Shown here: positions 1 through 64,000 of the stretch, piece after piece | Layout of the letters: each line of letters starts with the position of its first letter | Numbering within the stretch: the first letter of the stretch is position 1 | Source: Thalassotalea sp. | GTDB taxonomy: Bacteria > Pseudomonadota > Gammaproteobacteria > Enterobacterales > Alteromonadaceae | DNA: 64,000 nucleotides | Reading direction: 5' to 3' | Assembly: GCA_029237915.1 (NCBI GenBank) | Contig: JAQWHD010000042.1 | Location: 2,929 to 66,928 of the forward strand | Notes under the pieces: generated by a model | The model's input: the letters and a program-made list of their open reading frames with translations, nothing else | Database searches by the model: none | What the model was told of the DNA's origin: nothing | Program-made: the position numbers and the translations under genes

Positions 1-2
1 AA

Positions 3-1916
3 TCACCCGCTATTACAGCTGTTTTTGTCGATGACAATAAAAATAGTTATGGCCCAATTTTAAAAAGCGATACTCTGTGGAAAATTGCTGTCGCTCATCG
101 TCCCGATGAAACCGTAACTAACTTCCAGGTTATGATGGCTTTATTTGCCTCTAACCCTAATGCATTTTTACGCAACGATATTAACACCTTAGTTGAAGGT
201 CAATATTTACGTATTCCAAGTCTAGAAGAAATTAGAACCATAGCGCCTTATGCTTATGGTGATAACAATAAAACATCGCTAGAAATTGCCGCTAATGATA
301 TTGCCAATGGCACTGCTACCACAACGGTTAGCACTAACGATGTTGCTGGTACAGATAAAGACATTACCGAAGTAGCTACGCCTGTAGATAAACCGGCCAC
401 CGTTGAAACGCCTGCTGAGCCAATTAACTCACAAGTTGCCGCACAAGAAACTGCAACAAACCCTGTTACAGCACAACCCGTAATAGCGGCAAATGCAGTC
501 GAGAGCACATCGTCGCAATCTGAATTAAATATTGCCGAAGAAAACAAAGAGTTAAAAGAAAGCCTAACCGCAGTAGACGACCAACTTTCTTATTTGCAAT
601 ACGAAGTAGCAAAAGCATCTGAGAAGCAAAGCGAAATGGATGCTTTAATTGCCGAGCAAAAACAATTACTAACCGAATCAAAAAAACGCGAAAAAAGACT
701 ATTGGCACAGCAACAAGCCTTAGTTAAACAACGTGAAGGTTTATTTAATAACCCTATTTCATACTGGTCAACAACGGGTGTGTTGGCAGTCTTAGTGATT
801 GTGCTGTTTGTCTTGGTTTATCGTCGACGCAGCATAGAGCAACTTGCCGGCCAAAATCAGCAACCACAGCCAAGTGCTGATCCTAAACCGATAAAAAAAC
901 CAGCAAACAAGGCAAATGAATCCGTTGCTAAGCAGACTGAAAATAATAAAGCAGACAGTGCCAACACCACCTCAGTTGATAGCAATAAAGCCGCAAACCA
1001 AGAAAGCATTGACAGCAATGATACGGATCTGACTTTGTTTGCAATAGAAAATGAAAGCAGTATTTTTACTTCAACAGAGACTGGAACTGAAAGTGTTAAA
1101 GTCGATGATAGTAAAACCAAACCAGAAAATGAACACGTTGAAACCGCGTTTTCAAAAATAGATTTAACCAATGCACACGATCACAGTGATGAGTTACTTA
1201 CCGATGAAGGTTTGCTTAATAGTTTAGTAACTGATGCACCGTTAAAAAAACAACCGAGCATTAATGAAATAGAAATAGAAATAGCAAACGATGACGAATT
1301 GGATATAGATCAAATCATTAATGGCATGCTTGATGAAGACACTAAACCGGCGAAATTACGCTCGAGTATCACGGGTAATGCTAAACAAGACTTTACTAAT
1401 AATGGCTATGCCAAGCAAGAGTCAGCAAAGGTTAATGAAATTAATGATTATGATGATGTTGAGTTTGATAAATTGCTTGAAGAAATATCAGCGCAAACTA
1501 ACGATGTAGTCATTTCACCGGCGAGCAACGTTGTAAAAATACAACCGCTAGCAGAAACAGAGCAAAAAATAGCACCACAAACCTCGCAAATATCGCAAGC
1601 TGAACAAGATTATATTGCCATAGAACAGCTTATCGAAGACAGTGAAGAAGAAGCCGTTACTGTTGAAGATGAAATTTATGATGGTGAAAAAATTGATGTT
1701 GGTTTAGATGAATTTCCAGAGTTTACTAAAGATGTAAAACACGTCGATGTTGATGATGATAAAAATGGCGTAAATGCCAAACTTGACTTAGCTCAGGTTT
1801 ATATTGAAATTGGCGATTTGGATAATGCTGCTGTTATTTTAAAATCGGTGATGAAACTTGGCAGCTCATCGCAGCAACAGCAAGCACAAACGTTATTATA
1901 TTCACTACATGATTAA
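3..1916 (+). CDS. fimV: FimV/HubP family polar landmark protein, 5'-truncated by the window edge
   Basis: Frame open from base 3 (SPAITAVF...GPILKSDTLWKIA, LysM-like; VMMALFASNPNAF..INTLVEGQYLRIP). Then coiled coil, one TM helix, acidic linker and FimV C-terminal motif AKLDLAQVYIEIGD. Upstream of truA as usual. Confidence 0.9.
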   Translation, partial: SPAITAVFVDDNKNSYGPILKSDTLWKIAVAHRPDETVTNFQVMMALFASNPNAFLRNDINTLVEGQYLRIPSLEEIRTIAPYAYGDNNKTSLEIAANDIANGTATTTVSTNDVAGTDKDITEVATPVDKPATVETPAEPINSQVAAQETATNPVTAQPVIAANAVESTSSQSELNIAEENKELKESLTAVDDQLSYLQYEVAKASEKQSEMDALIAEQKQLLTESKKREKRLLAQQQALVKQREGLFNNPISYWSTTGVLAVLVIVLFVLVYRRRSIEQLAGQNQQPQPSADPKPIKKPANKANESVAKQTENNKADSANTTSVDSNKAANQESIDSNDTDLTLFAIENESSIFTSTETGTESVKVDDSKTKPENEHVETAFSKIDLTNAHDHSDELLTDEGLLNSLVTDAPLKKQPSINEIEIEIANDDELDIDQIINGMLDEDTKPAKLRSSITGNAKQDFTNNGYAKQESAKVNEINDYDDVEFDKLLEEISAQTNDVVISPASNVVKIQPLAETEQKIAPQTSQISQAEQDYIAIEQLIEDSEEEAVTVEDEIYDGEKIDVGLDEFPEFTKDVKHVDVDDDKNGVNAKLDLAQVYIEIGDLDNAAVILKSVMKLGSSSQQQQAQTLLYSLHD

Positions 1917-1940
1917 CTAGTCACTCGACAATAATTAAGA

Positions 1941-1978
1941 AAGTACCGGCATTTATTAAAATTAGCCGGTATTTTTTT
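1941..1978 (+). terminator. Probable intrinsic terminator after fimV
   Basis: taccggc...gccggta stem followed by a T run. Confidence 0.6.
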
Positions 1979-2109
1979 ATCTGCACATTTTAATATCAGT
2001 CCAGCTATCTTTATTGAAGGTTTGTAAGTCTTAGGCAAATATACGATAATGCGCGCCATTATGGCTGTTCAGATAACGGTTTAATTATTTAGATGAGAAC
2101 AAAGTTACT

Positions 2110-2889
2110 ATGAGATTCGCTTTAGGCATTGAATACGATGGTTCTAATTATTGTGGTTGGCAACGCCAAAATCACGTCAACAGCGTGCAACAAGAAGTAG
2201 AACAAGCCTTATCAAAAATTGTTAATCAGCCTACCGCAGTCGTTTGTGCCGGCAGAACGGATACTGGCGTACATGGTTTTAACCAAGTGATCCATTTTGA
2301 CTCTCCAGTCGACCGTGGACAAGCTGCGTGGGAGTTAGGGATGAATACTAACTTACCTAAAGATATCGCGGTAAAGTGGAGTAGACCGGTCAGTGACGAC
2401 TTCCATGCGAGGTTTAGTGCTACAGCTAGGCAGTACCGTTATATCATTTACAATAAACGTTTACGTCCAGCGATTATGCAAAAAGGACTGAGTCATTGTC
2501 ACTTCCCGTTAAATGCCGAATTAATGCATCAAGCGGCACAGCAACTCGTTGGCGAGCATGACTTTACCTCATTGCGCACCGTCCATTGTCAGGCAAATTC
2601 ACCGGTACGAACGATCCATTTTTGTAATGTATCGCGCAACGGTGACTATGTGATCATTGATATCAAAGCCAATGCCTTTTTACAGCATATGGTGCGTAAT
2701 ATCGCCGGCACTTTAATGCGAGTAGGGCGAGAGCTTGAAACCGTTGATTGGGTTGGTGAAGTACTGACAATGAAGAATCGCTGTAAGGCTGGCATCACAG
2801 CACCTTCTGCTGGTCTGTATTTTATCGATGTCGATTATCCAGAACATTTTGGTTTACCTAAAAATAATGAAGGTGGTTTGTTTTTATAA
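2110..2889 (+). CDS. truA: tRNA pseudouridine(38-40) synthase TruA
   Basis: MRFALGIEYDGSNYCGWQRQ, catalytic AGRTDTGVH, NAFLQHMVRNI. Confidence 0.97.
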   Translation: MRFALGIEYDGSNYCGWQRQNHVNSVQQEVEQALSKIVNQPTAVVCAGRTDTGVHGFNQVIHFDSPVDRGQAAWELGMNTNLPKDIAVKWSRPVSDDFHARFSATARQYRYIIYNKRLRPAIMQKGLSHCHFPLNAELMHQAAQQLVGEHDFTSLRTVHCQANSPVRTIHFCNVSRNGDYVIIDIKANAFLQHMVRNIAGTLMRVGRELETVDWVGEVLTMKNRCKAGITAPSAGLYFIDVDYPEHFGLPKNNEGGLFL

Positions 2890-3192
2890 GCATTTAACTG
2901 ACTTATTGCAAAGATAAAAGCAGCTTAAAAATTAACCTGTTATGCACAATATCTAGCAAGTTACAGCAAAGAATTGCTATAGTTGGCCTGAAATAGGCTA
3001 AAATCAAACAAAACAGACCAGTTTTTACTACGTGTAATGGCTAAAAATATGTTTAAATTAGCGGTCATAATAGAACAAGCAATAACTTGATTGAGCCAAC
3101 CGAGTGTTTCGGCTAATTCAGAGTTTAATAATTTATATTTAGTGGTTGATAAACGGCTAAATTCATTGAATAAATAATAGGTGTACTCACCC

Positions 3193-4056
3193 ATGAGTTG
3201 GATTGAAAAAATTCTACCAAAACCGAAGACTTCGTCTTCGAGCAAACGCAATATTCCTGAAGGTCTTTGGAGTAAATGTACTTCATGTAGCGCGGTACTT
3301 TATACTGCAGAATTAGAACGTCAATTAGGCGTTTGCCCTAAGTGTGACCATCACATGCGTTTACCGGCGCGTAAGCGTTTAGAGACATTTTTAGATCAAG
3401 GCGAAAAGCAAGAACTTGGCGCTGAACTTGAACCTAAAGATATTTTAAAATTTAAAGATTCAAAGCGCTATAAAGACCGCATTGCTGCGGCTCAAAAAGC
3501 CACTGGCGAAAAAGATGCATTAGTTGCCTTACGTGGTGAACTTGCCGGTATGCCTGTTGTTGCTGTTGCATTTGAATTCTCTTTCTTAGGTGGTTCAATG
3601 GCATCAGTCGTTGGCGCTCGTTTTGTTAAAGCTGCTGAAGAATGTTTAAAACACGACTTACCATTAGTTTGTTTCTCAGCCAGTGGTGGCGCGCGTATGC
3701 AAGAAGCGTTAATGTCATTAATGCAAATGGCTAAAACCAGTGCTGCATTAGCGAAAATGAGTGAAAAAGGCTTACCTTTCATCTCTGTATTAACCGATCC
3801 TACTATGGGCGGTGTATCTGCTTCTTTAGCTATGTTAGGTGATATCAATGTTGGCGAGCCAAAAGCGTTAATTGGTTTTGCTGGTCCTCGAGTAATCGAA
3901 CAAACAGTTCGTGAAAAACTTCCAGAAGGTTTCCAACGCTCTGAATTCTTACTTGAGCATGGTGCTATTGATATGATCGTTGATCGTCGTCAAATGCGCT
4001 CAACGCTAGCGCGTATGATAGCCAAATATATGAAACACCCAGAGCCAAGCATTTAG
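3193..4056 (+). CDS. accD: Acetyl-CoA carboxylase carboxyltransferase beta subunit
   Basis: MSWIEKIL start at ATG 3193; Zn ribbon KCTSC...CPKC; GGSMASVVG; SGGARMQE. Confidence 0.97.
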
Positions 4057-4093
4057 CTCAATCTTATTTTTAATAAACTGGTAAATATAGTTT

Positions 4094-5353
4094 ATGACAA
4101 TATTAAACAGCCACTCAAAGCTTACTAGCCTTAATGAGTGGCTTTTTTATTTAGAGTCAATCCATAGTAAAGAAATTGATATGGGACTCGAACGTATTTC
4201 AATGGTGGCCAAGCGCTTAGCTATATCGTTAGATAAAAGTAAAGTGATCACGGTTGCAGGTACCAATGGTAAAGGCACAACTTGTGCATTTATCGAGCAT
4301 GCGCTGTTATCACAACACCATAGTGTTGCGGTTTATTCATCCCCTCATATTAAAGATTTTAATGAACGTTTGCGCATTAACGCCCAATTAATTGATGATC
4401 AATCGTTAATTACTGCGTTTAATCAAATTGAGTTAGCTCGCGCTGAAATTTCATTAACTTATTATGAGTACACTACCTTAGCCGCCTTGATGATTTGTCA
4501 GCAATTACAACCTGACTTTGTTATTTTAGAAGTGGGCTTAGGCGGGCGCTTAGATGCAACTAATATTATTGATAGTGATGTTAGCGTTATTACTAGTATT
4601 GATTTAGACCATCAAGCCTTCCTTGGTAATGACCGCAGCAGTATTGGTAAAGAAAAAGCCGGTATTGTTCGCGCCAATAAACCCGTGATTATCGGTGAGC
4701 CAGCAATGCCTACTGATGTACTTGACTTTTGTCGTCAGAAAAAAGCCATCACTGTTGTGCGTGAGCAAGACTTCTTTATCACCAATAATGACTCACCTAA
4801 TTGGTCATGGAGCTATCAGCAGCAATCTCTTAGCAATTTGCCACAGCCATTTATTCCACAGGATAATGTCGCTACCGCGCTTACTACTTTAACCGTTTTG
4901 GGTATTGCACTTGAACATAATGCAGTCAGTCAATGGATCCTCAATACCAAGGTAGAAGGGCGTACAGAGATAGTTAGTGAACAGCCTTTAGTTGTACTTG
5001 ACGTTGCTCACAATCCTCACGCAGCCCGCTACTTAGCGAAGTTTGTACAAAGGCAGAATAAGCAACAAGTGTTTGCGGTAACTGCGATGCTGGCAGACAA
5101 AGATATCAAATCGACATTACAGACCATGCTCGCTTGTGTCAATCATTGGTACGTAGGCTCTCTTGATGTGCCGCGCGGCGCAAATCACGAAATAATGACT
5201 AATGCATTAAAAGATTTAGGTAAAGACAGTAATAGCTTTGACAATATTACTGATGCCTATAGAATGGCTGTAGATAATGCTAATAATAACGACATGATTT
5301 TAGTTTTTGGCTCATTTTTTACCGTAGCAAAAATCAAACAATCATTATTCTAA
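4094..5353 (+). CDS. folC: Folylpolyglutamate synthase/dihydrofolate synthase
   Basis: P-loop VAGTNGKGTT, EVGLGGRLDATN, LDVAHNPHA; accD-folC-dedD synteny. Confidence 0.96.
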   Translation: MTILNSHSKLTSLNEWLFYLESIHSKEIDMGLERISMVAKRLAISLDKSKVITVAGTNGKGTTCAFIEHALLSQHHSVAVYSSPHIKDFNERLRINAQLIDDQSLITAFNQIELARAEISLTYYEYTTLAALMICQQLQPDFVILEVGLGGRLDATNIIDSDVSVITSIDLDHQAFLGNDRSSIGKEKAGIVRANKPVIIGEPAMPTDVLDFCRQKKAITVVREQDFFITNNDSPNWSWSYQQQSLSNLPQPFIPQDNVATALTTLTVLGIALEHNAVSQWILNTKVEGRTEIVSEQPLVVLDVAHNPHAARYLAKFVQRQNKQQVFAVTAMLADKDIKSTLQTMLACVNHWYVGSLDVPRGANHEIMTNALKDLGKDSNSFDNITDAYRMAVDNANNNDMILVFGSFFTVAKIKQSLF

Positions 5354-5362
5354 GGAGCCGTT

Positions 5363-5995
5363 TTGTCGACCCCGTTTCAAAACCGATTAGTTGGTACTAT
5401 TATAGTTGCCGCTGCAGCAGTGATCTTTTTACCCGATGTTTTCGATGGTGAAAAACAAGCTTACCAAGCTCAGTTTGAGTCAATTCCTGCAACCCCTAAA
5501 TCAGTACCTATTGGTACTAAACAAGAATTTCCTGAGCAAAAAATTGCCAACTTAACGTTAGATAAACCTTTATCTACCGATACGGCTGCTGACCAAGAGT
5601 TAGTGCATGCCGCAAAAAACACATCTGCAGAGCTACCCGTACCAAAATCTAACAGCGCTATGATAACTGCCGCCGCTGATAAAAATAAAGCAGACAGTAA
5701 AGTGGTAAAATCAGCCCCTATTAAAGCGGTAGCTAAAAGTGTCGATAAATCGAAAGCTTACGTAGTGCAATTAGGTAGCTTTAAGCATAAAAAGAATGTT
5801 CAGCAATTAATTAAAAAATTGAAAAACTCTGGTTATACCGTTTACAGCAAGCAAATTAATACGCAAGCCGGTGAATTAACCAAAGTGTTTATCGGACCAG
5901 AAATAAGTAAAGCCTCTTTAGAAGCCAAATTACCTAAACTTAAAAAATTAACGGGCGTACAAGGTCGAGTTGCTGTTTATCAGCCAGTGGATTAA
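5363..5995 (+). CDS. dedD: Cell division protein DedD (SPOR domain)
   Basis: N-terminal TM FQNRLVGTIIV; C-terminal SPOR YVVQLGSFK; TTG start after TAAGGAG. Confidence 0.88.
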   Translation: MSTPFQNRLVGTIIVAAAAVIFLPDVFDGEKQAYQAQFESIPATPKSVPIGTKQEFPEQKIANLTLDKPLSTDTAADQELVHAAKNTSAELPVPKSNSAMITAAADKNKADSKVVKSAPIKAVAKSVDKSKAYVVQLGSFKHKKNVQQLIKKLKNSGYTVYSKQINTQAGELTKVFIGPEISKASLEAKLPKLKKLTGVQGRVAVYQPVD

Positions 5996-6131
5996 TTTTC
6001 GTTGTAATTTTATCATTACATTTTTTCGGTATAACTGATGGTAAAATTAGTCATTTTTAAGTTTAAATTAGTATAAATAAATCGGTGATACTGCTAGAAT
6101 TCGCCGCATAAATAAAAGGGATGTAGAAACG

Positions 6132-6614
6132 ATGATGTGGATAGATTATGCCATCTTAATATTAATAGGCGTATCAACACTGATCAGTTTAATTCGTGGT
6201 TTTGTTAAAGAAGCGGTTTCTTTAATTGTTTGGATTTGTGCATTTTTTGTTGCGAGTGGCTTTTATCAAGAGCTGGCAACGTACCTAACAAACATTACCG
6301 ATCCTATGCTCAGAAATGCAGCTGCGATTGCCATTTTATTTATTTTAACGTTAATACTCGGCGCGATTATTAATTATTTAATCGGTCAACTAGTAACAAA
6401 AACAGGGTTGTCTGGAACCGACAGAGTACTTGGCTTAGCGTTCGGCGCTTTACGAGGTGCATTGGTAGTGAGTGCAATTTTATTCTTTATGGATGCATTT
6501 ACACCAGCACCGACAAGTACATGGTGGCAACAGGCTGTACTTATCCCTGAATTCAAAGTAGTGATTGAATGGTTTTTTGAATACATAAAAACCTCATCCA
6601 GCTTTTTATCTTAA
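6132..6614 (+). CDS. cvpA: CvpA family membrane protein
   Basis: WIDYAIL...[10 protein letters not shown]; [16 protein letters not shown]; directly upstream of purF. Confidence 0.95.
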
Positions 6615-6639
6615 TTCAGCTCTTGCGGAGAGAAATTTC

Positions 6640-8157
6640 ATGTGTGGTATTGTTGGCATAGTAGGTACGTCACCGGTAAGCCAAGCTTTATATGATGGCT
6701 TAACAGTAATTCAACATCGTGGTCAAGATGCCGCTGGTATCGTAACCATTAGCGATGATAAATTTAGAATGCGTAAAGGTAATGGCTTGGTGAAGGATGT
6801 TTTCCACACTCGTCATATGTTACGTTTAACTGGCGACATTGGCATTGGCCATGTTCGTTATCCTACAGCGGGTACTTCAAGCTCTTCTGAAGCTCAACCT
6901 TTTTACGCAAACTCACCTTATGGCTTATCATTAGCTCATAACGGTAACTTAACCAATGCTGAAGAATTAACGAAATGGATTTATAGCACGGCTCGCCGTC
7001 ACGTAAATACTACATCTGATTCTGAATTATTGTTAAATATTTTTGCGCATGAGTTACAGCAAACGACTAATGATGACTTACAACCTGAAGATATTTTTAA
7101 AGCAGTAGCCAATGTGCATACTCTTGCTCGCGGCGCATACGCTGCAGTAACTTTAATTATCGGTAAAGGTTTAGTGGCATTTCGCGACCCGTTCGGTATT
7201 CGTCCGTTAGTTTTTGGTAAAAGAGAAACTGAAAAGGGCACAGAATACATGGTCGCTTCAGAGTCAGTAGCACTTGATGCATGTGATTTTGAATTTATTC
7301 GTGATGTAGCACCAGGAGAAGCAATCTTTATCTCAGAAGATGGCCAATTGTTCAGCAAGCAATGTGCACAAAACCCAACCTACAACCCATGTATCTTTGA
7401 ATTTGTTTACTTTGCTCGTCCTGACTCAACTATGGATAAAATGTCTGTTTACGGCTCTCGAGTTGAAATGGGTGTTGCTTTAGGTAAGAAAATTGCACGT
7501 GAATGGGAAGACTTAGACATAGATGTTGTTATTCCTATTCCTGAAACATCTTGTGATATCGCTTTGCAAATAGCGCAAGAGTTAGATATTCCATACCGCC
7601 AAGGTTTTGTTAAAAACCGTTATGTTGGCCGTACATTTATTATGCCTGGTCAAGCACAACGCAAAAAGTCAGTTAGACAAAAGCTCAATGCGATCACTAC
7701 TGAGTTTAAAGGCAAAAATGTTTTATTAGTAGATGACTCTATTGTACGCGGTACAACGTCTGAGCAAATTATAAACATGGCCAGAAAGTCTGGTGCTAAA
7801 AAAGTTTACTTTGCATCAGCAGCTCCTGAGGTTCGTTTCCCTAACGTGTACGGTATTGACATGCCAAGCGCAAATGAGCTTGTTGCCCACGGTCGCGAAT
7901 TGGACGATATTTGTGAGTTAATTGGTGCAGATAAGCTGATTTATCAAGACCTAACTGATTTAATCTCTGCCGTTGGCCATGCTAACAAAGACATTAAAAC
8001 GTTTGAAACGTCTGTATTTAGTGGTACTTACATTACAAATGACATCGATCATGACTACTTAACGCAGCTTGATGCTTCACGTAATAATCAAAGTAAAGAA
8101 ACATCCGACAAAGAAGCCGATTCTATTATCGATCTTCATAATGAAGGTGCAGAGTAA
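6640..8157 (+). CDS. purF: Amidophosphoribosyltransferase
   Basis: MCGIVG N-terminal nucleophile, [13 protein letters not shown] motif [12 protein letters not shown]. Confidence 0.98.
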
Positions 8158-8189
8158 AGCTTAAGCTTTTAACTCTTTAATTTCTTTCT

Positions 8190-8214
8190 AAAGGCGCCTA
8201 TCGGCGCCTTTTTT
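8190..8214 (+). terminator. Intrinsic terminator after purF
   Basis: aaaggcgcc-tatc-ggcgccttt plus T run. Confidence 0.85.
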
Positions 8215-8247
8215 GTTTTACTTAAATCACAATTTGGTTTATTTTTT

Positions 8248-8296
8248 CGTCTTCGACTCAGCATCCTGCTGATTTTGGCTTTCGTCCATGAAACGC
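8248..8296 (-). repeat. Two-hairpin GGA-loop element (TwoAYGGAY-like), abutting the MITE-like element
   Basis: Minus strand: tttc-ATGGAC-gaaa and tcagc-AGGAT-gctga hairpins. Confidence 0.5.
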
Positions 8297-8297
8297 T

Positions 8298-8560
8298 ATA
8301 CCAAGTCCACTAATTTTTTTCCAACTCAGTGAGAATTAAAAGGTTTAGAGGCAAGACATTGATTGTAGATTATGGTGATTCCTTATCAAAATCAATAACG
8401 CAGCCTATAAGCCTTTTAAACTCACCCTTGGGAGCTCATCATTGCTCCACTAACTTCACAAAATTTCATGAATATAGAACAACTATATTAATAAAATTTA
8501 GCTTGTTATTGAAGCATTGATATAGCTCTGAGTTGCGAACAAACTTAATGGAATTGGTAT
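8298..8560. mobile_element. MITE-like non-coding element with imperfect terminal inverted repeats
   Basis: Left end ataccaagtccactaa matches the reverse complement of the right end (ataccaattccattaa) at 14/16; 263 bp; no transposase. Confidence 0.65.
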
Positions 8561-8600
8561 TACTTTTGTAAAGACACAAAAGTAAGCAAAAGGTCTTCTT

Positions 8601-8748
8601 GCCCACTAATTTCTATCTTTAAAAAAAACTCTCTCTAAAAGCTTTCAACCGGTTGGAGGTAACATCCATGTAAAACACCAACCTCATAAAATCATCCATG
8701 ATTTTATGTTGAAATGAGAGAGTGATTTTCAAAGAAAATTAGGAGGGC
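8601..8748 (-). ncRNA. Long inverted repeat topped by two AUGGAU-loop hairpins (TwoAYGGAY-like RNA/repeat)
   Basis: Minus strand: cataaaatc-ATGGAT-gattttatg and ggttgg..ac-ATGGAT-gt..ccaacc, closed by tttcaac/gttgaaa and ctctctc/gagagag; outer arms 8601-8636 and 8716-8748 pair imperfectly. Confidence 0.6.
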
Positions 8749-8922
8749 AGATCTGCTATTTTCATTTACTTCGTAAAATTATATCGTTATTCACACTTCT
8801 TGGAACCAGTACGGTTATTTATTCAATAAAGTTTATTTAAACTAAAATCTGCAGGATGCTAAGTAGAAGTTGAAGACAAAGTGCGTATAACACTAAGAAA
8901 GAGAATATAGCTTAAAGAAAAC

Positions 8923-8945
8923 AAAAAAGGCGCTGTTAAGCGCCT
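8923..8945 (-). terminator. Intrinsic terminator after the Yip1 gene
   Basis: Plus strand aaaaaa-ggcgc-tgttaa-gcgcct. Confidence 0.7.
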
Positions 8946-8966
8946 CAGATAAAAGTAATGAAGATA

Positions 8967-9566
8967 TTACCCCATGAACTCAGGACCAAAACCTAAGGTC
9001 CAGAACATCGCTGTAGCGGCTAGAATGGTCACTAATAGGACTAAACCAACGGTAACTACTGAACTTGAGTAAACAAAACCTTTTTCTTCAGGAATGTGCA
9101 TCATAATAGGAATGCCTGAATAGAGTAGATAAACAGAATAAGCAACAGCGACCATTCCTGACAAGGCAACAAACCACAGTACTGGATAAAGAGCTGTTAC
9201 CCCAACCATCAATACTGGCGTTGCAGCATAAGCGGCTAGCTCTAAACATTGTGTTAAGGTTGGATTGGCATCAAATGTCGTCGCCATCCATTGCATCATA
9301 TAAGCTAAAGCGAATACGCCAGCAATAATTGCCCCATACATACTTACTGCAAGCAACACTGCGCTTGATTGGGTTATGGTAATAGGATCTCCTGCACCAA
9401 TGCTCCAGCCAATGTGTGCGGCGGCATAGTATCCACAGATAGCTGGTATAAGAGCGACTAGAAGTACATGTGTTAGACCGTACATCATACTTTCATGACG
9501 GTTGTCTATTTCGTTCCACTCTTCTTTTGGGTGAGTGTATAAACCCCAAATGTGATTTAGTATCAT
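8967..9566 (-). CDS. Yip1 family (YohC-like) inner membrane protein
   Basis: MILNHIWGLYTHPKEEW start (ATG 9566); five hydrophobic segments; YSVYLLYSGIPIMM motif. Confidence 0.85.
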   Translation of the reverse strand: MILNHIWGLYTHPKEEWNEIDNRHESMMYGLTHVLLVALIPAICGYYAAAHIGWSIGAGDPITITQSSAVLLAVSMYGAIIAGVFALAYMMQWMATTFDANPTLTQCLELAAYAATPVLMVGVTALYPVLWFVALSGMVAVAYSVYLLYSGIPIMMHIPEEKGFVYSSSVVTVGLVLLVTILAATAMFWTLGFGPEFMG

Positions 9567-9839
9567 TATAAACTTCCTCTTCGCTGTCCCCACGGTAAAC
9601 AATTTAGTTCTAAAGTCTAATATTGTTCGATTTATAAACAGTTTATATTGTTGATTTATTGTTATTTTATTAACTGCCTACACTAGTTATGTAATATGTT
9701 TAACAATTCGTCAAGACTTGTGTGTAAAATAAACAAAAAAAGTGTGTTTTTTTGAGTTAGAACAAATAATAAGCAGTTATTTGTGGAGGAGGGTGTTATA
9801 GTTTTCTATTAACTCGATGTCTTTTTGACGAATAATCGT

Positions 9840-10115
9840 TTAACTCACCTTTATTCTTACCACTCTCATTACTTGCATTTCAAAACCGGCAATTTTTTCA
9901 ACATCTAAATAATAGGTCATATTTACTCTTTGACCTGCTAATGATTGATATAATTTTTTGCGTTTATATTTAAATGGCACATCTATGGAGTCAATCATTA
10001 TGGTATTGATAAACCATTCATCTTGCTCGCGCTGAATATGGGAAGCGACTTTTTGTTGCTCGCTATGAATTAGCTTTTGATGGCTCTTTAATAATTTATT
10101 AATGTCTGAAGTCAT
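9840..10115 (-). CDS. Hypothetical protein (91 aa)
   Basis: ATG-started ORF with protein-like composition; no family recognised. Confidence 0.6.
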   Translation of the reverse strand: MTSDINKLLKSHQKLIHSEQQKVASHIQREQDEWFINTIMIDSIDVPFKYKRKKLYQSLAGQRVNMTYYLDVEKIAGFEMQVMRVVRIKVS

Positions 10116-10133
10116 ATGTTGTCTTTGTTAATA

Positions 10134-10249
10134 ATACCAATCTGTTTAAATATGTGTTCTATTTCAAGAGGTTAAAATTCGTTTTAGCAACTCCTGCAAA
10201 GTTGAATTTCTATTCAACAAAATTATCAGAACTTTATGCCGCTTGGTAT
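10134..10249. repeat. Short element bounded by ATACCAA...TTGGTAT (possible MITE derivative)
   Basis: 7-bp perfect terminal inverted repeat identical to the ends of 8298-8560; internal palindrome gttgaat-ttct-attcaac. Confidence 0.4.
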
Positions 10250-10266
10250 AAGGTTATGGATAAATT

Positions 10267-10291
10267 AAAAAGGCCGTCAGATGACAGCCTT
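10267..10291 (-). terminator. Probable terminator after the aldehyde dehydrogenase gene
   Basis: aaaaaggccgtcagatgacagcctt imperfect stem with A run on the plus strand. Confidence 0.55.
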
Positions 10292-10313
10292 AGTTCACAA
10301 ATTATAGATGCTA

Positions 10314-11681
10314 TTATCTAATTTTTCTTAGTAAATTAAATTTAAAGTTAGTATAAGGGGCGAACCGAACCGGTAAGTCTTTTAAGAACGGTCTCTTAAG
10401 TACAGCCTTGTTATTACTAAAGTTGTCGAAGCCCGCTTTACCACTGTATTTACCCATACCACTAGGGCCTGTGCCTCCAAACGGTAGATCTGGTACTGCA
10501 TTAAACATGATCACATCATTAATACACTGACTACCTGAGCTAATGGTATTTACCCAGTCTTGCTGTTGAGCTTTGTCTTTGGTGAAAAGATAAGAAGCTA
10601 AAGGTTTTTCTCTAGCGATAACAAATTGTTTAGCACTTTGGTAATTATCAACAGTGATAATTGGGAATATGGCGCCGAATATCTCCTCGGTCATCACTTT
10701 ACTATCAAGCTCTGGATTGACGATAATGGTAGGTTCAAAGTATTTGTTTTCGATATCAAAAGTGCCACCGTGAACAATTTCGCCACTGTCTAAATACTTA
10801 GATAGGCGCTCGGTATGGCGTTGATTAACTATACGTCCATAGCTATCACTTTGCTTAGGATCTGTGCCAAACATAGTTTTAATTTGCGCTTTTAATTCTT
10901 TTACTAGCGGCGCAACCATAGCTTTAGTTGTTAAAATATAATCGGGCGCAATACAGGTTTGTCCTGCATTCATCCATTTACCCCATGCCAATCGTTGTGC
11001 TGTTATTTCAAGGTTACATGAGTGGTCAACAAATACCGGACTTTTGCCACCTAGCTCCAACGTTACCGGGGTTAAATGTTTTGCAGCTGCAGTCATCACA
11101 ATTTTGCCAACCATACCATTACCAGTATACATAATATGGTCAAAAGGTAATTCAAGTAGGGCGGTGGTTTCAGCAACAGCACCTTCAACAACGCTAAATG
11201 CATTGTTATCTAAATATTGCGGTACTAACTTGGCAATAATACTTGATACTGCAGGGGACACTTCTGAAGGTTTGATTATGGCGCAATTACCTGCCGATAT
11301 AACCGCGACAAGTGGGGCCAAGACTAATTGTACAGGGTAATTCCAAGCCCCCATAATTAACACGCTACCTTGTGGTTCAGGCTTAATAAAAGATTTACCT
11401 GGCATAACTACAATTGGTGTTGATACTTTAACTGGCTTTGACCATTTTTTAATGCGCTTGAGTACGTGATCAACATCACCGGTTATATAGGATAATTCGG
11501 TGATCCATGATTCGAGTGCTGGCTTGCCAAGATCTTGCTTTAGAGCGTCTAAAAGGGCTTGTTCATTTTCAACAACTAATTTTTTAATTTGTTTTAATTG
11601 TTGGATACGCCAAGCTAAGTCGCGCGTGATGTTGCTGTTAAAATATTGTTTTTGCTTGTCTAATAGCTGTTGAAAGTTCAA
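10314..11681 (-). CDS. NAD(P)-dependent aldehyde dehydrogenase (class 3/fatty or coniferyl aldehyde type)
   Basis: GAWNYP, YTGNGMVG, catalytic LELGGKSP and AGQTCIAPD, EEIFG, PFGGTGPSGMG. Confidence 0.93.
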   Translation of the reverse strand: MNFQQLLDKQKQYFNSNITRDLAWRIQQLKQIKKLVVENEQALLDALKQDLGKPALESWITELSYITGDVDHVLKRIKKWSKPVKVSTPIVVMPGKSFIKPEPQGSVLIMGAWNYPVQLVLAPLVAVISAGNCAIIKPSEVSPAVSSIIAKLVPQYLDNNAFSVVEGAVAETTALLELPFDHIMYTGNGMVGKIVMTAAAKHLTPVTLELGGKSPVFVDHSCNLEITAQRLAWGKWMNAGQTCIAPDYILTTKAMVAPLVKELKAQIKTMFGTDPKQSDSYGRIVNQRHTERLSKYLDSGEIVHGGTFDIENKYFEPTIIVNPELDSKVMTEEIFGAIFPIITVDNYQSAKQFVIAREKPLASYLFTKDKAQQQDWVNTISSGSQCINDVIMFNAVPDLPFGGTGPSGMGKYSGKAGFDNFSNNKAVLKRPFLKDLPVRFAPYTNFKFNLLRKIR

Positions 11682-11736
11682 AGCGGTTCCCTAAGTTTAT
11701 TAGCCTACTCGACAGTAGTAATAAACCTACCGTCTT

Positions 11737-12396
11737 TTATTGTCGTTTTAACCCCATCATATAACCTAATTGACGTTTAACCAAGCGTTCTATGTCTTCA
11801 ATATTTACTTCCTCTTTAGGTACAGATAAATATTTATACTCAATTCTGGTTAACGCTATCATGCCAAGTTCGGCATCAATTTCTGGGTCTACCTTATTAA
11901 AATAACGAGCTAATTTGGTAAATGGTGTAACTATGCCTGAGATATGCTTTTCTGCTAGGTCTTTGATTTCGTCTGAATATAGTGTCTCTGTTAAAAACAC
12001 TTGTTCAACGGCGAGTAAAGTCGAGTTGTGAATTATATTATTGTATAAATGTTTTGCTGAAACTCTACTTAATTGCTCACAAATATCTTCTTTGACAGAT
12101 GCCTTACGAAGTGATGTTGCATTATAAGAGTCTAATAGTTGGAAAGCCGCCTGCCATGCATTAGTACTACCCGCCAAAAATCGAGACGAACTAAGGCTTA
12201 TAGCTTCTTTTACTAACTCTTTTATGTCTTTAAAGTAATAAGTAGTTAAGGAAAGCTGGGTGTCGGCTTGCAGTGCAACCGCTCTATGAGTTGTGCCTTT
12301 AACGCCCAATTTAGCGATTACTTCAATTGCCGCTTCTAGAATTTTATTACGGGTTTGCTCACCTTTAGCACGACGATTGATATTAGTTACTGACAT
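11737..12396 (-). CDS. TetR family transcriptional regulator
   Basis: N-terminal HTH TRNKILEAAIEVIAKLGVKGTTHRAVA..TTYYF. Confidence 0.9.
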   Translation of the reverse strand: MSVTNINRRAKGEQTRNKILEAAIEVIAKLGVKGTTHRAVALQADTQLSLTTYYFKDIKELVKEAISLSSSRFLAGSTNAWQAAFQLLDSYNATSLRKASVKEDICEQLSRVSAKHLYNNIIHNSTLLAVEQVFLTETLYSDEIKDLAEKHISGIVTPFTKLARYFNKVDPEIDAELGMIALTRIEYKYLSVPKEEVNIEDIERLVKRQLGYMMGLKRQ

Positions 12397-12828
12397 ACAC
12401 TACCTGTGATATTTGTTAACGTAAGTTAATAAAGTTGCTTATGGGCTATAACTTAATTGTAATCACAACAAAGTGCAACTCATTTTAAAGACTCTAAAGT
12501 CTAATATCGTAAGCTAAAAATTACACTATTTCATAACGGCATAAGATATTTCAGAAAGTGTTAAGAGATTGATTTCAAGTTATAATCTAATACCATATAC
12601 CAGCAAATACTTTCTTTAGTATGTTGTACAATGGTGCAATTATCTTGTTGTCACATCTGTTTAAATAACTCTATTTAGTCGCATAGATAGCAGCCATTCT
12701 TTATCTGTTGCATATACAATGTTCAATGTTGTTTTACATCAACTTAGGGTTAACTAGGGGGATAATGGCTCGATAATTTAATAATAACCGTGTAAAATTC
12801 TCACAAATTACAGCTTCAGGTTGCTTTC

Positions 12829-13590
12829 GTGCCATATTCAACATTACTAACTCCTATCCTTAGCTTTCTTCAATGCCAAACTCCAGATGCCTGGATTGAT
12901 GAAGCAAGAAAACCGGAAAACTTACAGTTAATTCTTACTGATCACTTGTTATGTGAGCTTAAAGCGGCACAAAGTGGTATGTTTTTGATCCGTAAATACG
13001 CAGTAGATAAAGACAGTAGCGATGCTTTGCTGGCTCTATTTAAGCCATTTGAAGAGTTTGTCTATAAAAAGCAAGGTAGCCTGCAAGACCTACTTAAGGC
13101 CAATAACTTAACTAAAGCTATCGTGCCTAAAAGTGACTCTAAGTACGGCCAAGAGTTAATTGATAAAATGGTATTACTTATCAAAGAAGAGTTACACCAC
13201 TTTAATCAAGTTTTGGAAATAATGACCAATCGTAATATTCCTTACAGCAATATTAGGGCAGGTCGGTACGCCAAAAGCATGCTCAAACATGTGAAAACAT
13301 TTGAGCCTGACGCGCTCATTGATAAACTTATTATCGGTGCTTATATTGAAGCCAGATCTTGCGAGCGTTTTGCTAAATTAGCACCACACTTAGACGATGA
13401 GTTAAATAAATTTTATATTTCATTACTGCGCTCAGAAGCAAGGCATTATGAAGATTATCTCACCTTAGCAACTGAAATTGCGGGTGGCGATATTAGCGAG
13501 CGAGTTAAATACTTTGGTAAAGTAGAGGCTGATCTGATTTTATCAAGTGATGAAGATTTTAAATTTCACAGTGGTCATCCGGCTAAGTAG
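12829..13590 (+). CDS. miaE: tRNA-(ms2io6A)-hydroxylase MiaE
   Basis: DHLLCELKAAQ, KEELHHF, IEARSCERF, SEARHYEDY di-iron motifs. Confidence 0.93.
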   Translation: MPYSTLLTPILSFLQCQTPDAWIDEARKPENLQLILTDHLLCELKAAQSGMFLIRKYAVDKDSSDALLALFKPFEEFVYKKQGSLQDLLKANNLTKAIVPKSDSKYGQELIDKMVLLIKEELHHFNQVLEIMTNRNIPYSNIRAGRYAKSMLKHVKTFEPDALIDKLIIGAYIEARSCERFAKLAPHLDDELNKFYISLLRSEARHYEDYLTLATEIAGGDISERVKYFGKVEADLILSSDEDFKFHSGHPAK

Positions 13591-13594
13591 TAAT

Positions 13595-13618
13595 TGTGCC
13601 CAGTAGAGACTGGGCACA
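13595..13618. terminator. Hairpin between convergent miaE and DUF1080 genes
   Basis: tgtgcccagt-agag-actgggcaca perfect 10-bp stem. Confidence 0.65.
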
Positions 13619-13646
13619 GAATACTTTCAAACTGACTATATTGGTT

Positions 13647-14483
13647 TTAATGTGTCACAGACGTCGCATATGTTGATGCCGGGGTGTCGAGTGTACGAAT
13701 TAATATATTGCGATAAAAAACTTCGGCACCTTCCGATTGAATTTGTATTTTACCTTTATCAAGCTTAGTGAACTTACCGTCGACTTTTTGTCTAGAGTTT
13801 GAGGCTCTAAAAACTTCGTGGCCGTTGACTATATGGATCAAGGTATCAGCGTCGGCAATTATTTCCATAGTATCCCACTCGCCGCTAGGGTTTTCATGTA
13901 AGCCTTGCTTTAATACTCTTGAGGAAATATTTTTTCGCAGTGGTAATGTTGGGTCATAGCGATAAAACTTCCAATTACCTTGCTGTGCCTCACCTGATTT
14001 TACATCGATAACTGCACCATCCAAACTATGATAGTCACCACTATCACCTTCTTGTAATTGGAATTCATGGCTGCGCATCCAATGTTCGCTTTGTGCCCCA
14101 TGTGGGCCAACTGCGTAATATAATATACCGCTATCTCGGACGACATCTTGTCGAGGAAACCACTTTTTCTTTCCCCACTTAATATCGAATTTTAAATGAA
14201 AGTTTGCAAATTCAGCCTCTGTGGTAATTGCTCCCCATTCTTCACCTGAGATACGTATTAAGCCATCGATGACAGAAAATACTTGCTTAGGGTCGTTGTT
14301 TACCCCTCGTGGTGTATGAATAGATTTTAAATTGTGTTTGTTAGACTCAGGTTGAAAACTAACGTATTTTTGCCAACCTTTGAGATCTTCACCATTGAAT
14401 AGACTACGCCATTGATTATCATTTTCAGCAAAGCTAAATTGACAAAATAATACGCTGAATAAAATGCAAGATTTGAACTTCAC
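13647..14483 (-). CDS. Secreted DUF1080 (3-keto-disaccharide hydrolase-like) protein
   Basis: Signal peptide; WRSLFNGEDLKGW, RDSGILY, HEFQLQEG..GD, GKIQIQSEGAEVFYRNI. Confidence 0.85.
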   Translation of the reverse strand: MKFKSCILFSVLFCQFSFAENDNQWRSLFNGEDLKGWQKYVSFQPESNKHNLKSIHTPRGVNNDPKQVFSVIDGLIRISGEEWGAITTEAEFANFHLKFDIKWGKKKWFPRQDVVRDSGILYYAVGPHGAQSEHWMRSHEFQLQEGDSGDYHSLDGAVIDVKSGEAQQGNWKFYRYDPTLPLRKNISSRVLKQGLHENPSGEWDTMEIIADADTLIHIVNGHEVFRASNSRQKVDGKFTKLDKGKIQIQSEGAEVFYRNILIRTLDTPASTYATSVTH

Positions 14484-14718
14484 TAGCTTAGGTTCCCTTT
14501 CATATTTATGATTAAAAACAGGTAAATACCGAATTAGACTGATCAGTTTACAAGTCAGCTAATAAATATTCAATGCTAGTATTTTGCTATTGTTATTTCA
14601 TCCTGGTATTTATATCTTGCGGCTTTATCTTATAACAATTTTATTCATTAATTGCCCTCTCAATGACAGTGAAAAGGTTTGTGGAGTTGGCAGCTAAAGG
14701 CCAGCTTTAAATGTTATT

Positions 14719-14752
14719 AAAAATGCCAGGCTATGAATATAGGCTGGCATTC
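14719..14752 (-). terminator. Terminator after the zapA-like gene
   Basis: Minus strand aatgccagcctat-attc-atagcctggcatt followed by a T run. Confidence 0.7.
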
Positions 14753-14775
14753 TTGTTGAGCTTAAACGTGATGAT

Positions 14776-15051
14776 TTATTTTTGTACTTGTTGCTCAAGT
14801 ATCGCATTTAACATATTTAATTTAAACTGCATGCGTTGCTCGGTAGTATTTGCAACCGTTAGCTTATAGCTTAAATTTAGCGCTAACTTCAAGACACTAT
14901 TCATTAAACTGGCCGTTGGGTTTTTAGCGTGTATTTCAGTGAGTTGTTTATTTAAAAATTTAGCTGATTGCAATAAACTTTCTTTTTCAGTAGGTAAACA
15001 ATTTACAGTAAACTTTCTATCGAGGAGGGTTATCTCCACTGGTGTTTGCAT
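14776..15051 (-). CDS. zapA: ZapA-like cell division protein (divergent)
   Basis: VEITLLDRKFTVNC.....SLLQSAKFLNKQL....LALNLSY resembles the ZapA pattern; 91 aa. Confidence 0.7.
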   Translation of the reverse strand: MQTPVEITLLDRKFTVNCLPTEKESLLQSAKFLNKQLTEIHAKNPTASLMNSVLKLALNLSYKLTVANTTEQRMQFKLNMLNAILEQQVQK

Positions 15052-15293
15052 TATTGAGCCGGTTGTAGTCGAGTTAATAACTCATTTACTTTGTCTATTA
15101 CAGCTGTTTGCTTCTCTTCTTGCTCTAAAGCCTCTAACTGTAGAGACTCATTTTCTTCTTTTAAAGAATTCAAAGTTTGTTGAAGATCATCGTATTGAGT
15201 TTGTAGCTGCTCATTTTTTTGTTCTACAAGTGTGTTTTTTTCAATTAATTGTTCGGTAAACTGCGATAATTTATTTAATGCTGCATCTAACAT
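15051..15293 (-). CDS. Small coiled-coil protein, ZapB-like
   Basis: 80 aa from ATG 15293; continuous heptad pattern; stop overlaps the zapA-like start. Confidence 0.65.
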   Translation of the reverse strand: MLDAALNKLSQFTEQLIEKNTLVEQKNEQLQTQYDDLQQTLNSLKEENESLQLEALEQEEKQTAVIDKVNELLTRLQPAQ

Positions 15294-15646
15294 GGGAAGA
15301 GTCCTTTGGATAAAAAAAATGATTCTAATTAGATTTATTTGCAACTGCTAGTGAATGCACAATTTGTAATACTTTTTTACTCATACCTTTAATAACTGGT
15401 TGATTTATAACTTTTTATGCTTTAAATATGAGCGCAAATGAATATGCTCATGTTGGTTCCTTTAAATGTTCTGCACTAAAATAATTACAAAATTAAGGGT
15501 CATTACAATCATTAGTCTGTTTTCGATTTGACCAATACGGAAATTACTAACTATTCTTTATGGTTAATTAAGTTTACTGATTAATCTTTATAACTTATTA
15601 ATTATTAAAAATAATATTAAATAAATAGTCATAACAGGGATAAAAT

Positions 15647-17527
15647 ATGAAAACCTATCTACCTAGCTTGCTCGTTGTCGGCTTGTTAACTGCATGCAGC
15701 TCTGAAAATAATGCTCCAACTGACAGTGTTAAAGCTGAACAAGTTAATAATCAACAGCAATCTAAATCACAGCTATCTGAATCAGAACGTTTAAATCAAT
15801 GGTTCGCTGCGCAATACGAAAAACAATTACAATTAAGTCCAATTTATTTAACGTTTCTTGGTAGAAAGGATCAGTACGACAAAATAGATGATGTCTCTGC
15901 CGAGGAAGAGCAGCGCCAGTTTGAGTTAGCAGGGCAAGCAGTTGCCGAATTAAAGGCAAGTTTTGATTATCAAAAGTTAACCGATGAAGCAAAAGTTTCT
16001 TATGATATTTGGGTGTATCAGTATGAGCAATCAGTTGCTGGCCAACCATTTAAAGATAATGCCTACATATTTACGCAAATGCAGGGTATACAGTCATTTG
16101 TAGCACAATTTTTAATTAACTTTCATAAGGTAGATACTGAGTCGGATATGCTTGCCTACAACAAGCGAATTGGTGGTATATCTGAGGCTATATCAACTCT
16201 GCTTACGCGAGTACAATTGCAATCTAAAAAAGGCATTCGCGCCCCTCGTTTTGCTTATGAAGGGGTTATTGAGCAAGCCACTAATTTAATTACCGGCAAG
16301 CCGTTTACTGATGCAGAGCAAGACTCTGCTTTATGGGCTGATGCCAAACGCAAAGTAGCAGCATTAGTTGCAGCTGGCACCATTGAACAAAGCAAAGCTG
16401 ATTCATTATTAGCTGCAAGCAAACAAGCATTACTGACCAGCTTTTACCCTACTTACCAATCTTTAGTTACTTGGTTTGAGAGTGATATTAGTAATACCGA
16501 TAAAATAGCTAAAGGCGTTGCATCTCAACCTAATGGTAAAGATTTTTATAACTATCGTTTACTCTCATCGACTACAACCGATTTAACAGCAGAGCAAATT
16601 CATCAGATTGGCTTAGATGAAGTCGCACGCTTAACTAGTGAAATGCAAGCGATTAAAACTAAGGTTGGTTTTAAAGGTACGCTAAAAGAATTTTTTAAAT
16701 TTATAAAAGACGATGACCAATTTTACTACCCAAATACGGATGAAGGGCGTCAAGGTTATATCACTGATACTGATACTTACTTAGCATTTATTAATGAACA
16801 GCTGCCTAAGTATTTTGGTATTTTACCAAAAGCTGATTTAGTGGTTAAACGCGTAGAAGCATTTCGCGAGCAAGATGGAGCAGCACAACATTATCACCCT
16901 GGCACAGCAGATGGTTCAAGACCCGGCGTTTATTATGCACATTTATCAGATATGAGATCTATGCCTAAAAATGAAATGGAAGCAATTGCGTATCATGAAG
17001 GTAACCCTGGACATCATATGCAGGTTTCCATTGCGCAAGAATTAACTTCTGTACCATTGTTTAGAACACAGGCCAGTTTTACTGCTTATTCGGAAGGTTG
17101 GGGGTTATATTCTGAATTACTCGCCAAAGAGATGGGGGCATATAAAAGTGATTATTCAGACTTTGGCCGTTTAATTACTGAGATCTGGCGAGCTGTTCGG
17201 TTAGTAGTTGATACCGGCCTACATTCAAAGGGCTGGACTGAAGATCAAGCAATTGCTTATTTTAAAGAGAAAACCCCTATTGCTGAAGAAGCCGTTGTTT
17301 CAGAAGTTAGACGTTATTTGGTGATGCCAGGACAAGCAACTGCATATAAGATTGGTATGTTGAAAATACTTGAATTACGTAGCAATGCACAAAAGGAGCT
17401 AGGTGATAAGTTTGATATTAAAGGCTTTCACGATACCATTTTAGGAGGCGGTGCTATGCCTCTAGCTATTTTAGAACGCCGTGTTGATACTTGGGTTGCT
17501 CAGCAAAATAGAAGCGATAAACTTTAA
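15647..17527 (+). CDS. DUF885 family lipoprotein (putative metallopeptidase)
   Basis: Lipobox LLTAC; YHEGNPGHH, TAYSEGWGLYSE, WRAVRLVVDTGLH, PGQATAYKIG. Confidence 0.9.
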   Translation: MKTYLPSLLVVGLLTACSSENNAPTDSVKAEQVNNQQQSKSQLSESERLNQWFAAQYEKQLQLSPIYLTFLGRKDQYDKIDDVSAEEEQRQFELAGQAVAELKASFDYQKLTDEAKVSYDIWVYQYEQSVAGQPFKDNAYIFTQMQGIQSFVAQFLINFHKVDTESDMLAYNKRIGGISEAISTLLTRVQLQSKKGIRAPRFAYEGVIEQATNLITGKPFTDAEQDSALWADAKRKVAALVAAGTIEQSKADSLLAASKQALLTSFYPTYQSLVTWFESDISNTDKIAKGVASQPNGKDFYNYRLLSSTTTDLTAEQIHQIGLDEVARLTSEMQAIKTKVGFKGTLKEFFKFIKDDDQFYYPNTDEGRQGYITDTDTYLAFINEQLPKYFGILPKADLVVKRVEAFREQDGAAQHYHPGTADGSRPGVYYAHLSDMRSMPKNEMEAIAYHEGNPGHHMQVSIAQELTSVPLFRTQASFTAYSEGWGLYSELLAKEMGAYKSDYSDFGRLITEIWRAVRLVVDTGLHSKGWTEDQAIAYFKEKTPIAEEAVVSEVRRYLVMPGQATAYKIGMLKILELRSNAQKELGDKFDIKGFHDTILGGGAMPLAILERRVDTWVAQQNRSDKL

Positions 17528-17536
17528 TTTGATAGG

Positions 17537-17576
17537 CAAACAAAGCAACTAAATAGGTTGCTTTGTTTGTATTTTT
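17537..17576. terminator. Terminator between DUF885 and EF-hand genes
   Basis: caaacaaagcaac-taaatag-gttgctttgtttg 13-bp stem. Confidence 0.75.
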
Positions 17577-17619
17577 AGTCAAACAAGAGTTTATAAACTC
17601 CTTGCTAAAAGACGACGTG

Positions 17620-17895
17620 CTATTTTTTCTTTTTACTAGCTAAAAATTCTTCTAAACTAATAACTGCATCGCCATTAGTATTTAAACGCCTGAAGTTGTT
17701 CTCTACTCTCTCATCGGTCAATTCTTTGCCTCGACTTTTGAATCCAGGAGCAAGTAGTTTTTTATACTCAGCTTTGTCTAAAGAGCCATCAGCATTTTTA
17801 TCAAAAGACTTAAAATAGTTCTCTGGTCCTGCCGTTGCAGTTAAGCTCATTGCGCTCAAGGCTAAAACTAAACTCGTTGTTATTAATTTTTTCAT
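17620..17895 (-). CDS. Secreted small EF-hand protein
   Basis: Signal peptide MKKLITTSLVLALSAMSLTATA; loops DKNADGSLDKAE and NTNGDAVISLEE. Confidence 0.8.
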   Translation of the reverse strand: MKKLITTSLVLALSAMSLTATAGPENYFKSFDKNADGSLDKAEYKKLLAPGFKSRGKELTDERVENNFRRLNTNGDAVISLEEFLASKKKK

Positions 17896-18031
17896 GTTAT
17901 CCCCAGTGTTTTTACTTATAGTTATACTTTGTTTTAATAAATTAAACCGTAGTGATATCGTTGTCAATATTTTCTTCGCACATTTAATTAATTGCAGTGC
18001 ACCATTGGAATGAATTGTTAACGATAAATAA

Positions 18032-18760
18032 TTAGGGTTGGAAAGCTTGGTTTAACAGCTCAAAGCCATCTTCGCTAACTTTTAACCAAGCACCTTGCTC
18101 ATACCAGTCACCTAGTACGATTCGAGTCGCCGCTTTACCATTAGCTTGCAGTTGATGAACTGCCGGTCTGTGGGTGTGACCGTGGATCATTAACTGTGAA
18201 TTTACTTGCTCTAGCTCTTTAACTACTTCACTAGGGGTTACGTCCATGATCTCTTGGTCTTGACTTGGACCTCGAGCTTCCGCTTTCTCACGATAATTAC
18301 TCGCCATCTTTCTACGAGTTTTTAACGGTAAGCTCTTAATGATGAATTGCCACCACCAACTGCGCGATTTTTTACGGAACTTCTGATATTGCAAATCACG
18401 GGTACACAATGAATCGCCATGCATAATTAATGTTGGCGTGCCGTATAAATCAATAACCTGAGTGTCAGGTAATAAGGTCATGCCCGCTTTTTTAGCGTAT
18501 TTTTTACCAATAAGAAAGTCACGATTACCAACGATAAAAAATATTTTCGTGCCAGTATCAGCTAATGCTTTTAATTCATTGGCTATATTAAGGACAAAAG
18601 GGTTGTCATCATCATCACCAATCCAATACTCGAAAAAATCGCCAAGGATATAGAGCTTTTCAGCTTTTGGTGCCTCATGATGCAAAAAACTCAGAAAACA
18701 ATCTGTAATATCAGATCGCTCCTGAGTTAAATGTAAATCTGCAATAAAATAAGTAAGCAA
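18032..18760 (-). CDS. lpxH: UDP-2,3-diacylglucosamine hydrolase
   Basis: FIADLHL, GDFFEYWIGDD, GNRDFL, HGD, HGHTHRP, LGDW; downstream of ppiB. Confidence 0.96.
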   Translation of the reverse strand: MLTYFIADLHLTQERSDITDCFLSFLHHEAPKAEKLYILGDFFEYWIGDDDDNPFVLNIANELKALADTGTKIFFIVGNRDFLIGKKYAKKAGMTLLPDTQVIDLYGTPTLIMHGDSLCTRDLQYQKFRKKSRSWWWQFIIKSLPLKTRRKMASNYREKAEARGPSQDQEIMDVTPSEVVKELEQVNSQLMIHGHTHRPAVHQLQANGKAATRIVLGDWYEQGAWLKVSEDGFELLNQAFQP

Positions 18761-19261
18761 TTAAGCTACCTCAACAGACTCAACAATAATGTCTTCTAGT
18801 GGTACATCATCGTGATGACCATTACGACCTGTAGGTGCAAGTGTCATTTTATCAACAACGTCCATGCCATCTACAACTTTACCAAATACACAGTAGCCCC
18901 AGCCTTGTACTGATTCACTTGTGAAATCTAAAAAGGTGTTATCAACAAGGTTAATGAAAAATTGTGCAGAAGCTGAATGCGGGTCTTGTGTACGCGCCAT
19001 AGCTAATGTACCACGAGTGTTACTTACACCGTTATTTGCTTCATTTTTAATTGCTGCACGAGATGTTTTCTCAACCATGGTTTTACCCATTTTTTCAAAA
19101 CCACCACCTTGCGCCATAAAACCTTTGATTATACGGTGAAAAATAGTGTCTACGTAGTAGCCATCTTCACAGTAGCTTTTAAAGTTTGCTGCAGTTACTG
19201 GTGCGTTATCAAAATCTAATTCAATTTTGATGTCGCCTAAGTTTGTTTTGAATGTGATCAT
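18761..19261 (-). CDS. ppiB: Peptidyl-prolyl cis-trans isomerase B (cyclophilin)
   Basis: [33 protein letters not shown]; ppiB-lpxH divergent from cysS. Confidence 0.96.
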
Positions 19262-19500
19262 TTTTTGTTTCCTAGGTTATTTGCTCGAAGGCATTTATGG
19301 CATGAATTGTAACGCAGTGAGAATATCTGTAAAGGGTAAAAGTGGTTAGAAAAGTTAAACTAAGGCTTTTATCGGTTACATTTAGGTTAAATTCAACAAA
19401 TTCTTATCGGTTTTGTCGCTCATTTCTAGTTTATGTAAATTAGTTCGGGTACAATTGCGACCTATTCAATCCCCATTTTTAATTATCATCGAGAGTACGA

Positions 19501-20877
19501 ATGTTACAAATATACAATACCTTAACCCGTCAAAAGGAAGAGTTTAAACCAATTAACCCAGGTAAAGTTGGCATGTATGTTTGTGGTATCACCACTTATG
19601 ATTTATGTCATATAGGTCATGCGCGTACTTACGTCGCCTTTGATGTTATCTCTCGTTATATTCGCCACTTGGGTTATGAGTTAACTCATGTACGTAATAT
19701 TACGGATGTCGACGACAAAATAATTAAACGTGCAGCAGAAAATAACGAATCTTTTGAACAGTTAACTGAGCGCATGATAGCAGAGATGTATGCCGACTTA
19801 GATGCGTTAAACATTGAACGTCCAGATATCGACCCACGTGTTTCAACACACATGGCAGAAATTATCGAGATGACTGAAAAAATCATTGCCAATGGTCACG
19901 CCTACGTAGCCAGCAACGGTGATGTAATGTTTGATGTACCTTCTTATGAAGATTACGGTAAATTAAGCATGCAAAATCTTGATATGTTGCAAGCAGGCTC
20001 GCGTGTTGATGTTGATGAAGCTAAACGCAGCCCAATGGACTTTGTGTTGTGGAAAACAGCAAAACCAGGTGAGCCGTCTTGGTCATCGCCATGGGGCGAG
20101 GGCAGACCAGGCTGGCATATCGAATGTTCAGCAATGAACTCAAAACATTTAGGTGAGCATTTTGATATTCATGGTGGCGGTAGTGATTTACAGTTCCCGC
20201 ATCATGAAAATGAAATCGCACAATCTTGTTGTGCATCAAAAACTCAGTATGTAAATTACTGGATGCACGGCGGCATGGTACAAATTAATAAAGAGAAGAT
20301 GTCTAAATCATTAAACAACTTCTTTACTCTGCGCAGTGTACTTGAAACTTACGATGCCGAATCTGTTCGCTATTTCCTAGTTTCTAGCCATTACCGTAGC
20401 CAGTTAAACTACTCGCAGGAAAATCTTGATCAAGCGCGCTCATCAATCGAACGTATTTATACTTCATTGCGTGATGTTACACCTATTGAAGTTGAACTTG
20501 CTGGTAATGAATACGTACAACGCTTCGAAAAAGCCATGAATGATGATTTCAATACGCCAGAAGCATTACCGGTATTATTTGAACTATCAAAAGAAGTAAA
20601 TCGTTTAAAAGCGACAGATATGGAACAAGCAGGGCAGTTAGCTTATATCTTAAAAACATTAGGTGCGGTAATTGGTATCGCGCAAACCGAGCCTGAAGAT
20701 TTCTTCAAAGCCGGTAGCGATGATGACGCCGAGTTAATTGAACAATTAATTGAACAACGTAACACAGCCCGTACTAATAAAGACTGGGCTATGGCTGATG
20801 ATGCCCGTGACAAACTTAAAGCGATGAATGTTGTCCTTGAAGACAGCGCCGGTAAAACCACTTGGCGCAAAGGCTAA
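19501..20877 (+). CDS. cysS: Cysteine--tRNA ligase
   Basis: [15 protein letters not shown] (HIGH), [17 protein letters not shown]. Confidence 0.98.
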
Positions 20878-20963
20878 CTTATACCATTTAAAATCAAGGG
20901 GGTCAGATCAACTTGAAACTCTCTCGCTATTTTAGAGTCATTTTTAATTAAAAAATAAGCATT

Positions 20964-20996
20964 AAAAAAAGGCAATACTTTATGTATTGCCTTTTT
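20964..20996. terminator. Bidirectional terminator between cysS and folD
   Basis: aaaaaaaggcaatac-tttat-gtattgcctttt. Confidence 0.85.
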
Positions 20997-21047
20997 ACCT
21001 TCAGGGAAGAAGGTATGCAAATCGCCATGGATGGCTTTAGATTTGTA
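20997..21047 (+). repeat. Two-hairpin GGA-loop element (TwoAYGGAY-like)
   Basis: accttc-AGGGAA-gaaggt then tgcaaatc-gcc-ATGGAT-ggc-ttta-gatttgta. Confidence 0.5.
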
Positions 21048-21101
21048 AGACTAACGGAGCAAGGGTGTCACTAAAGTTTCCTAGCTCTTGGTCCCTATTC
21101 C

Positions 21102-21959
21102 CTATTTCGTATGAAACTGTTCGCAAGCAATTAAAGTATTTTCAATTAAGCTAGCAACTGTCATTGGGCCAACGCCACCCGGTACAGGGGTAATGAATGC
21201 TGCTTTTTCTTTGGCAACATTAAATTCTACATCGCCAACTAACTTACCTGTATCTAGGCGGTTAATACCAACATCGATCACTATCGCGCCTTCTTTAATC
21301 CAATCTCCTGGAATAAATTCAGGCTTACCAACAGCTACTACAACAAGATCTGCTTGGCGAATACGGCCTTCAAGATTCTTGGTAAATCTGTGTGTTGTCG
21401 TCGTTGTACAACCAGCAAGTAATAACTCAAGCGTCATCGGACGGCCAACAATATTAGATGCACCAACAACAACGGCTTCTAAACCATGAGGTTTTACACC
21501 AGTAGACTCTATTAAGGTCATTATGCCTTTAGGTGTACAAGGACGAAGTCCTGGTTGACGTAATGCTAATTTACCTACATTTGCAGGATGAAAGCCATCT
21601 ACATCTTTTTTAGGGTTGATGTGCTCAATAATTAAATTTGCGTTTAACCCTTCTGGTAATGGTAACTGAACTAAAATGCCGTCGATTTCATCGTCATTAT
21701 TTAATTGATCAATAAGAGTGAATAATTCATCTTCGGTTGTTGTTGCAGGCATGTCGAATGACTTTGAAATAAAGCCCACTTCTTCACATGCTTTGCGCTT
21801 ACTACCAACATAAACTTGTGAGGCAGGATCGCTACCGACTAAAACCACGGCTAAGCCAGGGGCTCTTTTGCCTTCGCTAATGCGTAGTTGGACTTTTTCT
21901 TTTACAGAAAGACGAATTTGTTGGGCAATTGCTTTGCCATCGATAAGTTGTGCAGTCAT
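21102..21959 (-). CDS. folD: Methylenetetrahydrofolate dehydrogenase/cyclohydrolase
   Basis: MTAQLIDGK start; [39 protein letters not shown]. Confidence 0.97.
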
Positions 21960-22173
21960 AGTTCTTATATAGTAGCTAAAATTACCCACGTATTTTCGCA
22001 TAAATTATACAAATGATAAAAGCTTTGTTTGAACTTCTCCGCTATTTTATTTGAAGCTTGTTGCTGAAATGATCTCAAAAGTAACTTTTTTCGTAATTGT
22101 TGCTAGGTTTCACACGTATTTTAGCCAAAATGCTGTAAAAATAAGCGGTTGATAAAATATTCTTAAAAAAGGT

Positions 22174-22209
22174 TTGACGACTAAGTTTCACATAGGTAAT
22201 ATGCGCTCC
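22174..22209 (+). promoter_or_regulatory. Sigma70 promoter of the tRNA operon with GC-rich discriminator
   Basis: TTGACG-17 nt-TAATAT followed by gcgctcc. Confidence 0.8.
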
Positions 22210-22243
22210 GTTGACACAGCAATGTGACTTCAAGAAAATATGT

Positions 22244-22320
22244 CGGTGATTAGCGCAGCTTGGTAGCGCACTTGGTTTGGGTCCAAGGGGTCGCAAGTTC
22301 GAATCTTGCATCACCGACCA
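22244..22320 (+). tRNA. tRNA-Pro(UGG)
   Basis: Cloverleaf; anticodon arm cttgg-ttTGGgt-ccaag; T-loop ttcgaat; encoded CCA; 77 nt. Confidence 0.98.
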
Positions 22321-22381
22321 CTTTTCTAACTTGTTAATTTTTAATGTTAAAGTTAAGATTAGCAAACCCTGTAGTTGTTTT

Positions 22382-22458
<77 letters not shown>

Positions 22459-22485
22459 TTTCCTAGATGGCAAGAAATATACAGT

Positions 22486-22562
22486 GGTGGCTATAGCTCA
22501 GTTGGTAGAGCCCCGGATTGTGATTCCGGTTGTCGTGGGTTCAAATCCCATTAGCCACCCCA
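22486..22562 (+). tRNA. tRNA-His(GUG)
   Basis: ggtggctata start including G-1; anticodon arm ccgga-ttGTGat-tccgg; encoded CCA. Confidence 0.98.
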
Positions 22563-22595
22563 TTTTTCTCCCCAAGAAAAATGAGTAACATGTAT

Positions 22596-22672
22596 CGGTG
22601 ATTAGCGCAGCTTGGTAGCGCACTTGGTTTGGGTCCAAGGGGTCGCAAGTTCGAATCTTGCATCACCGACCA
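22596..22672 (+). tRNA. tRNA-Pro(UGG), second copy
   Basis: Identical to 22244-22320. Confidence 0.98.
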
Positions 22673-23097
22673 CTTTTCAAAAATTCCTATTTGTTCAAAT
22701 TATCAATTATATTCTAAACATCAAATATTCGAACTTGCGAAGCAAGTTTTAAAAATTTGTCTGGAACAAATTTTCACGCACTAGTGCGCCCGAAGGGGAA
22801 AATACAGGACGTATTTTATTCATCTTGCATTCTTTGCACTTAGCGACCACTTTCTTTTTTATTTAAAATCTCCTCTAGTTATAAAATCTAATAAAGTTCG
22901 AATCTTGGCGCATGTAAATATTAGCGACCACTTTTCTTTTTTATTCAAAATATCCTCTAGTTATAAAATCTAGTAAAGTTCGAATCTTGGCGCATGTAAA
23001 TATTAGCGACCACTTTTCAAAAGTTCCTATTTGTTCAAATTATCAATTATATTCTAAACATCAAATATTCGAACTTGCGAAGCAGGTTTTAAAATTT
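22667..23097 (+). repeat. tRNA-Pro-derived trailer repeat array
   Basis: 88-bp unit at 22667 and 23007 (2 mismatches); two ~82-bp tandem units delimited by ttagcgaccac at 22840, 22921 and 23003, each containing aagttcgaatcttg. Confidence 0.85.
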
Positions 23098-23357
23098 ATA
23101 AAAACGCTCTAGTTCCTGGTTTCTGTTTCTTTTTATATATCTGTTACAAAATATAAATATTTTTATGTTTTACCGTTGTTTTTTGATTTATAGACCACAT
23201 ATATGCTCATAGTCATGTGGTATTGATAGTCTAAGTTGTTGTTAGTAAATAAGAACGAAAGCACTATTAAATAAGGTGTACTGTTATTAATAGCTAGCTA
23301 TTTAGCTATAAAATAGTTCATTGCGGGTAACGATTGTTATTACTTATGAGCAAACTG

Positions 23358-23386
23358 TTTACACCTGCGGTTTGCACCGCTATAAT
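23358..23386 (+). promoter_or_regulatory. Probable sigma70 promoter of tig
   Basis: TTTACA-17 nt-TATAAT then GC-rich tccgcgtc. Confidence 0.65.
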
Positions 23387-23599
23387 TCCGCGTCACATTT
23401 TAATCAAATCTATTTTTAATAGATTACAGAACATCTTTTTTATCGAGAGATAATTAGAAGCTTAATAATTAAGTTATCAAAATATTTTTCGAGTCAGTTT
23501 CATTATCAATGGGACTGTACTGATAATAAACATGCTGTTTATTATTAACATTATAGATGCATTAATAGGCGTAAAAACGTCAGAATTTGAGGTAATTAA

Positions 23600-24904
23600 A
23601 TGCAAGTTTCAGTTGAGACTACTCAAGGCTTAGAACGTAAAGTTACAATTTCTGTTCCTGCCGAAACAGTAGATTTAGAAGTTAAAAACCGTCTTCGCCA
23701 CGTAGCAAGAACACAAAAAATCAATGGCTTCCGTCCAGGTAAAGTACCAGCTTCTGTAATTCAGAAGAAATTTGGTGCTGGCGTACGTCAAGAAGTTGCT
23801 GCTGAATTAATGCAGCGTCACTTTGTTGAAGCGATCATGGCTGAGAAGTTAAACCCAGCAGGTCGTCCAGCTTTCGTTGCTAAAAGCAATGAAGAAGGCA
23901 AAGCATTAGAGTTTGATGCAACGTTTGAAATTTACCCAGAAGTTGAATTAGCCGGTCTTGAAACGATTAAAGTTGAAAAGCCAGCAGTTGAAGTAACTGA
24001 GAAAGATCTTGAAGAGATGTTTGTTACTTTACAAAACCAACATAAAACTTGGAAAGAAAACAAGCGTAAAACTAAGAAAGGCGACAAGCTAACTTTAGAC
24101 TTCAATGGTCGTGTTGACGGTGAAGAATTTGAAGGTGGTAAAGCTGAAGCTTTCGAACTTGAACTAGGCGCTGGTCGTATGATCCCTGGTTTTGAAACTG
24201 AAATCACAGGTATGAAAGTTGGCGAAGAGAAAACTATCTCTGTTACTTTCCCTGATGATTACCATGCTGAAAACCTTAAAGGTAAAGAAGCTGAGTTTGA
24301 TATCGTTGTTCACAAAACTGAAGGTCCAGTACTTCCAGAAATTAACGACGAATTCGCAGTTTTATTCGGTGTAGAAGAAGGTGGTGTTGAAGCCCTTCGC
24401 GCTGAAGTTCAAAAGAATATGGAACGTGAATTAACTCAAGCTGTTAAAGCTAAAGTTAAAGAACAAGTTCTTGAAGGTTTAGTTTCTGCTCATGAAATCG
24501 ATGCACCTAAAGCTTTAGTAGCTCAAGAAGTTGATGTTTTACGTCAACAAGCTATGCAACGTTTTGGCAATCAAATGGATCCTAAAAACATGCCACAACT
24601 TCCGGCTGAGATGTTCGACGAACAAGCTCAACGTCGTGTTAAAGTTGGTTTGTTACTAGGTGAAGTAATTAAGTCTAACGACTTAAAAGTAGATGACGAA
24701 AAAGTTAAATCTTTAATCGAGTCTGCTGCTTCTGCTTATGAAGATCCTTCTGAAGTTGTTGCATACTACATGAGCAACAAAGAGATGTTACAACAAATGC
24801 AACACGTTGCATTAGAAGAACAAGCTGTTGAGCTTGTTTTAGAAAAAGCTACAGTTTCTGAAAAGAAAACTGCGTTTAAAGACATCATGAACCCACAAGG
24901 TTAA
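23600..24904 (+). CDS. tig: Trigger factor
   Basis: [13 protein letters not shown], ribosome-binding [12 protein letters not shown] domain GRMIPGFE. Confidence 0.98.
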
Positions 24905-25032
24905 TCTAATTGATAACAATCTAGAGTTTTTCTACTTTAGAGCTGTATATTGATTGACATTGTCTTGCGCAATAGCTTAAATGGCTTATATGAATTCATA
25001 TAAGCCATTTTTATTTTTTAAGGATATATTTT

Positions 25033-25656
25033 TTGTTTAATTCTAATAATAACTCATCTGCAATTGAAAATGCGTTAGTACCTATGGTTGTTGAGCAAAC
25101 GGCAAAGGGTGAACGTTCGTTTGATATTTATTCTCGTTTATTAAAAGAGCGAGTAATTTTCTTATGTGGGCAAGTAGAAGAGCATATGGCTAATCTAATT
25201 GTCGCTCAATTATTGTTTCTTGAGTCAGAAAGTCCAGATAAAGACATCTTTATCTATATCAACTCTCCGGGTGGCTCTGTAACTGCGGGTATGGCTATAT
25301 ACGATACCATGCAATTTATTAAACCAAACGTAAGCACTGTATGTATGGGCCAAGCAGCAAGCATGGGCGCATTCTTATTAACAGCTGGTGAGAAGGGCAA
25401 ACGTTTTTGTTTACCAAATGCACGTGTAATGATCCATCAACCACTAGGTGGTTTCCAAGGTCAAGCATCTGACTTTGAAATACATGCCAAAGAAATCCTG
25501 TCTATTAAAGATAAGTTGAATCGTTTAATGGCTGACCATACTGGTCAAGATTTAGAGAAAGTTACTAACGATACTGACCGTGATAACTTCTTAAGTGCCC
25601 AAGAAGCGGTTGATTATGGATTAGTTGACGCCATATTAACGCAAAGAAAAGATTAG
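25033..25656 (+). CDS. clpP: ATP-dependent Clp protease proteolytic subunit
   Basis: [38 protein letters not shown]; TTG start after AAGGA. Confidence 0.97.
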
Positions 25657-25808
25657 TTTTCACAGCTAAATACTTGAGTAGTACAAACCGCAACTTAAGT
25701 CTATTAAGTTGTGATTTGCGTAATTTGTGAAATACTTAGAGTAATGCCCTTGGTGTTACAGCAAAGATCTCGGTAGAGATCACTAGAAATAAATTGAGGA
25801 AAAACCGT

Positions 25809-27086
25809 ATGACCGATGAAATTAAAGGTAGCGGTGATAACGAAAAGTTATTGTATTGTTCGTTCTGTGGTAAAAGCCAGCACGAAGTTCGTAAGCTCAT
25901 TGCCGGACCTTCTGTGTTTGTGTGTGATGAGTGTGTCGAGCTTTGTAATGACATTATCCGCGAAGAAATTAAAGATATTTCTCCAAAAGCAGAAAGTGAA
26001 GAGTTACCTACACCCGCTGAAATTCGTGCCAACCTAGACGATTACGTTATAGGTCAGTCGCATGCGAAAAAAGTTTTATCAGTTGCCGTGTACAACCACT
26101 ATAAACGTTTACGCAATGGCGATAAGCATAATGGCGTAGAGTTAGGTAAGTCGAATATCTTGCTTATTGGCCCTACAGGGTCGGGTAAAACCTTACTTGC
26201 TGAAACTTTAGCTCGTATGCTTGACGTACCTTACACTATGGCTGATGCAACGACATTAACCGAAGCTGGTTATGTTGGTGAAGATGTTGAAAACATCATT
26301 CAGAAATTACTGCAAAAATGTGATTACGATGTAGAAAAAGCCCAACGTGGTATTGTTTACATTGATGAGATTGATAAAATTTCTCGCAAATCAGATAACC
26401 CATCAATCACTCGTGATGTGTCAGGTGAAGGTGTACAACAAGCATTATTAAAACTTGTTGAAGGTACCATTGCTGCCGTACCACCACAAGGTGGTCGTAA
26501 ACACCCACAACAAGAGTTCTTACAAGTAGATACTTCTAAGATCTTATTTATCTGTGGTGGTGCTTTTGCTGGCTTAGATAAAGTTATCGAACAACGTACT
26601 ACTAAAAACAGTGGTATAGGTTTTGGTGCTACCGTTAAAGGTAATGACGAGAAAAAATCACTTACCCAAAACTTCCAAGAAGTTGAGCCGGAAGATTTAA
26701 TTAAATACGGTTTAATACCTGAATTTATCGGTCGTTTACCTGTAGTAGCAACTCTTACCGAGCTTGACGAAGATGCGTTAATTCAAATCTTACAAGAGCC
26801 AAAGAATGCATTAACTAAACAGTTTACTGCATTGTTTGATATGGAAGGTGTTGAACTTGAGTTTCGTGAAGATGCGTTAAAAGCAATTGCTAATAAAGCC
26901 ATGGTCCGTAAAACCGGTGCCCGTGGTTTACGCTCAATTGTTGAAGGCGTATTACTTGATACTATGTACGAATTGCCGTCGTTAAGCGATGCCAGCAAGG
27001 TAGTCGTTGATGAAGCGGTAATTAAGGGCGAGTCAAAGCCATTAATTATCTTTGAATCACAAGACCAACAAGTAAATGGCGAATAG
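25809..27086 (+). CDS. clpX: ATP-dependent Clp protease ATP-binding subunit ClpX
   Basis: Zn finger [29 protein letters not shown]. Confidence 0.98.
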
Positions 27087-27115
27087 GGCCGTTTAAATGT
27101 GCTAACGTTAACTTT

Positions 27116-27139
27116 AAAAGGCCCATGAGGGCCTTTTTT
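27116..27139 (+). terminator. Terminator after clpX
   Basis: aaaaggccc-atga-gggcctttt. Confidence 0.85.
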
Positions 27140-27226
27140 ATTGGTTTAATTTAAGCTCGATAATTTAACCAATTTAAATTTATATTCTAAAAATATAGCA
27201 TAATTGCTATAAATTTCATTTACGTA

Positions 27227-27253
27227 TTGAAACCTTTCTACCTATCCCCATAT
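27227..27253 (+). promoter_or_regulatory. Sigma32 (RpoH) promoter of lon
   Basis: TTGAAA-13 nt-CCCCATAT matches the sigma32 consensus; lon is a known heat-shock gene. Confidence 0.85.
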
Positions 27254-27344
27254 ACTTAATATAGATAAAAATAAATCCATCAAATATTGATCAAAATTAA
27301 TCAACTGATTTGATGATGTTCTTCACTTTCCAAGAGACCTTTTC

Positions 27345-29692
27345 ATGACCGTAGAGAATTCAGGACATATAGAAACACCAGTATTAGCCTTACGCGATGT
27401 TGTCGTTTACCCACAAATGGTGATCCCTTTATTTGTTGGCCGCGAAAAATCAATTCGTTGTCTAGATCGTGCGATGGACAATGATAAAAAAGTATTTTTG
27501 GTTGCGCAAAAAGACGCAACTATTGATGATCCGCTTGCCGAAGACTTATACCAAGTAGGTACAGTCGCGACTATTTTACAAATGCTAAAATTGCCTGACG
27601 GTACAGTTAAGGTATTAGTTGAAGGTACACAGCGTGCCACAATCAAACAGTTCACTGAAACAGAAGACTACTTTATTGCCGATCTTGATTTACTCGAAGC
27701 AACAAATGTTGATGATGAAAATAATGAAGTATTAGTTCGCTCGGCGCTTTCTCAGTTTGAAGGTTATGTAAAACTTAATAAAAAAATCCCACCTGAAGTA
27801 TTAACTTCGGTATCGGCGATAGATAACGCTGAACAGCTTGCTGATACCATGGCAGCTCATATGCCACTTAAGTTACAGGACAAACAGCACGTTTTAGAAA
27901 TTGCCGATGTCAATCAACGTTTAGAATATCTAATGGCGTTGATGGAAGGCGAGATTGACTTACTGCAGGTTGAAAAGAAAATCCGTGGCCGTGTTAAAAA
28001 GCAAATGGAAAAAAGCCAACGCGAGTACTATTTGAATGAGCAAATGAAAGCGATTCAAAAAGAACTTGGCGATATGGATGATGTGCCTGATGAAGCCGAA
28101 CAGTTACTGAAAAAAATTGAAGAAGCGCAAATGCCAGAAGAAGCTAAGGATAAAACCTTAGCTGAACTGCAAAAATTAAAAATGATGTCACCTATGTCAG
28201 CAGAAGCTACAGTCGTTCGTAGCTACATTGACTGGATGATTTCAGTGCCATGGAAAAAACGCAGCAAATTAAAACGTAATTTAGCACTGGCTGAAGAAGT
28301 GCTTAATAAAGACCATTTCGGTTTAGAAGAAGTTAAAGAACGTATCCTTGAGTACCTAGCCGTACAACAACGAGTGACACAATTAAAAGGTCCTATTCTT
28401 TGTTTAGTTGGTCCTCCTGGGTTGGTAAAACCTCACTTGGTCAATCAATCGCGAAATCTACTGGGCGTAAATACGTACGTATGGCGCTTGGCGGGGTAAG
28501 AGATGAAGCTGAAATTCGTGGTCATCGCCGTACCTATATCGGTTCTATGCCAGGTAAGTTAATTCAAAAAATGGCAAAAGCAGAAGTTAAAAATCCACTG
28601 TTTTTACTAGATGAAATTGACAAAATGGCATCTGATATGCGCGGCGATCCAGCATCTGCTTTATTAGAAGTTTTAGATCCAGAGCAAAATACCACATTCA
28701 ACGATCACTACCTTGAGGTTGATTACGATTTATCTGATGTAATGTTTGTGGCGACTTCTAACAGCATGAACATTCCTGGTCCTTTACTTGATCGTATGGA
28801 AGTTATTCGTTTATCGGGTTACACCGAAGATGAAAAGCTTAACATCGCTCGTAATCATCTTTTAACTAAGCAAATTAAACGTAATGGTTTAAAAGATAAA
28901 GAGATCAGCATCGAAGACAGCGCAATTATTGGCATTATTCGTTACTACACTCGAGAAGCTGGTGTACGTAGCTTAGAGCGTGAAATTTCAAAGTTATGCC
29001 GCAAAGCTGTTAAGAAAATTTTACTAAATAAAGACCTTAAACAAGTCGTTATTAGCCAAGATAATCTTGAAGAATTCCTAGGTGTGCAACGTTGTGACTA
29101 TGGTAAAGCTGAAGACGAAAACCGTATCGGTCAAGTTACTGGTTTGGCATGGACTGAAGTAGGCGGTGAATTACTTACTATTGAAGCCGCATCTGTACCA
29201 GGTAAGGGTAAGTTACAATTCACCGGTTCATTAGGTGAAGTGATGCAAGAGTCGATTCAAGCTGCATTAACGGTTGTGCGCAGTCGTACTGAAACACTAC
29301 GTATTAATGAAGACTTTAATGAAAAACGCGATATTCACGTGCATGTTCCAGAAGGTGCAACCCCTAAAGATGGTCCAAGTGCAGGTATTGGTATGTGTAC
29401 TGCTTTAGTATCAAGCTTAACGGGTAACCCGGTTAAAGCAGATGTAGCAATGACAGGTGAAATTACCTTACGTGGTGAAGTATTGGCAATTGGTGGTTTA
29501 AAAGAAAAACTACTAGCTGCTCATCGCGGTGGTATTAAAACTGTTATTATTCCACATGAAAATGAACGTGACTTAAAAGATATTCCTGATAATGTGAAAG
29601 CCGATCTTACAATTCACCCAGTAAAATGGATTGATGAAGTGCTTAAAATCGCCTTAGCTGAATCGCCTGATAAGTTTACTATCGGTAAGTAA
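27345..29692 (+). pseudogene. lon: Lon protease, split by a 1-nt deletion in Walker A (real frameshift or sequencing error)
   Basis: ORF 27345-28499 reads ..CLVGPPG, then the sequence continues in the other frame as VGKTSLGQS... (ORF 28400-29692, with KDGPSAG and GGLKEK). One extra G at 28419-28421 restores a 782-aa Lon. Confidence 0.9.
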
Positions 29693-30027
29693 TCGCAATA
29701 ATTTAAGCAATCTGATTTTTATCAAAATTGCTTGTTGTATTAAAAAATGAGCAGTTTTGCTCATTTTTTGTTAAAAAAATCAAAAAACTTAATAAAAATT
29801 GAAATTAACGCTTTTCAAACGCAAATACTGTGATAGTCTGAGAATCGAAACCAAGCCAAATCCCCCCAAGCTTAGTTAAAGCAAGGGATTTGCCAATTTT
29901 TAAATTACTATAATAAGATTATTTGTCTTATTAGAATAACTGGAGTTTGTTAAAGGTTTTGTCACCGTAAAAGAACGGTTAAGCAAAATTTTGCGCTCCA
30001 AATAATAACAATTAAAGGGGAAACATT

Positions 30028-30300
30028 GTGAATAAGTCTCAACTTATCGAAAAAATCGCAGCAGGTGCTGACATTTCTAAAGCGGCTGCAGGTCGTGCAC
30101 TAGATTCTTTTATCGATGCTGTTACAGATGAATTAAAGTCGGGTGAGCAAGTTGCTCTTGTTGGTTTCGGTACTTTTTCAGTACGTGACCGCGCAGCTCG
30201 TACAGGTCGTAACCCACAAACTGGTGCAACTATTGAAATCGCAGCAGCTAAAGTTCCAGCATTTAAAGCCGGTAAAGCGCTTAAAGATGCAGTAAACTAG
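30028..30300 (+). CDS. hupB: DNA-binding protein HU-beta
   Basis: [40 protein letters not shown]; lon-hupB-ppiD synteny. Confidence 0.96.
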
Positions 30301-30314
30301 AACTCTTTCTAGTT

Positions 30315-30345
30315 AAAAAAAAGCTGACTTAAGTCAGCTTTTTTT
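30315..30345 (+). terminator. Terminator after hupB
   Basis: aaaaaaaagctgac-ttaa-gtcagcttttttt. Confidence 0.85.
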
Positions 30346-30559
30346 ATGCCTGAAATATAATCAACTCGAGCCATTTTTAGTACCTAGGCGATAAACTAGC
30401 TTTAAATAAAAAATAACTTCATCTTTTTAACTATAAGGCTTCAAGCTGAGCTAAGTGTTTGCTACAATCGCGTAATCAAAAATTTAATGCCCATTCTATA
30501 AGTGGCATAATACCAAGTTGTTATTTGCTTGGTATCAGTCCAAAAATAAAGAGACATAC

Positions 30560-32449
30560 ATGTTAGAAAGAATCAGAGAAGGCTCAAGCGGTATTACTGC
30601 TAAAGTAATTTTAGGCCTAGTTATTGCTACATTCGTATTTGCTGGTGTAGGTAGTTACAACAACAGTGTAGATACTTCGGTAGCCATTGTTAATGGTGAC
30701 AAAATTAGCCAACAAAAATTTGATAATGCTTATCAAAATCAACGTAACCGCATGCAACAACAATACGGTGAAATGTTTGAGCAATTAGCAAGTAATGATC
30801 TTTACATGCAAAATTTACGCACTAATGTGTTAGAGCAACAAATCAACGAATTATTACTTGACCAACACGCAGCAAAATTAAATATCCGCGTTAGTGACGA
30901 GCAAATCAAACAAGCAATATTAACGACTCCTGAATTTCAAATTGATGGTAAATTTGATAACAACCGTTACTTAATGGTAATTAACCAAGCTGGTTTTTAT
31001 CAAGCAACGGCATTTAGAGACTATTTACGAGTAGATATGACTCGTCGTCAACTGATCAATAGCATCATGGCGTCAGAGTTCAGCTTACCTTACCAACAAG
31101 ATTTAGCGGTTAAGTTAAACAATCAAACACGTGATATTAACTACGCAACAATCTCAGCAGAGCAATTTAAAGCGACTACTCAAGTTTCAGATGAAGAAGT
31201 AAATGAGTACTATCAAGCTAACCTTGCTCGCTTTGCAACACCAGAGCAAATTAAAGTTGAATATGTGCACTTAGACATTAATGCCATTAAAGCTGATGTA
31301 ATGCTTGCTGACAATGCTGTAGCAGATTATTACCAAGATAACCTTGACTCATACTCAACAACTGAACGTCGCCGTGCGTCGCACATCTTAATTGAGTTTG
31401 CCGACGATGAAGCTGCCGCTAAGCAAAAAGCTCAAGACCTTCTTGCGCAAGTGCAAGCGGGTGAAGACTTTGCCGAGCTTGCAAAACAACACTCTGCTGA
31501 TACGTTCAGTGGCGAAAACGGTGGTGACTTAGACTGGTTTGAAAAAGGCAGTATGGATCCTAGTTTTGATGACGCTGTATTTGCGTTATCGTTAGAAAGC
31601 AACTTAAGCTCTGTAGTAAGAACTGATTTTGGTTTCCACATCATTAAACTTACTGACTTAGAAGCGGTAACTACACAAGCGTTCACTGAAGTTGAAGCTG
31701 AAATTAGTGAGTTATTAAAACAAGAACAAGCCCTTGAAACATTTTATGCACTACAAGGCGAGTTAGCTGAAGTAGCATTTGAATCACCAGATTCATTAGA
31801 CGAATCAGCAAGCGTTGTTAATGTTGAAATCAAACAAAGCCCTTGGTTAACAAGAGGCGCTGCAATGGCACCGTTTAACGCAGAAGTTGTTGCTGCTGCA
31901 TTTTCTGATGATGTTTTATTAGATAACTTAAACTCAGAAGTTATTGAAGTAGCCACGGATGAATCAGCAATGGTTATTCGTGTATTAGAGCACAAGCCTT
32001 CTGCAACTAAACCATTAACGGACGTTGCGGCAATAATTAACAGTCAATTAATCAATACTAAAGCCGCTGCACAAGCGAAAGACGCTGCAGAAAGCTTACT
32101 AGCTAAAGTTGTTGCTGGCGATGACGTTAGCGCTACAGAATTTGTTGCTGTTGCCGATGTACCTCGTGTAGGTGGCACTGTTGATGCTAATATTAGCAAA
32201 CAAGCTTTCTTATTAGCTCACCCAAGCCAAAACACAGTTTCTGCGGCAGTAGCGGCATTAAATAATGGCGACTACAGCGTAGTGCAGGTAACTAAAGTTA
32301 CTTCAGGTGCAGTAACTGAAACTGACGCTAACTTAGGTGAACAGCAAGTAATGAGCGCATCACAAGCAACGTTTGAAGGTTACATCGAAGACTTAAAAGC
32401 ACAAGCTGAAATTACTCGTAATTTACCAAGTAATTCAACGCAGTTCTAA
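30560..32449 (+). CDS. ppiD: Periplasmic folding chaperone PpiD
   Basis: MLERIREG start; N-terminal TM, SurA-like domain, parvulin motif RRASHILI...GGDLDWF...FGFHII. Confidence 0.95.
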   Translation: MLERIREGSSGITAKVILGLVIATFVFAGVGSYNNSVDTSVAIVNGDKISQQKFDNAYQNQRNRMQQQYGEMFEQLASNDLYMQNLRTNVLEQQINELLLDQHAAKLNIRVSDEQIKQAILTTPEFQIDGKFDNNRYLMVINQAGFYQATAFRDYLRVDMTRRQLINSIMASEFSLPYQQDLAVKLNNQTRDINYATISAEQFKATTQVSDEEVNEYYQANLARFATPEQIKVEYVHLDINAIKADVMLADNAVADYYQDNLDSYSTTERRRASHILIEFADDEAAAKQKAQDLLAQVQAGEDFAELAKQHSADTFSGENGGDLDWFEKGSMDPSFDDAVFALSLESNLSSVVRTDFGFHIIKLTDLEAVTTQAFTEVEAEISELLKQEQALETFYALQGELAEVAFESPDSLDESASVVNVEIKQSPWLTRGAAMAPFNAEVVAAAFSDDVLLDNLNSEVIEVATDESAMVIRVLEHKPSATKPLTDVAAIINSQLINTKAAAQAKDAAESLLAKVVAGDDVSATEFVAVADVPRVGGTVDANISKQAFLLAHPSQNTVSAAVAALNNGDYSVVQVTKVTSGAVTETDANLGEQQVMSASQATFEGYIEDLKAQAEITRNLPSNSTQF

Positions 32450-32465
32450 ATAACTCGTTAGATAC

Positions 32466-32493
32466 AAAAAAAGCTGCCTCGGCAGCTTTTTTT
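32466..32493. terminator. Bidirectional terminator between ppiD and sapF
   Basis: aaaaaaagctgcc-tc-ggcagcttttttt. Confidence 0.85.
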
Positions 32494-32506
32494 ATGTCCA
32501 ATTTTT

Positions 32507-32534
32507 AAGGATTCAAGGATTCAAGGATTCAAGG
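32507..32534. repeat. Octamer tandem repeat (AAGGATTC)x3.5
   Basis: aaggattcaaggattcaaggattcaagg. Confidence 0.85.
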
Positions 32535-32545
32535 TGTCAGGTTTG

Positions 32546-33334
32546 TTAGGTTTTAGCGAAGCTCGAGCGTTTACGTTGCGATAAGATAAGCTTTTTAGTG
32601 TACTTGTCTTTAGGGTTGGCGATGACTTCTTGTGTCGTGCCGTATTCCACAACTTTACCATCGCGTAAAACCATTAGTTTGTCACAAAAGTGTTCTACTT
32701 CAGCAATATCGTGGGAGATCAATAAATACGACAAGCCCATTTGCTCTTGGAGATCTAATAGTAAATTAATCATTTGTGCACGGATCGACAAATCGAGCGC
32801 AGCTAAGGCTTCATCTAATATAACCAATTGCGGTTGTAAAATTATTGCCCTTGCTAAAGATATACGCTGTTTTTGGCCACCAGAGAACATATGAGGGTAA
32901 AAATGCATATGGTCAGGTAGCAAGCCCACTTTTTGTAATGTGGCGCGTATCATCTGATTACGCTCATCTAAATCCAAGCGCGTATTTAACTTTAACGGCT
33001 CTTCTAACTGCTGGCGGATAGTTAAACTAGGGTTAAGCGTATTCGCCGCATCTTGAAATATCATGCGCACATGTTGACAGCGTTGCTTAAAATTACCGGT
33101 TTGTAATAACTGGCCATTTAATGATATATCACCCGTAGTTGGCCGGGCAGCGCCAACCAATAATTTTGCTAAAGTCGACTTACCTGAGCCTACTTCACCA
33201 ATAACGCCTAGAGTTTCTCGCGCATCGAGTTTAAAAGAAATAGGCTGTAATACTTCGACTTTTTTCTTGCTAAACCAGTTTGACTTGATTTTATAGGTTT
33301 TACTTAAGTTATTAACTTCAATTAAGCTGCCCAT
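32546..33334 (-). CDS. sapF: Peptide ABC transporter ATP-binding protein SapF
   Basis: GEVGSGKST, FSGGQKQR, ILDEA; last gene of the sap operon. Confidence 0.9.
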   Translation of the reverse strand: MGSLIEVNNLSKTYKIKSNWFSKKKVEVLQPISFKLDARETLGVIGEVGSGKSTLAKLLVGAARPTTGDISLNGQLLQTGNFKQRCQHVRMIFQDAANTLNPSLTIRQQLEEPLKLNTRLDLDERNQMIRATLQKVGLLPDHMHFYPHMFSGGQKQRISLARAIILQPQLVILDEALAALDLSIRAQMINLLLDLQEQMGLSYLLISHDIAEVEHFCDKLMVLRDGKVVEYGTTQEVIANPKDKYTKKLILSQRKRSSFAKT

Positions 33335-33336
33335 AA

Positions 33337-33444
33337 TTAATAACCCTCAACTCTGTGTGAAAAATGACAACTGACTTGCTGGTCATGAGGCGATTTTATT
33401 TTATAGGTTTTACTTAAGTTATTTACTGCGATTAAACTCCTCAT
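33337..33444 (-). CDS. 35-aa chimeric mini-ORF (SapF N-terminus + SapD C-terminus) formed by a duplicated gene junction
   Basis: MRSLIAVNNLSKTYKIKSPHDQQVSCHFSHRVEGY*; translation not demonstrated. Confidence 0.5.
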   Translation of the reverse strand: MRSLIAVNNLSKTYKIKSPHDQQVSCHFSHRVEGY

Positions 33445-33446
33445 TG

Positions 33447-34436
33447 CTAATAATCCTCACGATGTGAAAAATGGCAACTCACTTGATGACCATGAAAGGA
33501 CTCAATTTGCGGCGCGGTAACACATTTTTTTTGCGCATTCGGACAACGAGGACCTAAGCGACAACCAATAGGTAAATGTTGCAGCACAGGTATGGTGCCG
33601 GGCAGTGTTGCTAACTTAGCTTTTTTCGCAATGATCTTATCTGCCCTAGGCGTACTATCCATTAATGCTTTAGTGTATGGGTGGAAAGGGGTGTTAAAAA
33701 TTTGCTCGGTGGAGCCAGCTTCAACAAATTGTCCCGAGTACATAACGGTTAGGTTTTCGGTCCAGTGACTAATTTTTTCTAGCTCATGAGAAATCAATAA
33801 GATAGACATATTCTTTAACTGATTTAAGCTAGCGAGTAAGCGAAAAATTTGCGCTTGATTGGTTGCTTCCATTGAGGCTGTTGGCTCATCGGCAATAAGT
33901 AATTTTGGCCGTTTTGCTAATGCAATTGCTATCATCACCCGTTGGCAAAATGCTGTCGTTAGCTGGTGTGGGTAGCTTTTTACTATTTGTTCATGCTGTT
34001 TTATACCGACTTTGTGCAATAATTTAATCGCTGCTTTGCGGCGTTGCTTAGCTCGTTGCCAAAAATTACCGCTAAACTGGCTCTGATCAAGGGCTTCTTC
34101 AATTTGATCGCCAATATTGGTGGTTGGATCTAAACAACTCATCGGCTCTTGAAAAATCATCGCTACATCACGAGTGATGATTTGTTTGCGCTCTTCTACC
34201 GATAACCTTAATAAATCTATGCCTTGCCAATGAAATCTATCGGCATGTACAGTCCATTTGTCATCAAGCACACCGATAATTGCCTGTGCCAGAATGGATT
34301 TTCCTGAGCCAGATTCACCTACTAAGCCACGAAACTCACCTTCTTTAATTGTTAATGACACGCGATCAACCGCAAGAATGTTCTCACCGCTGCTGGTTAA
34401 TTCGATGCTTAAATTTCTAATATCAAGTAAATTCAT
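33447..34436 (-). CDS. sapD: Peptide ABC transporter ATP-binding protein SapD
   Basis: GESGSGKS, IADEPT, HPYTKAL, C-terminal GCRLGPRCP..C..C motif. Confidence 0.92.
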   Translation of the reverse strand: MNLLDIRNLSIELTSSGENILAVDRVSLTIKEGEFRGLVGESGSGKSILAQAIIGVLDDKWTVHADRFHWQGIDLLRLSVEERKQIITRDVAMIFQEPMSCLDPTTNIGDQIEEALDQSQFSGNFWQRAKQRRKAAIKLLHKVGIKQHEQIVKSYPHQLTTAFCQRVMIAIALAKRPKLLIADEPTASMEATNQAQIFRLLASLNQLKNMSILLISHELEKISHWTENLTVMYSGQFVEAGSTEQIFNTPFHPYTKALMDSTPRADKIIAKKAKLATLPGTIPVLQHLPIGCRLGPRCPNAQKKCVTAPQIESFHGHQVSCHFSHREDY

Positions 34437-35326
34437 TAGCTTTCTTTTTGTGTTTTTAATGAATGTCGTAAACCTTCACCAACTAAATTGGTCACGATCA
34501 CCGAAAATAAAATGGCTAAACCTGGGAAATAACTAGTCCATGGGGCAATATAAAATAAATCCAATGAGGTGGCTAACATCGAGCCCCACTCTGGCATTGG
34601 AATTGGTGCACCTAATCCTAAAAAGCCTAGGGCAGCAATATCTAAAATAGCAGCTGATTGTGCCAAGGTTGCTTGAATAATGATTTTATCTATGATGTTT
34701 GGGTAAATAGAAGTAATTAACACTCGTAACTCACTCGCGCCATCTAAAATCGGAATTAAAACATAGCCTTTTTTCTGCTCTTCTTTAATGGCAATGCGCG
34801 TTACATGCACAAATTGCGGTATTGAAACTAACGCTAACGCCCATAAAATGTTTTCCAAACCCGGACCGAGGATCGCGACAATGATTATCGCTAGTAACAG
34901 TGAAGGAATAGATAATATTACATCGAGGAAATGGGTCAGAAAACTGGCTTTAAGGCCACGACTGAGAGCTGAAATAGAGCCAATTACCACGCCAATTACT
35001 AACGCCATAATAACCACTAAAAAGCTTAAGCCAAAAGTTAGTGAGGTACCGTGAATTAAGCGAGATAACATATCTCGGCCAAGATCGTCAGTGCCTAATA
35101 AATAACTTAAATTACCTTCATCGCTCCACGCCGGAGGGATCAATAATGAATCACCAATAGCAACGGCTGAATGAGGCGTAATAAACTGGCCAAATACCGC
35201 TAAAAACACTAAAAACAAGTAACAACTTAAACCAATTATCGCGACCGGCGTTTTTTTAAATGTATGCCATAACTGTAATATGGGAGAAGGAAACTCTTCT
35301 TCTAAATAAGTATGCTCACGCGCCAT
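34436..35326 (-). CDS. sapC: Peptide ABC transporter permease SapC
   Basis: LLGTDDLGRDMLSRL, LGFLGLGAP.PMPEWG. Confidence 0.92.
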   Translation of the reverse strand: MAREHTYLEEEFPSPILQLWHTFKKTPVAIIGLSCYLFLVFLAVFGQFITPHSAVAIGDSLLIPPAWSDEGNLSYLLGTDDLGRDMLSRLIHGTSLTFGLSFLVVIMALVIGVVIGSISALSRGLKASFLTHFLDVILSIPSLLLAIIIVAILGPGLENILWALALVSIPQFVHVTRIAIKEEQKKGYVLIPILDGASELRVLITSIYPNIIDKIIIQATLAQSAAILDIAALGFLGLGAPIPMPEWGSMLATSLDLFYIAPWTSYFPGLAILFSVIVTNLVGEGLRHSLKTQKES

Positions 35327-36344
35327 GTTTTCTATTCCTTTCCAGCGGGTTTAGTGCGGCGTAAATAAAGTCAGCGAAAATATTGATCACAAAAGTAAAA
35401 ATAGCTAGTGCGATTAAACCGCCTTGAATAGCAGTATAATCACGTTGATAAATACTGTCTATTAACCAACTACCAGCGCCTTGCCAATCAAATATTACTT
35501 CAACAATCATCGCGATAGTTACTAAGTTGGCAAAATATAAGCCCATTTGGCGAATAATGTTAACTAATGAATTACGAATACCATGATGATAAATAATTGC
35601 ACTTTGGCTTAAGCCTTTAGCTTTTGCCGCTTTGATATAGTTGGAGTCTAAAACATCAAGCATAGAAGTACGTGCTAAGCGAATAAATAAAGTCATCGGG
35701 GCAAGCGCAACCGTCATCGCCGGTAATATAATATGGCTTACCGCATCCTTAAAAGCACTCATTTTATCGACATTATCACTGAGTAGAATATCGATAAACT
35801 TGAAGCCTGTTACATGCTCTATTTCAAATAATAAGTTTAATTGTCCTGAAGATGGCAACCATGACAAGGTGATAGAAAATATTAAAATTAATATTAATGC
35901 TAGCCAAAACGCCGGGATAGAATAGCCTATCATGGCAAATGCTAATATCGCTTTATCAGCCGGTTTGTTATGTAAAATAGCAGCAACAAAGCCTAACGGT
36001 ACCCCAATGAACATAGCAATAAACAGCGCCGTAATACACAGTTCAATAGTGGAAGGTAAATAAGTTAATAACTCACTGCTAACTGGTACTTGGCTTGACA
36101 TCGAAATACCAAAGTTGCCGTTAAATAACTGGCCAAGATAGGCAAAATATTGATGAAATACCGAGCTGTCCATCTGGTATAAGCTATTTAATTGTTCGAG
36201 TTGTTCTGCGCTAGGTGATTTTTGACCACTTAGATTGGTGATGACTTCACCGGGGAATAAGTAACTTAAACTAAACGACACTACGGTTAACATCAATAAT
36301 GTGAAGAATAATAAGTTTAAACGCCTTAGGGTAAAAGTTAGCAT
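35316..36344 (-). CDS. sapB: Peptide ABC transporter permease SapB
   Basis: MLTFTLRRLNL, EAA-like YIKAAKAKGLS, IYQRDY. Confidence 0.92.
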   Translation of the reverse strand: MLTFTLRRLNLLFFTLLMLTVVSFSLSYLFPGEVITNLSGQKSPSAEQLEQLNSLYQMDSSVFHQYFAYLGQLFNGNFGISMSSQVPVSSELLTYLPSTIELCITALFIAMFIGVPLGFVAAILHNKPADKAILAFAMIGYSIPAFWLALILILIFSITLSWLPSSGQLNLLFEIEHVTGFKFIDILLSDNVDKMSAFKDAVSHIILPAMTVALAPMTLFIRLARTSMLDVLDSNYIKAAKAKGLSQSAIIYHHGIRNSLVNIIRQMGLYFANLVTIAMIVEVIFDWQGAGSWLIDSIYQRDYTAIQGGLIALAIFTFVINIFADFIYAALNPLERNRKHGA

Positions 36345-37985
36345 CTAATTCTCCCCTACAGTTTTACTTACGTTTTCAAAATTAATGCCACCAAAGGCTG
36401 CCAAAATATCGCCGTTAATCCCGGCAACTTTTGCCTGTGCTCGTTTAGAGTGTGCGATTGGTAGCAATGGCATTTGTTCAACTAAAATATTTTGTGCTTG
36501 TAAATATAGTTTTTTACGCTCGCTAATATCATTGGTTATATATGCCTTAGCCAGTAATTGATCAAATTTTTCATTACACCAAAAAGCTCTGTTACGACCA
36601 GTTTCCATCGCTGAACACGACAATAGCGGAGAGAAAAAATTATCAGGATCGGGATGATCCGCGGTCCAACCAATTAATACCGATTGATGCTCGCCTTTGG
36701 CTAATTTACGTAAAAATGTATTCCACTCCCAAGTAATAATATTAACCTCAACGCCTATCGCTTCTAAATCGGATTTAATTAACTTCGCCATTTTTAACGC
36801 GTTAGGGTTGTAGTCACGCTGTACAGGTATTGCCCAAATATCAAAACTAAAGCCTTCACTTAAGCCTGCGTTGGCAAGTAATGTTTTGGCTTTTTCTACA
36901 GAGTAGTCAAATGTCGTAACTTCATCGGAAAATGCCCATGATGCTTTTGGTAAAAGCGATTCAGCAATTTCGGCTTGCTCGCCATAAACCGCGGTCATTA
37001 TTGCTTCTTTATTTACCGCATGAGCTATGGCTTTGCGCACACTTGGATTATCAAAAGGTGGCTTTTGCGCATTAAAGGCAAAAAAAGCAACATTGAATGA
37101 CGTTACTTCTTCTAAGACTAAATCGGGGCGAGATTTAATTTCATCCGCGGCAATAGGGAAGGATATGACATCGCATTCGTGGGTTAACAATTTAGTTAAA
37201 CGGCCAGTGTTATTTGGCGTGATGTTATAAATTAACTTCTCTATTTCAACGTCTCGGCGCCAGTAATCGTCATGTCTAGAATAACGGATAAATGAATTAT
37301 TGCGATATTGTTTAAATTTAAACGGGCCAGTGCCTATAGGTAGACTGTCTAGTTGGCTTAGCGCTTGCGGATCACTATCCGCCAATAATTGCTCAGCATA
37401 TTGTTTCGATAAAATCACCGCAAATGGCGTAGCCAAATTTGATAAAAAGGTACTGTCAGCTCGGTTTAGTTTAAAGCGTACTGTGTAGTCGTCTATCTTT
37501 TCAATACTGTCGACTAACTCATGAAAGTTAACACTTTGAAAAAAAGGAAAATTGCCATCTACCGATTGATAAAACGGATTTTGTGTATCTAAAATTCGGT
37601 TAAAGCTAAAGATAACATCATCGGCATTCATCGTACGTGTCGGGGTGAAATACTCGGTTTGATGAAAACTAACATCGCGCCTTAGGTAAAAGGTGATTAA
37701 TTTACCATTACGAGTAACATGCCATGACTTTGCCAGCGCAGGTATACGCTGTAAATTGGTGTTGTTAAAGTCGATAAGGCGATTATAAAGCTGCTTAGAC
37801 GTAGCATCTATCGTGGTACCGTCAGTTATAAGCTGCGGATTAAATGAGCTTGGCGCACCTTCCGAGCAATACACTATGCCTTCAGTTAAAACTGAATCAT
37901 CGGCGCTAGGGTTACAACCCATTAGGGCGGTAAATAGTAAACCTAACGGTATTGTTTTTGTTATTAACCTTAGATTAAACTTCAT
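36345..37985 (-). CDS. sapA: Peptide ABC transporter substrate-binding lipoprotein SapA
   Basis: Lipobox ALMGC; VYCSEGAPSSFNPQ, PIGTGPFKF, GWTADHPDPDNF. Confidence 0.92.
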   Translation of the reverse strand: MKFNLRLITKTIPLGLLFTALMGCNPSADDSVLTEGIVYCSEGAPSSFNPQLITDGTTIDATSKQLYNRLIDFNNTNLQRIPALAKSWHVTRNGKLITFYLRRDVSFHQTEYFTPTRTMNADDVIFSFNRILDTQNPFYQSVDGNFPFFQSVNFHELVDSIEKIDDYTVRFKLNRADSTFLSNLATPFAVILSKQYAEQLLADSDPQALSQLDSLPIGTGPFKFKQYRNNSFIRYSRHDDYWRRDVEIEKLIYNITPNNTGRLTKLLTHECDVISFPIAADEIKSRPDLVLEEVTSFNVAFFAFNAQKPPFDNPSVRKAIAHAVNKEAIMTAVYGEQAEIAESLLPKASWAFSDEVTTFDYSVEKAKTLLANAGLSEGFSFDIWAIPVQRDYNPNALKMAKLIKSDLEAIGVEVNIITWEWNTFLRKLAKGEHQSVLIGWTADHPDPDNFFSPLLSCSAMETGRNRAFWCNEKFDQLLAKAYITNDISERKKLYLQAQNILVEQMPLLPIAHSKRAQAKVAGINGDILAAFGGINFENVSKTVGEN

Positions 37986-39063
37986 CGGTATCGCTACTTT
38001 CCAGCAGATTATATTTCTTTAAATAGCCTCTTAACTGATGATAGGTTAATTTCAATGCTTCTGCTGTTTTCTTTTGGTTAAATTGGCAAAACGCTAATGC
38101 ATCTTTGATAATTGTAACCTCATGATCTTGTGATAAAGTTTTCAATGAAACTGGGTATTCAATAGTCGGCGTTGCTAAACTTGTTGGGGTCGGTGCTTCT
38201 TTTTCTAGCGCCTGTGGGGTATCTGCTATATTGTCGTTATTAACTTGTCGGTCGGCAGTTTTAACACGTTTGTTCGGTCTAAATGGTGACTCAAACGGGT
38301 CAATAACCAACTCACTCACCGCTAAATGAGCATTGTTATGGCGATAAACACTGCGCTCTACCACATTTTTTAATTCTCGAATGTTACCCGGCCAGTGATA
38401 TGCGAGTAATGATTTTTTAACTTTTTCGGTAAAACCACTAAATAGCTCAAACTCAAGCTCTCGCGCCATATTAATGGCAAAGTGCTCAGCCAACATCATA
38501 ATGTCTTCAACTCGCTCACGAAGTGGTGGCAAAGTAATTACGTCAAAGGCTAAGCGGTCGAGTAAATCGGCTCTAAACTCGCCTTTATCGGCTAGGGCAG
38601 GTAAGTCTTCGTTGGTTGCGGCAATTAAGCGCACATCTGACTTTACTGTTTTAGAGCCGCCAACACGCTCAAATTCACCGTATTCAACCACGCGCAGTAA
38701 TTTTTCTTGGATTAATCCTGAGGTATTAGCAATTTCATCTAAAAATAGTGAACCGCCACTGGCTCGTTCAAACCGGCCTTCATGGCGCTTGCTTGCTCCG
38801 GTAAATGCACCACCTTCATGACCAAACAACTCACTGTCGAGCAGATTTTCATTTAAGGCAGCACAATTGAGTTTAATGTAGTTTTGGTCCCAACGCTTTG
38901 ATAAGTAATGTAAACGTGCGGCAACTAACTCTTTACCTGTACCGCGTTCGCCAATGATCAGCACGGGTTTTGCTAGAGGGGCAACCTGAGAAATGTGTTC
39001 TAATACTTCTAAAAAACTATTCGATTGGCCAATTAAATTATCTTGTTGTTTGAAGCGGGACAT
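37975..39063 (-). CDS. pspF: Phage shock protein operon activator PspF (sigma54 bEBP)
   Basis: GERGTGKE, SELFGHEGGAFTGA, FLDEIA, WPGNIRELKN; no N-terminal regulatory domain; divergent from pspA. Confidence 0.96.
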   Translation of the reverse strand: MSRFKQQDNLIGQSNSFLEVLEHISQVAPLAKPVLIIGERGTGKELVAARLHYLSKRWDQNYIKLNCAALNENLLDSELFGHEGGAFTGASKRHEGRFERASGGSLFLDEIANTSGLIQEKLLRVVEYGEFERVGGSKTVKSDVRLIAATNEDLPALADKGEFRADLLDRLAFDVITLPPLRERVEDIMMLAEHFAINMARELEFELFSGFTEKVKKSLLAYHWPGNIRELKNVVERSVYRHNNAHLAVSELVIDPFESPFRPNKRVKTADRQVNNDNIADTPQALEKEAPTPTSLATPTIEYPVSLKTLSQDHEVTIIKDALAFCQFNQKKTAEALKLTYHQLRGYLKKYNLLESSDTDEV

Positions 39064-39078
39064 TTTCGGTCCTAATTA

Positions 39079-39115
39079 TTGGTTTTTTTCACTACTTAAT
39101 AGTGTATTTCATTAA
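39079..39115 (+). promoter_or_regulatory. Probable PspF upstream activating sequences
   Basis: ttggtttttttcacta and tagtgtatttcattaa resemble the E. coli pspA UAS pair (recalled, not searched). Confidence 0.5.
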
Positions 39116-39189
39116 CCTTAAACTGAACAGTGTTTTTTATTAAATAATTAAATCCATATAAAACAGTTGCTTAAGGTGTTTTTATAAAC

Positions 39190-39206
39190 TTGGCATCAAA
39201 AGTGAA
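39190..39206 (+). promoter_or_regulatory. Probable sigma54 -24/-12 promoter of pspA
   Basis: TTGGCATcaaaaGTGAA, with a deviant -12 element; expected for a PspF target. Confidence 0.6.
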
Positions 39207-39256
39207 TGTAAGACAACAGTTATAAAATTTTAATTATCAACACCGAGGAAGTTATT

Positions 39257-39955
39257 ATGGGTATTTTTTCACGATTTACAGACATCATTAATTCAAATAT
39301 TAACAGCATATTAGATAAGGCTGAAGATCCGGAAAAAATGGTGCGTCTTATCATTCAAGAAATGGAAGATACGTTAGTTGAAGTTCGTTCAACATCAGCT
39401 AAAACTTTAGCAGATAAGAAAGATTTAACTCGCCAAGTAACACGCTTAACTAAAGATGTTGATACATGGCAACAAAAAGCAGAGCTTGCTTTAAGTAAAG
39501 GTCGAGACGATCTTGCCCGCGGCGCTTTAGTTGAAAAAACTAAGTGTGAAGAAGCGGCCAACTCATTAGCAGAAGAGCTACTGCACTTTGATGACCACAT
39601 CGCTAAACTGCAAAATGAAATTACTCAATTACAAGAAAAGTTAGCCGATGCCAAAGCTCGTCAAAAAGCCATTGTATTGCGCGGCAAGACAGCTAGCTCA
39701 CGCTTAAAAGTAAAAACTAAGCTTGATAGCTCGAAAGTAGATGAAGCGCTAACACGTTTCGATCGATACGAGCGCAAAATTGATGACTTAGAGGGACAGG
39801 TTGAGTCATATGATTTAGGCAAAAAATCTTTAGCCGATGAAATTGACGAATTAGAAGCAGATGATAGTATTGATAATGAATTAGCCGCATTAAAAGCTAA
39901 AATGTCAAAATCTAAGCCTGCAGCTGCGAAACCAGCAACTAAAGCTAAAAAATAA
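39257..39955 (+). CDS. pspA: Phage shock protein A
   Basis: MGIFSRFTDIINSNINSILDKAEDPEKM, coiled coil. Confidence 0.97.
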   Translation: MGIFSRFTDIINSNINSILDKAEDPEKMVRLIIQEMEDTLVEVRSTSAKTLADKKDLTRQVTRLTKDVDTWQQKAELALSKGRDDLARGALVEKTKCEEAANSLAEELLHFDDHIAKLQNEITQLQEKLADAKARQKAIVLRGKTASSRLKVKTKLDSSKVDEALTRFDRYERKIDDLEGQVESYDLGKKSLADEIDELEADDSIDNELAALKAKMSKSKPAAAKPATKAKK

Positions 39956-39991
39956 TATTAACCAAATTTACGAAGTTTAAGGAGAGAAACC

Positions 39992-40222
39992 ATGGATCCA
40001 GATATTTTAATGGCCCCAATTATTATATTTATGGTTATTGTTGCGCCAATTTGGTTAATACTACATTACCGTTCAAAAAGACAAATTAGCCAAGGTCTAT
40101 CAGCGGAAGAGTATCAACAGTTATCAGAGTTATCACACAGTGCAGATAAAATGTCAGAGCGTATACAAACTCTAGAAGCTATTTTAGATGCAGAAACGCC
40201 AGACTGGAGGTCGAAGTCATGA
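39992..40222 (+). CDS. pspB: Phage shock protein B
   Basis: VAPIWLILHY...RIQTLEAILDAETPDWR. Confidence 0.95.
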   Translation: MDPDILMAPIIIFMVIVAPIWLILHYRSKRQISQGLSAEEYQQLSELSHSADKMSERIQTLEAILDAETPDWRSKS

Positions 40223-40650
40223 GCAAATCAAGAGGTGAATTATTTCGTGACCCCGCAAAAGGTAAAATCGCTGGGGTCTGTGCTGGCTTAGCTAACTACT
40301 TTGGTTGGGAAACATGGTTAGTTCGCATCTTGGTTGTGTCAGGTGTGTTACTTGGTATGGGCTGGTTCGTTATTCTATACATCGCTGGCTGGTTTATTTT
40401 AGATAAAAAACCAAGTAAGTTTTCGCCAAGCCAAGTAGCTAAAAATGTTAAAGACAAAATGCACGAAGAAGAAGTGTTTAGTGAGTCAATTAAAGTCAAA
40501 GAAAAAATTTGGCAATCTGGCGAACCACCAAAACAAGCGATTCGTGATATTAATCTTAAGTTTAAATCATTAGAGCATGAGTTACGCAGTATGGAGCGTT
40601 ATGTTACCTCCCCTGAATTCACCGTCTCTAGAGAGATTAATAAGCTTTAA
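40219..40650 (+). CDS. pspC: Phage shock protein C
   Basis: KGKIAGVCAGLANYFG; MERYVTSPEF..SREI. Confidence 0.95.
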   Translation: MSKSRGELFRDPAKGKIAGVCAGLANYFGWETWLVRILVVSGVLLGMGWFVILYIAGWFILDKKPSKFSPSQVAKNVKDKMHEEEVFSESIKVKEKIWQSGEPPKQAIRDINLKFKSLEHELRSMERYVTSPEFTVSREINKL

Positions 40651-40683
40651 GCGAAATAAAAATATTAGAGCGTAGTAACAATA

Positions 40684-40720
40684 AAGCCAGAGGAAAGTAA
40701 TTTTCTCTGGTTTATTTTTT
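40684..40720 (+). terminator. Probable terminator after pspC
   Basis: ccagaggaaa-gtaa-ttttctctgg plus T run. Confidence 0.6.
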
Positions 40721-40855
40721 TAAGCCACTGCAAAGTCATTGTATTTATTCCAATTTAATTGTTGGACTTGGCATAATGTTATGCTTTACATTATAAATTG
40801 GTGTTTTTGTTAAACATATTAGAACCGCTATAAGCAAAGGTAGTAAGTATTTATC

Positions 40856-42298
40856 ATGTCGTTGATTAATTCCAAAAAACTCAATAGCTTTAAAAAACGA
40901 GTGAAAAACTCAGCTAAAGAAATTCTTAATCGTAGCTTAGATCAACACATCAACCTTGCTGTAACTGGTTTAAGCCAAAGCGGCAAAACCGCATTTATTA
41001 CTTCCTTGGTAAATCAACTCATTAATGAAGGCAACGGTAAACCGTTAAACTTTTTTGAGCCAGTTCATCAAGGCCGGTATATCGCAGCAAAACGTGTGCC
41101 GCAAAGTAATTTACATATCAGCCGCTTTGATTACGATGATGCCATAGAGCAATTATCTAAACCTGAACCAGAGTGGCCTCAACCGACTAAAAGCATTAGC
41201 GAATTACGCTTAGCGGTTCGTTATTACCCAAAAGATTCTTTCCTTAAATACGCCGGCGAAATGGCTACCCTTTACATTGATATTACTGATTACCCTGGTG
41301 AATGGTTACTTGACTTACCTATGTTGAATCAAACCTTTGAACAATGGTCTGAGCACATGGGGGAGTTGTTAAAACAGGCTCCTCGTAATGAATTATCTGC
41401 AGACTTTTTAGCAAAAGTAGAAGCCATTGACCCACTTGGCCCTGTACATGAAAATGAATTGGCTGAGCTGGCACAAGAATATACCGAATTACTGCTGAAA
41501 TTTCGTTACGAGCAAGGCTTGTCGGTGATCCAACCTGGTCGTTTTATTCTTCCTGGCGAGCATGCTGGCGCGCCAATATTACAGTTTATTCCTTACCCAT
41601 TTTTTGCCAATATTGAGCCGGACGACTATAACAGTGCCGCACAAGATACCTTTATTGGCATGCTAAGGGCGAGATATTTAGAATACCGCGAGCGCATAGT
41701 AAGGCAATTTTATAAACAACATTTTGTTAAGTTCGATCGCCAAATCGTATTAGCCGATTGTTTAACGCCGCTCAATCATGGCAATGATGCATTTAATGAC
41801 TTACAGCAAGCGGTGAGTTTGATTATGGAAAGTTTTGCCTATGGTAAATCCAACCTTATTACTCGTTTATTTGCGCCGAAAATAGATAAATTACTCTTTG
41901 CCGCCACCAAGGCCGACCATATTACTGCTGAACAACATGGTAATTTAACCAGCTTAATTGAACAGTTAGTGTTTAAGGCAAAAAAATCGTTAAGCTTTGA
42001 TGCCATTAAAATGAAAACACTAGCAATTGCGGCGATCAAAACCACCGAACAAGGTCAAAGTGACTATCAAGGCAAAATGATTAATGTATTGCGCGGTAAA
42101 CGTTTAGATAATAATAAATTAATTACCTTATATCCTGGCGCTGTGCCGGCAAAATTGCCAAAGCAAGAGTTTTGGCAACAAGGTGGATTTAACTATATTG
42201 CCTTTAAGCCTTATACGGCGATTTCTCAGCATCAAGCACTAGCTAATATTCGTATGGATCAAGTGCTGCAGTTTTTACTTGGAGACAAAATGAAATGA
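40856..42298 (+). CDS. ycjX: YcjX family P-loop protein
   Basis: LAVTGLSQSGKTAFITS, DYPGEWLLDLP, FAATKADH. Confidence 0.94.
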   Translation: MSLINSKKLNSFKKRVKNSAKEILNRSLDQHINLAVTGLSQSGKTAFITSLVNQLINEGNGKPLNFFEPVHQGRYIAAKRVPQSNLHISRFDYDDAIEQLSKPEPEWPQPTKSISELRLAVRYYPKDSFLKYAGEMATLYIDITDYPGEWLLDLPMLNQTFEQWSEHMGELLKQAPRNELSADFLAKVEAIDPLGPVHENELAELAQEYTELLLKFRYEQGLSVIQPGRFILPGEHAGAPILQFIPYPFFANIEPDDYNSAAQDTFIGMLRARYLEYRERIVRQFYKQHFVKFDRQIVLADCLTPLNHGNDAFNDLQQAVSLIMESFAYGKSNLITRLFAPKIDKLLFAATKADHITAEQHGNLTSLIEQLVFKAKKSLSFDAIKMKTLAIAAIKTTEQGQSDYQGKMINVLRGKRLDNNKLITLYPGAVPAKLPKQEFWQQGGFNYIAFKPYTAISQHQALANIRMDQVLQFLLGDKMK

Positions 42299-43353
42299 GC
42301 CAAACACAAGATAAAGAAACTTACCAACAGCAAATTTTATTTGCCGATGCTGACGCTAAAAAAACAGAGCAAGCGTTTGCCTCTGCGGGCTTAAATGAAG
42401 ATAACCAAGCCAGTATAAATCAGGTGGTTTTGCCTGAAGCTGCTTGGCAACCAATTGATGAAGTCTTTGATGAAGATATTAATCCGTTGCCACCGTCAAA
42501 ACCTAACTGGTTATTACGGTTAACCGGCGCGTCTTTTGCTGGTTTATTAACGTATGAATTAGTGGACTTCTTTATTCAGGGTTTTACTACTTCGCCAATC
42601 ATTACCGCAATTTATGCGGTGTTTTTTGGCTCTGTTGCCGCAATAGCCTCACTGGCGTTATTTAAAGAGTTACGCGGTCTTGCCCAGTTTAAAAGGCAAA
42701 GCAACACCCAGCAAAAAGCTAGCTTGTTATTAGCCAATGAAACTAACTTTGATAGTGTCAATTTTTGTCAGAAGATATCAACCAGGCTTCCTTCAGATGC
42801 TATTACTGAGCAGCAAGCTATTTGGCTAGAGTCGTTAACGGATGAGTTAACAGAGCAAGAGATCATGACGTTATATTCGCGTTTGGTGATGAGCAAAGTT
42901 GATCAGCAAGCACTGGCGCAAATCGCTAAGTTTTCAACTGAGGCGGTAGTCTTAGTTGCCGTAAGTCCTGTAGCAATAATAGATATGCTGGTATTGATGT
43001 GGCGTAATTTGCGCATGATCGACAAAATTGCTGGCTTATACGGTATTCGCTTAGGCTATTGGAGTCGCATAAAGCTTATTAAGCAGGTATTTACTAACAT
43101 GGTTTATGCTGGTGCCAGTGAGATCATTGCCGATGTTGGCGTGGAAATGCTTGGTATTGAAACGCTAGGGCGCTTATCAACTCGTGTGGCGCAGGGCCTA
43201 GGGGCAGGGATGTTAACCGCTCGATTAGGGATTAAAACATTAAAGCTATGCCGACCAATTCCATTTACCGAAACTGCGCCGGGTATTACTCAAGTTCGCC
43301 AAGAAGTCATCAGCCAAGTTAAAGCCTTATTGGCGGATAAGGTTGGCAAGTAA
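42295..43353 (+). CDS. ycjF: YcjF (TIGR01620/DUF697) membrane protein
   Basis: AVSPVAIIDM, QGLGAGMLTARLG..LCRPIPF; overlaps the ycjX stop. Confidence 0.92.
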   Translation: MSQTQDKETYQQQILFADADAKKTEQAFASAGLNEDNQASINQVVLPEAAWQPIDEVFDEDINPLPPSKPNWLLRLTGASFAGLLTYELVDFFIQGFTTSPIITAIYAVFFGSVAAIASLALFKELRGLAQFKRQSNTQQKASLLLANETNFDSVNFCQKISTRLPSDAITEQQAIWLESLTDELTEQEIMTLYSRLVMSKVDQQALAQIAKFSTEAVVLVAVSPVAIIDMLVLMWRNLRMIDKIAGLYGIRLGYWSRIKLIKQVFTNMVYAGASEIIADVGVEMLGIETLGRLSTRVAQGLGAGMLTARLGIKTLKLCRPIPFTETAPGITQVRQEVISQVKALLADKVGK

Positions 43354-43508
43354 GCGCATTTTATCAAATAGTATACTCTAAGCCCCATACCCTGTGGGGC
43401 AAACAACATTTTTAGGTCTATATGATTACACCTAACTCCACATCTTGTGGCTGCTCCTATTGTTAAGTTTCTTGTTTTATTAAGTATTATTCACACCGCC
43501 AAGCACAC

Positions 43509-43526
43509 TGTAACATTTTCCTTACA
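43509..43526 (+). promoter_or_regulatory. Probable TyrR/PhhR box upstream of phhA
   Basis: TGTAAC-N6-CTTACA vs consensus TGTAAA-N6-TTTACA. Confidence 0.65.
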
Positions 43527-43651
43527 ACTTTCAGTTTCGTACAAAAATCAATCAAACTTGTTTGGTATGAATTAGCGGCTGCATTTCATAGTATGAAGGC
43601 ATAGCTAAAAAATATGCACGAACGGTGCAATCAATAGGAGTAGACTTAGCC

Positions 43652-44446
43652 ATGGCAAAGACTACCAAGTACATATCAAAAGCCGCCGATGAAAACGGCA
43701 ATATTTTCTGGAGTGAGCAAGAAAATAAAATTTGGCAGCAACTTTATACTAGGCAAATAGCTTGTATTAAAGATAAAGCCTGTGATGAATTTATTTCAGG
43801 ATTAGAGCTGCTTAATTTACCAACAACACATATTCCGCAACTCGCAGATGTCAGTAAAGTACTTATGCAAACCACAGGTTGGCAATGTCATCAAGTACCC
43901 GCATTAATTGGTTTTGGTGAGTTCTTTAAACTGTTATCACAAAGAAAGTTTCCAGTAGCTACGTTTATTAGAGACGAGAGCGAATTAGATTATTTACAAG
44001 AGCCAGATATATTTCATGAAATATTTGGCCATTGTCCGTTACTGACTAACCCTGCTTTTGCTGACTTTACCCAAGCTTATGGCGAAGTCGGTTTAAAGGC
44101 GAGTAAAGAAGACCGAGTTTACTTGGCCCGTTTATATTGGTTCACCATTGAATTTGGTTTAATGCAGACCGAGCATGGTTTAAAAATTTATGGTGGCGGC
44201 ATATTATCCTCACCCGGTGAAACCTTATATGCAATGCATGATGCCAATGTGCAACGCAAGATGTTAGATGTTGTAGATGTGCTTAGAACGCCGTATCGAA
44301 TCGATATTATGCAACCAATTTATTTTATGATTGAGCGCATGAGTCAACTTGATGATATCCGCGGCCTTGATCTAATGAATTTAGTTGAACAAGCACAAAC
44401 ATTAGGTTTACACACGCCATTATTTCCTGAAAAAAAAATAGCTTAA
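43652..44446 (+). CDS. phhA: Phenylalanine 4-monooxygenase
   Basis: EPDIFHEIFGHCPLL, LARLYWFTIEFGL, YGGGILSS; ATG 43652 after AGGAG. Confidence 0.96.
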   Translation: MAKTTKYISKAADENGNIFWSEQENKIWQQLYTRQIACIKDKACDEFISGLELLNLPTTHIPQLADVSKVLMQTTGWQCHQVPALIGFGEFFKLLSQRKFPVATFIRDESELDYLQEPDIFHEIFGHCPLLTNPAFADFTQAYGEVGLKASKEDRVYLARLYWFTIEFGLMQTEHGLKIYGGGILSSPGETLYAMHDANVQRKMLDVVDVLRTPYRIDIMQPIYFMIERMSQLDDIRGLDLMNLVEQAQTLGLHTPLFPEKKIA

Positions 44447-44476
44447 AGATAGCTACGTTAAAAGAGAATACATACC

Positions 44477-44815
44477 ATGACGACCACACTAGAAAATCAA
44501 AAATGCATAGCTTGTAGCGGTGAAGCACCAAAAGTAAGCGAACAAGAGCTTGGCGAACTAATATCACAAATTCCTGACTGGGTACCAGAAGTAAGAGATG
44601 GGGTAATGATGTTAGAGCGAGTGTTTAAATTTAAAAACTTTAAACTGGCATTAGAGTTTACCAATAAAGTGGCTGAGCTTGCTGAAGCTGAATTTCACCA
44701 CCCAGCTATTACCACGGAATGGGGTAAGGTTACCGTAACTTGGTGGACCCACGCCATTGGCGGTTTACATCAAAATGACTTTATCTGCGCGGCTAAAACC
44801 GACTCATTAGTGTAA
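44477..44815 (+). CDS. phhB: Pterin-4-alpha-carbinolamine dehydratase
   Basis: [19 protein letters not shown]...[10 protein letters not shown]. Confidence 0.95.
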
Positions 44816-44874
44816 AACAAGCTAAAATTTATCTTTTTTTTATAAAAACTTATCTTTTTTTATAAAAATTTAAC

Positions 44875-44912
44875 AAGACTTCTAATATCTATTGGTATTA
44901 GAAGTCTTTTTT
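44875..44912 (+). terminator. Terminator after phhB
   Basis: aagacttctaata-tctattgg-tattagaagtctt plus T run. Confidence 0.8.
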
Positions 44913-44914
44913 GT

Positions 44915-44932
44915 TGTAAAATTAACTTTACG
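44915..44932 (+). promoter_or_regulatory. TyrR box upstream of tyrR (autoregulation)
   Basis: TGTAAA-ATTAAC-TTTACG, one mismatch to consensus. Confidence 0.75.
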
Positions 44933-44960
44933 AAATTTATGTTGAGATCGAGAACATGAC

Positions 44961-46511
44961 ATGCGCTTAGAAATTACCTGCGAAGATAGAGTTGGTATAG
45001 CAAAAGAAGTGTTGGCTATATTTGTAGAACAAGAAATAAACCTTAAAGGTATTGATGCAATAACCCAAACAGGGCAGATTTATGTGCATATTCCTGATTT
45101 AGAATTTAGCCAGTTACAAACCTTCATGCCACAATTACGCCTTCTTGATGGTGTTGTCGATGTAAAAACTACCGCGTATATGCCATCAGAGCGTGAGCGC
45201 AATGTGTTAGAAACTATCGTGCGTACTTTACCTGATCCATTAATTTCCATTGATGCGAAAGCCAATGTTTATGGGTTTAATGATGTTGCTCAGCAAAAAA
45301 TTGGTTTAGCTCCAATCGATATTATTGGTGAACCAATTAGCCAGTGGCTCAAAGGTTTTAATTTTTCCCGTTACATAGATAATGAAGAGGTCTTAGCACA
45401 AACACGCAAACTTAAGTTTCTTGATGACGATTACGTTGCCGATATTTTACCTGTTTATGTGGCAGGCGAAAATGATGAAAAAGTTATTGCTGGTGTGCTA
45501 ATTATGCTTAAATCTGAGCACCGACTTGGTCAGCAGATGAATGCCTTTCGTCACCCTAAAGATAACGACTTTAAAGGTGTACAAGCTAACTCTCCGGTTA
45601 TGCGCAAAATTTTACGTGAAGCAAAGCGCATGGCTAATTTAGATTCATCCATTCTTATCGCCGGTGAAACTGGAACAGGTAAAGAGCTGATCGCTCGCTC
45701 TTGTCATAATGCTAGTGAACGCGCTGAATCGCCATTTATTGTACTTAACTGCGCATCCTTGCCTGATGATGCCTCGGAAAGCGAATTGTTCGGCCGCAGT
45801 TTAGTAAACGGTAAAAGTAAAAAAGGCATACTTGAGTTGGCCGATGGTGGCACTATCTTTCTTGACGAAGTGGCTGAAATGTCTAATAAGCTGCAATCTA
45901 AATTAATTAGAGTGCTTGAAGATGGCAGCTTCCGCCGAATAGATGACGAAAATGAAATTAAGGTTAATATCCGCTTTATAAGTTCCACCAATAAAGATTT
46001 ATTAACTTTAGTTGAAAACGGTAGTTTCAGGGAAGATTTATACTATAGGCTAAATGTTTTAGGCTTAAATATCCCGCCGCTGCGCGAACGACGCCAAGAT
46101 ATTTTACCACTAGCAGATAGCTTTATTTATAAAGCTGCGCAATTAAACCTGCGCAGTAACGTTAGTTTCGATAAAAACTGTGCCGATTTCGTTGAGCATT
46201 ATCCATGGCCTGGTAATGTTCGCCAACTTGAAAACGTGCTATTACAAGCGGTGTCTTTACTCGATGGCAATGTGATCAGTATTGCCCACTTGCAGCTACC
46301 TAATTACACCAAAGATCATGGCTACTTAGAGCAAGACTTTACTGGTACATTAGATGAAGCGGTAAAAGGCTTTGAAGCTGATTTGTTACGAAAACTTTAT
46401 CCTGCATACCCAAGCACACGCCAATTAGCGAAAAAGTTGGGTTTAAGTCATACCGCAATTGCCAATAAACTGCGCGAGTATAATATTAATAAAAAAACAG
46501 TAAAAATTTAA
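44961..46511 (+). CDS. tyrR: Transcriptional regulator TyrR/PhhR
   Basis: MRLEITCEDRVGI (ACT), PAS, GETGTGKE, SELFG lacking GAFTGA, C-terminal YPSTRQLAKKLGLSHTAIANKLREY. Confidence 0.96.
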   Translation: MRLEITCEDRVGIAKEVLAIFVEQEINLKGIDAITQTGQIYVHIPDLEFSQLQTFMPQLRLLDGVVDVKTTAYMPSERERNVLETIVRTLPDPLISIDAKANVYGFNDVAQQKIGLAPIDIIGEPISQWLKGFNFSRYIDNEEVLAQTRKLKFLDDDYVADILPVYVAGENDEKVIAGVLIMLKSEHRLGQQMNAFRHPKDNDFKGVQANSPVMRKILREAKRMANLDSSILIAGETGTGKELIARSCHNASERAESPFIVLNCASLPDDASESELFGRSLVNGKSKKGILELADGGTIFLDEVAEMSNKLQSKLIRVLEDGSFRRIDDENEIKVNIRFISSTNKDLLTLVENGSFREDLYYRLNVLGLNIPPLRERRQDILPLADSFIYKAAQLNLRSNVSFDKNCADFVEHYPWPGNVRQLENVLLQAVSLLDGNVISIAHLQLPNYTKDHGYLEQDFTGTLDEAVKGFEADLLRKLYPAYPSTRQLAKKLGLSHTAIANKLREYNINKKTVKI

Positions 46512-46559
46512 CCGACGACTACTCTGTTGCTAAATTACTGATTAAATAAACGAGTTATT

Positions 46560-47201
46560 ATGATCACATTATATGGTTACTGGCGTTCATCTGCCGCCTA
46601 TCGAGTCCGTATTGCTTTAAATTTAAAGCAACTAGAATTTCAACAGGAATTTGTCCACTTAGTTAAAGGCGGGGGCGAGCAGCATAGTAAAGAGTACGCA
46701 GAGTTAAACCCTGCGCACTTAGTGCCGACTTTAATCGATGGTGATTTTACCCTCAACCAGTCACTCGCTATTATTGACTATTTAGACGAGCAATACCCAA
46801 ATACAAGCTTATATCCGGCGGATCTAAAACAAAAAGCCACAAGCAAAGCATTAGTGTTAGATATTGCTTGTGAAATACACCCAATAAATAACCTAAGAGT
46901 TCAACAATACCTCAGTACTGAACTGCAAGCTAATGACCAACAAAAACTCGCGTGGATGAACCATTGGATGGGTATTGGCTTTAGTGCACTTGAAAGCAGA
47001 TTAGCGCAAACATCGGGTAAGTATTGCGTTAAAGATGACATCACTGTTGCCGATCTGTGCTTGGTGCCGCAGGTTTATAATGCTAAGCGTTTTAATATTG
47101 ATATGTCAGCGTTTACAAATATTAATCGCATTGTTGATAACTGTAATCAGCTGCAAGCATTTATCGATGCGCTGCCTGAAAATCAACTCGACGCGGTATA
47201 A
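46560..47201 (+). CDS. maiA: Maleylacetoacetate isomerase (GST zeta)
   Basis: LYGYWRSSAAYRVRIALNLK, ACEIHPINNL, ADLCLVPQVYNA. Confidence 0.94.
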   Translation: MITLYGYWRSSAAYRVRIALNLKQLEFQQEFVHLVKGGGEQHSKEYAELNPAHLVPTLIDGDFTLNQSLAIIDYLDEQYPNTSLYPADLKQKATSKALVLDIACEIHPINNLRVQQYLSTELQANDQQKLAWMNHWMGIGFSALESRLAQTSGKYCVKDDITVADLCLVPQVYNAKRFNIDMSAFTNINRIVDNCNQLQAFIDALPENQLDAV

Positions 47202-47293
47202 ATTCTAAGCTGCTAATAAAGGCAATGCTACTATCAAAATAGCACGCTATTAACTATGCTTAGCAACAATAATTAAATTTTTCAGAGGTGTGT

Positions 47294-48184
47294 GTGTCTG
47301 ACAATCTATCTTCAATCAATAATGAAACACCATCAGCAAATGGTAAAAATTCTGCCGTGTTTGCTATTATCGCTATCGTGGTTGTCGCGACATTTATCTA
47401 TCTATTTTTCTTTAAAAATGAAGCAGAGATAGTTAGCCCTGAGCCAGAGATTGTTGTGGTAGAAGCACCTGTTTACGTTGACCCTGAGCCGGCGATTGTA
47501 GAGGTTGTCGAAGAGGAGGTTGTTGAACAAGTTGTCATCGAACCGGTAACCGTAAAAGAGCCGATAATATTACCTGAACTTGATCAAAGTGATGAACATG
47601 TAAAAGCAGGCGTTGCGGCCATGTCTTGGCGCAAAGAGTTACTTACATTATTGGTTACCGACGACTTGATTAGAAGGGTAGTTGTATTTACCGATAATTT
47701 TGCCCAAGGGGACGTTGCTTATTCACATCTGCCTTTAGAGCCACTGCCAGAGCATTTTGCTGCAAATCAAAATGAGCCAGAGGCAAGCGCCCCAGCAATT
47801 GCTGATACCTTTGTTATGGCTGGCGATAATGAGCTTCGTTATAAACAATACATTGAATTATTGCACTCATTTGAGCCGAAAGCGCTGGCTGATTACTTTA
47901 ACGAAAATAAGCCACTATTTGAACAAGCCTACGCGGAATTAGGCTATGGCGATAAACCCTTTGAGCAAGCTTTGCAACAGGCATTAAATCGAATACTCGA
48001 TATTCAACTTGTTAATACCGAACAAGCGTTAGTAAGACCAAGTGTTGTTTATAAATATCAACAAGCAGAGCTGGAGCAGTTACCCGCAGCCGATAAATTT
48101 TTATTACGCTTAGGCAAGGAAAATTTACTGCAGCTTAAAGCCATAGCGCTTGAATTAAACAATCAACTGCAGTTGTCGCAGTAA
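47294..48184 (+). CDS. DUF3014 family membrane-anchored protein
   Basis: N-terminal TM, P/E/V-rich linker, LPELDQSD, FEQAYAELGY, QKFLLR-like KFLLRLG; exact start uncertain. Confidence 0.75.
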   Translation: MSDNLSSINNETPSANGKNSAVFAIIAIVVVATFIYLFFFKNEAEIVSPEPEIVVVEAPVYVDPEPAIVEVVEEEVVEQVVIEPVTVKEPIILPELDQSDEHVKAGVAAMSWRKELLTLLVTDDLIRRVVVFTDNFAQGDVAYSHLPLEPLPEHFAANQNEPEASAPAIADTFVMAGDNELRYKQYIELLHSFEPKALADYFNENKPLFEQAYAELGYGDKPFEQALQQALNRILDIQLVNTEQALVRPSVVYKYQQAELEQLPAADKFLLRLGKENLLQLKAIALELNNQLQLSQ

Positions 48185-48239
48185 TTCAAGTAATCAAATT
48201 GCTATTAGTTAACATGAGTTATTAGCGTTTTTAGCACTT

Positions 48240-48830
48240 ATGATGCAACCAATAAAACAACTACCTAATAATATACCCAGAGCCAACAATGTGTTGGCGG
48301 CTTGGTTTGCGCAACAAGCTCTGCGAATAACTGGTTGGCAAGTCGTTGGTGTAATTCCTGATGAGCCGAAGTTGATTTTTGCGGTAGCGCCGCATACTTC
48401 TAACTGGGATTTTATCCTTGGTTTATTAGTTAAATACGCGTTTAATTTAAAGGTTAACTTTCTAGGTAAAGATTCAATCTTCGTGTGGCCATTTAGTATT
48501 TGGTTAAAGTCGGTTGGTGGTATCGCGGTTGAGCGCAGTAATGCACACGGTGTCGTTAAGCAAATTGTTAAAGAATTTAGCAAACAACCACAACTTATTT
48601 TAGGTCTAGCCCCCGAGGGTACTCGCAGTAAAGTTGGCAAGTGGAAAACTGGATTCTTACATATAGCAAAGCAAGCAAATATTCCTGTAGTGCCTGTACA
48701 ACTGAACTTTAAGCATAAACAAGTAATGTTTTTTGAAAAGCGAATGATAACCGCAGCGATTGATGATGAACTGCAACAAATGCAGAATTTATTTAGCGCG
48801 GATTGTGCAAAAAAACCGCAAAACTTCTGA
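48240..48830 (+). CDS. Lysophospholipid acyltransferase family protein
   Basis: APHTSNWDF (HxxxxD), LAPEGTRS, TGFLHIA. Confidence 0.9.
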   Translation: MMQPIKQLPNNIPRANNVLAAWFAQQALRITGWQVVGVIPDEPKLIFAVAPHTSNWDFILGLLVKYAFNLKVNFLGKDSIFVWPFSIWLKSVGGIAVERSNAHGVVKQIVKEFSKQPQLILGLAPEGTRSKVGKWKTGFLHIAKQANIPVVPVQLNFKHKQVMFFEKRMITAAIDDELQQMQNLFSADCAKKPQNF

Positions 48831-48888
48831 ACATTTTAAATAAGTTTGAACATTTTAATATTTCTTCACTAAATATTAAGATTTGGGG

Positions 48889-48917
48889 TTGCAACCGTTA
48901 AAACAATTCGCCATAAT
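48889..48917 (+). promoter_or_regulatory. Sigma70 promoter of ffs
   Basis: TTGCAA-17 nt-CATAAT. Confidence 0.7.
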
Positions 48918-48946
48918 CCAATCCGCTGTAAACATACAGCCGTTAT

Positions 48947-49059
48947 GGTGCCTCTCTTGGTCCTCTCGCAATGATACTCTGTGAACTCGGCCAGGTCCGG
49001 AAGGAAGCAACCGCAGCAGACGACTCATGTGCCGGGATGTGGCTGAGAGAGGGGCCACC
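48947..49059 (+). ncRNA. ffs: Signal recognition particle 4.5S RNA
   Basis: Conserved caggtccggaaggaagca and tgtgccgggatgt; terminal stem ggtg.cctctct/agagagg..cacc. Confidence 0.96.
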
Positions 49060-49109
49060 CAATTACACCTACTGATACTTCATCATAATATCTACAGCAT
49101 CATAATTGC

Positions 49110-49141
49110 CTAGAAAACTAGAAAACTAGAAAACTAGAAAA
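49110..49141. repeat. Octamer tandem repeat (CTAGAAAA)x4
   Basis: Four perfect copies. Confidence 0.9.
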
Positions 49142-49283
49142 CCCTAATACCATTAGCTAAAAAATCGCGCTATATTCAAGCCTATAACTCAAATACGACG
49201 CCATAGTTTCAAGTTCCTAATTCCTATTCTTCTATCATTAAACCTAGCTCTATCTTAAACCGAGAATCAAAAATGACGCCATC

Positions 49284-49388
49284 GTACCTAGTACCTAGTA
49301 CCTAGCATCTAGTACCTAGTTCCTAGCATCTAGTACCTAATTCCTAGCATCTAGTACCTAGTTCCTAGCATCTAGTACCTAATTCCTA
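49284..49388. repeat. Heptamer tandem array, 15 units with 21/42-bp higher order
   Basis: Units gtaccta/gcatcta/gttccta/attccta. Confidence 0.92.
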
Positions 49389-50015
49389 TCTCATCTTCTC
49401 ACTGATCTCTATTTGCTTTTCAATATCCGATATCGCTTTTCTACAACGTCCTAAGCGTTGATGTAAAGTCAAAACTTCCATTTGTAATGCACTGGTATCT
49501 TGGCTTTTACTGTTATTGAGTTGCATTTGCTTGGTGCTAAGCATTTCTTGTAAACGGCGCTCAAAACCATGGGTTTCAGCAAGTTTTGCATGCAACTGAT
49601 GACTTGGCATCATTATGGTTTTAACCGCTTTTTGATAAACCTTAGACTGTTTTTTAGCACTCAAACGTTTGCGTCTATTAAGTTGATACTCGCTATCATG
49701 ATGGCGCGAGTCATTAGACTTTAATGCGGTAATTAAAGACAGTATTTGCTCTTCAAGTTGCACCATAAGCGCATCACTAAATTCGTCATGGTTAGTGGTT
49801 AATAATTTCTTTAAATGTACCACTCGGCTTTGTGCGTACTTTACGTAAGCACTAAAGTTTGCACTTACGATCGGAAATAACTTCTCATCAAAAACAGGCT
49901 TGTCTTGTAGGTAGTAGTGAGATTTGTCTTGTTTATTTTGAGCATCGACTTGTTTCGCATCAATGGCGAGTTGTTGCAACAAGGTATCTAATCGGTTTAA
50001 TGCATTTACGTTCAT
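49386..50015 (-). CDS. priC: Primosomal replication protein PriC
   Basis: FDEKLF, HGFERRL..ML, HQRLGRCRKAISDIE. Confidence 0.82.
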   Translation of the reverse strand: MNVNALNRLDTLLQQLAIDAKQVDAQNKQDKSHYYLQDKPVFDEKLFPIVSANFSAYVKYAQSRVVHLKKLLTTNHDEFSDALMVQLEEQILSLITALKSNDSRHHDSEYQLNRRKRLSAKKQSKVYQKAVKTIMMPSHQLHAKLAETHGFERRLQEMLSTKQMQLNNSKSQDTSALQMEVLTLHQRLGRCRKAISDIEKQIEISEKMR

Positions 50016-50111
50016 GACTAACTCTATTATTGAGTGCGGTTAGGGAAGCGTTTAAATATTAACATAGCAAACTTTAAACTGATATTGCGATATGACTAAT
50101 TAGTTTAATCA

Positions 50112-50888
50112 CTAAAACCAAGCGTTATAGGCAAGTTTGGTCGCCATTATCACCACTACGCCAATAAAAATTGGACGAATAAACTTACTGCCATACTTTA
50201 TTGCTGAGTGAGCGCCAATCCAAGACCCTATGACCATGAACAAACCCATGGCTAAGCCCAAAACAAAATCGACTTGTCCAAGTACAACAAATACCAAAAG
50301 TGATACCGCATTACTAATAAAGTTCATGCTTCGGGCTAAACCTGAACTTAATAAAATGTTCATTTTATACAGGCTCAAAGATGAAACTGTCCAAAACGTG
50401 CCTGTACCAGGACCAGCAAACCCATCATAAAAGCCTAATGCAAAGCCTTGTATAGATTGTTTTAAGCGTAACAATAAACCTGTTTGGGGTAGGGCCGTTG
50501 AATCATTAACACAACCTTTTGAAAATAAGGTATAGACAGCGCATAGTAAAATAATGATAGGTAAAAACTTATTAAGAGCCTCGGCGCTTATAACGTTAAC
50601 AACTATAGTGCCAATCAAGGCGCCTATTGCTGTGGCAATGGCCGCCAACAACCAAAAAATAGGGTTAAATAATTTCTTGCGATAAAACGTAACCGAAGCG
50701 GTTAGTGAGCCAAAACATGCAGATAGTTTATTGGTGCCTAAGGCAATGTGCGGTGGTAAACCTGAGGTAAGTAAAACCGGCACCGTTAATAAACCTCCGC
50801 CACCGGCAATAGCGTCAATAAAACCGGCTAAAAAGCCAACTAAAGATAGGGTAATTAATAGGTTAGGATCGGAAAATAATTCAAACAT
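50112..50888 (-). CDS. TSUP (TauE/SafE, YfcA-like) transporter
   Basis: AGFIDAIAGGGGLL, ALGTNKL, GFYDGFAGPGTG. Confidence 0.9.
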   Translation of the reverse strand: MFELFSDPNLLITLSLVGFLAGFIDAIAGGGGLLTVPVLLTSGLPPHIALGTNKLSACFGSLTASVTFYRKKLFNPIFWLLAAIATAIGALIGTIVVNVISAEALNKFLPIIILLCAVYTLFSKGCVNDSTALPQTGLLLRLKQSIQGFALGFYDGFAGPGTGTFWTVSSLSLYKMNILLSSGLARSMNFISNAVSLLVFVVLGQVDFVLGLAMGLFMVIGSWIGAHSAIKYGSKFIRPIFIGVVVIMATKLAYNAWF

Positions 50889-51427
50889 CAATGTGAGTAC
50901 TTAAAAGCCAAATAATAGTCAGTGAAAACATTTGTAGAGTGACGTAAAGACCCTAAAAAAGCTAGGTATTTATTATACTTTTAATAAAGCCTGTGTGTTT
51001 TTTGTTCTAAAAGAAGAAAGTTTTCATTTTTATTGATGAAAATAATTAACCTGTAACAAAAAATTGACATACATTTATCGCTTTTGCATTTTATTTAAAA
51101 TTAAAACTATATGGGTCAATTGGTTATGTGCGGTTATTGGTTATTCCTTATGTGCATAAGGAGATGGGTGAATCTTTATTTTGTGAATTTAAATCTATTT
51201 TTGTTGGTTAATTATTCAGAAGTGGTGGGGGTAAATGTTATTAAGTGTATTCGAAAGGTAAAAAATATTAACTTAATGTAATTTATGTAGTTGACCTGTT
51301 AAAGAGAATCGTTTTATTATCACTGTCGACAGATCAGGTCTAAACGCCTAATTAAAAAAATAAAGAAGCAACATAGCTTCGACAATATTAACAATAGAAT
51401 CACTTAATAGTGGTCCAGGGAGTAAAC

Positions 51428-54271
51428 ATGTATAGCAATAATAAACTTGCTAAAGCAGTTCGTCTTGCATTGGTTTTTAGTGCAACGGCAACAACTGGTA
51501 TTTCGGCAAACGCATTTGCAGCCGAAGAAGCTGTAGAAGAAGAAGTTGAACGTATTGAAGTAACCGGTTCACGTATCAAACGTACTGACCTTGAAGGTGC
51601 TTCACCTGTAACAGTTATGACAGCAGCAGATATGAAAATTGAAGGTAACTTCACTGTAGCTGATGCGTTACGTGGTTCTTCTTTTAACTCATTCGGTTCT
51701 TTCTCAGAACGTTCGGGTTCTTCAGCTCAATCACAAGCAACAGTTAACCTTCGTGGTGCTGGTTCTAACCGTACTCTAGTATTACTAGACGGTAAGCGTA
51801 TGCCTGGTTCACCTACATTAGGTGGTCAATCAGCTAACTTAAACGCAATTCCAATGGCTGCTGTTGAACGTATCGAAATCTTAACAGATGGTGCTTCTTC
51901 AACTTACGGTTCTGATGCTATTGCTGGTGTTGTTAACATCATCCTTAAAAAGAACTATGAAGGTTTAGAGTTTAACATTGGTTCTGGTCATCGTGACCAA
52001 GACGAAGGTCAAACATCTAAAGAATTCTCTGTGATCGGTGGTTACTCTACTGATAAAGGTAACATCACGTTCTCATTTGATCACCAGTCACGTAAAGGTA
52101 TTTCTGATGGTGCTCGTGATTACACTAAAGCAGTAATGCGCGGTGATGATCCACAAGCATACGTTGATACTGCCGGTTGGTCTATCTACGGTTCTAACGT
52201 TGCAGCTCCAGATTTCTCACAAGCTCAAGCATCTACTTCTTGTGATGCGAAAGTTGCACAGTATGGTTCTGATACGTTCCGTAAAGTTAAAGCTGACTTA
52301 GATTGGTCACCAGGCTCTACTTACTGTATGTACGCTTATGCAAACGTTTCTTACAACACTGCATCTGTTGACCGTAACACGGTATTTGTTGACGCTAACT
52401 ATGAAATCGCTGATGGCGTTGAATGGTTTGGTCGTGCAATGTTCGTACAAAATGAATCATTTGGTCGTTATGCTCCACCAGCTGCACCATGGCGTGGTAT
52501 GACTGCTGATAATCCTGAGAACCCTTACGGTGTTTCTGATGATGGTCTTGGTTTTGCTAACCCTAACACAACTGATGGCGCTGCTTGGTCTCCAATGTTT
52601 ACTGATAATGATGGCAATAGCCAGTATTATTCATACGATGCTGAAGGTGACCCAATTGAAAGTACCACACAAAAACTTGATGCAGATGGCAATCCAGAAT
52701 TTGATGACGAAGGCTTAGCTGTTTACCTTCCTGAAACTGGTGTGTTCGATGCGGATTATGCATACGCAACTACAACTGGTTACTACCGTTGGGCTGATAT
52801 CGGTACTCGTGATGGTAACATCAGCGATTACAACCAAGATTACCTAACTGGTCTTCGTGGTGAGTTAGATTGGAACAATGCTACGTGGGAAGTTTACTAC
52901 CACAGAAACGTTGCAGACAACAAGTCAGTTGGTGAGTACTACTTATCATACGGCGGTTTAGCATACAACAATGCAAACGGTATCGATTTAGCGTCTGAAA
53001 CTGGCGTTGCCAACATGAAAGCTACAACACTGCAAAATTCTGCATCAACATTCGATCAGTATAATGCGGGTATGGGTTTCGATTTATTTGAACTACCAGG
53101 TGGCGATGTAGCTCACTTCGTTGGTGCTGAATACATGGAAATTACTTTTGCTGATACTTATGACGGTCAATCTGAAGCTGGCCTTATCGGTGGTTCTGCT
53201 GGTAACTCTTCATCAGGCGAACGTGATATTACAGCATTCTTCTACGAAGCTGCATTACCTGTTACTGACTCAGTTGAAGTTAACTTAGCGGTTCGTTACG
53301 ATGATTACTCAGATTTCGGTGACAACACTGCTCCTAAAGCATCTGTTCGTTGGGAAATTCTTGATGGTCTTGTATTACGTGCATCATACTCAGAAGCATT
53401 CCGTGCTCCTGGTCTAGATGAGCTTAACGCTGCAACTACATTCTCTGCTGAATCAGCAATTGATTACGCTGGTTGTGAAGCTGCTGGTATCGCTCGTGGT
53501 GATTGTACTACTCAACAACACGATACATACTACAAGTCTAACCCAGATTTAGGTCCAGAAACTTCTGAGTACACTAACATCGGTGTTGCTTGGGATATTA
53601 CTGACAACATGGGCTTAAAATTTGATTACTTCCAATTATCAATTGAAGACGTAATCTCTACTAAATCAGTTCAATCATTATTAACTGATGAAGACCAAGG
53701 CGAAATTACTGCTGTTGCACCAGGTACTGATGTATCAGATGATACTTTCTACTTGATTCGTACAGGCGATGGTAAACTTCTTGAAGCTGGTACTGGTTAC
53801 TTCAACGGTGGTCAATTAGACATCGAAGGTCTTGATGTAACATACAATGCTGCTATCGAAACTGGTTTCGGTGACTTCCGTTTCAACATGATTAACTCTT
53901 TCATCCTTGAATACGGTGATGAGTTTGATTACGCAGGAACTGCTGGTGCTCCTGATCACAAAGCTAACGCTACTTTAGGTTGGTCTTTAGGTGACCATAG
54001 CTTAGCTTGGACTACACAATACACTGCATCTACTTCTGAAACTGATTCAGTAGTAAATGGTCGTTTAACTGAAGAAGGTGAATTAGAAGAGTGGATCATC
54101 CATCACTTCACATACATTTACGACGCAGGTAACTTTGGTGCACTAACCCTACAAGTGAATAACTTAACAGATGAAGATCCAGTATTATCTTCTGTTGGTA
54201 CTTGGAACGATGCTGACCTATACAACAACTACGGTCGTGATTACCGTGTAAGCTACAAAATTAAATTCTAA
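51428..54271 (+). CDS. TonB-dependent outer-membrane receptor
   Basis: Signal peptide, TonB box ERIEVTGSRI, plug NLRGAGSNRTLVLLDGKR...ERIEIL.DGASSTYGSDAIAGVVNII, C-terminal GRDYRVSYKIKF. Confidence 0.95.
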   Translation: MYSNNKLAKAVRLALVFSATATTGISANAFAAEEAVEEEVERIEVTGSRIKRTDLEGASPVTVMTAADMKIEGNFTVADALRGSSFNSFGSFSERSGSSAQSQATVNLRGAGSNRTLVLLDGKRMPGSPTLGGQSANLNAIPMAAVERIEILTDGASSTYGSDAIAGVVNIILKKNYEGLEFNIGSGHRDQDEGQTSKEFSVIGGYSTDKGNITFSFDHQSRKGISDGARDYTKAVMRGDDPQAYVDTAGWSIYGSNVAAPDFSQAQASTSCDAKVAQYGSDTFRKVKADLDWSPGSTYCMYAYANVSYNTASVDRNTVFVDANYEIADGVEWFGRAMFVQNESFGRYAPPAAPWRGMTADNPENPYGVSDDGLGFANPNTTDGAAWSPMFTDNDGNSQYYSYDAEGDPIESTTQKLDADGNPEFDDEGLAVYLPETGVFDADYAYATTTGYYRWADIGTRDGNISDYNQDYLTGLRGELDWNNATWEVYYHRNVADNKSVGEYYLSYGGLAYNNANGIDLASETGVANMKATTLQNSASTFDQYNAGMGFDLFELPGGDVAHFVGAEYMEITFADTYDGQSEAGLIGGSAGNSSSGERDITAFFYEAALPVTDSVEVNLAVRYDDYSDFGDNTAPKASVRWEILDGLVLRASYSEAFRAPGLDELNAATTFSAESAIDYAGCEAAGIARGDCTTQQHDTYYKSNPDLGPETSEYTNIGVAWDITDNMGLKFDYFQLSIEDVISTKSVQSLLTDEDQGEITAVAPGTDVSDDTFYLIRTGDGKLLEAGTGYFNGGQLDIEGLDVTYNAAIETGFGDFRFNMINSFILEYGDEFDYAGTAGAPDHKANATLGWSLGDHSLAWTTQYTASTSETDSVVNGRLTEEGELEEWIIHHFTYIYDAGNFGALTLQVNNLTDEDPVLSSVGTWNDADLYNNYGRDYRVSYKIKF

Positions 54272-54295
54272 GATTTAATTAACTAGCTTTATATT

Positions 54296-54324
54296 AAAAA
54301 GGTCGCTTTTAGCGGCCTTTTTTT
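54296..54324 (+). terminator. Terminator after the receptor gene
   Basis: aaaaaggtcgct-ttt-agcggcc plus T run. Confidence 0.85.
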
Positions 54325-54362
54325 ATTATATTAAGGTAATCGAAAAGCAGTAAGGACAAATA

Positions 54363-55286
54363 ATGAGTGACTATTGGAGCCAGTATTGGCGTCAGGGGCA
54401 TTTAACCTCTTTTGGAGAGGATATAGCAGACAATTACGAAGGAAGCCTTAAGAACGTTTGGCAAGGCCTTTTTACAGGCTTTAATGCACAAGATAGGGTA
54501 TTGGATATAGGTACGGGTAATGGTGCGTTAGTCTCTTTAATTCACAATGAACTAGAGGTTGCTAACTATCCGTATATTAGCGCAGTAGATCTTGCAGAAA
54601 TTAATGTTAATCAAGACGTAAAAGATAAATCAAGCAAGACCGAGTTTATCGATTATACTAACTGTGAGCAGTTACCTTTTGCACAGCAGAGTTTTTCCTA
54701 TGTAATTTCGCAATTTGGCATAGAGTACTCTAAATTAAGCCTCTCGCTTGCGCAAATAGCTAAGGTGTTAAAAATTGGCGGAAAATGTCAGTTTGTTTGC
54801 CATCATCCAGATTCTATTATCGTAAAACCTAATGTTGCAATTCTAAAGGCATCTATTGACTTGCGTTCAAGTAAAGGCGGGTTTACGCTCTTGCAAGAAT
54901 TGTTAGTTGAGCTATATAAAAATGGCCGTGGTAGTCCTAAGTCGGAAAAGCTTAGAGCAAAGTTAAATAAATATATTGGCACCAATATAGAAAAAAATAA
55001 TGAAGCATTTCAAGCGACTAATTTTCCTTTACTGGTGAAAACCATATTTCAGCAGATGAATGATAAGTTACTTCAGCAAAAGATCATTGCACAATTTAAA
55101 CAAGAGTTAGCTGGCTCAATAGAGCGTTTAAGTGACTTAAGTAGGGCAGCTTTAAGTAAAGATAAGCTCAATACAATTAAAGCTTGTTGTAGCAAGTTAG
55201 GGTTAGAAATTGAAAATATCTCTACGGTATATGACGAACAAGATCAAATCTTAGCGACTAAAATAAACCTAATAAGTAATAACTAA
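54363..55286 (+). CDS. Class I SAM-dependent methyltransferase, substrate unknown
   Basis: Motif I VLDIGTGNG, acidic AVDLA, EQLPF..QSFSYVISQFGIEY, VLKIGG. Confidence 0.88.
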   Translation: MSDYWSQYWRQGHLTSFGEDIADNYEGSLKNVWQGLFTGFNAQDRVLDIGTGNGALVSLIHNELEVANYPYISAVDLAEINVNQDVKDKSSKTEFIDYTNCEQLPFAQQSFSYVISQFGIEYSKLSLSLAQIAKVLKIGGKCQFVCHHPDSIIVKPNVAILKASIDLRSSKGGFTLLQELLVELYKNGRGSPKSEKLRAKLNKYIGTNIEKNNEAFQATNFPLLVKTIFQQMNDKLLQQKIIAQFKQELAGSIERLSDLSRAALSKDKLNTIKACCSKLGLEIENISTVYDEQDQILATKINLISNN

Positions 55287-55763
55287 TAAGCTCGCTAGGT
55301 TAGTGTAATTGATTAACATTATTTTTACAGGTAGATAGTATGGATTTTGGTCTATAGATTTGTAACTTTGATTGTTACAAATCAGATAACATTTTATGTT
55401 TGACTTATTAGTGGATAATGTAGAAAAATGTAACTCGATTACACCTAGTTGTAGTTTTACGTTAACTGGTTAAATTTCATCCGAGATCGATGTTTTTTCA
55501 CTAATATGTCATCTAATACAGTAAAATGGTTTGACTTTAGCCCGCAGCTATTGTCTTATATGGAGCTGTCTTTTTATGAAAAACGGAATAAAATGACAGT
55601 TTTGATAATTTTTTGAGTTCAAATGTAACTCAAGAGTTAACAAAATTGTATTTTTATCAATAACAACTTAAAGCATTGTTTTTTGTTGTATAGAAAAGCA
55701 AAATGCAGGGCCGAGAAGTTTTCTAAGTCTCGGTAAAAGTTAAATAGCAATTGGTTGGGAACT

Positions 55764-56546
55764 ATGTCCAAAATAAGCAAAAAAAGCCTTATCGCAACGA
55801 CGATTATAGGCGCGTTAGCTTTAGCAGGAAGCAATATCGCTTCAGCTACAAGCCTTAACGACCTTCACAAAGGTGAAGCTACGATTTTCAAAGCTTCAGC
55901 TAAATCTCAAGAAAAAATCAATAACATCTTCGAGCAATCTCAGGAATTATTAGCTGAGTATCGCCAAGTTGTTGACGAAACTGAAAACTTGAAAGTGTAC
56001 AACGATCACGTTCAACGTTTAGTTAACGATCAACAAAAAGGTATTGATTCTTTAGTACGCCAAATCGGCACAATCGAAAATACTAAAAAAGGTGTTGTGC
56101 CTTTAATGTATAAAATGATTGCTTCTTTAGAAGAATTCATTGCTGCAGATATCCCGGTAAACTTATCTGACCGTACAGAGCGCATTGACCGTCTTAAAGA
56201 TGTAATGTCTCGTCAAGGTATCTCGGTTGCTGAGCAATTCCGTTTAGTACTTGAAGCATACGACATTGAAACTGGTTACGGTTCTATGTTTGGTGCATAC
56301 CAAGGTGAACTAGAATTTGAAGGCCAAAACATCACTGTAGATTTCGTACACATGGGTCGTACAGTACTAGTTGCACAATCTCTAGATTTAAAAAATGCTT
56401 GGATCTGGGATAACGATTCTCGCTCTTGGTTAGCTTTAGGTGACGAATACCTAAGCCCAACTACTAAAGCAGTACGTATGGCACGTAAACAAACTGCTCC
56501 TGATTTAATTAAGTTACCTGTATATGCTGCGGGGGCTGGTGAATAA
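55764..56546 (+). CDS. DUF3450 family protein (TtpB-like)
   Basis: Signal peptide, coiled coil, VPLMYKMI..LEEFIAAD.P, GRTVLVAQS; first gene of the TonB operon. Confidence 0.85.
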   Translation: MSKISKKSLIATTIIGALALAGSNIASATSLNDLHKGEATIFKASAKSQEKINNIFEQSQELLAEYRQVVDETENLKVYNDHVQRLVNDQQKGIDSLVRQIGTIENTKKGVVPLMYKMIASLEEFIAADIPVNLSDRTERIDRLKDVMSRQGISVAEQFRLVLEAYDIETGYGSMFGAYQGELEFEGQNITVDFVHMGRTVLVAQSLDLKNAWIWDNDSRSWLALGDEYLSPTTKAVRMARKQTAPDLIKLPVYAAGAGE

Positions 56547-57901
56547 TGAATAAATTTATTAAATCTGTAGCTATTGCTGCAACATTTGCGTTAACAGCTG
56601 GTATTTCTACAAATGCTGCTGCGAACGAATTAGACGACTTACTTAAGCAAATTAAAGCTGATCGTGTATCAGTTGCTAAGTTAGACAAAAAACGTGAACA
56701 AGAATTCTTATCTGCTAAAGCAGACAAGCAAGCTCTTGTTAAAAAAGCAAATGCCGAGTTATCTGCTGAACAAGCTCGTAACAAGCGTTTAACAAAACAG
56801 TTTGCTGACAACGAAACTATGCTTACAACTAAAGAAGCTGAGCTACAAGCTGCTTCTGGTGATTTAGGTGAAATGTTTGGTGTTGTACGTCGCGCATCTG
56901 GTAACGCTTACGGTGCAATTGCAACGTCAATCGTTAGTGCACAGTACCCAGGTCGTCACGAAACTCTTGATAAACTTGCTAATGCTAAAGAAATTCCAGC
57001 ATTAAACGAGTTAGAAGAACTTTGGTTTGCAATGCAAACTGAAATGACTGAATCTGGCAAAGTTGCTACATTCGAAGCTGAAGTTACTCAATTAGACGGC
57101 TCTAAGTCTTCTCAGTCGGTAACTCGTATCGGTTCATTTAACCTTATCTCTGCGCAAGGTTACTTAAACTACAACGATGATGCTGGTCAAATTCAACCAT
57201 TAGGTAAGCAACCAGACGGTTCTATCGTTGGTGAAGTTTCTTCATTCTTATCAATTTCAAGTGGTTTTGCACCTCTATACCTAGATCCTTCAAAAGGTTC
57301 AATTCTTAACTTAGAAACGCAAAAAGCTACGTTAGAAGAACGTTTCCACCAAGGTGGTACAGTTGGTTATGTAATCGCTGGTGTTCTTATCTTCGGTCTA
57401 TTGATTGCAATCGAACGTTTAGTATTCTTATTCTTAGTTGGTGGCAAAATTAAAGCACAACTTAAGAACACTGCTAACCCAAGTGCAAACAACCCTCTAG
57501 GTCGTTTACTACAAGTTTACCAGGACAACAAAACTGTTGATGCTGAAACTCTTGAACTTAAACTAGACGAAGCTATCTTACGTGAAACGCCGAAAATCGA
57601 ACGTGGTATTAACATCATCAAGATTTTAGCTGCTATCGCTCCGCTATTAGGTCTATTAGGTACAGTTGTTGGTATGATCGGTACATTCCAATCTATCACT
57701 CTATACGGTACTGGTGACCCTAAAATCATGGCTGGCGATATCTCAATGGCACTTGTAACAACAGCACAAGGTCTAATTGCTGCATTACCTCTAATCTTAG
57801 TACATTCAGTTGTAGCAAGTCGCGGTAAATCAATCTTCCACATCCTTGATGAGCAAAGCGCAGGTATTGTCGCTTCGATCGCCGAGCAGGAGAAACAGTA
57901 A
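56546..57901 (+). CDS. Long MotA/TolQ/ExbB family protein (TtpC-like)
   Basis: Signal peptide, periplasmic coiled coil, C-terminal APLLGLLGTVVGMI..F...ISMALVTTAQGL. Confidence 0.9.
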   Translation: MNKFIKSVAIAATFALTAGISTNAAANELDDLLKQIKADRVSVAKLDKKREQEFLSAKADKQALVKKANAELSAEQARNKRLTKQFADNETMLTTKEAELQAASGDLGEMFGVVRRASGNAYGAIATSIVSAQYPGRHETLDKLANAKEIPALNELEELWFAMQTEMTESGKVATFEAEVTQLDGSKSSQSVTRIGSFNLISAQGYLNYNDDAGQIQPLGKQPDGSIVGEVSSFLSISSGFAPLYLDPSKGSILNLETQKATLEERFHQGGTVGYVIAGVLIFGLLIAIERLVFLFLVGGKIKAQLKNTANPSANNPLGRLLQVYQDNKTVDAETLELKLDEAILRETPKIERGINIIKILAAIAPLLGLLGTVVGMIGTFQSITLYGTGDPKIMAGDISMALVTTAQGLIAALPLILVHSVVASRGKSIFHILDEQSAGIVASIAEQEKQ

Positions 57902-58425
57902 TGATTTACCTGATAGAGCTTTGGGAATCTGTCAGGGAATTTATTGCCACGGGCGGTGGCGTATTATACTTCGTCGCCTTGGCTCTCTTCTTAATGTGGA
58001 TATTAATGATTGAGAAGTTTTGGTTCTTATCATCGGTTTACCCAAAAGTTAAGCAAGACGTTATTGCTAAATGGGAAGCTCGACAAGACACTACTTCTTG
58101 GTATGCTCACAGAATTAGAGATACATGGATTTCTGAAGCGACAGAGATATTAGACTCGCGCATGTTAACAATTAAAACATTGGTAGCTATGTGTCCACTT
58201 ATCGGCCTTTTAGGTACTGTAACAGGTATGATCGCAGTATTTGAAATTATGGCTGTACAAGGTACAGGTAACCCACGCTTAATGGCAGCGGGTATCTCGA
58301 TGGCAACAATTCCTACAATGGCAGGTATGGTTGCAGCACTATCTGGAGTATTTTTTAGCTCTAGATTGGACGCAAAAGTTAAAATGGCAAAGGCTAAGCT
58401 AGTTGATAGCTTACCTCATCACTAG
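57901..58425 (+). CDS. exbB: ExbB proton channel
   Basis: CPLIGLLGTVTGMI..F, AAGISMATIPTMAG. Confidence 0.9.
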   Translation: MIYLIELWESVREFIATGGGVLYFVALALFLMWILMIEKFWFLSSVYPKVKQDVIAKWEARQDTTSWYAHRIRDTWISEATEILDSRMLTIKTLVAMCPLIGLLGTVTGMIAVFEIMAVQGTGNPRLMAAGISMATIPTMAGMVAALSGVFFSSRLDAKVKMAKAKLVDSLPHH

Positions 58426-58437
58426 AGAGATTTTCTA

Positions 58438-58842
58438 ATGGCTCGTAAAAATAAACGTGAAGACGAAGAAGCAGCAATTGATATGACACCGATGTTAGAT
58501 ATCGTGTTTATCATGCTTATCTTCTTTATTGTTACCACTTCATTCGTAAAAGAAGCTGGTATCGATGTGCAAAAGCCTAAAGCGGCTAATGCAAGTAAAA
58601 AACCATCAGCGAATATCTTTATTGCTATTCGTGAGAATGGCGAAATTTGGATGGACAAGCGCGCAGTAGACGTTGAACGTGTTTCTGCTAACCTTGAGAA
58701 GCTGTTAGCTGAACAACCAACCGACATCGTTATTATCCAAGCTGACAAAGGCGCTAAACATGGCGTAGTTGTTAAAGTTATGGATGCAATTAAGGATGCA
58801 GGAATCGATAAGATTTCTATTGCTGCAGCGTCGGGTAATTAA
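58438..58842 (+). CDS. exbD: ExbD
   Basis: IDMTPMLDIVFIMLIFFIVTTSF. Confidence 0.95.
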   Translation: MARKNKREDEEAAIDMTPMLDIVFIMLIFFIVTTSFVKEAGIDVQKPKAANASKKPSANIFIAIRENGEIWMDKRAVDVERVSANLEKLLAEQPTDIVIIQADKGAKHGVVVKVMDAIKDAGIDKISIAAASGN

Positions 58843-58844
58843 TT

Positions 58845-59471
58845 ATGGTTCGCTTTTTAGTATCAATACTATTGGGCGTTGCTGTAACATTTGGTTTGTT
58901 TGTCTTTATGGCATTCTTGATTTCAGGTGGTGCAAAACGTAACGATAATTCTGATGAGCAGATCATCATTGATATCGTTTCAACACCGCCAAAATCAAAT
59001 GTACAAGAACGCAGACGTGTGCCACCACCGCCGCCGCCGCCGCCGAAAACACCACCGAAGCCACAAGCTCCGGAACCGGAAATGAGTAATGACAACGCAG
59101 GTATGACATTCAACGTTCCAGGTGTACAAATTTCAGGCGCGTCAGCAGGTATGGATGCACCCGGTGCAGGTTTTGGTAAAGACGGTGAAGCAACACCTAT
59201 CGTCCGTATCGAACCTAAGTACCCGATACAAGCAGCACGCGATGGTAAAGAAGGTTGGGTTCAACTTAGCTTTTCAATCAACGCAATCGGTGGGGTTGAA
59301 GACGTTAAAGTTATTAACGCTAAACCTAAACGTATTTTCGATAAAGAAGCCAAACGTGCGCTTCGTAAATGGAAATACAAACCGAAAGTTGTTGATGGCA
59401 AAGCTATCGTTCAAACTGGCTTAACAGTACAATTAGACTTTAAGATGAACCAAGATGGAGGAGCTCAATAA
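58845..59471 (+). CDS. tonB: Energy transducer TonB
   Basis: N-terminal TM, poly-Pro linker, PKYPIQAARDGKEGWV, ALRKWKYKP. Confidence 0.95.
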   Translation: MVRFLVSILLGVAVTFGLFVFMAFLISGGAKRNDNSDEQIIIDIVSTPPKSNVQERRRVPPPPPPPPKTPPKPQAPEPEMSNDNAGMTFNVPGVQISGASAGMDAPGAGFGKDGEATPIVRIEPKYPIQAARDGKEGWVQLSFSINAIGGVEDVKVINAKPKRIFDKEAKRALRKWKYKPKVVDGKAIVQTGLTVQLDFKMNQDGGAQ

Positions 59472-60733
59472 TGTTGAAAAAATTAATCAGTTCTTCAATC
59501 ATGGTAGCTTTTGTGGCAACAGCAACGTTGCCAGTAACATCAACTGCATTTGCAGCCGATGACGCACCAAAAGCACAGAAGAAGAAAAAGCGTACTAAAA
59601 TTGTTGGTCCATCTGTAGGTAAGAAAGTTGGTAAAGCTTTCACTGCCTATTCTGAAGATCGCATCGATGAAGCTATTCAAATATTAGCTGAAATCGAAAC
59701 AAGTAAAGAGTATGACCGAGCATACGTAGACCGCTTTTTAGCGAATATGTACGCAACTAAAGGTGGCGCCGATTCTAAAAAGGCGATTACTCTTCTTGAA
59801 AAAGCGACTAAAGTTGAAGTTCTAAACGAAAAAGAGCATTCAGATTCTATTAAGCTTCTTGCTGATTTACAGATGCAAGATAAACAATATGAAAATGCTC
59901 TTAAGAACTACGCAGCTTGGATGAAAGCGACTGGTGAAGAAGACGCAAATACGTATGTTAAAATTGCACAAGCGCATTACTCGCTTAAGCAGTTGGATAA
60001 AATGATCGCTCCATCAGATAAAGCAATTGCTTTGTTTAAAGAGCCAAATCAAAATCCTTACATACTTAAATTAACGTCTTACTATGAACGTAAACAGTAT
60101 AAAAGTGCGGTAAAAGTGTTAGAGGAAGTACTTGTATTATTCCCTGAGAATAAGCAATGGTGGACTCAATTAGGTATGTTCTACATGTTAGTAGAAGATT
60201 ACCCTAAAGCTCTTTACACACTAGACTTGGCTTACAAGCAAGGTTACTTAGTTAAAGAAACTGAGATCAAAACCTTAGCTAACTTATATGCAACTAACGA
60301 TGTTCCATATAAATCAGCCAGGTTACTGGAAAAGTACATAGACAGCGGTTTAATTGCTCGCACAGACACTAACTTATTTACTATGGCTAATGCTTTCCAT
60401 GCATCGCAAGATGCTAAAAAAGCGGCTAAATATTTTGGTGAAACGGCGAAATTGTCAAACAACCCTAAGCACTATCGTCGTCAAGGTATGCTTTTACAGC
60501 AAGACGAACAGTACGATGCTGCAACGGTTGCCTTGCAAAAAGCAATTGACTTAGGTGTTGAAAATCCTGGTCGTGTTTATATGACTCTAGCAGAAGCTTA
60601 CTTCTACCAAGAGAAATACAAACAAGCGACAGTAGCGATTAAAAAAGCACAAGCTGATCCTAAAACCAAGAAGGCAGCACGCGCTTGGGCCTCTTACATC
60701 CGCGATACCGCAGAGCGTAAGAAAAAGCTTTAG
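59471..60733 (+). CDS. Periplasmic TPR protein (TtpD-like)
   Basis: Signal peptide and repeated TPR-like helices; last gene of the operon. Confidence 0.85.
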   Translation: MLKKLISSSIMVAFVATATLPVTSTAFAADDAPKAQKKKKRTKIVGPSVGKKVGKAFTAYSEDRIDEAIQILAEIETSKEYDRAYVDRFLANMYATKGGADSKKAITLLEKATKVEVLNEKEHSDSIKLLADLQMQDKQYENALKNYAAWMKATGEEDANTYVKIAQAHYSLKQLDKMIAPSDKAIALFKEPNQNPYILKLTSYYERKQYKSAVKVLEEVLVLFPENKQWWTQLGMFYMLVEDYPKALYTLDLAYKQGYLVKETEIKTLANLYATNDVPYKSARLLEKYIDSGLIARTDTNLFTMANAFHASQDAKKAAKYFGETAKLSNNPKHYRRQGMLLQQDEQYDAATVALQKAIDLGVENPGRVYMTLAEAYFYQEKYKQATVAIKKAQADPKTKKAARAWASYIRDTAERKKKL

Positions 60734-60753
60734 TCTTAGCTTTATAACTTCTT

Positions 60754-60782
60754 AAAAAACCAGCCAGTAGGCTGGTTTTTTT
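60754..60782 (+). terminator. Terminator after the TonB operon
   Basis: aaaaaaccagcc-agta-ggctggttttttt. Confidence 0.85.
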
Positions 60783-60946
60783 ATAACTAAATTTTATTAA
60801 AACGTACAATGGTAAAGCTTTTAGTTATATCCTATAGTTAATTAGCACATTAAATTAGCCTAACTATAATAGAGTTACGGTCGATTCTGTGTAAAAATAG
60901 GCAACATAAAGTTTTAATAATTTTAACTCTAATAAACGGTTATTCA

Positions 60947-61846
60947 ATGAATTTAACTCATTTAAAACAGCTCGAAGCTGAATCTATTCATATCATTCGC
61001 GAAGTTGCAGCTGAGTTTGACAACCCTGTAATGCTTTACTCTGTAGGTAAAGACTCGGCAGTAATGCTGCACCTTACCATGAAAGCATTTTTCCCTGCTA
61101 AACCGCCATTTCCTTTAATGCATGTAGATACCACATGGAAGTTTAAAGAAATGATAGCCTTTCGCGATGTTGCCGCCAAAAAATATGGCATGGACTTAAT
61201 TGTTCATACCAATGAAGAAGGCCGCGCAGCCGGCATGAATCCATTTGATCATGGTAGTTCAAAATTTACTGATGTAATGAAAACTCAAGGTTTAAAACAA
61301 GCGCTTGATAAACATCAGTTCGACGCCGCCTTTGGTGGTGCACGCCGCGATGAAGAAAAGTCTCGTGCAAAAGAGCGTATTTACTCGTTCCGTGATAAAA
61401 ATCACCGTTGGGATCCAAAGTTCCAACGCCCAGAACTATGGAATACCTATAATGGTAAAGTAAATAAAGGCGAAAGCATTCGTGTTTTCCCTCTTTCAAA
61501 CTGGACCGAGCTTGATATTTGGCAGTACATCCATTTAGAAAATATCGAAATTGTACCTTTATACCTTTCAGCCGTTCGACCTGTGGTTGAGCGCGATGGC
61601 ACCTTAATTATGGTTGATGATGACCGTATGCCATTAAGAGAAGGTGAAGTACCAATGCAAAAAATGGTGCGTTTTAGAACCTTAGGTGATTACCCACTTA
61701 CTGGTGCGGTAGAATCAGAAGCGACTACATTACCAGAAGTTATCCAAGAAATGTTGTTAACCAAAACCTCCGAGCGACAAGGTCGCATGATTGACCATGA
61801 TTCGTCTGGCTCAATGGAGAAAAAGAAAATGGAAGGTTACTTCTAA
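60947..61846 (+). CDS. cysD: Sulfate adenylyltransferase subunit 2
   Basis: [30 protein letters not shown]. Confidence 0.97.
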
Positions 61847-61918
61847 GCTAATTAGAAACTAACAACAATAAAATACCAAAACTAAGATACCAATTCGAAT
61901 ACAAACTTGGGTATAAAC

Positions 61919-63340
61919 ATGAGTATAGACATGAGTACTGAACAAACTTTATTAGAAACCGATATAGAAGCCTATTTAAAAGTGCATGAGCATAAAGATA
62001 TGTTGCGCTTTTTAACCTGTGGTAATGTTGATGACGGTAAATCAACTCTAATTGGCCGACTATTGCATGATTCAAAATTAATTTTTGAAGATCATATGGC
62101 CGCGATTAAAAACGATTCTAAAAAATTCAATACCACAGACGGCGAGTTCGATTTAGCGCTATTAGTTGATGGTTTACAATCAGAGCGTGAGCAGGGCATT
62201 ACCATTGATGTAGCTTATCGCTACTTTGCTACTGAGAAACGTAAATTTATCATTGCCGATTGCCCTGGCCATGAGCAATACACACGTAATATGGCAACCG
62301 GTGCATCTAACTGTGATTTAGCTATCGTGATGATCGATGCTCGTTATGGCGTACAAACGCAAACTAAGCGTCACAGTTATATTGCCGCACTACTGGGCAT
62401 AAAGCATATTATCGTTGCGGTAAATAAAATGGATTTGGTTAATTTTAGCCAAGACGAATACCGTAAAATAAAAGAAGAATATCGCAATTTTGCCGATGAG
62501 CTAAACATCCCTGATGTACGCTTTGTTCCTATTTCAGCGCTTAACGGTGACAATGTGGTTAATCGCTCAGAAGCGATGGATTGGTACCCAGGTGCTACCT
62601 TAATGGGCTTATTAGACACTGTTAAGATTGATGAAGATAATAACCTAGAAGATTTTCGTTTTCCGGTGCAATATGTTACTCGTCCAAATTTAGATTTTCG
62701 CGGTTTTTGTGGCACTGTAGCTGGTGGCGTGATCAATATTGGTGATGTTATTACCGCATTACCATCAGGTAAAACGTCTTCGGTTAAATCTATTGTGACA
62801 GCCGATGGCGAGTTAGAATCCGCATTTGTTAACCAAGCTGTTACTATTACCCTAAACGATGAAATTGATGTTTCTCGTGGTGATGTCATTGTTAAATCTA
62901 ATAAGTTAGCAACCATCAGTGACAACTTTGCTGCCACCATAGTGTGGATGAGTGAAGCTGCTTTACAACCGGGTAAAGAGTATGAGTTAAAAATAGGTAC
63001 TAAAAATACTTATGGTCGCATCGAAAAGATTAACTACCGTATAGATGTTAATACCCTTGAGCATGTTCAAGAAGATGAGATGAAACTTAACGAGATCTCT
63101 TCATGTAATGTCCATACTACAAGCCCAGTTGTTATTGATGATTATAAAGACGTTGAAGGTACAGGTTCATTCGTTATTATCGACCGTTTAACTAACATCA
63201 CTGTTGGTGCCGGTATGATCACTAACACGCAAGTAGGTGACGGCAGTGAAGTTGCACAGCGTACTTACAGCGCAACTGAAATTGAACTGAACGCTTTTAT
63301 TCGTAAAACCTTCCCAGAGTGGGATTGTAAAGCGATTTAG
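61919..63340 (+). CDS. cysN: Sulfate adenylyltransferase subunit 1 (no fused APS kinase)
   Basis: TCGNVDDGKSTLIG, EREQGITIDVAYRYF, DCPGHEQYTRNM, NKMD; start may be 61931. Confidence 0.96.
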   Translation: MSIDMSTEQTLLETDIEAYLKVHEHKDMLRFLTCGNVDDGKSTLIGRLLHDSKLIFEDHMAAIKNDSKKFNTTDGEFDLALLVDGLQSEREQGITIDVAYRYFATEKRKFIIADCPGHEQYTRNMATGASNCDLAIVMIDARYGVQTQTKRHSYIAALLGIKHIIVAVNKMDLVNFSQDEYRKIKEEYRNFADELNIPDVRFVPISALNGDNVVNRSEAMDWYPGATLMGLLDTVKIDEDNNLEDFRFPVQYVTRPNLDFRGFCGTVAGGVINIGDVITALPSGKTSSVKSIVTADGELESAFVNQAVTITLNDEIDVSRGDVIVKSNKLATISDNFAATIVWMSEAALQPGKEYELKIGTKNTYGRIEKINYRIDVNTLEHVQEDEMKLNEISSCNVHTTSPVVIDDYKDVEGTGSFVIIDRLTNITVGAGMITNTQVGDGSEVAQRTYSATEIELNAFIRKTFPEWDCKAI

Positions 63341-63363
63341 AAATAAAGCTACTCATGATAAAT

Positions 63364-63388
63364 AGCCGGGAGTTATTCCGGCTTTTTT
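63364..63388 (+). terminator. Terminator after cysN
   Basis: agccgg-gagttatt-ccggct plus T run. Confidence 0.7.
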
Positions 63389-63534
63389 ATTCGCTAAACT
63401 TGCTAAACGTTTTGAACTAATAGATAGTTATATGAGTTCATTAATTAAATTCAAAACACGCCAAAATAATTACAAACACTGCCTACTAAGCTGGTTTATT
63501 GTCTGCTTAATAGCGTAGTAAATAAAGGGTTTAC

Positions 63535-64000
63535 ATGCTCACTATTGATCAATGGGCTATGCTTGCGATTTTTTTTGCAACATTCATCGGCTTAATTAAA
63601 TATCAAAGTGCTCCTGAGCGAGTATTCGCGGCAGCCACTATGGCATGTCTAACCTTATCCTTTGTGAGCACAGAACAAATATTCCACAATGCCATCAACC
63701 CAGGTTTACTGACCTTAATTTTATTGATCAGCTGCTCTTTTGCTTTTGAGCGCACCAGTTTTTTACGTATTTTAGCCAATAAACTCATTAATAAAGGCGT
63801 TAAACGGTCGTTATTAAAAACTTTACTAACCACAGCATTTGCATCGGCAATATTAAATAATACGGCTGTTGTGGCAACGTTAATATCACCCATTAAAAAT
63901 AATAAATTTATAAACCCTGGCCGACTGTTACTGCCACTATCTTATGCCGCTATTCTAGGTGGCACACTAACCTTAGTTGGTACTTCTACTAATCTAATCG
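63535..64000 (+). CDS. SLC13/CitMHS-type permease, 3'-truncated by the window edge
   Basis: Not in the ORF track. Open frame MLTIDQWAML...SAILNNTAVVA...LLLPLSYAAILGGTLTLVGTSTNLI runs to the window end. Confidence 0.88.
   Translation, partial: MLTIDQWAMLAIFFATFIGLIKYQSAPERVFAAATMACLTLSFVSTEQIFHNAINPGLLTLILLISCSFAFERTSFLRILANKLINKGVKRSLLKTLLTTAFASAILNNTAVVATLISPIKNNKFINPGRLLLPLSYAAILGGTLTLVGTSTNLI

What the first reader, a model, noticed from the sequence alone, without database searches (positions are those of the whole stretch)
22667..23097. Array of tRNA-Pro 3'-end fragments behind the tRNA operon
Seen: the tRNA end cgaccacttt recurs three more times (from 22844, 22925 and 23007). Two ~82-bp tandem units each hold 14 nt identical to the tRNA-Pro T-arm (aagttcgaatcttg), then a 17-nt filler, then cgaCCA. 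The 88 bp after the real tRNA are repeated 340 bp later with 2 mismatches. Established: tRNA 3' ends are integrase att sites, and E. coli tyrT has trailer repeats carrying the tRNA 3' end. Inference: scars of repeated integration/excision or unequal crossover, or processed CCA-ended small RNAs.
Basis: partly seen in the sequence, partly recalled or inferred. Interest (0 to 1): 0.62.

Follow-up and report, generated by a model that had tools for sequence, protein, structure and literature searches.

The report
tRNA-linked repeat array behind tRNA-Pro
The pieces of tRNA-Pro behind this tRNA operon are a marine-bacterium version of the "tRNA-linked repeats" known in E. coli since 1978, and one unit carries a folded RNA core related to E. 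coli small RNAs that bind the regulator CsrA, so the kind is known but this example links its two E. coli forms.

Summary
CGACCACTTT occurs five times in the window, all in this operon. Two 81/82-bp tandem units each hold a 14-nt T-arm piece, a 17-nt filler and CGACCA. The tRNA trailer recurs 340 bp later.

The array is a tRNA-linked repeat (TLR) locus, the class that includes the E. coli tyrT 178-bp repeats (RttR) and rrA/rrB/rrF behind 5S rRNA.

Unit 1 (22673-22849) holds a 77-nt four-hairpin core at 22747-22823, with strong covariation and two invariant GGA loops. A covariance model built only from this genus and its relatives finds exactly three sites in E. coli K-12: rrA, rrB and rrF. Those RNAs bind CsrA and Hfq in vitro.

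In sister species the same unit ends in a 24-29-nt exact copy that starts 18 nt before the tRNA-Pro 3' end, which is the E. coli hallmark. In this window all three copies are split by inserts, and the two 82-bp units have no core and no fold signal. They look like decaying partial duplicates.

Across the 17 genus genomes with a complete spacer, it runs from 318 to 1207 bp and carries 0-3 extra ends. One species shows the empty state. No integrase or island is present.

Verdict: a new member of a known kind.

The parts
22174..22202 (+). Likely promoter of the tRNA operon (TTGACG, 17 nt, TAATAT, then a GC-rich discriminator)
   Evidence: Consensus scan, 9 of 12 matches. The same motif lies before the operon in G012. 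A consensus match only.
22244..22672 (+). tRNA operon Pro(UGG)-Arg(UCU)-His(GUG)-Pro(UGG). The second tRNA-Pro is 22596-22672 and its CCA is encoded.
   Evidence: ARAGORN; Rfam tRNA model at 64-71 bits.
22673..22746 (+). Unit 1, trailer 'A'. It contains an inverted copy of the tRNA-Pro T-loop and T-stem (ATTCGAACTTGC, 22728-22739), the hairpin AACTTGC-GAA-GCAAGTT, and then a T/A run.
   Evidence: Inverted repeat I6 is 17 nt and 94% complementary to 22643-22659. The same inverted T-arm copy, with an ATGAGAA-type loop, precedes the core in Ser, Tyr and Phe units of relatives and in the E. coli tyrT repeats.
22747..22823 (+). Unit 1, RrB-type core of four hairpins. H1 is 22752-22760/22766-22774 with loop CTGGA. 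H2 is 22777-22781/22784-22788. H3 is CCC-GAA-GGG at 22789-22797. H4 is 22799-22805/22811-22817 with loop AGGAC. GGA lies at 22763-22765 and 22807-22809.
   Evidence: Model R1 scores 98 bits, E 2e-18, and this is the only hit in the window. Covariation: 92% of cells paired, 17 pairs with changes on both sides, 0 of 500 shuffles as high, and slid controls at 31-49%. R1 also hits E. coli rrB at 56.6 bits over the full model length.
22822..22849 (+). Unit 1, split copy of the tRNA-Pro 3' end. ATCTTGCAT (22822-22830), then a 13-nt insert TCTTTGCACTTAG (22831-22843) in place of CAC, then CGACCA (22844-22849).
   Evidence: Read from the sequence. Orthologous units in G012, G005, G010, G011, G008, G015 and G017 carry an uninterrupted 24-28-nt copy that starts 18 nt before the tRNA 3' end.
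22850..22930 (+). Unit 2 (81 nt), without a core. It has a T-rich trailer, an intact T-arm piece AAGTTCGAATCTTG (22894-22907), a 17-nt filler (22908-22924) and CGACCA (22925-22930).
   Evidence: There is no fold signal (z +0.51) and no other copy in the genome. Ends with a 17-nt filler in the same place and the same TTAG-CGACCA tail (about two-thirds identical to this one) lie behind the first tRNA-Pro in G014; a similar split end occurs in the G010 trailer, and G008 has a BLAST match to this unit behind its first tRNA-Pro.
22931..23012 (+). Unit 3 (82 nt), a tandem copy of unit 2. T-arm piece 22976-22989, filler 22990-23006, CGACCA 23007-23012.
   Evidence: It differs from unit 2 by 3 substitutions and 1 indel. 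Fold z is +0.20.
23013..23100 (+). Trailer A', a second copy of trailer A. It stops where the core would start, so it is an 'empty' version.
   Evidence: 82 nt with 2 mismatches, then a 1-nt indel, then divergence. G016 has a single trailer of this type followed by the same downstream sequence.
23358..23386 (+). Likely tig promoter (TTTACA, 17 nt, TATAAT). It marks the end of the variable trailer region; tig starts at 23600.
   Evidence: 11 of 12 consensus matches. The motif is conserved in relatives. Trigger factor domains are confirmed.

Best explanation
This is a tRNA-linked repeat (TLR) array. TLRs are non-coding units that follow a tRNA or rRNA gene and end in a copy of that gene's own 3' end.

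Unit 1 is a complete TLR. It has a trailer, an inverted T-arm copy, a 77-nt four-hairpin core sitting inside the T-loop of a partial tRNA-Pro 3' copy, and then the T-stem strand, acceptor strand and CCA. Its core is homologous to the core of the E. coli RrA/RrB/RrF small RNAs.

Likely working (inferred). The tRNA operon transcript reads past tRNA-Pro, since no canonical terminator lies in between. The copy of the tRNA end, with its U-rich trailer, is cut and trimmed like a real tRNA 3' end. That would release a short-lived RNA whose two GGA loops bind CsrA. Its amount would then follow tRNA operon transcription.

Units 2 and 3 and trailer A' are core-less partial duplicates. They were most likely made, and can be removed, by unequal recombination between the repeated tRNA ends and trailers. 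In this genome all three end copies are interrupted, so part of the array is probably decaying.
For: Shown here:
- Anatomy and statistics of the repeats.
- Core structure supported by covariation, with GGA invariant in two loops.
- Model R1, built without any E. coli sequence, hits E. coli K-12 exactly three times, at rrF, rrA and rrB, each at 56.7 bits.
- In relatives the same core lies 42-408 nt behind tRNA-Pro, Ser(GGA), Ser(UGA), Tyr and Phe. In 22 of 26 relative units it is followed by a 18-29-nt exact copy of that tRNA's end, starting 8-22 nt (mostly 17-22) before the 3' end.
- The E. coli tyrT repeats have the same order of parts, and the annotated rttR ends at the CCA of the copy.
- The Pro-to-tig spacer is 318-1207 bp with 0-3 extra ends in the 17 genus genomes with a complete spacer, and an empty state exists in G016.
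- Cores group by tRNA type across species, which points to local inheritance and local duplication.
- csrA is present in this genome.
- G-U pairs outnumber C-A pairs about 10 to 4 on the + strand. Five free copies read here (L022, L024, L025, L033, L034) have a terminator just after them on the same strand.

From the literature (PMC8144298): the definition of TLRs; RrA/B/F are made by read-through, bind CsrA through GGA loops, and the repeated 3' end is proposed as the RNase E processing signal.
Against:
- The window's own end copies are split, with at most 10-14 contiguous nt, so processing may be impaired.
- The hairpin in trailer A may terminate part of the transcription before the core.
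- In Phe-linked units of relatives the core is inverted relative to the tRNA. That does not fit a simple co-transcribed CsrA-binding RNA.
- In E. coli, deleting or overexpressing rrA/B/F changed CsrA-regulated phenotypes only modestly (PMC8144298).
- Units 2 and 3 show no structure and no conservation beyond the end pieces.
Confidence: 0.72

Rival explanations
1. The array is inert wreckage. Tandem duplications of the tRNA-Pro gene plus its trailer lost their 5' parts, leaving 3' fragments with no role. The core is a passenger intergenic repeat.
For: Other tRNA loci of this genome (Asn, Val, Lys, Thr) are followed by pseudo-tRNA pieces that keep the 3' end. G007, G008, G011 and G017 carry longer pseudo-tRNA-Pro pieces that reach back to the anticodon arm. 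Units 2 and 3 have no fold signal. Eight of the 17 genus genomes with a complete spacer have no extra ends at all.
Against: The core shows purifying selection on its structure and on two GGA loops across at least 22 genera and as far as E. coli. The start of the end copy is fixed at 17-22 nt before the 3' end for most units, across five tRNA types. Random decay would not produce that.
Confidence: 0.18
2. The units are small non-autonomous mobile elements that insert into the T-loop-to-3'-end segment of tRNA genes or of their copies. The inverted and direct copies of the tRNA end would act as targeting or recombination sites.
For: The core always sits inside a T-loop, between TTCGA and AT, and is flanked by an inverted and a direct copy of the local tRNA end. 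It occurs in either orientation (Phe units). Filled and empty T-arm copies lie side by side in this window: unit 1 against units 2 and 3, and trailer A against A'. Ser(GGA)-type cores nest next to Pro-type cores, which suggests a past move between loci.
Against: Cores otherwise group by tRNA type across species, so moves are rare. No target-site duplication, transposase or recombinase is linked to the units. The end sequences differ for each tRNA, which an ordinary transposon cannot achieve.
Confidence: 0.12
3. The repeated tRNA ends are attL/attR-type scars left by integrase-mediated integration and excision of islands or phages at tRNA-Pro.
For: The 3' ends of tRNA genes are common att sites (general knowledge). 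The repeated block CGACCACTTTT bridges the tRNA end and the trailer, as an att core would.
Against: There is no integrase, phage or island gene. The neighbours are ppiB, cysS and folD on one side and tig on the other. The units are 81-177 bp. Trailer identity extends 82 nt beyond the tRNA end. The same architecture follows 5S rRNA in E. coli and many tRNAs here. In G012 the spacer holds only two mechanical ORFs, of 53 and 87 aa.
Confidence: 0.04
4. The array is an assembly artefact of a draft genome.
Against: The copies differ by substitutions and an indel. The array is shorter than a typical paired-read span. Comparable arrays exist in single-contig genomes (G012, G010, G011 and G005).
Confidence: 0.03

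Closest known systems
E. coli tRNA-linked repeats (TLRs): the tyrT/tyrV 178-bp repeats and RttR RNA (Rfam RtT, RF00391). First described by Egan & Landy 1978 and catalogued by Rudd 1999, both as cited in PMC8144298.
   Same: Non-coding units directly behind a tRNA gene, in tandem arrays of one to a few. Each unit ends in a copy of the tRNA's last 18-19 nt. The order of parts is the same: inverted T-arm copy with an ATGAGAA-type loop, T-stem strand plus TTCGA, structured middle containing GCCCGAAGGG, AAT, T-stem strand, acceptor strand, CCA.
   Different: The Rfam RtT model does not match the window at E<=1, and R1 scores only 7.6 bits on the tyrT units. So the cores have diverged beyond model recognition. 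In the window the end copies are split by 13-17-nt inserts.
E. coli RrA/RrB/RrF small RNAs: TLRs behind 5S rRNA, between terminators T1 and T2 (PMC8144298).
   Same: The core is homologous. R1 hits only these three sites in K-12, full length, at 56.7 bits. They share four hairpins with loops CNGGA and AGGAC, a CCCGRAGGG hairpin, and then a copy of the upstream stable RNA's 3' end.
   Different: Here the core follows tRNA genes (Pro in the window; Ser, Tyr and Phe in relatives) rather than 5S rRNA. It lies in Alteromonadaceae, outside the 12 enterobacterial genera reported. No pair of canonical terminators brackets it. Binding to CsrA or Hfq is not tested.
CsrB/RsmX/Y/Z-type CsrA-sequestering RNAs and the TwoAYGGAY motif (Rfam clan CL00106).
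   Same: GGA lies in hairpin loops. The H4 loop region, AUACAGGAUGU or AUACAUGGAUGU in many copies, resembles the CsrA selection consensus RUACARGGAUGU (from memory). A free copy in this genome gives a weak rsmX match (33.5 bits against a cut-off of 56).
   Different: There are only two GGA loops per unit. No Rfam family reaches its threshold on the window's unit. The true TwoAYGGAY hit in this window lies elsewhere, at 8590-8758.
3'ETS-leuZ, a functional RNA released from a tRNA operon trailer in E. coli (cited in PMC8144298).
   Same: A regulatory RNA cut out of the 3' trailer of a tRNA operon transcript.
   Different: 3'ETS-leuZ acts by base-pairing with small RNAs and has no copy of the tRNA end. 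No sequence relation was seen.

Membership tests
tRNA-linked repeats (TLR) | Lies immediately downstream of a tRNA or rRNA gene, on the same strand, within the operon | tested here: met
   The units start at 22673, directly after the CCA of tRNA-Pro at 22672, on +.
tRNA-linked repeats (TLR) | The last 18-19 bp of the unit are identical to the 3' end of the upstream tRNA or rRNA gene | tested here: inconclusive
   In the window the copies are split. Unit 1 has 9 nt, a 13-nt insert and CGACCA. Units 2 and 3 have 14 nt, a 17-nt filler and CGACCA. The longest contiguous matches are 10-14 nt. Orthologous units in seven sister species, with cores 67-95% identical to the window's, carry 24-28 nt uninterrupted, starting 18 nt before the 3' end.
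tRNA-linked repeats (TLR) | One to five units in tandem per locus | tested here: met
   Three units plus a partial fourth (trailer A'). Relatives have 0-3.
tRNA-linked repeats (TLR) | Same internal order of parts as the E. coli tyrT units: inverted T-arm copy, T-loop split by a structured middle, then the tRNA end | tested here: met
   Met for unit 1 by direct comparison of sequences. Units 2 and 3 lack the inverted copy and the core.
RrA/RrB/RrF small RNA core | Sequence and structure homology of the core | tested here: met
   R1 scores 98 bits on the window and 56.6-56.7 bits on rrA, rrB and rrF. These are the only three hits in E. coli K-12.
RrA/RrB/RrF small RNA core | Location behind 5S rRNA, between two terminators | tested here: not met
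   The unit is behind tRNA-Pro, and the scan found no terminator-like site in 22000-23650.
RrA/RrB/RrF small RNA core | GGA motifs in hairpin loops that bind CsrA | not testable with these tools
   GGA is invariant in the H1 and H4 loops and csrA is present. Binding needs an experiment.
Rfam RtT (RF00391) | Match to the covariance model | tested here: not met
   No match at E<=1 in 22000-23700. The model scores 133-138 bits on the four E. coli tyrT units.
Integrase att-site scars at a tRNA gene | An integrase or island genes bounded by the repeated tRNA end | tested here: not met
   The neighbours are ppiB, cysS, folD, tig, clpP and clpX. The repeats enclose no ORF of 60 aa or more.
TwoAYGGAY (RF01731) | Match to the covariance model | tested here: not met
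   The only hit in the window is at 8590-8758 on the minus strand. There is none in 22000-23700.

The most novel reading that the evidence does not exclude
TLRs may be one ancient, retargetable module of Gammaproteobacteria. In this reading, a CsrA-binding four-hairpin core sits in the T-loop of a partial 3' copy of whichever stable-RNA gene it follows, flanked by an inverted copy of that same end. The module would be copied to new tRNA or rRNA genes by a still unknown mechanism that re-tailors its ends. It would serve to tie CsrA activity to the rate of tRNA and rRNA transcription. The E. coli tRNA-linked TLRs would then be diverged descendants that lost the GGA loops.
Probability: 0.2. Interest if true: 0.8.

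Novelty: new member of a known kind. Interest (0 to 1): 0.45.

Why it matters
The function and origin of tRNA-linked repeats have been open since 1978. In E. coli only the three units behind 5S rRNA are predicted (and RrB shown) to bind CsrA. The 19 tRNA-linked units look unrelated to them in that respect.

In this genus the RrB-type core, with two invariant GGA loops and clear covariation, sits behind tRNA genes and keeps the E. coli hallmark of an end copy about 18 nt long. That joins the two E. coli subgroups into one family and extends the family beyond the enterobacteria.

It also offers a natural series for experiments on processing and CsrA binding: full, core-less, split-end and empty states at one locus.

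For this window alone the result is modest. It is a partly decayed TLR array, not an integration scar.

Tried and rejected
- Rfam scans of the region at E<=1, and of the whole window at gathering scores, found no family for the units.
- BLAST of the trailer, core region and 82-bp units against the window's own genome found no other copy of the 82-bp units.
- Folding units 2 and 3 on both strands gave no signal.
- The consensus scan found no terminator.
- I considered an integrase scar and rejected it, because there are no such genes.
- I considered a tRNA-like cloverleaf with a full acceptor stem. For the Pro units no copy of the 5' acceptor strand CGGTGAT is present, so I dropped it for this locus, although some Ser units of relatives could form one.
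- I considered that the filler arose from the tRNA 5' part, because both share ATTAGCG. A 7-nt match is too short to support that.
- R1 on the E. coli tyrT units gave only 7.6 bits.

Full report
**Observation.** The window holds a tRNA operon on the + strand: Pro(UGG), Arg(UCU), His(GUG), Pro(UGG), at 22244-22672. It lies between folD (minus strand) and tig. The string CGACCACTTT, which is the tRNA-Pro end plus four trailer bases, occurs five times in 64 kb. All five are here (22315, 22667, 22844, 22925, 23007), against 0.2 expected. The T-arm piece AAGTTCGAATCTTG occurs four times against 0.00 expected. Tandem Repeats Finder reports an 82-bp period with 2.2 copies. Cut at the CCA ends, the units are 22850-22930 and 22931-23012, and they differ by 3 substitutions and 1 indel. 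The trailer 22673-22754 recurs at 23013-23094 with 2 mismatches. Similarity ends a few bases later, exactly where a hairpin-rich core begins in the first copy.

**What relatives show.** A search of 60 related genomes with the trailer region found that the best conserved piece is not the 82-bp unit. It is window 22727-22830. In G012 this piece forms three tandem units, of about 166, 166 and 168 bp, each ending in a 24-28-nt exact copy of the tRNA-Pro 3' end.

I aligned 16 copies from 13 genomes. They form four hairpins with strong covariation: 92% of cells are paired, 17 of 28 pairs have changes on both sides, 0 of 500 shuffles reach any of the observed measures, and partner-slid controls give 31-49% pairing. 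The invariant bases include GGA in the loops of hairpins 1 and 4.

A covariance model, R1, built from these copies finds the element in 38 of 61 genomes and 22 of 43 genera, with up to 50 copies per genome. Within the genus, 11 of 20 further loci that I fetched have a tRNA gene within 300 nt.

The core lies behind tRNA-Pro, Ser(GGA), Ser(UGA) and Tyr in the tRNA's orientation, and behind tRNA-Phe in inverted orientation. In 22 of 26 relative units the side away from the tRNA carries a 18-29-nt exact copy of that particular tRNA's end. The copy mostly starts 17-22 nt before the 3' end, that is, within the T-loop. Upstream of the core lies an inverted copy of the same tRNA's T-arm and part of its acceptor strand, often with the loop ATGAGAA.

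**Identification.** This is the class called tRNA-linked repeats. PMC8144298 summarises it as follows. TLRs were first seen as the 178-bp sequence repeated 3.14 times at tyrT (Egan and Landy 1978). There are 22 TLRs at ten loci in E. coli K-12 (Rudd 1999), with one to five per locus. [quoted passage not shown] Their function is unknown except for three units behind 5S rRNA, rrA, rrB and rrF. Those three are transcribed by read-through of terminator T1 and processed, and they bind Hfq and CsrA in vitro through GGA motifs in loops.

I tested the relation directly. R1 contains no E. coli sequence, yet it hits the rrnB T1-T2 spacer over its full length at 56.6 bits. In the whole K-12 chromosome it hits exactly three places, the ends of rrnD, rrnA and rrnB. 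The E. coli hairpins have the loops CGGGA and AGGAC and the hairpin CCCGGAGGG, in the same order as here.

The tyrT units are more distant (7.6 bits) but share the full layout: GGGGAAGG-ATGAGAA-GCTTC, AAGG-TTCGA, a middle part with GCCCGAAGGG, AAT, then CCTTCCCCCACCACCA. The annotated rttR RNA ends exactly on the CCA of the copy. The Rfam RtT model recognises the four tyrT units (133-138 bits) but not the window.

**Anatomy of the window's array.**
- Unit 1 (22673-22849) is a full TLR. It has trailer A with the inverted T-arm piece ATTCGAACTTGC and the hairpin AACTTGC-GAA-GCAAGTT, then the core (22747-22823, which is R1's best score anywhere at 98 bits), then the tRNA end.
- Here that end is split. 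ATCTTGCAT is followed by a 13-nt insert and then CGACCA.
- Units 2 and 3 have no inverted copy and no core. They hold an intact T-arm piece, a 17-nt filler and CGACCA.
- Units 2 and 3 do not fold better than shuffles (z +0.5 and +0.2) and have no other copy in the genome.
- An end with a 17-nt filler in the same position and the same TTAG-CGACCA tail occurs behind the first tRNA-Pro in G014, and a similar split end in the G010 trailer. G008 gives a BLAST match to this unit behind its first tRNA-Pro. So this variant is old rather than private.
- Trailer A' is an empty copy of A.

**Dynamics.** In the 17 genus genomes with a complete spacer, the spacer from the second tRNA-Pro to tig is 318-1207 bp and carries 0 to 3 extra CGACCA ends. 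In an eighteenth genome, G015, the contig ends before tig; two extra ends are visible there. G016 has one trailer of the A type followed by the same downstream sequence as the window. That is the state expected before a duplication, or after recombination between the 96-nt direct repeats.

Units 1 and 2 of G012 are identical. In a tree of 36 cores, the copies group by tRNA type across species: Phe, Tyr, Ser(UGA), and Pro together with Ser(GGA). Free, terminator-flanked copies group with E. coli rrB, although a 77-nt alignment gives limited resolution. So the units are mostly inherited in place and change by local duplication and loss. Moves between tRNA types are rare.

Other tRNA loci of this genome (Asn, Val, Lys, Thr) are also followed by pseudo-tRNA pieces that keep the 3' end.

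No integrase or island gene lies near the locus here, and the G012 spacer holds only two mechanical ORFs of 53 and 87 aa.

**Mechanism.** Shown: the structure, the homology and the variability. Inferred: the RNA-level role.
- The operon promoter is likely at 22174-22202, and the scan finds no canonical terminator before the tig promoter. Read-through into unit 1 is therefore plausible.
- By analogy with RrB, the copy of the stable RNA's end would be cut and trimmed like the real one. The 173-nt form of RrB ends 3 nt after the repeated 18 nt, and the authors propose RNase E recognition (PMC8144298). RttR ends at the CCA of its copy.
- That processing would release a unit RNA whose two GGA loops bind CsrA. 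The genome has csrA.
- G-U pairs outnumber C-A pairs about 10 to 4 on the + strand. Five free copies read here have a terminator just downstream on the same strand. Both points favour an RNA read in this direction.

Against a simple picture: the inverted cores behind tRNA-Phe, the split ends in this window, and the weak phenotypes reported in E. coli.

**Limits.** I could not check reads, unit number or transcription.

**Verdict.** This is a real, non-random array that belongs to a known kind, the tRNA-linked repeats. It is a new member from Alteromonadaceae. The added value is that an RrB-type, probably CsrA-binding core sits behind tRNA genes here. The integration-scar reading is not supported.

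Noticed in passing
window 8590-8758 (minus strand): A true Rfam TwoAYGGAY match (RF01731, 55.1 bits against a cut-off of 43). It belongs to the same Rfam clan as CsrB and RsmX. It is not part of this finding.
   Followed up: partly
own genome C21:1563-1639 (minus); L034 1539-1639: The only other R1 core in this genome (55.8 bits). It lies between two terminator hairpins after a gene and gives a weak rsmX match (33.5 bits against a cut-off of 56). It may be a free-standing RrB-like small RNA gene.
   Followed up: partly
own genome C35:15530-16300; C54:57840-58200; C54:14650-15310 (minus); C42:1-620 (minus): tRNA-Asn, Val, Thr and Lys loci are each followed by pseudo-tRNA pieces that keep the tRNA 3' end. 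The Thr piece has a roughly 55-nt insert in its T-loop, with hairpins of the type CTATATGGATATAG that carry GGA. R1 does not detect it.
   Followed up: partly
L024 (G010:C1:3078420-3079096) and L025 (G010:C1:3391300-3392047): Tandem arrays of at least five R1-like units of about 70 nt, each with two GGA loops, ending in a terminator. This is a candidate CsrB-type RNA gene of the genus. No Rfam CsrB-clan hit at E<=0.1.
   Followed up: partly
L009, L011, L026, L036, L037 (behind tRNA-Ser in G003, G029, G012, G001, G013): After the Ser-linked units come runs of hairpins with variable stems. Each starts with a copy of the tRNA-Ser end (ACCGCCA). The loops are conserved as ACATCCATGT, which is the reverse complement of the AYGGAY-type loop. 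The spacer CATAC is also conserved.
   Followed up: no
L002 2095-2160 (G012), the G014 Pro-tig spacer, and own genome C42 about 260-130 (minus): Heptamer microsatellites (CTCGTTT or CGTTCCT, 9 to about 20 copies) lie downstream of tRNA operons in several species. The window has only a remnant, at about 23113-23135.
   Followed up: no
L033 (G011:C1:1250966-1251641): An R1 core lies just past the 3' end of a 5S rRNA gene but on the opposite strand, with a terminator hairpin between them.
   Followed up: no
window 48955-49051 (+): Small SRP RNA (Rfam RF00169, 68.7 bits).
   Followed up: no

Follow-up and report, generated by a model that had tools for sequence, protein, structure and literature searches.

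The window, i.e. the whole stretch of 64,000 nucleotides analysed here, carries on its reverse strand five co-oriented genes with the layout of an operon of the SapABCDF or Opp/Dpp type, comprising one substrate-binding protein, two permeases and two ATPases. These are a sapA-like substrate-binding protein gene (36345..37985), a sapB-like and a sapC-like permease gene (35316..36344 and 34436..35326), and the ATPase genes sapD (33447..34436; 329 aa, stop codon TAG at 33449-33447) and sapF (32546..33334; 262 aa, start at 33334). The best NCBIfam matches were SapB, SapC, SapD and SapF for the last four genes and SapA and DppA, with equal scores, for the first, all five scoring below the equivalog cut-offs; the gene order is the same in relatives. 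The host is an uncultured marine Thalassotalea (Colwelliaceae), whose closest named relative is 'Thalassomonas sp. M1454' (referred to as G016), with a protein identity to the window of 95.4% for SapD and 95.8% for SapF. The host species is found in many marine metagenomes.

As in other Opp/Dpp/Sap-type ATPases with a C-terminal [4Fe-4S] domain, such as E. coli DppD/DppF (PMC12136057), a four-cysteine motif is present in SapD. Its residues Cys292/298/305/321 follow a C-x5-C-x6-C-x15-C pattern, and the spacing fits, as a sequence pattern, the [4Fe-4S] ligands of E. coli DppD at Cys 284/290/297/315 (PMC12136057). Unlike in the E. coli pair, the second ATPase, SapF, appears to be without the C-terminal domain, as judged by its length of 262 aa. 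A search for related loci with SapD returned only relatives of about 40% identity, with generic ABC motifs dominating the matches. The longer SapD tails of Colwellia were considered as related duplications and rejected, since they are Lys-rich extensions and unrelated.

At the boundary of sapD and sapF, the DNA around the sapD stop and the sapF start is present twice, head to tail, on the reverse strand. The first copy (33391..33497, 107 nt) consists of the last 16 sapD codons, TAG, the two letters CA and 18 SapF-like codons, whereas the second copy (33281..33390, 110 nt) consists of a SapD-like tail, TAA, the letters TT and the 18 codons with which the real sapF begins. The SapF-like head and the SapD-like tail together form a chimeric mini-ORF of 35 codons (33337..33444, reverse strand; ATG at 33444, TAA at 33339-33337), which reads MRSLIAVNNLSKTYKIKSPHDQQVSCHFSHRVEGY up to its stop and which we refer to as the inner unit, the outer copy being formed by the working gene ends. 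Open homologues of the mini-ORF are present in L025, L107 (two units) and L118. Where SapF codon 18 meets the SapD-type tail, a novel joint (33389..33392, reverse strand) lies between the codons TCG and CCT, with a possible microhomology of TC; the DNA across it reads AAAATAAAATCG immediately followed by CCTCATG, and the same joint is found in L022, L024, L025, L113 and L118.

Aligned with each other, the two copies differ in 10 synonymous and 5 replacement codons out of 33 aligned codons, or at 18 nucleotides, 13 of which are third positions. They share an identical 26-nt core (33398..33423 and 33288-33313, reverse strand), while an in-frame GTT (Val) insertion at 33349..33351 on the same strand is common to all inner units. 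Two Shine-Dalgarno-like motifs can be read off the reverse strand, GAGG (33455..33458) 10 nt 5' of the mini-ORF ATG and GAGGG (33344..33348) 9 nt 5' of the sapF ATG. The stop-to-ATG spacer is 2 nt at both junctions of the window, CA between sapD and the mini-ORF and TT between the mini-ORF and sapF. The preliminary description of this DNA had already reported a tandem repeat of about 110 bp across the sapD stop and sapF start, a 35-codon chimera running from ATG(33444) to TAA(33337), a tally of 10 synonymous and 5 replacement codons with one in-frame codon insertion, and the 2-nt spacing at both junctions; alignment, translation and recount reproduced each of these. The repeat, seen by aligning the two stretches, went unreported by Tandem Repeats Finder, probably because there are only two copies that are about 80% alike. 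Within the window's own genome, the repeat gave one match only and is therefore not dispersed, and the exact joint pattern had 0 matches in GTDB genome contigs or JGI metagenome contigs.

The length of the unit has a direct consequence for the reading frame. The 107 nt equal 2 modulo 3, which is exactly the frame offset between sapD and sapF (a stop plus 2 nt), so that each internal copy is automatically an ORF: any such copy opens with a sapF-type ATG 2 nt past the preceding stop and closes with a sapD-type stop that leaves 2 nt to the next ATG. A priori, one third of duplications would have a frame-matching length.

Is the duplicated junction real DNA? The novel joint is present in at least five independent metagenome data sets, and run X1, which probably represents the source sample, contains a 167-nt unitig that covers the entire inner unit and matches the window exactly. 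In this run the flanks have a depth of 40-46x and the inner unitig has 16x, thus the sample is mixed; the single-copy joint and the two-copy form each need k-mers absent from the other, so both forms exist in the reads. It is because of this mixture of populations that unitigs break at sapD-sapF and that one scaffold of the same sample (L023/L109) has an N gap there. An assembly artefact arising from a strain mixture, a scenario raised in the preliminary description for the case that reads do not span both copies and one to which the mixed sample, the N gap and the origin of the window from a metagenome-assembled genome of 71 contigs could point, is effectively refuted by the X1 unitig, which matches the window over the whole inner unit, and by the joint itself, which mixtures of single-copy strains cannot make and which was seen across unrelated studies and assemblers.

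Here, we found one, two or three copies of the repeat in near-identical strains. Three copies, i.e. two inner units, are present in L022/L107 (ENA ERZ650158), and run X6 has one contig with an inner-inner joint; L025 (a Logan contig reaching from sapC to sapF) and L118 (ENA ERZ1764445) each have two copies. Contigs of the runs X3, X4 and X5 omit exactly the 110 nt at 33332..33441 of the reverse strand, as do the assemblies L108 and L110, the resulting joint lying in the ATG with an ambiguity of 3 nt; in run X7, a loose end has the single-copy joint. These single-copy contigs (X3, X4, X5, L108 and L110) have 0-2 flank differences from the window over the compared stretch, and for L108 and L110 these amount to 0 differences in 2,490 nt upstream and 0-1 downstream. 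A recent in-situ duplication followed by drift was rejected on these grounds: the flanks of one-copy and two-copy strains are the same, yet the inner copy has diverged by about 18%, so the array must be old. Most simply, the one-copy form is a secondary deletion, by a crossover in the ATG, that was spread by recombination.

Hybrids of inner and outer units were observed as well. The sapD-type tail of a contig in X8 ends in the inner-type GGT TAT TAA TT, unit 1 of L107 ends as the outer copy does (GAT TAT TAG), and codon 9 of sapF in L108 is the inner-type ATC. Within the species, inner units differ at 4-8 of 108 nt, although only about 2 differences would be expected from a flank dS of about 0.02. 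This excess diversity is probably due to paralogous units being sorted once the array had expanded and contracted.

A single junction, and no inner unit, was seen in each of 18 representatives checked for other species of the genus, and the neighbouring-genus representatives that matched have a single junction too. Three further lineages do have inner-type units, namely L118 (dS 0.12 from the window), L114-L117 with L113 (dS 0.41 in sapD and 0.14 in sapF) and L111 with L112. The repeat is older than the species and reaches lineages up to dS 0.4 away. In L111, a single contig, the divergence from the window is 15-20% up to about 430 nt 5' of the sapD stop and 4-5% thereafter; in L112 it climbs again about 300-400 nt into sapF; dS goes from about 1.2-1.8 to 0.19-0.27 within about -430 to +300 nt of the junction. 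G016 is equally distant along this whole stretch. The dip in the one comparison and its absence from the other reveal a tract of about 0.75 kb, centred on the array, that was moved by homologous recombination, with the window's clade as the donor and a lineage as distant as G016 as the recipient.

What has been kept in all these units is the frame and the spacing. All five complete inner units are open (5/5, 35-36 codons), and partial inner units of the three further lineages are open over their readable part; the mini-ORF, which according to the preliminary description might prove intact or broken in relatives, is thus open in every inner unit seen in full. The spacer between stop and ATG is 2 nt at every junction seen, and its letters vary (CA, CC, TA, TT). 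By hand reading, three indel events have occurred, the GTT insertion, a gained head codon and a codon lost in the head of the window's unit, all of them in frame. About 6% of the substitutions in inner units would make a stop, and hand estimates, as opposed to simulations, give a probability of about 0.13 that none arose over about 33 inferred substitutions, or of about 0.001-0.005 when the in-frame indels are included. The indel argument counts three events, among them triplet slippages (ATG ATG, AGT AGT), which may be favoured mechanistically. In 14 relatives, the distance from the sapD stop to the sapF start ranges from -4 to +3 nt, with several GTG or TTG starts. A stop and a start within -4 to +3 nt are a signature of termination-reinitiation (coupling is reviewed in PMC12548453).

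We consider it probable that this copy-variable junction repeat is kept open as a relay that passes coupled ribosomes from sapD on to sapF. Throughout the genus, sapF translation would be coupled to that of sapD by termination-reinitiation. Ribosomes ending sapD would restart at the ATG of the mini-ORF, aided by the GAGG 10 nt upstream, would translate 35-36 codons and would stop 2 nt before the sapF ATG, where the original coupling context is recreated. Since such a relay would deliver ribosomes to sapF, the duplication would be cheap as long as the ORF remains open, and frame and spacing would be selected rather than the peptide. Unequal recombination between units would change the copy number, and inner/outer hybrids would arise in the same way. 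The preliminary description had proposed a selected mini-protein or a coupling relay; of the two, the relay is the best-supported reading, through the ORF and the 2-nt geometry in every unit seen in full, in all lineages, together with the in-frame indels, whereas the peptide fares badly, as discussed below.

Short ORFs that serve only to deliver a ribosome have been described (PMC12548453). The junction resembles these cases of termination-reinitiation in its adjacent stop and ATG on the same strand, here 2 nt apart; it differs from them in that one or two relay ORFs would act in series and are built from the genes' own ends, the coupling itself being deduced from the sequence. Several observations speak against the relay. 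With the Shine-Dalgarno-like GAGGG 9 nt upstream, sapF could initiate independently and a relay may be unneeded, and the single-copy strains show that the unit is dispensable. The synonymous bias between inner and outer copies and the 6:4 ratio of synonymous to replacement events in the inner tails (see below) exceed what merely keeping the frame open would predict, and inner units are 4-8 of 108 nt apart, above the expectation from the flank dS of about 0.02. The run search found 0 RNA runs containing the stretch.

Can the synonymous bias be explained by a constraint on the working copy? We simulated an in-situ duplication in which the inner copy evolves neutrally and the outer copy accepts synonymous changes only, conditioned on the number of differences. 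The 13 third-position differences observed compare with a simulated mean of 7.4-7.9 (P 0.0025-0.0085), and the 5 replacement codons with 10-11.5 in the simulation (P 0.0003-0.005). Thus, the synonymous excess is real and the constraint on the working copy does not explain it away; the simulation agrees with the earlier argument that neutral decay would not favour third positions (P 0.0003-0.009). Three candidate causes remain: an out-of-register crossover between diverged alleles, a repeated swapping of roles between inner and outer units, and some selection on the tail peptide. Role swapping through unequal crossover finds its counterpart in the hybrids of inner and outer units. Gene conversion from the working copy was rejected by reasoning, because conversion wipes synonymous and replacement differences equally, and so were purged inner-to-outer conversions, which would leave replacement and not synonymous differences.

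The first of these causes concerns the origin of the array and is compatible with a later role as a relay. An out-of-register crossover, either illegitimate or homology-facilitated, would have joined an allele P, contributing sapABCD, the stop and the sapF head, to an allele Q, contributing the sapD tail, sapF and the downstream DNA. Both inner halves would have been working gene ends until this event and would hence differ from the outer halves mostly by synonymous changes, which would account for a bias above the expectation for a neutral inner and a constrained outer copy (P 0.0003-0.009). Read by parsimony, the ancestral inner tail PHGHQVSCHFSHRVEDY, which L113 retains, would match the sapD tail in its residues except for the joint codon and one inserted Val, all other differences being synonymous. 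Moreover, the inner stop and spacer TAATT are those of G016, the outer ones being TAGCA, and the tract in L111/L112 demonstrates that species-level lineages do recombine homologously exactly here.

However, the separate affinities of sapD and sapF, to which the preliminary description had looked for an incongruence, rank the relatives in the same order, with G016 closest, and among the top matches of 240 listed homologues no lineage has a working inner-type tail (X2) or head (Y1). Both copies also share derived states relative to G016 (CAT TTT, GAG, TTA, TAT), which would make the two alleles close relatives. Indeed, at a dS of about 0.6 between the copies, which is a rough hand estimate and no tool result, the proposed alleles would be closer to each other than to any available outgroup (dS of at least 1.2, saturated), and this value would also fit a duplication within the lineage between the split from G016 and that from L114. 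The flanks of single-copy strains are identical to the window on both sides, and L111/L112 is the one lineage in which a tract boundary could clearly be seen. The allele seam of the preliminary description thus finds no incongruence between sapD and sapF in the ranking of relatives, but it would explain the synonymous bias, and we regard it as a possible, if tentative, account of how the array originated.

The array might also be a neutral leftover, a duplication made tolerable by the ribosome-binding site of sapF itself, with the mini-ORF still open for lack of time or mutations. The Shine-Dalgarno-like GAGGG before sapF, a copy number that drifts from 1 to 3 within one background and the hand-estimated probability of about 0.13 for the lack of a stop alone would all agree with this, as would the chance level of the promoter-like sites and of RNA folding (z -0.36). 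This reading is nevertheless unlikely: all indels are in frame, exactly 2 nt separate stop and ATG at all junctions seen in lineages up to dS 0.4 apart, and the synonymous bias is significant. A more elaborate variant of the relay, in which the array is a contingency-type locus that, as unequal recombination adds or removes relay ORFs, tunes the supply of ribosomes to sapF and so the SapD:SapF ratio, while the tail of the relay peptide is under selection of its own, seems to us improbable; if true, it would mean a micropeptide born of two gene ends.

Finally, the mini-ORF could encode a micropeptide with a function of its own, kept by purifying selection; it might act, for instance, through its SapD-type C-terminal Cys/His tail. 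The ORF is retained across all lineages, the overall synonymous excess is in the expected direction, and QVSCHFSH in the tails is invariant as protein while its codons vary (TGT/TGC, CAT/CAC, TCA/TCC). Among inner units, the SapD-like tails show 6 synonymous and 4 replacement events (P 0.02-0.05), which weakly suggests that, among the present inner units, only the tails are constrained; the SapF-like heads, with 4 synonymous and 10 replacement events and hypervariable codons 2-4 and 9-10, look neutral. Against a functional peptide, the window's unit has other residues at positions that do not vary in the genus (E6A, GH to DQ, D to G). Of the four [4Fe-4S] Cys ligands, the duplicated tail has the fourth alone, hence the mini-protein cannot bind a cluster by itself; in contrast to SapD, it is no member of the ATPase family. 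In addition, the unit is missing in near-identical strains and doubled in others, has no NCBIfam family match and was passed over by gene callers in every listed contig that covers an inner unit from end to end; no gene product with exactly this mini-protein sequence is recorded. With invariant residues replaced, the heads varying as if neutral and the unit dispensable in near-identical strains, the selected mini-protein of the preliminary description is a weak proposal, and a functional role for the peptide is very doubtful.

Returning to the relay, is there a precedent for such a repeat? The closest likeness is to the mycobacterial interspersed repetitive units (MIRU), e.g. the variable repeats between senX3 and regX3 (PMC12548453, PMC4213456), which are likewise short tandem units between co-oriented operon genes and which contain an internal ORF coupled to the downstream gene (PMC12548453). 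There, as here, the stop of the small ORF in each unit adjoins the next start so that coupling is preserved, and the copy number varies between strains, with 1, 2 and 3 copies at the sapD-sapF junction. In contrast, MIRU units are dispersed over many loci, apparently mobile and coupled at -4 nt, whereas the present unit is a local duplicate of gene ends, found at one locus and spaced at +2 nt. With variable-number tandem repeats and homology-facilitated illegitimate recombination, the array shares its head-to-tail arrangement, a joint at a possible microhomology of 2 nt, and its expansion and contraction, with the hybrid units in X8, L107 (unit 1) and L108; unlike the usual tandem repeats, its copies are only about 80% alike and still dynamic, and their differences are skewed towards synonymous ones. 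The repeat is of a kind already known, a locally born counterpart of MIRU rather than a new system.

In summary, the sapD-sapF junction shows in natural populations how a duplication over a coupled gene boundary can be tolerated, as the arithmetic of the frame makes an extra copy a putative relay ORF that would restore the stop-start context. The locus acts as a variable-number repeat within an operon and was transferred among lineages by recombination. For annotation and assembly, it explains the contig breaks and N gaps between sapD and sapF in the host species. It also offers a simple system in which to study termination-reinitiation in series, how small ORFs arise from gene ends, and what causes the synonymous bias of a seemingly non-functional copy.

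Around the tandem repeat of the sapD-sapF junction, the two contigs of a distant lineage (L111 and L112), which is as far from the window as the nearest named species ('Thalassomonas sp. M1454'), carry a homologous-recombination tract of ~0.75 kb (L111:3560-4049 and L112:1-450) with the array at its centre. Within the tract dS to the window is 0.19-0.27; beyond it, 1.2-1.8.

Two 35-nt pieces of sapD at window 33544-33683 are matched by contigs of other, much more abundant organisms (depth 177-214), and the 70 letters between the pieces differ from sapD; these matches represent conserved ABC-ATPase sequence and form no part of the array finding. Many SapD homologues, some labelled Colwellia, reach 340-350 aa with Lys-rich, low-complexity C-terminal extensions past the SCHF motif (long-tailed examples from Colwellia and unnamed metagenome proteins: P0028, P0055, P0062, P0065, P0066, P0072 and P0097), and these extensions are unrelated to the duplication.

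Elsewhere in the window, lon on the plus strand (27345-29692) is not one continuous frame: a first ORF covers 27345-28499 and a second, which overlaps it, 28400-29692. The Walker A stretch reads CCTCCTGGGTTGGTAAAACC, one G fewer than GPPGVGKT. A 477-aa gene call was found in the lon region of scaffold L023, whose compared flanks are identical to the window, whereas Lon is intact (782 aa) in the three-copy strain L022.

In the single-copy strain L108 (NCBI MAG GCA_029243065.1), sapF reads AAT ATC (L108:2493-2520), an Asn9 to Ile change. Because Ile9 is the state in the inner units of other strains, this suggests either that an inner unit donated a conversion patch to the working gene or that the MAG consensus is a mosaic.

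A contig from metagenome run X8, covering window 33191-33349, derives from a strain ~2.5% diverged. Its sapD-type tail (…CAT CGT GAG) is followed by the inner-type end GGT TAT TAA TT ATG, making it a hybrid of the outer and inner copies. The SapD that it encodes would end in REGY.
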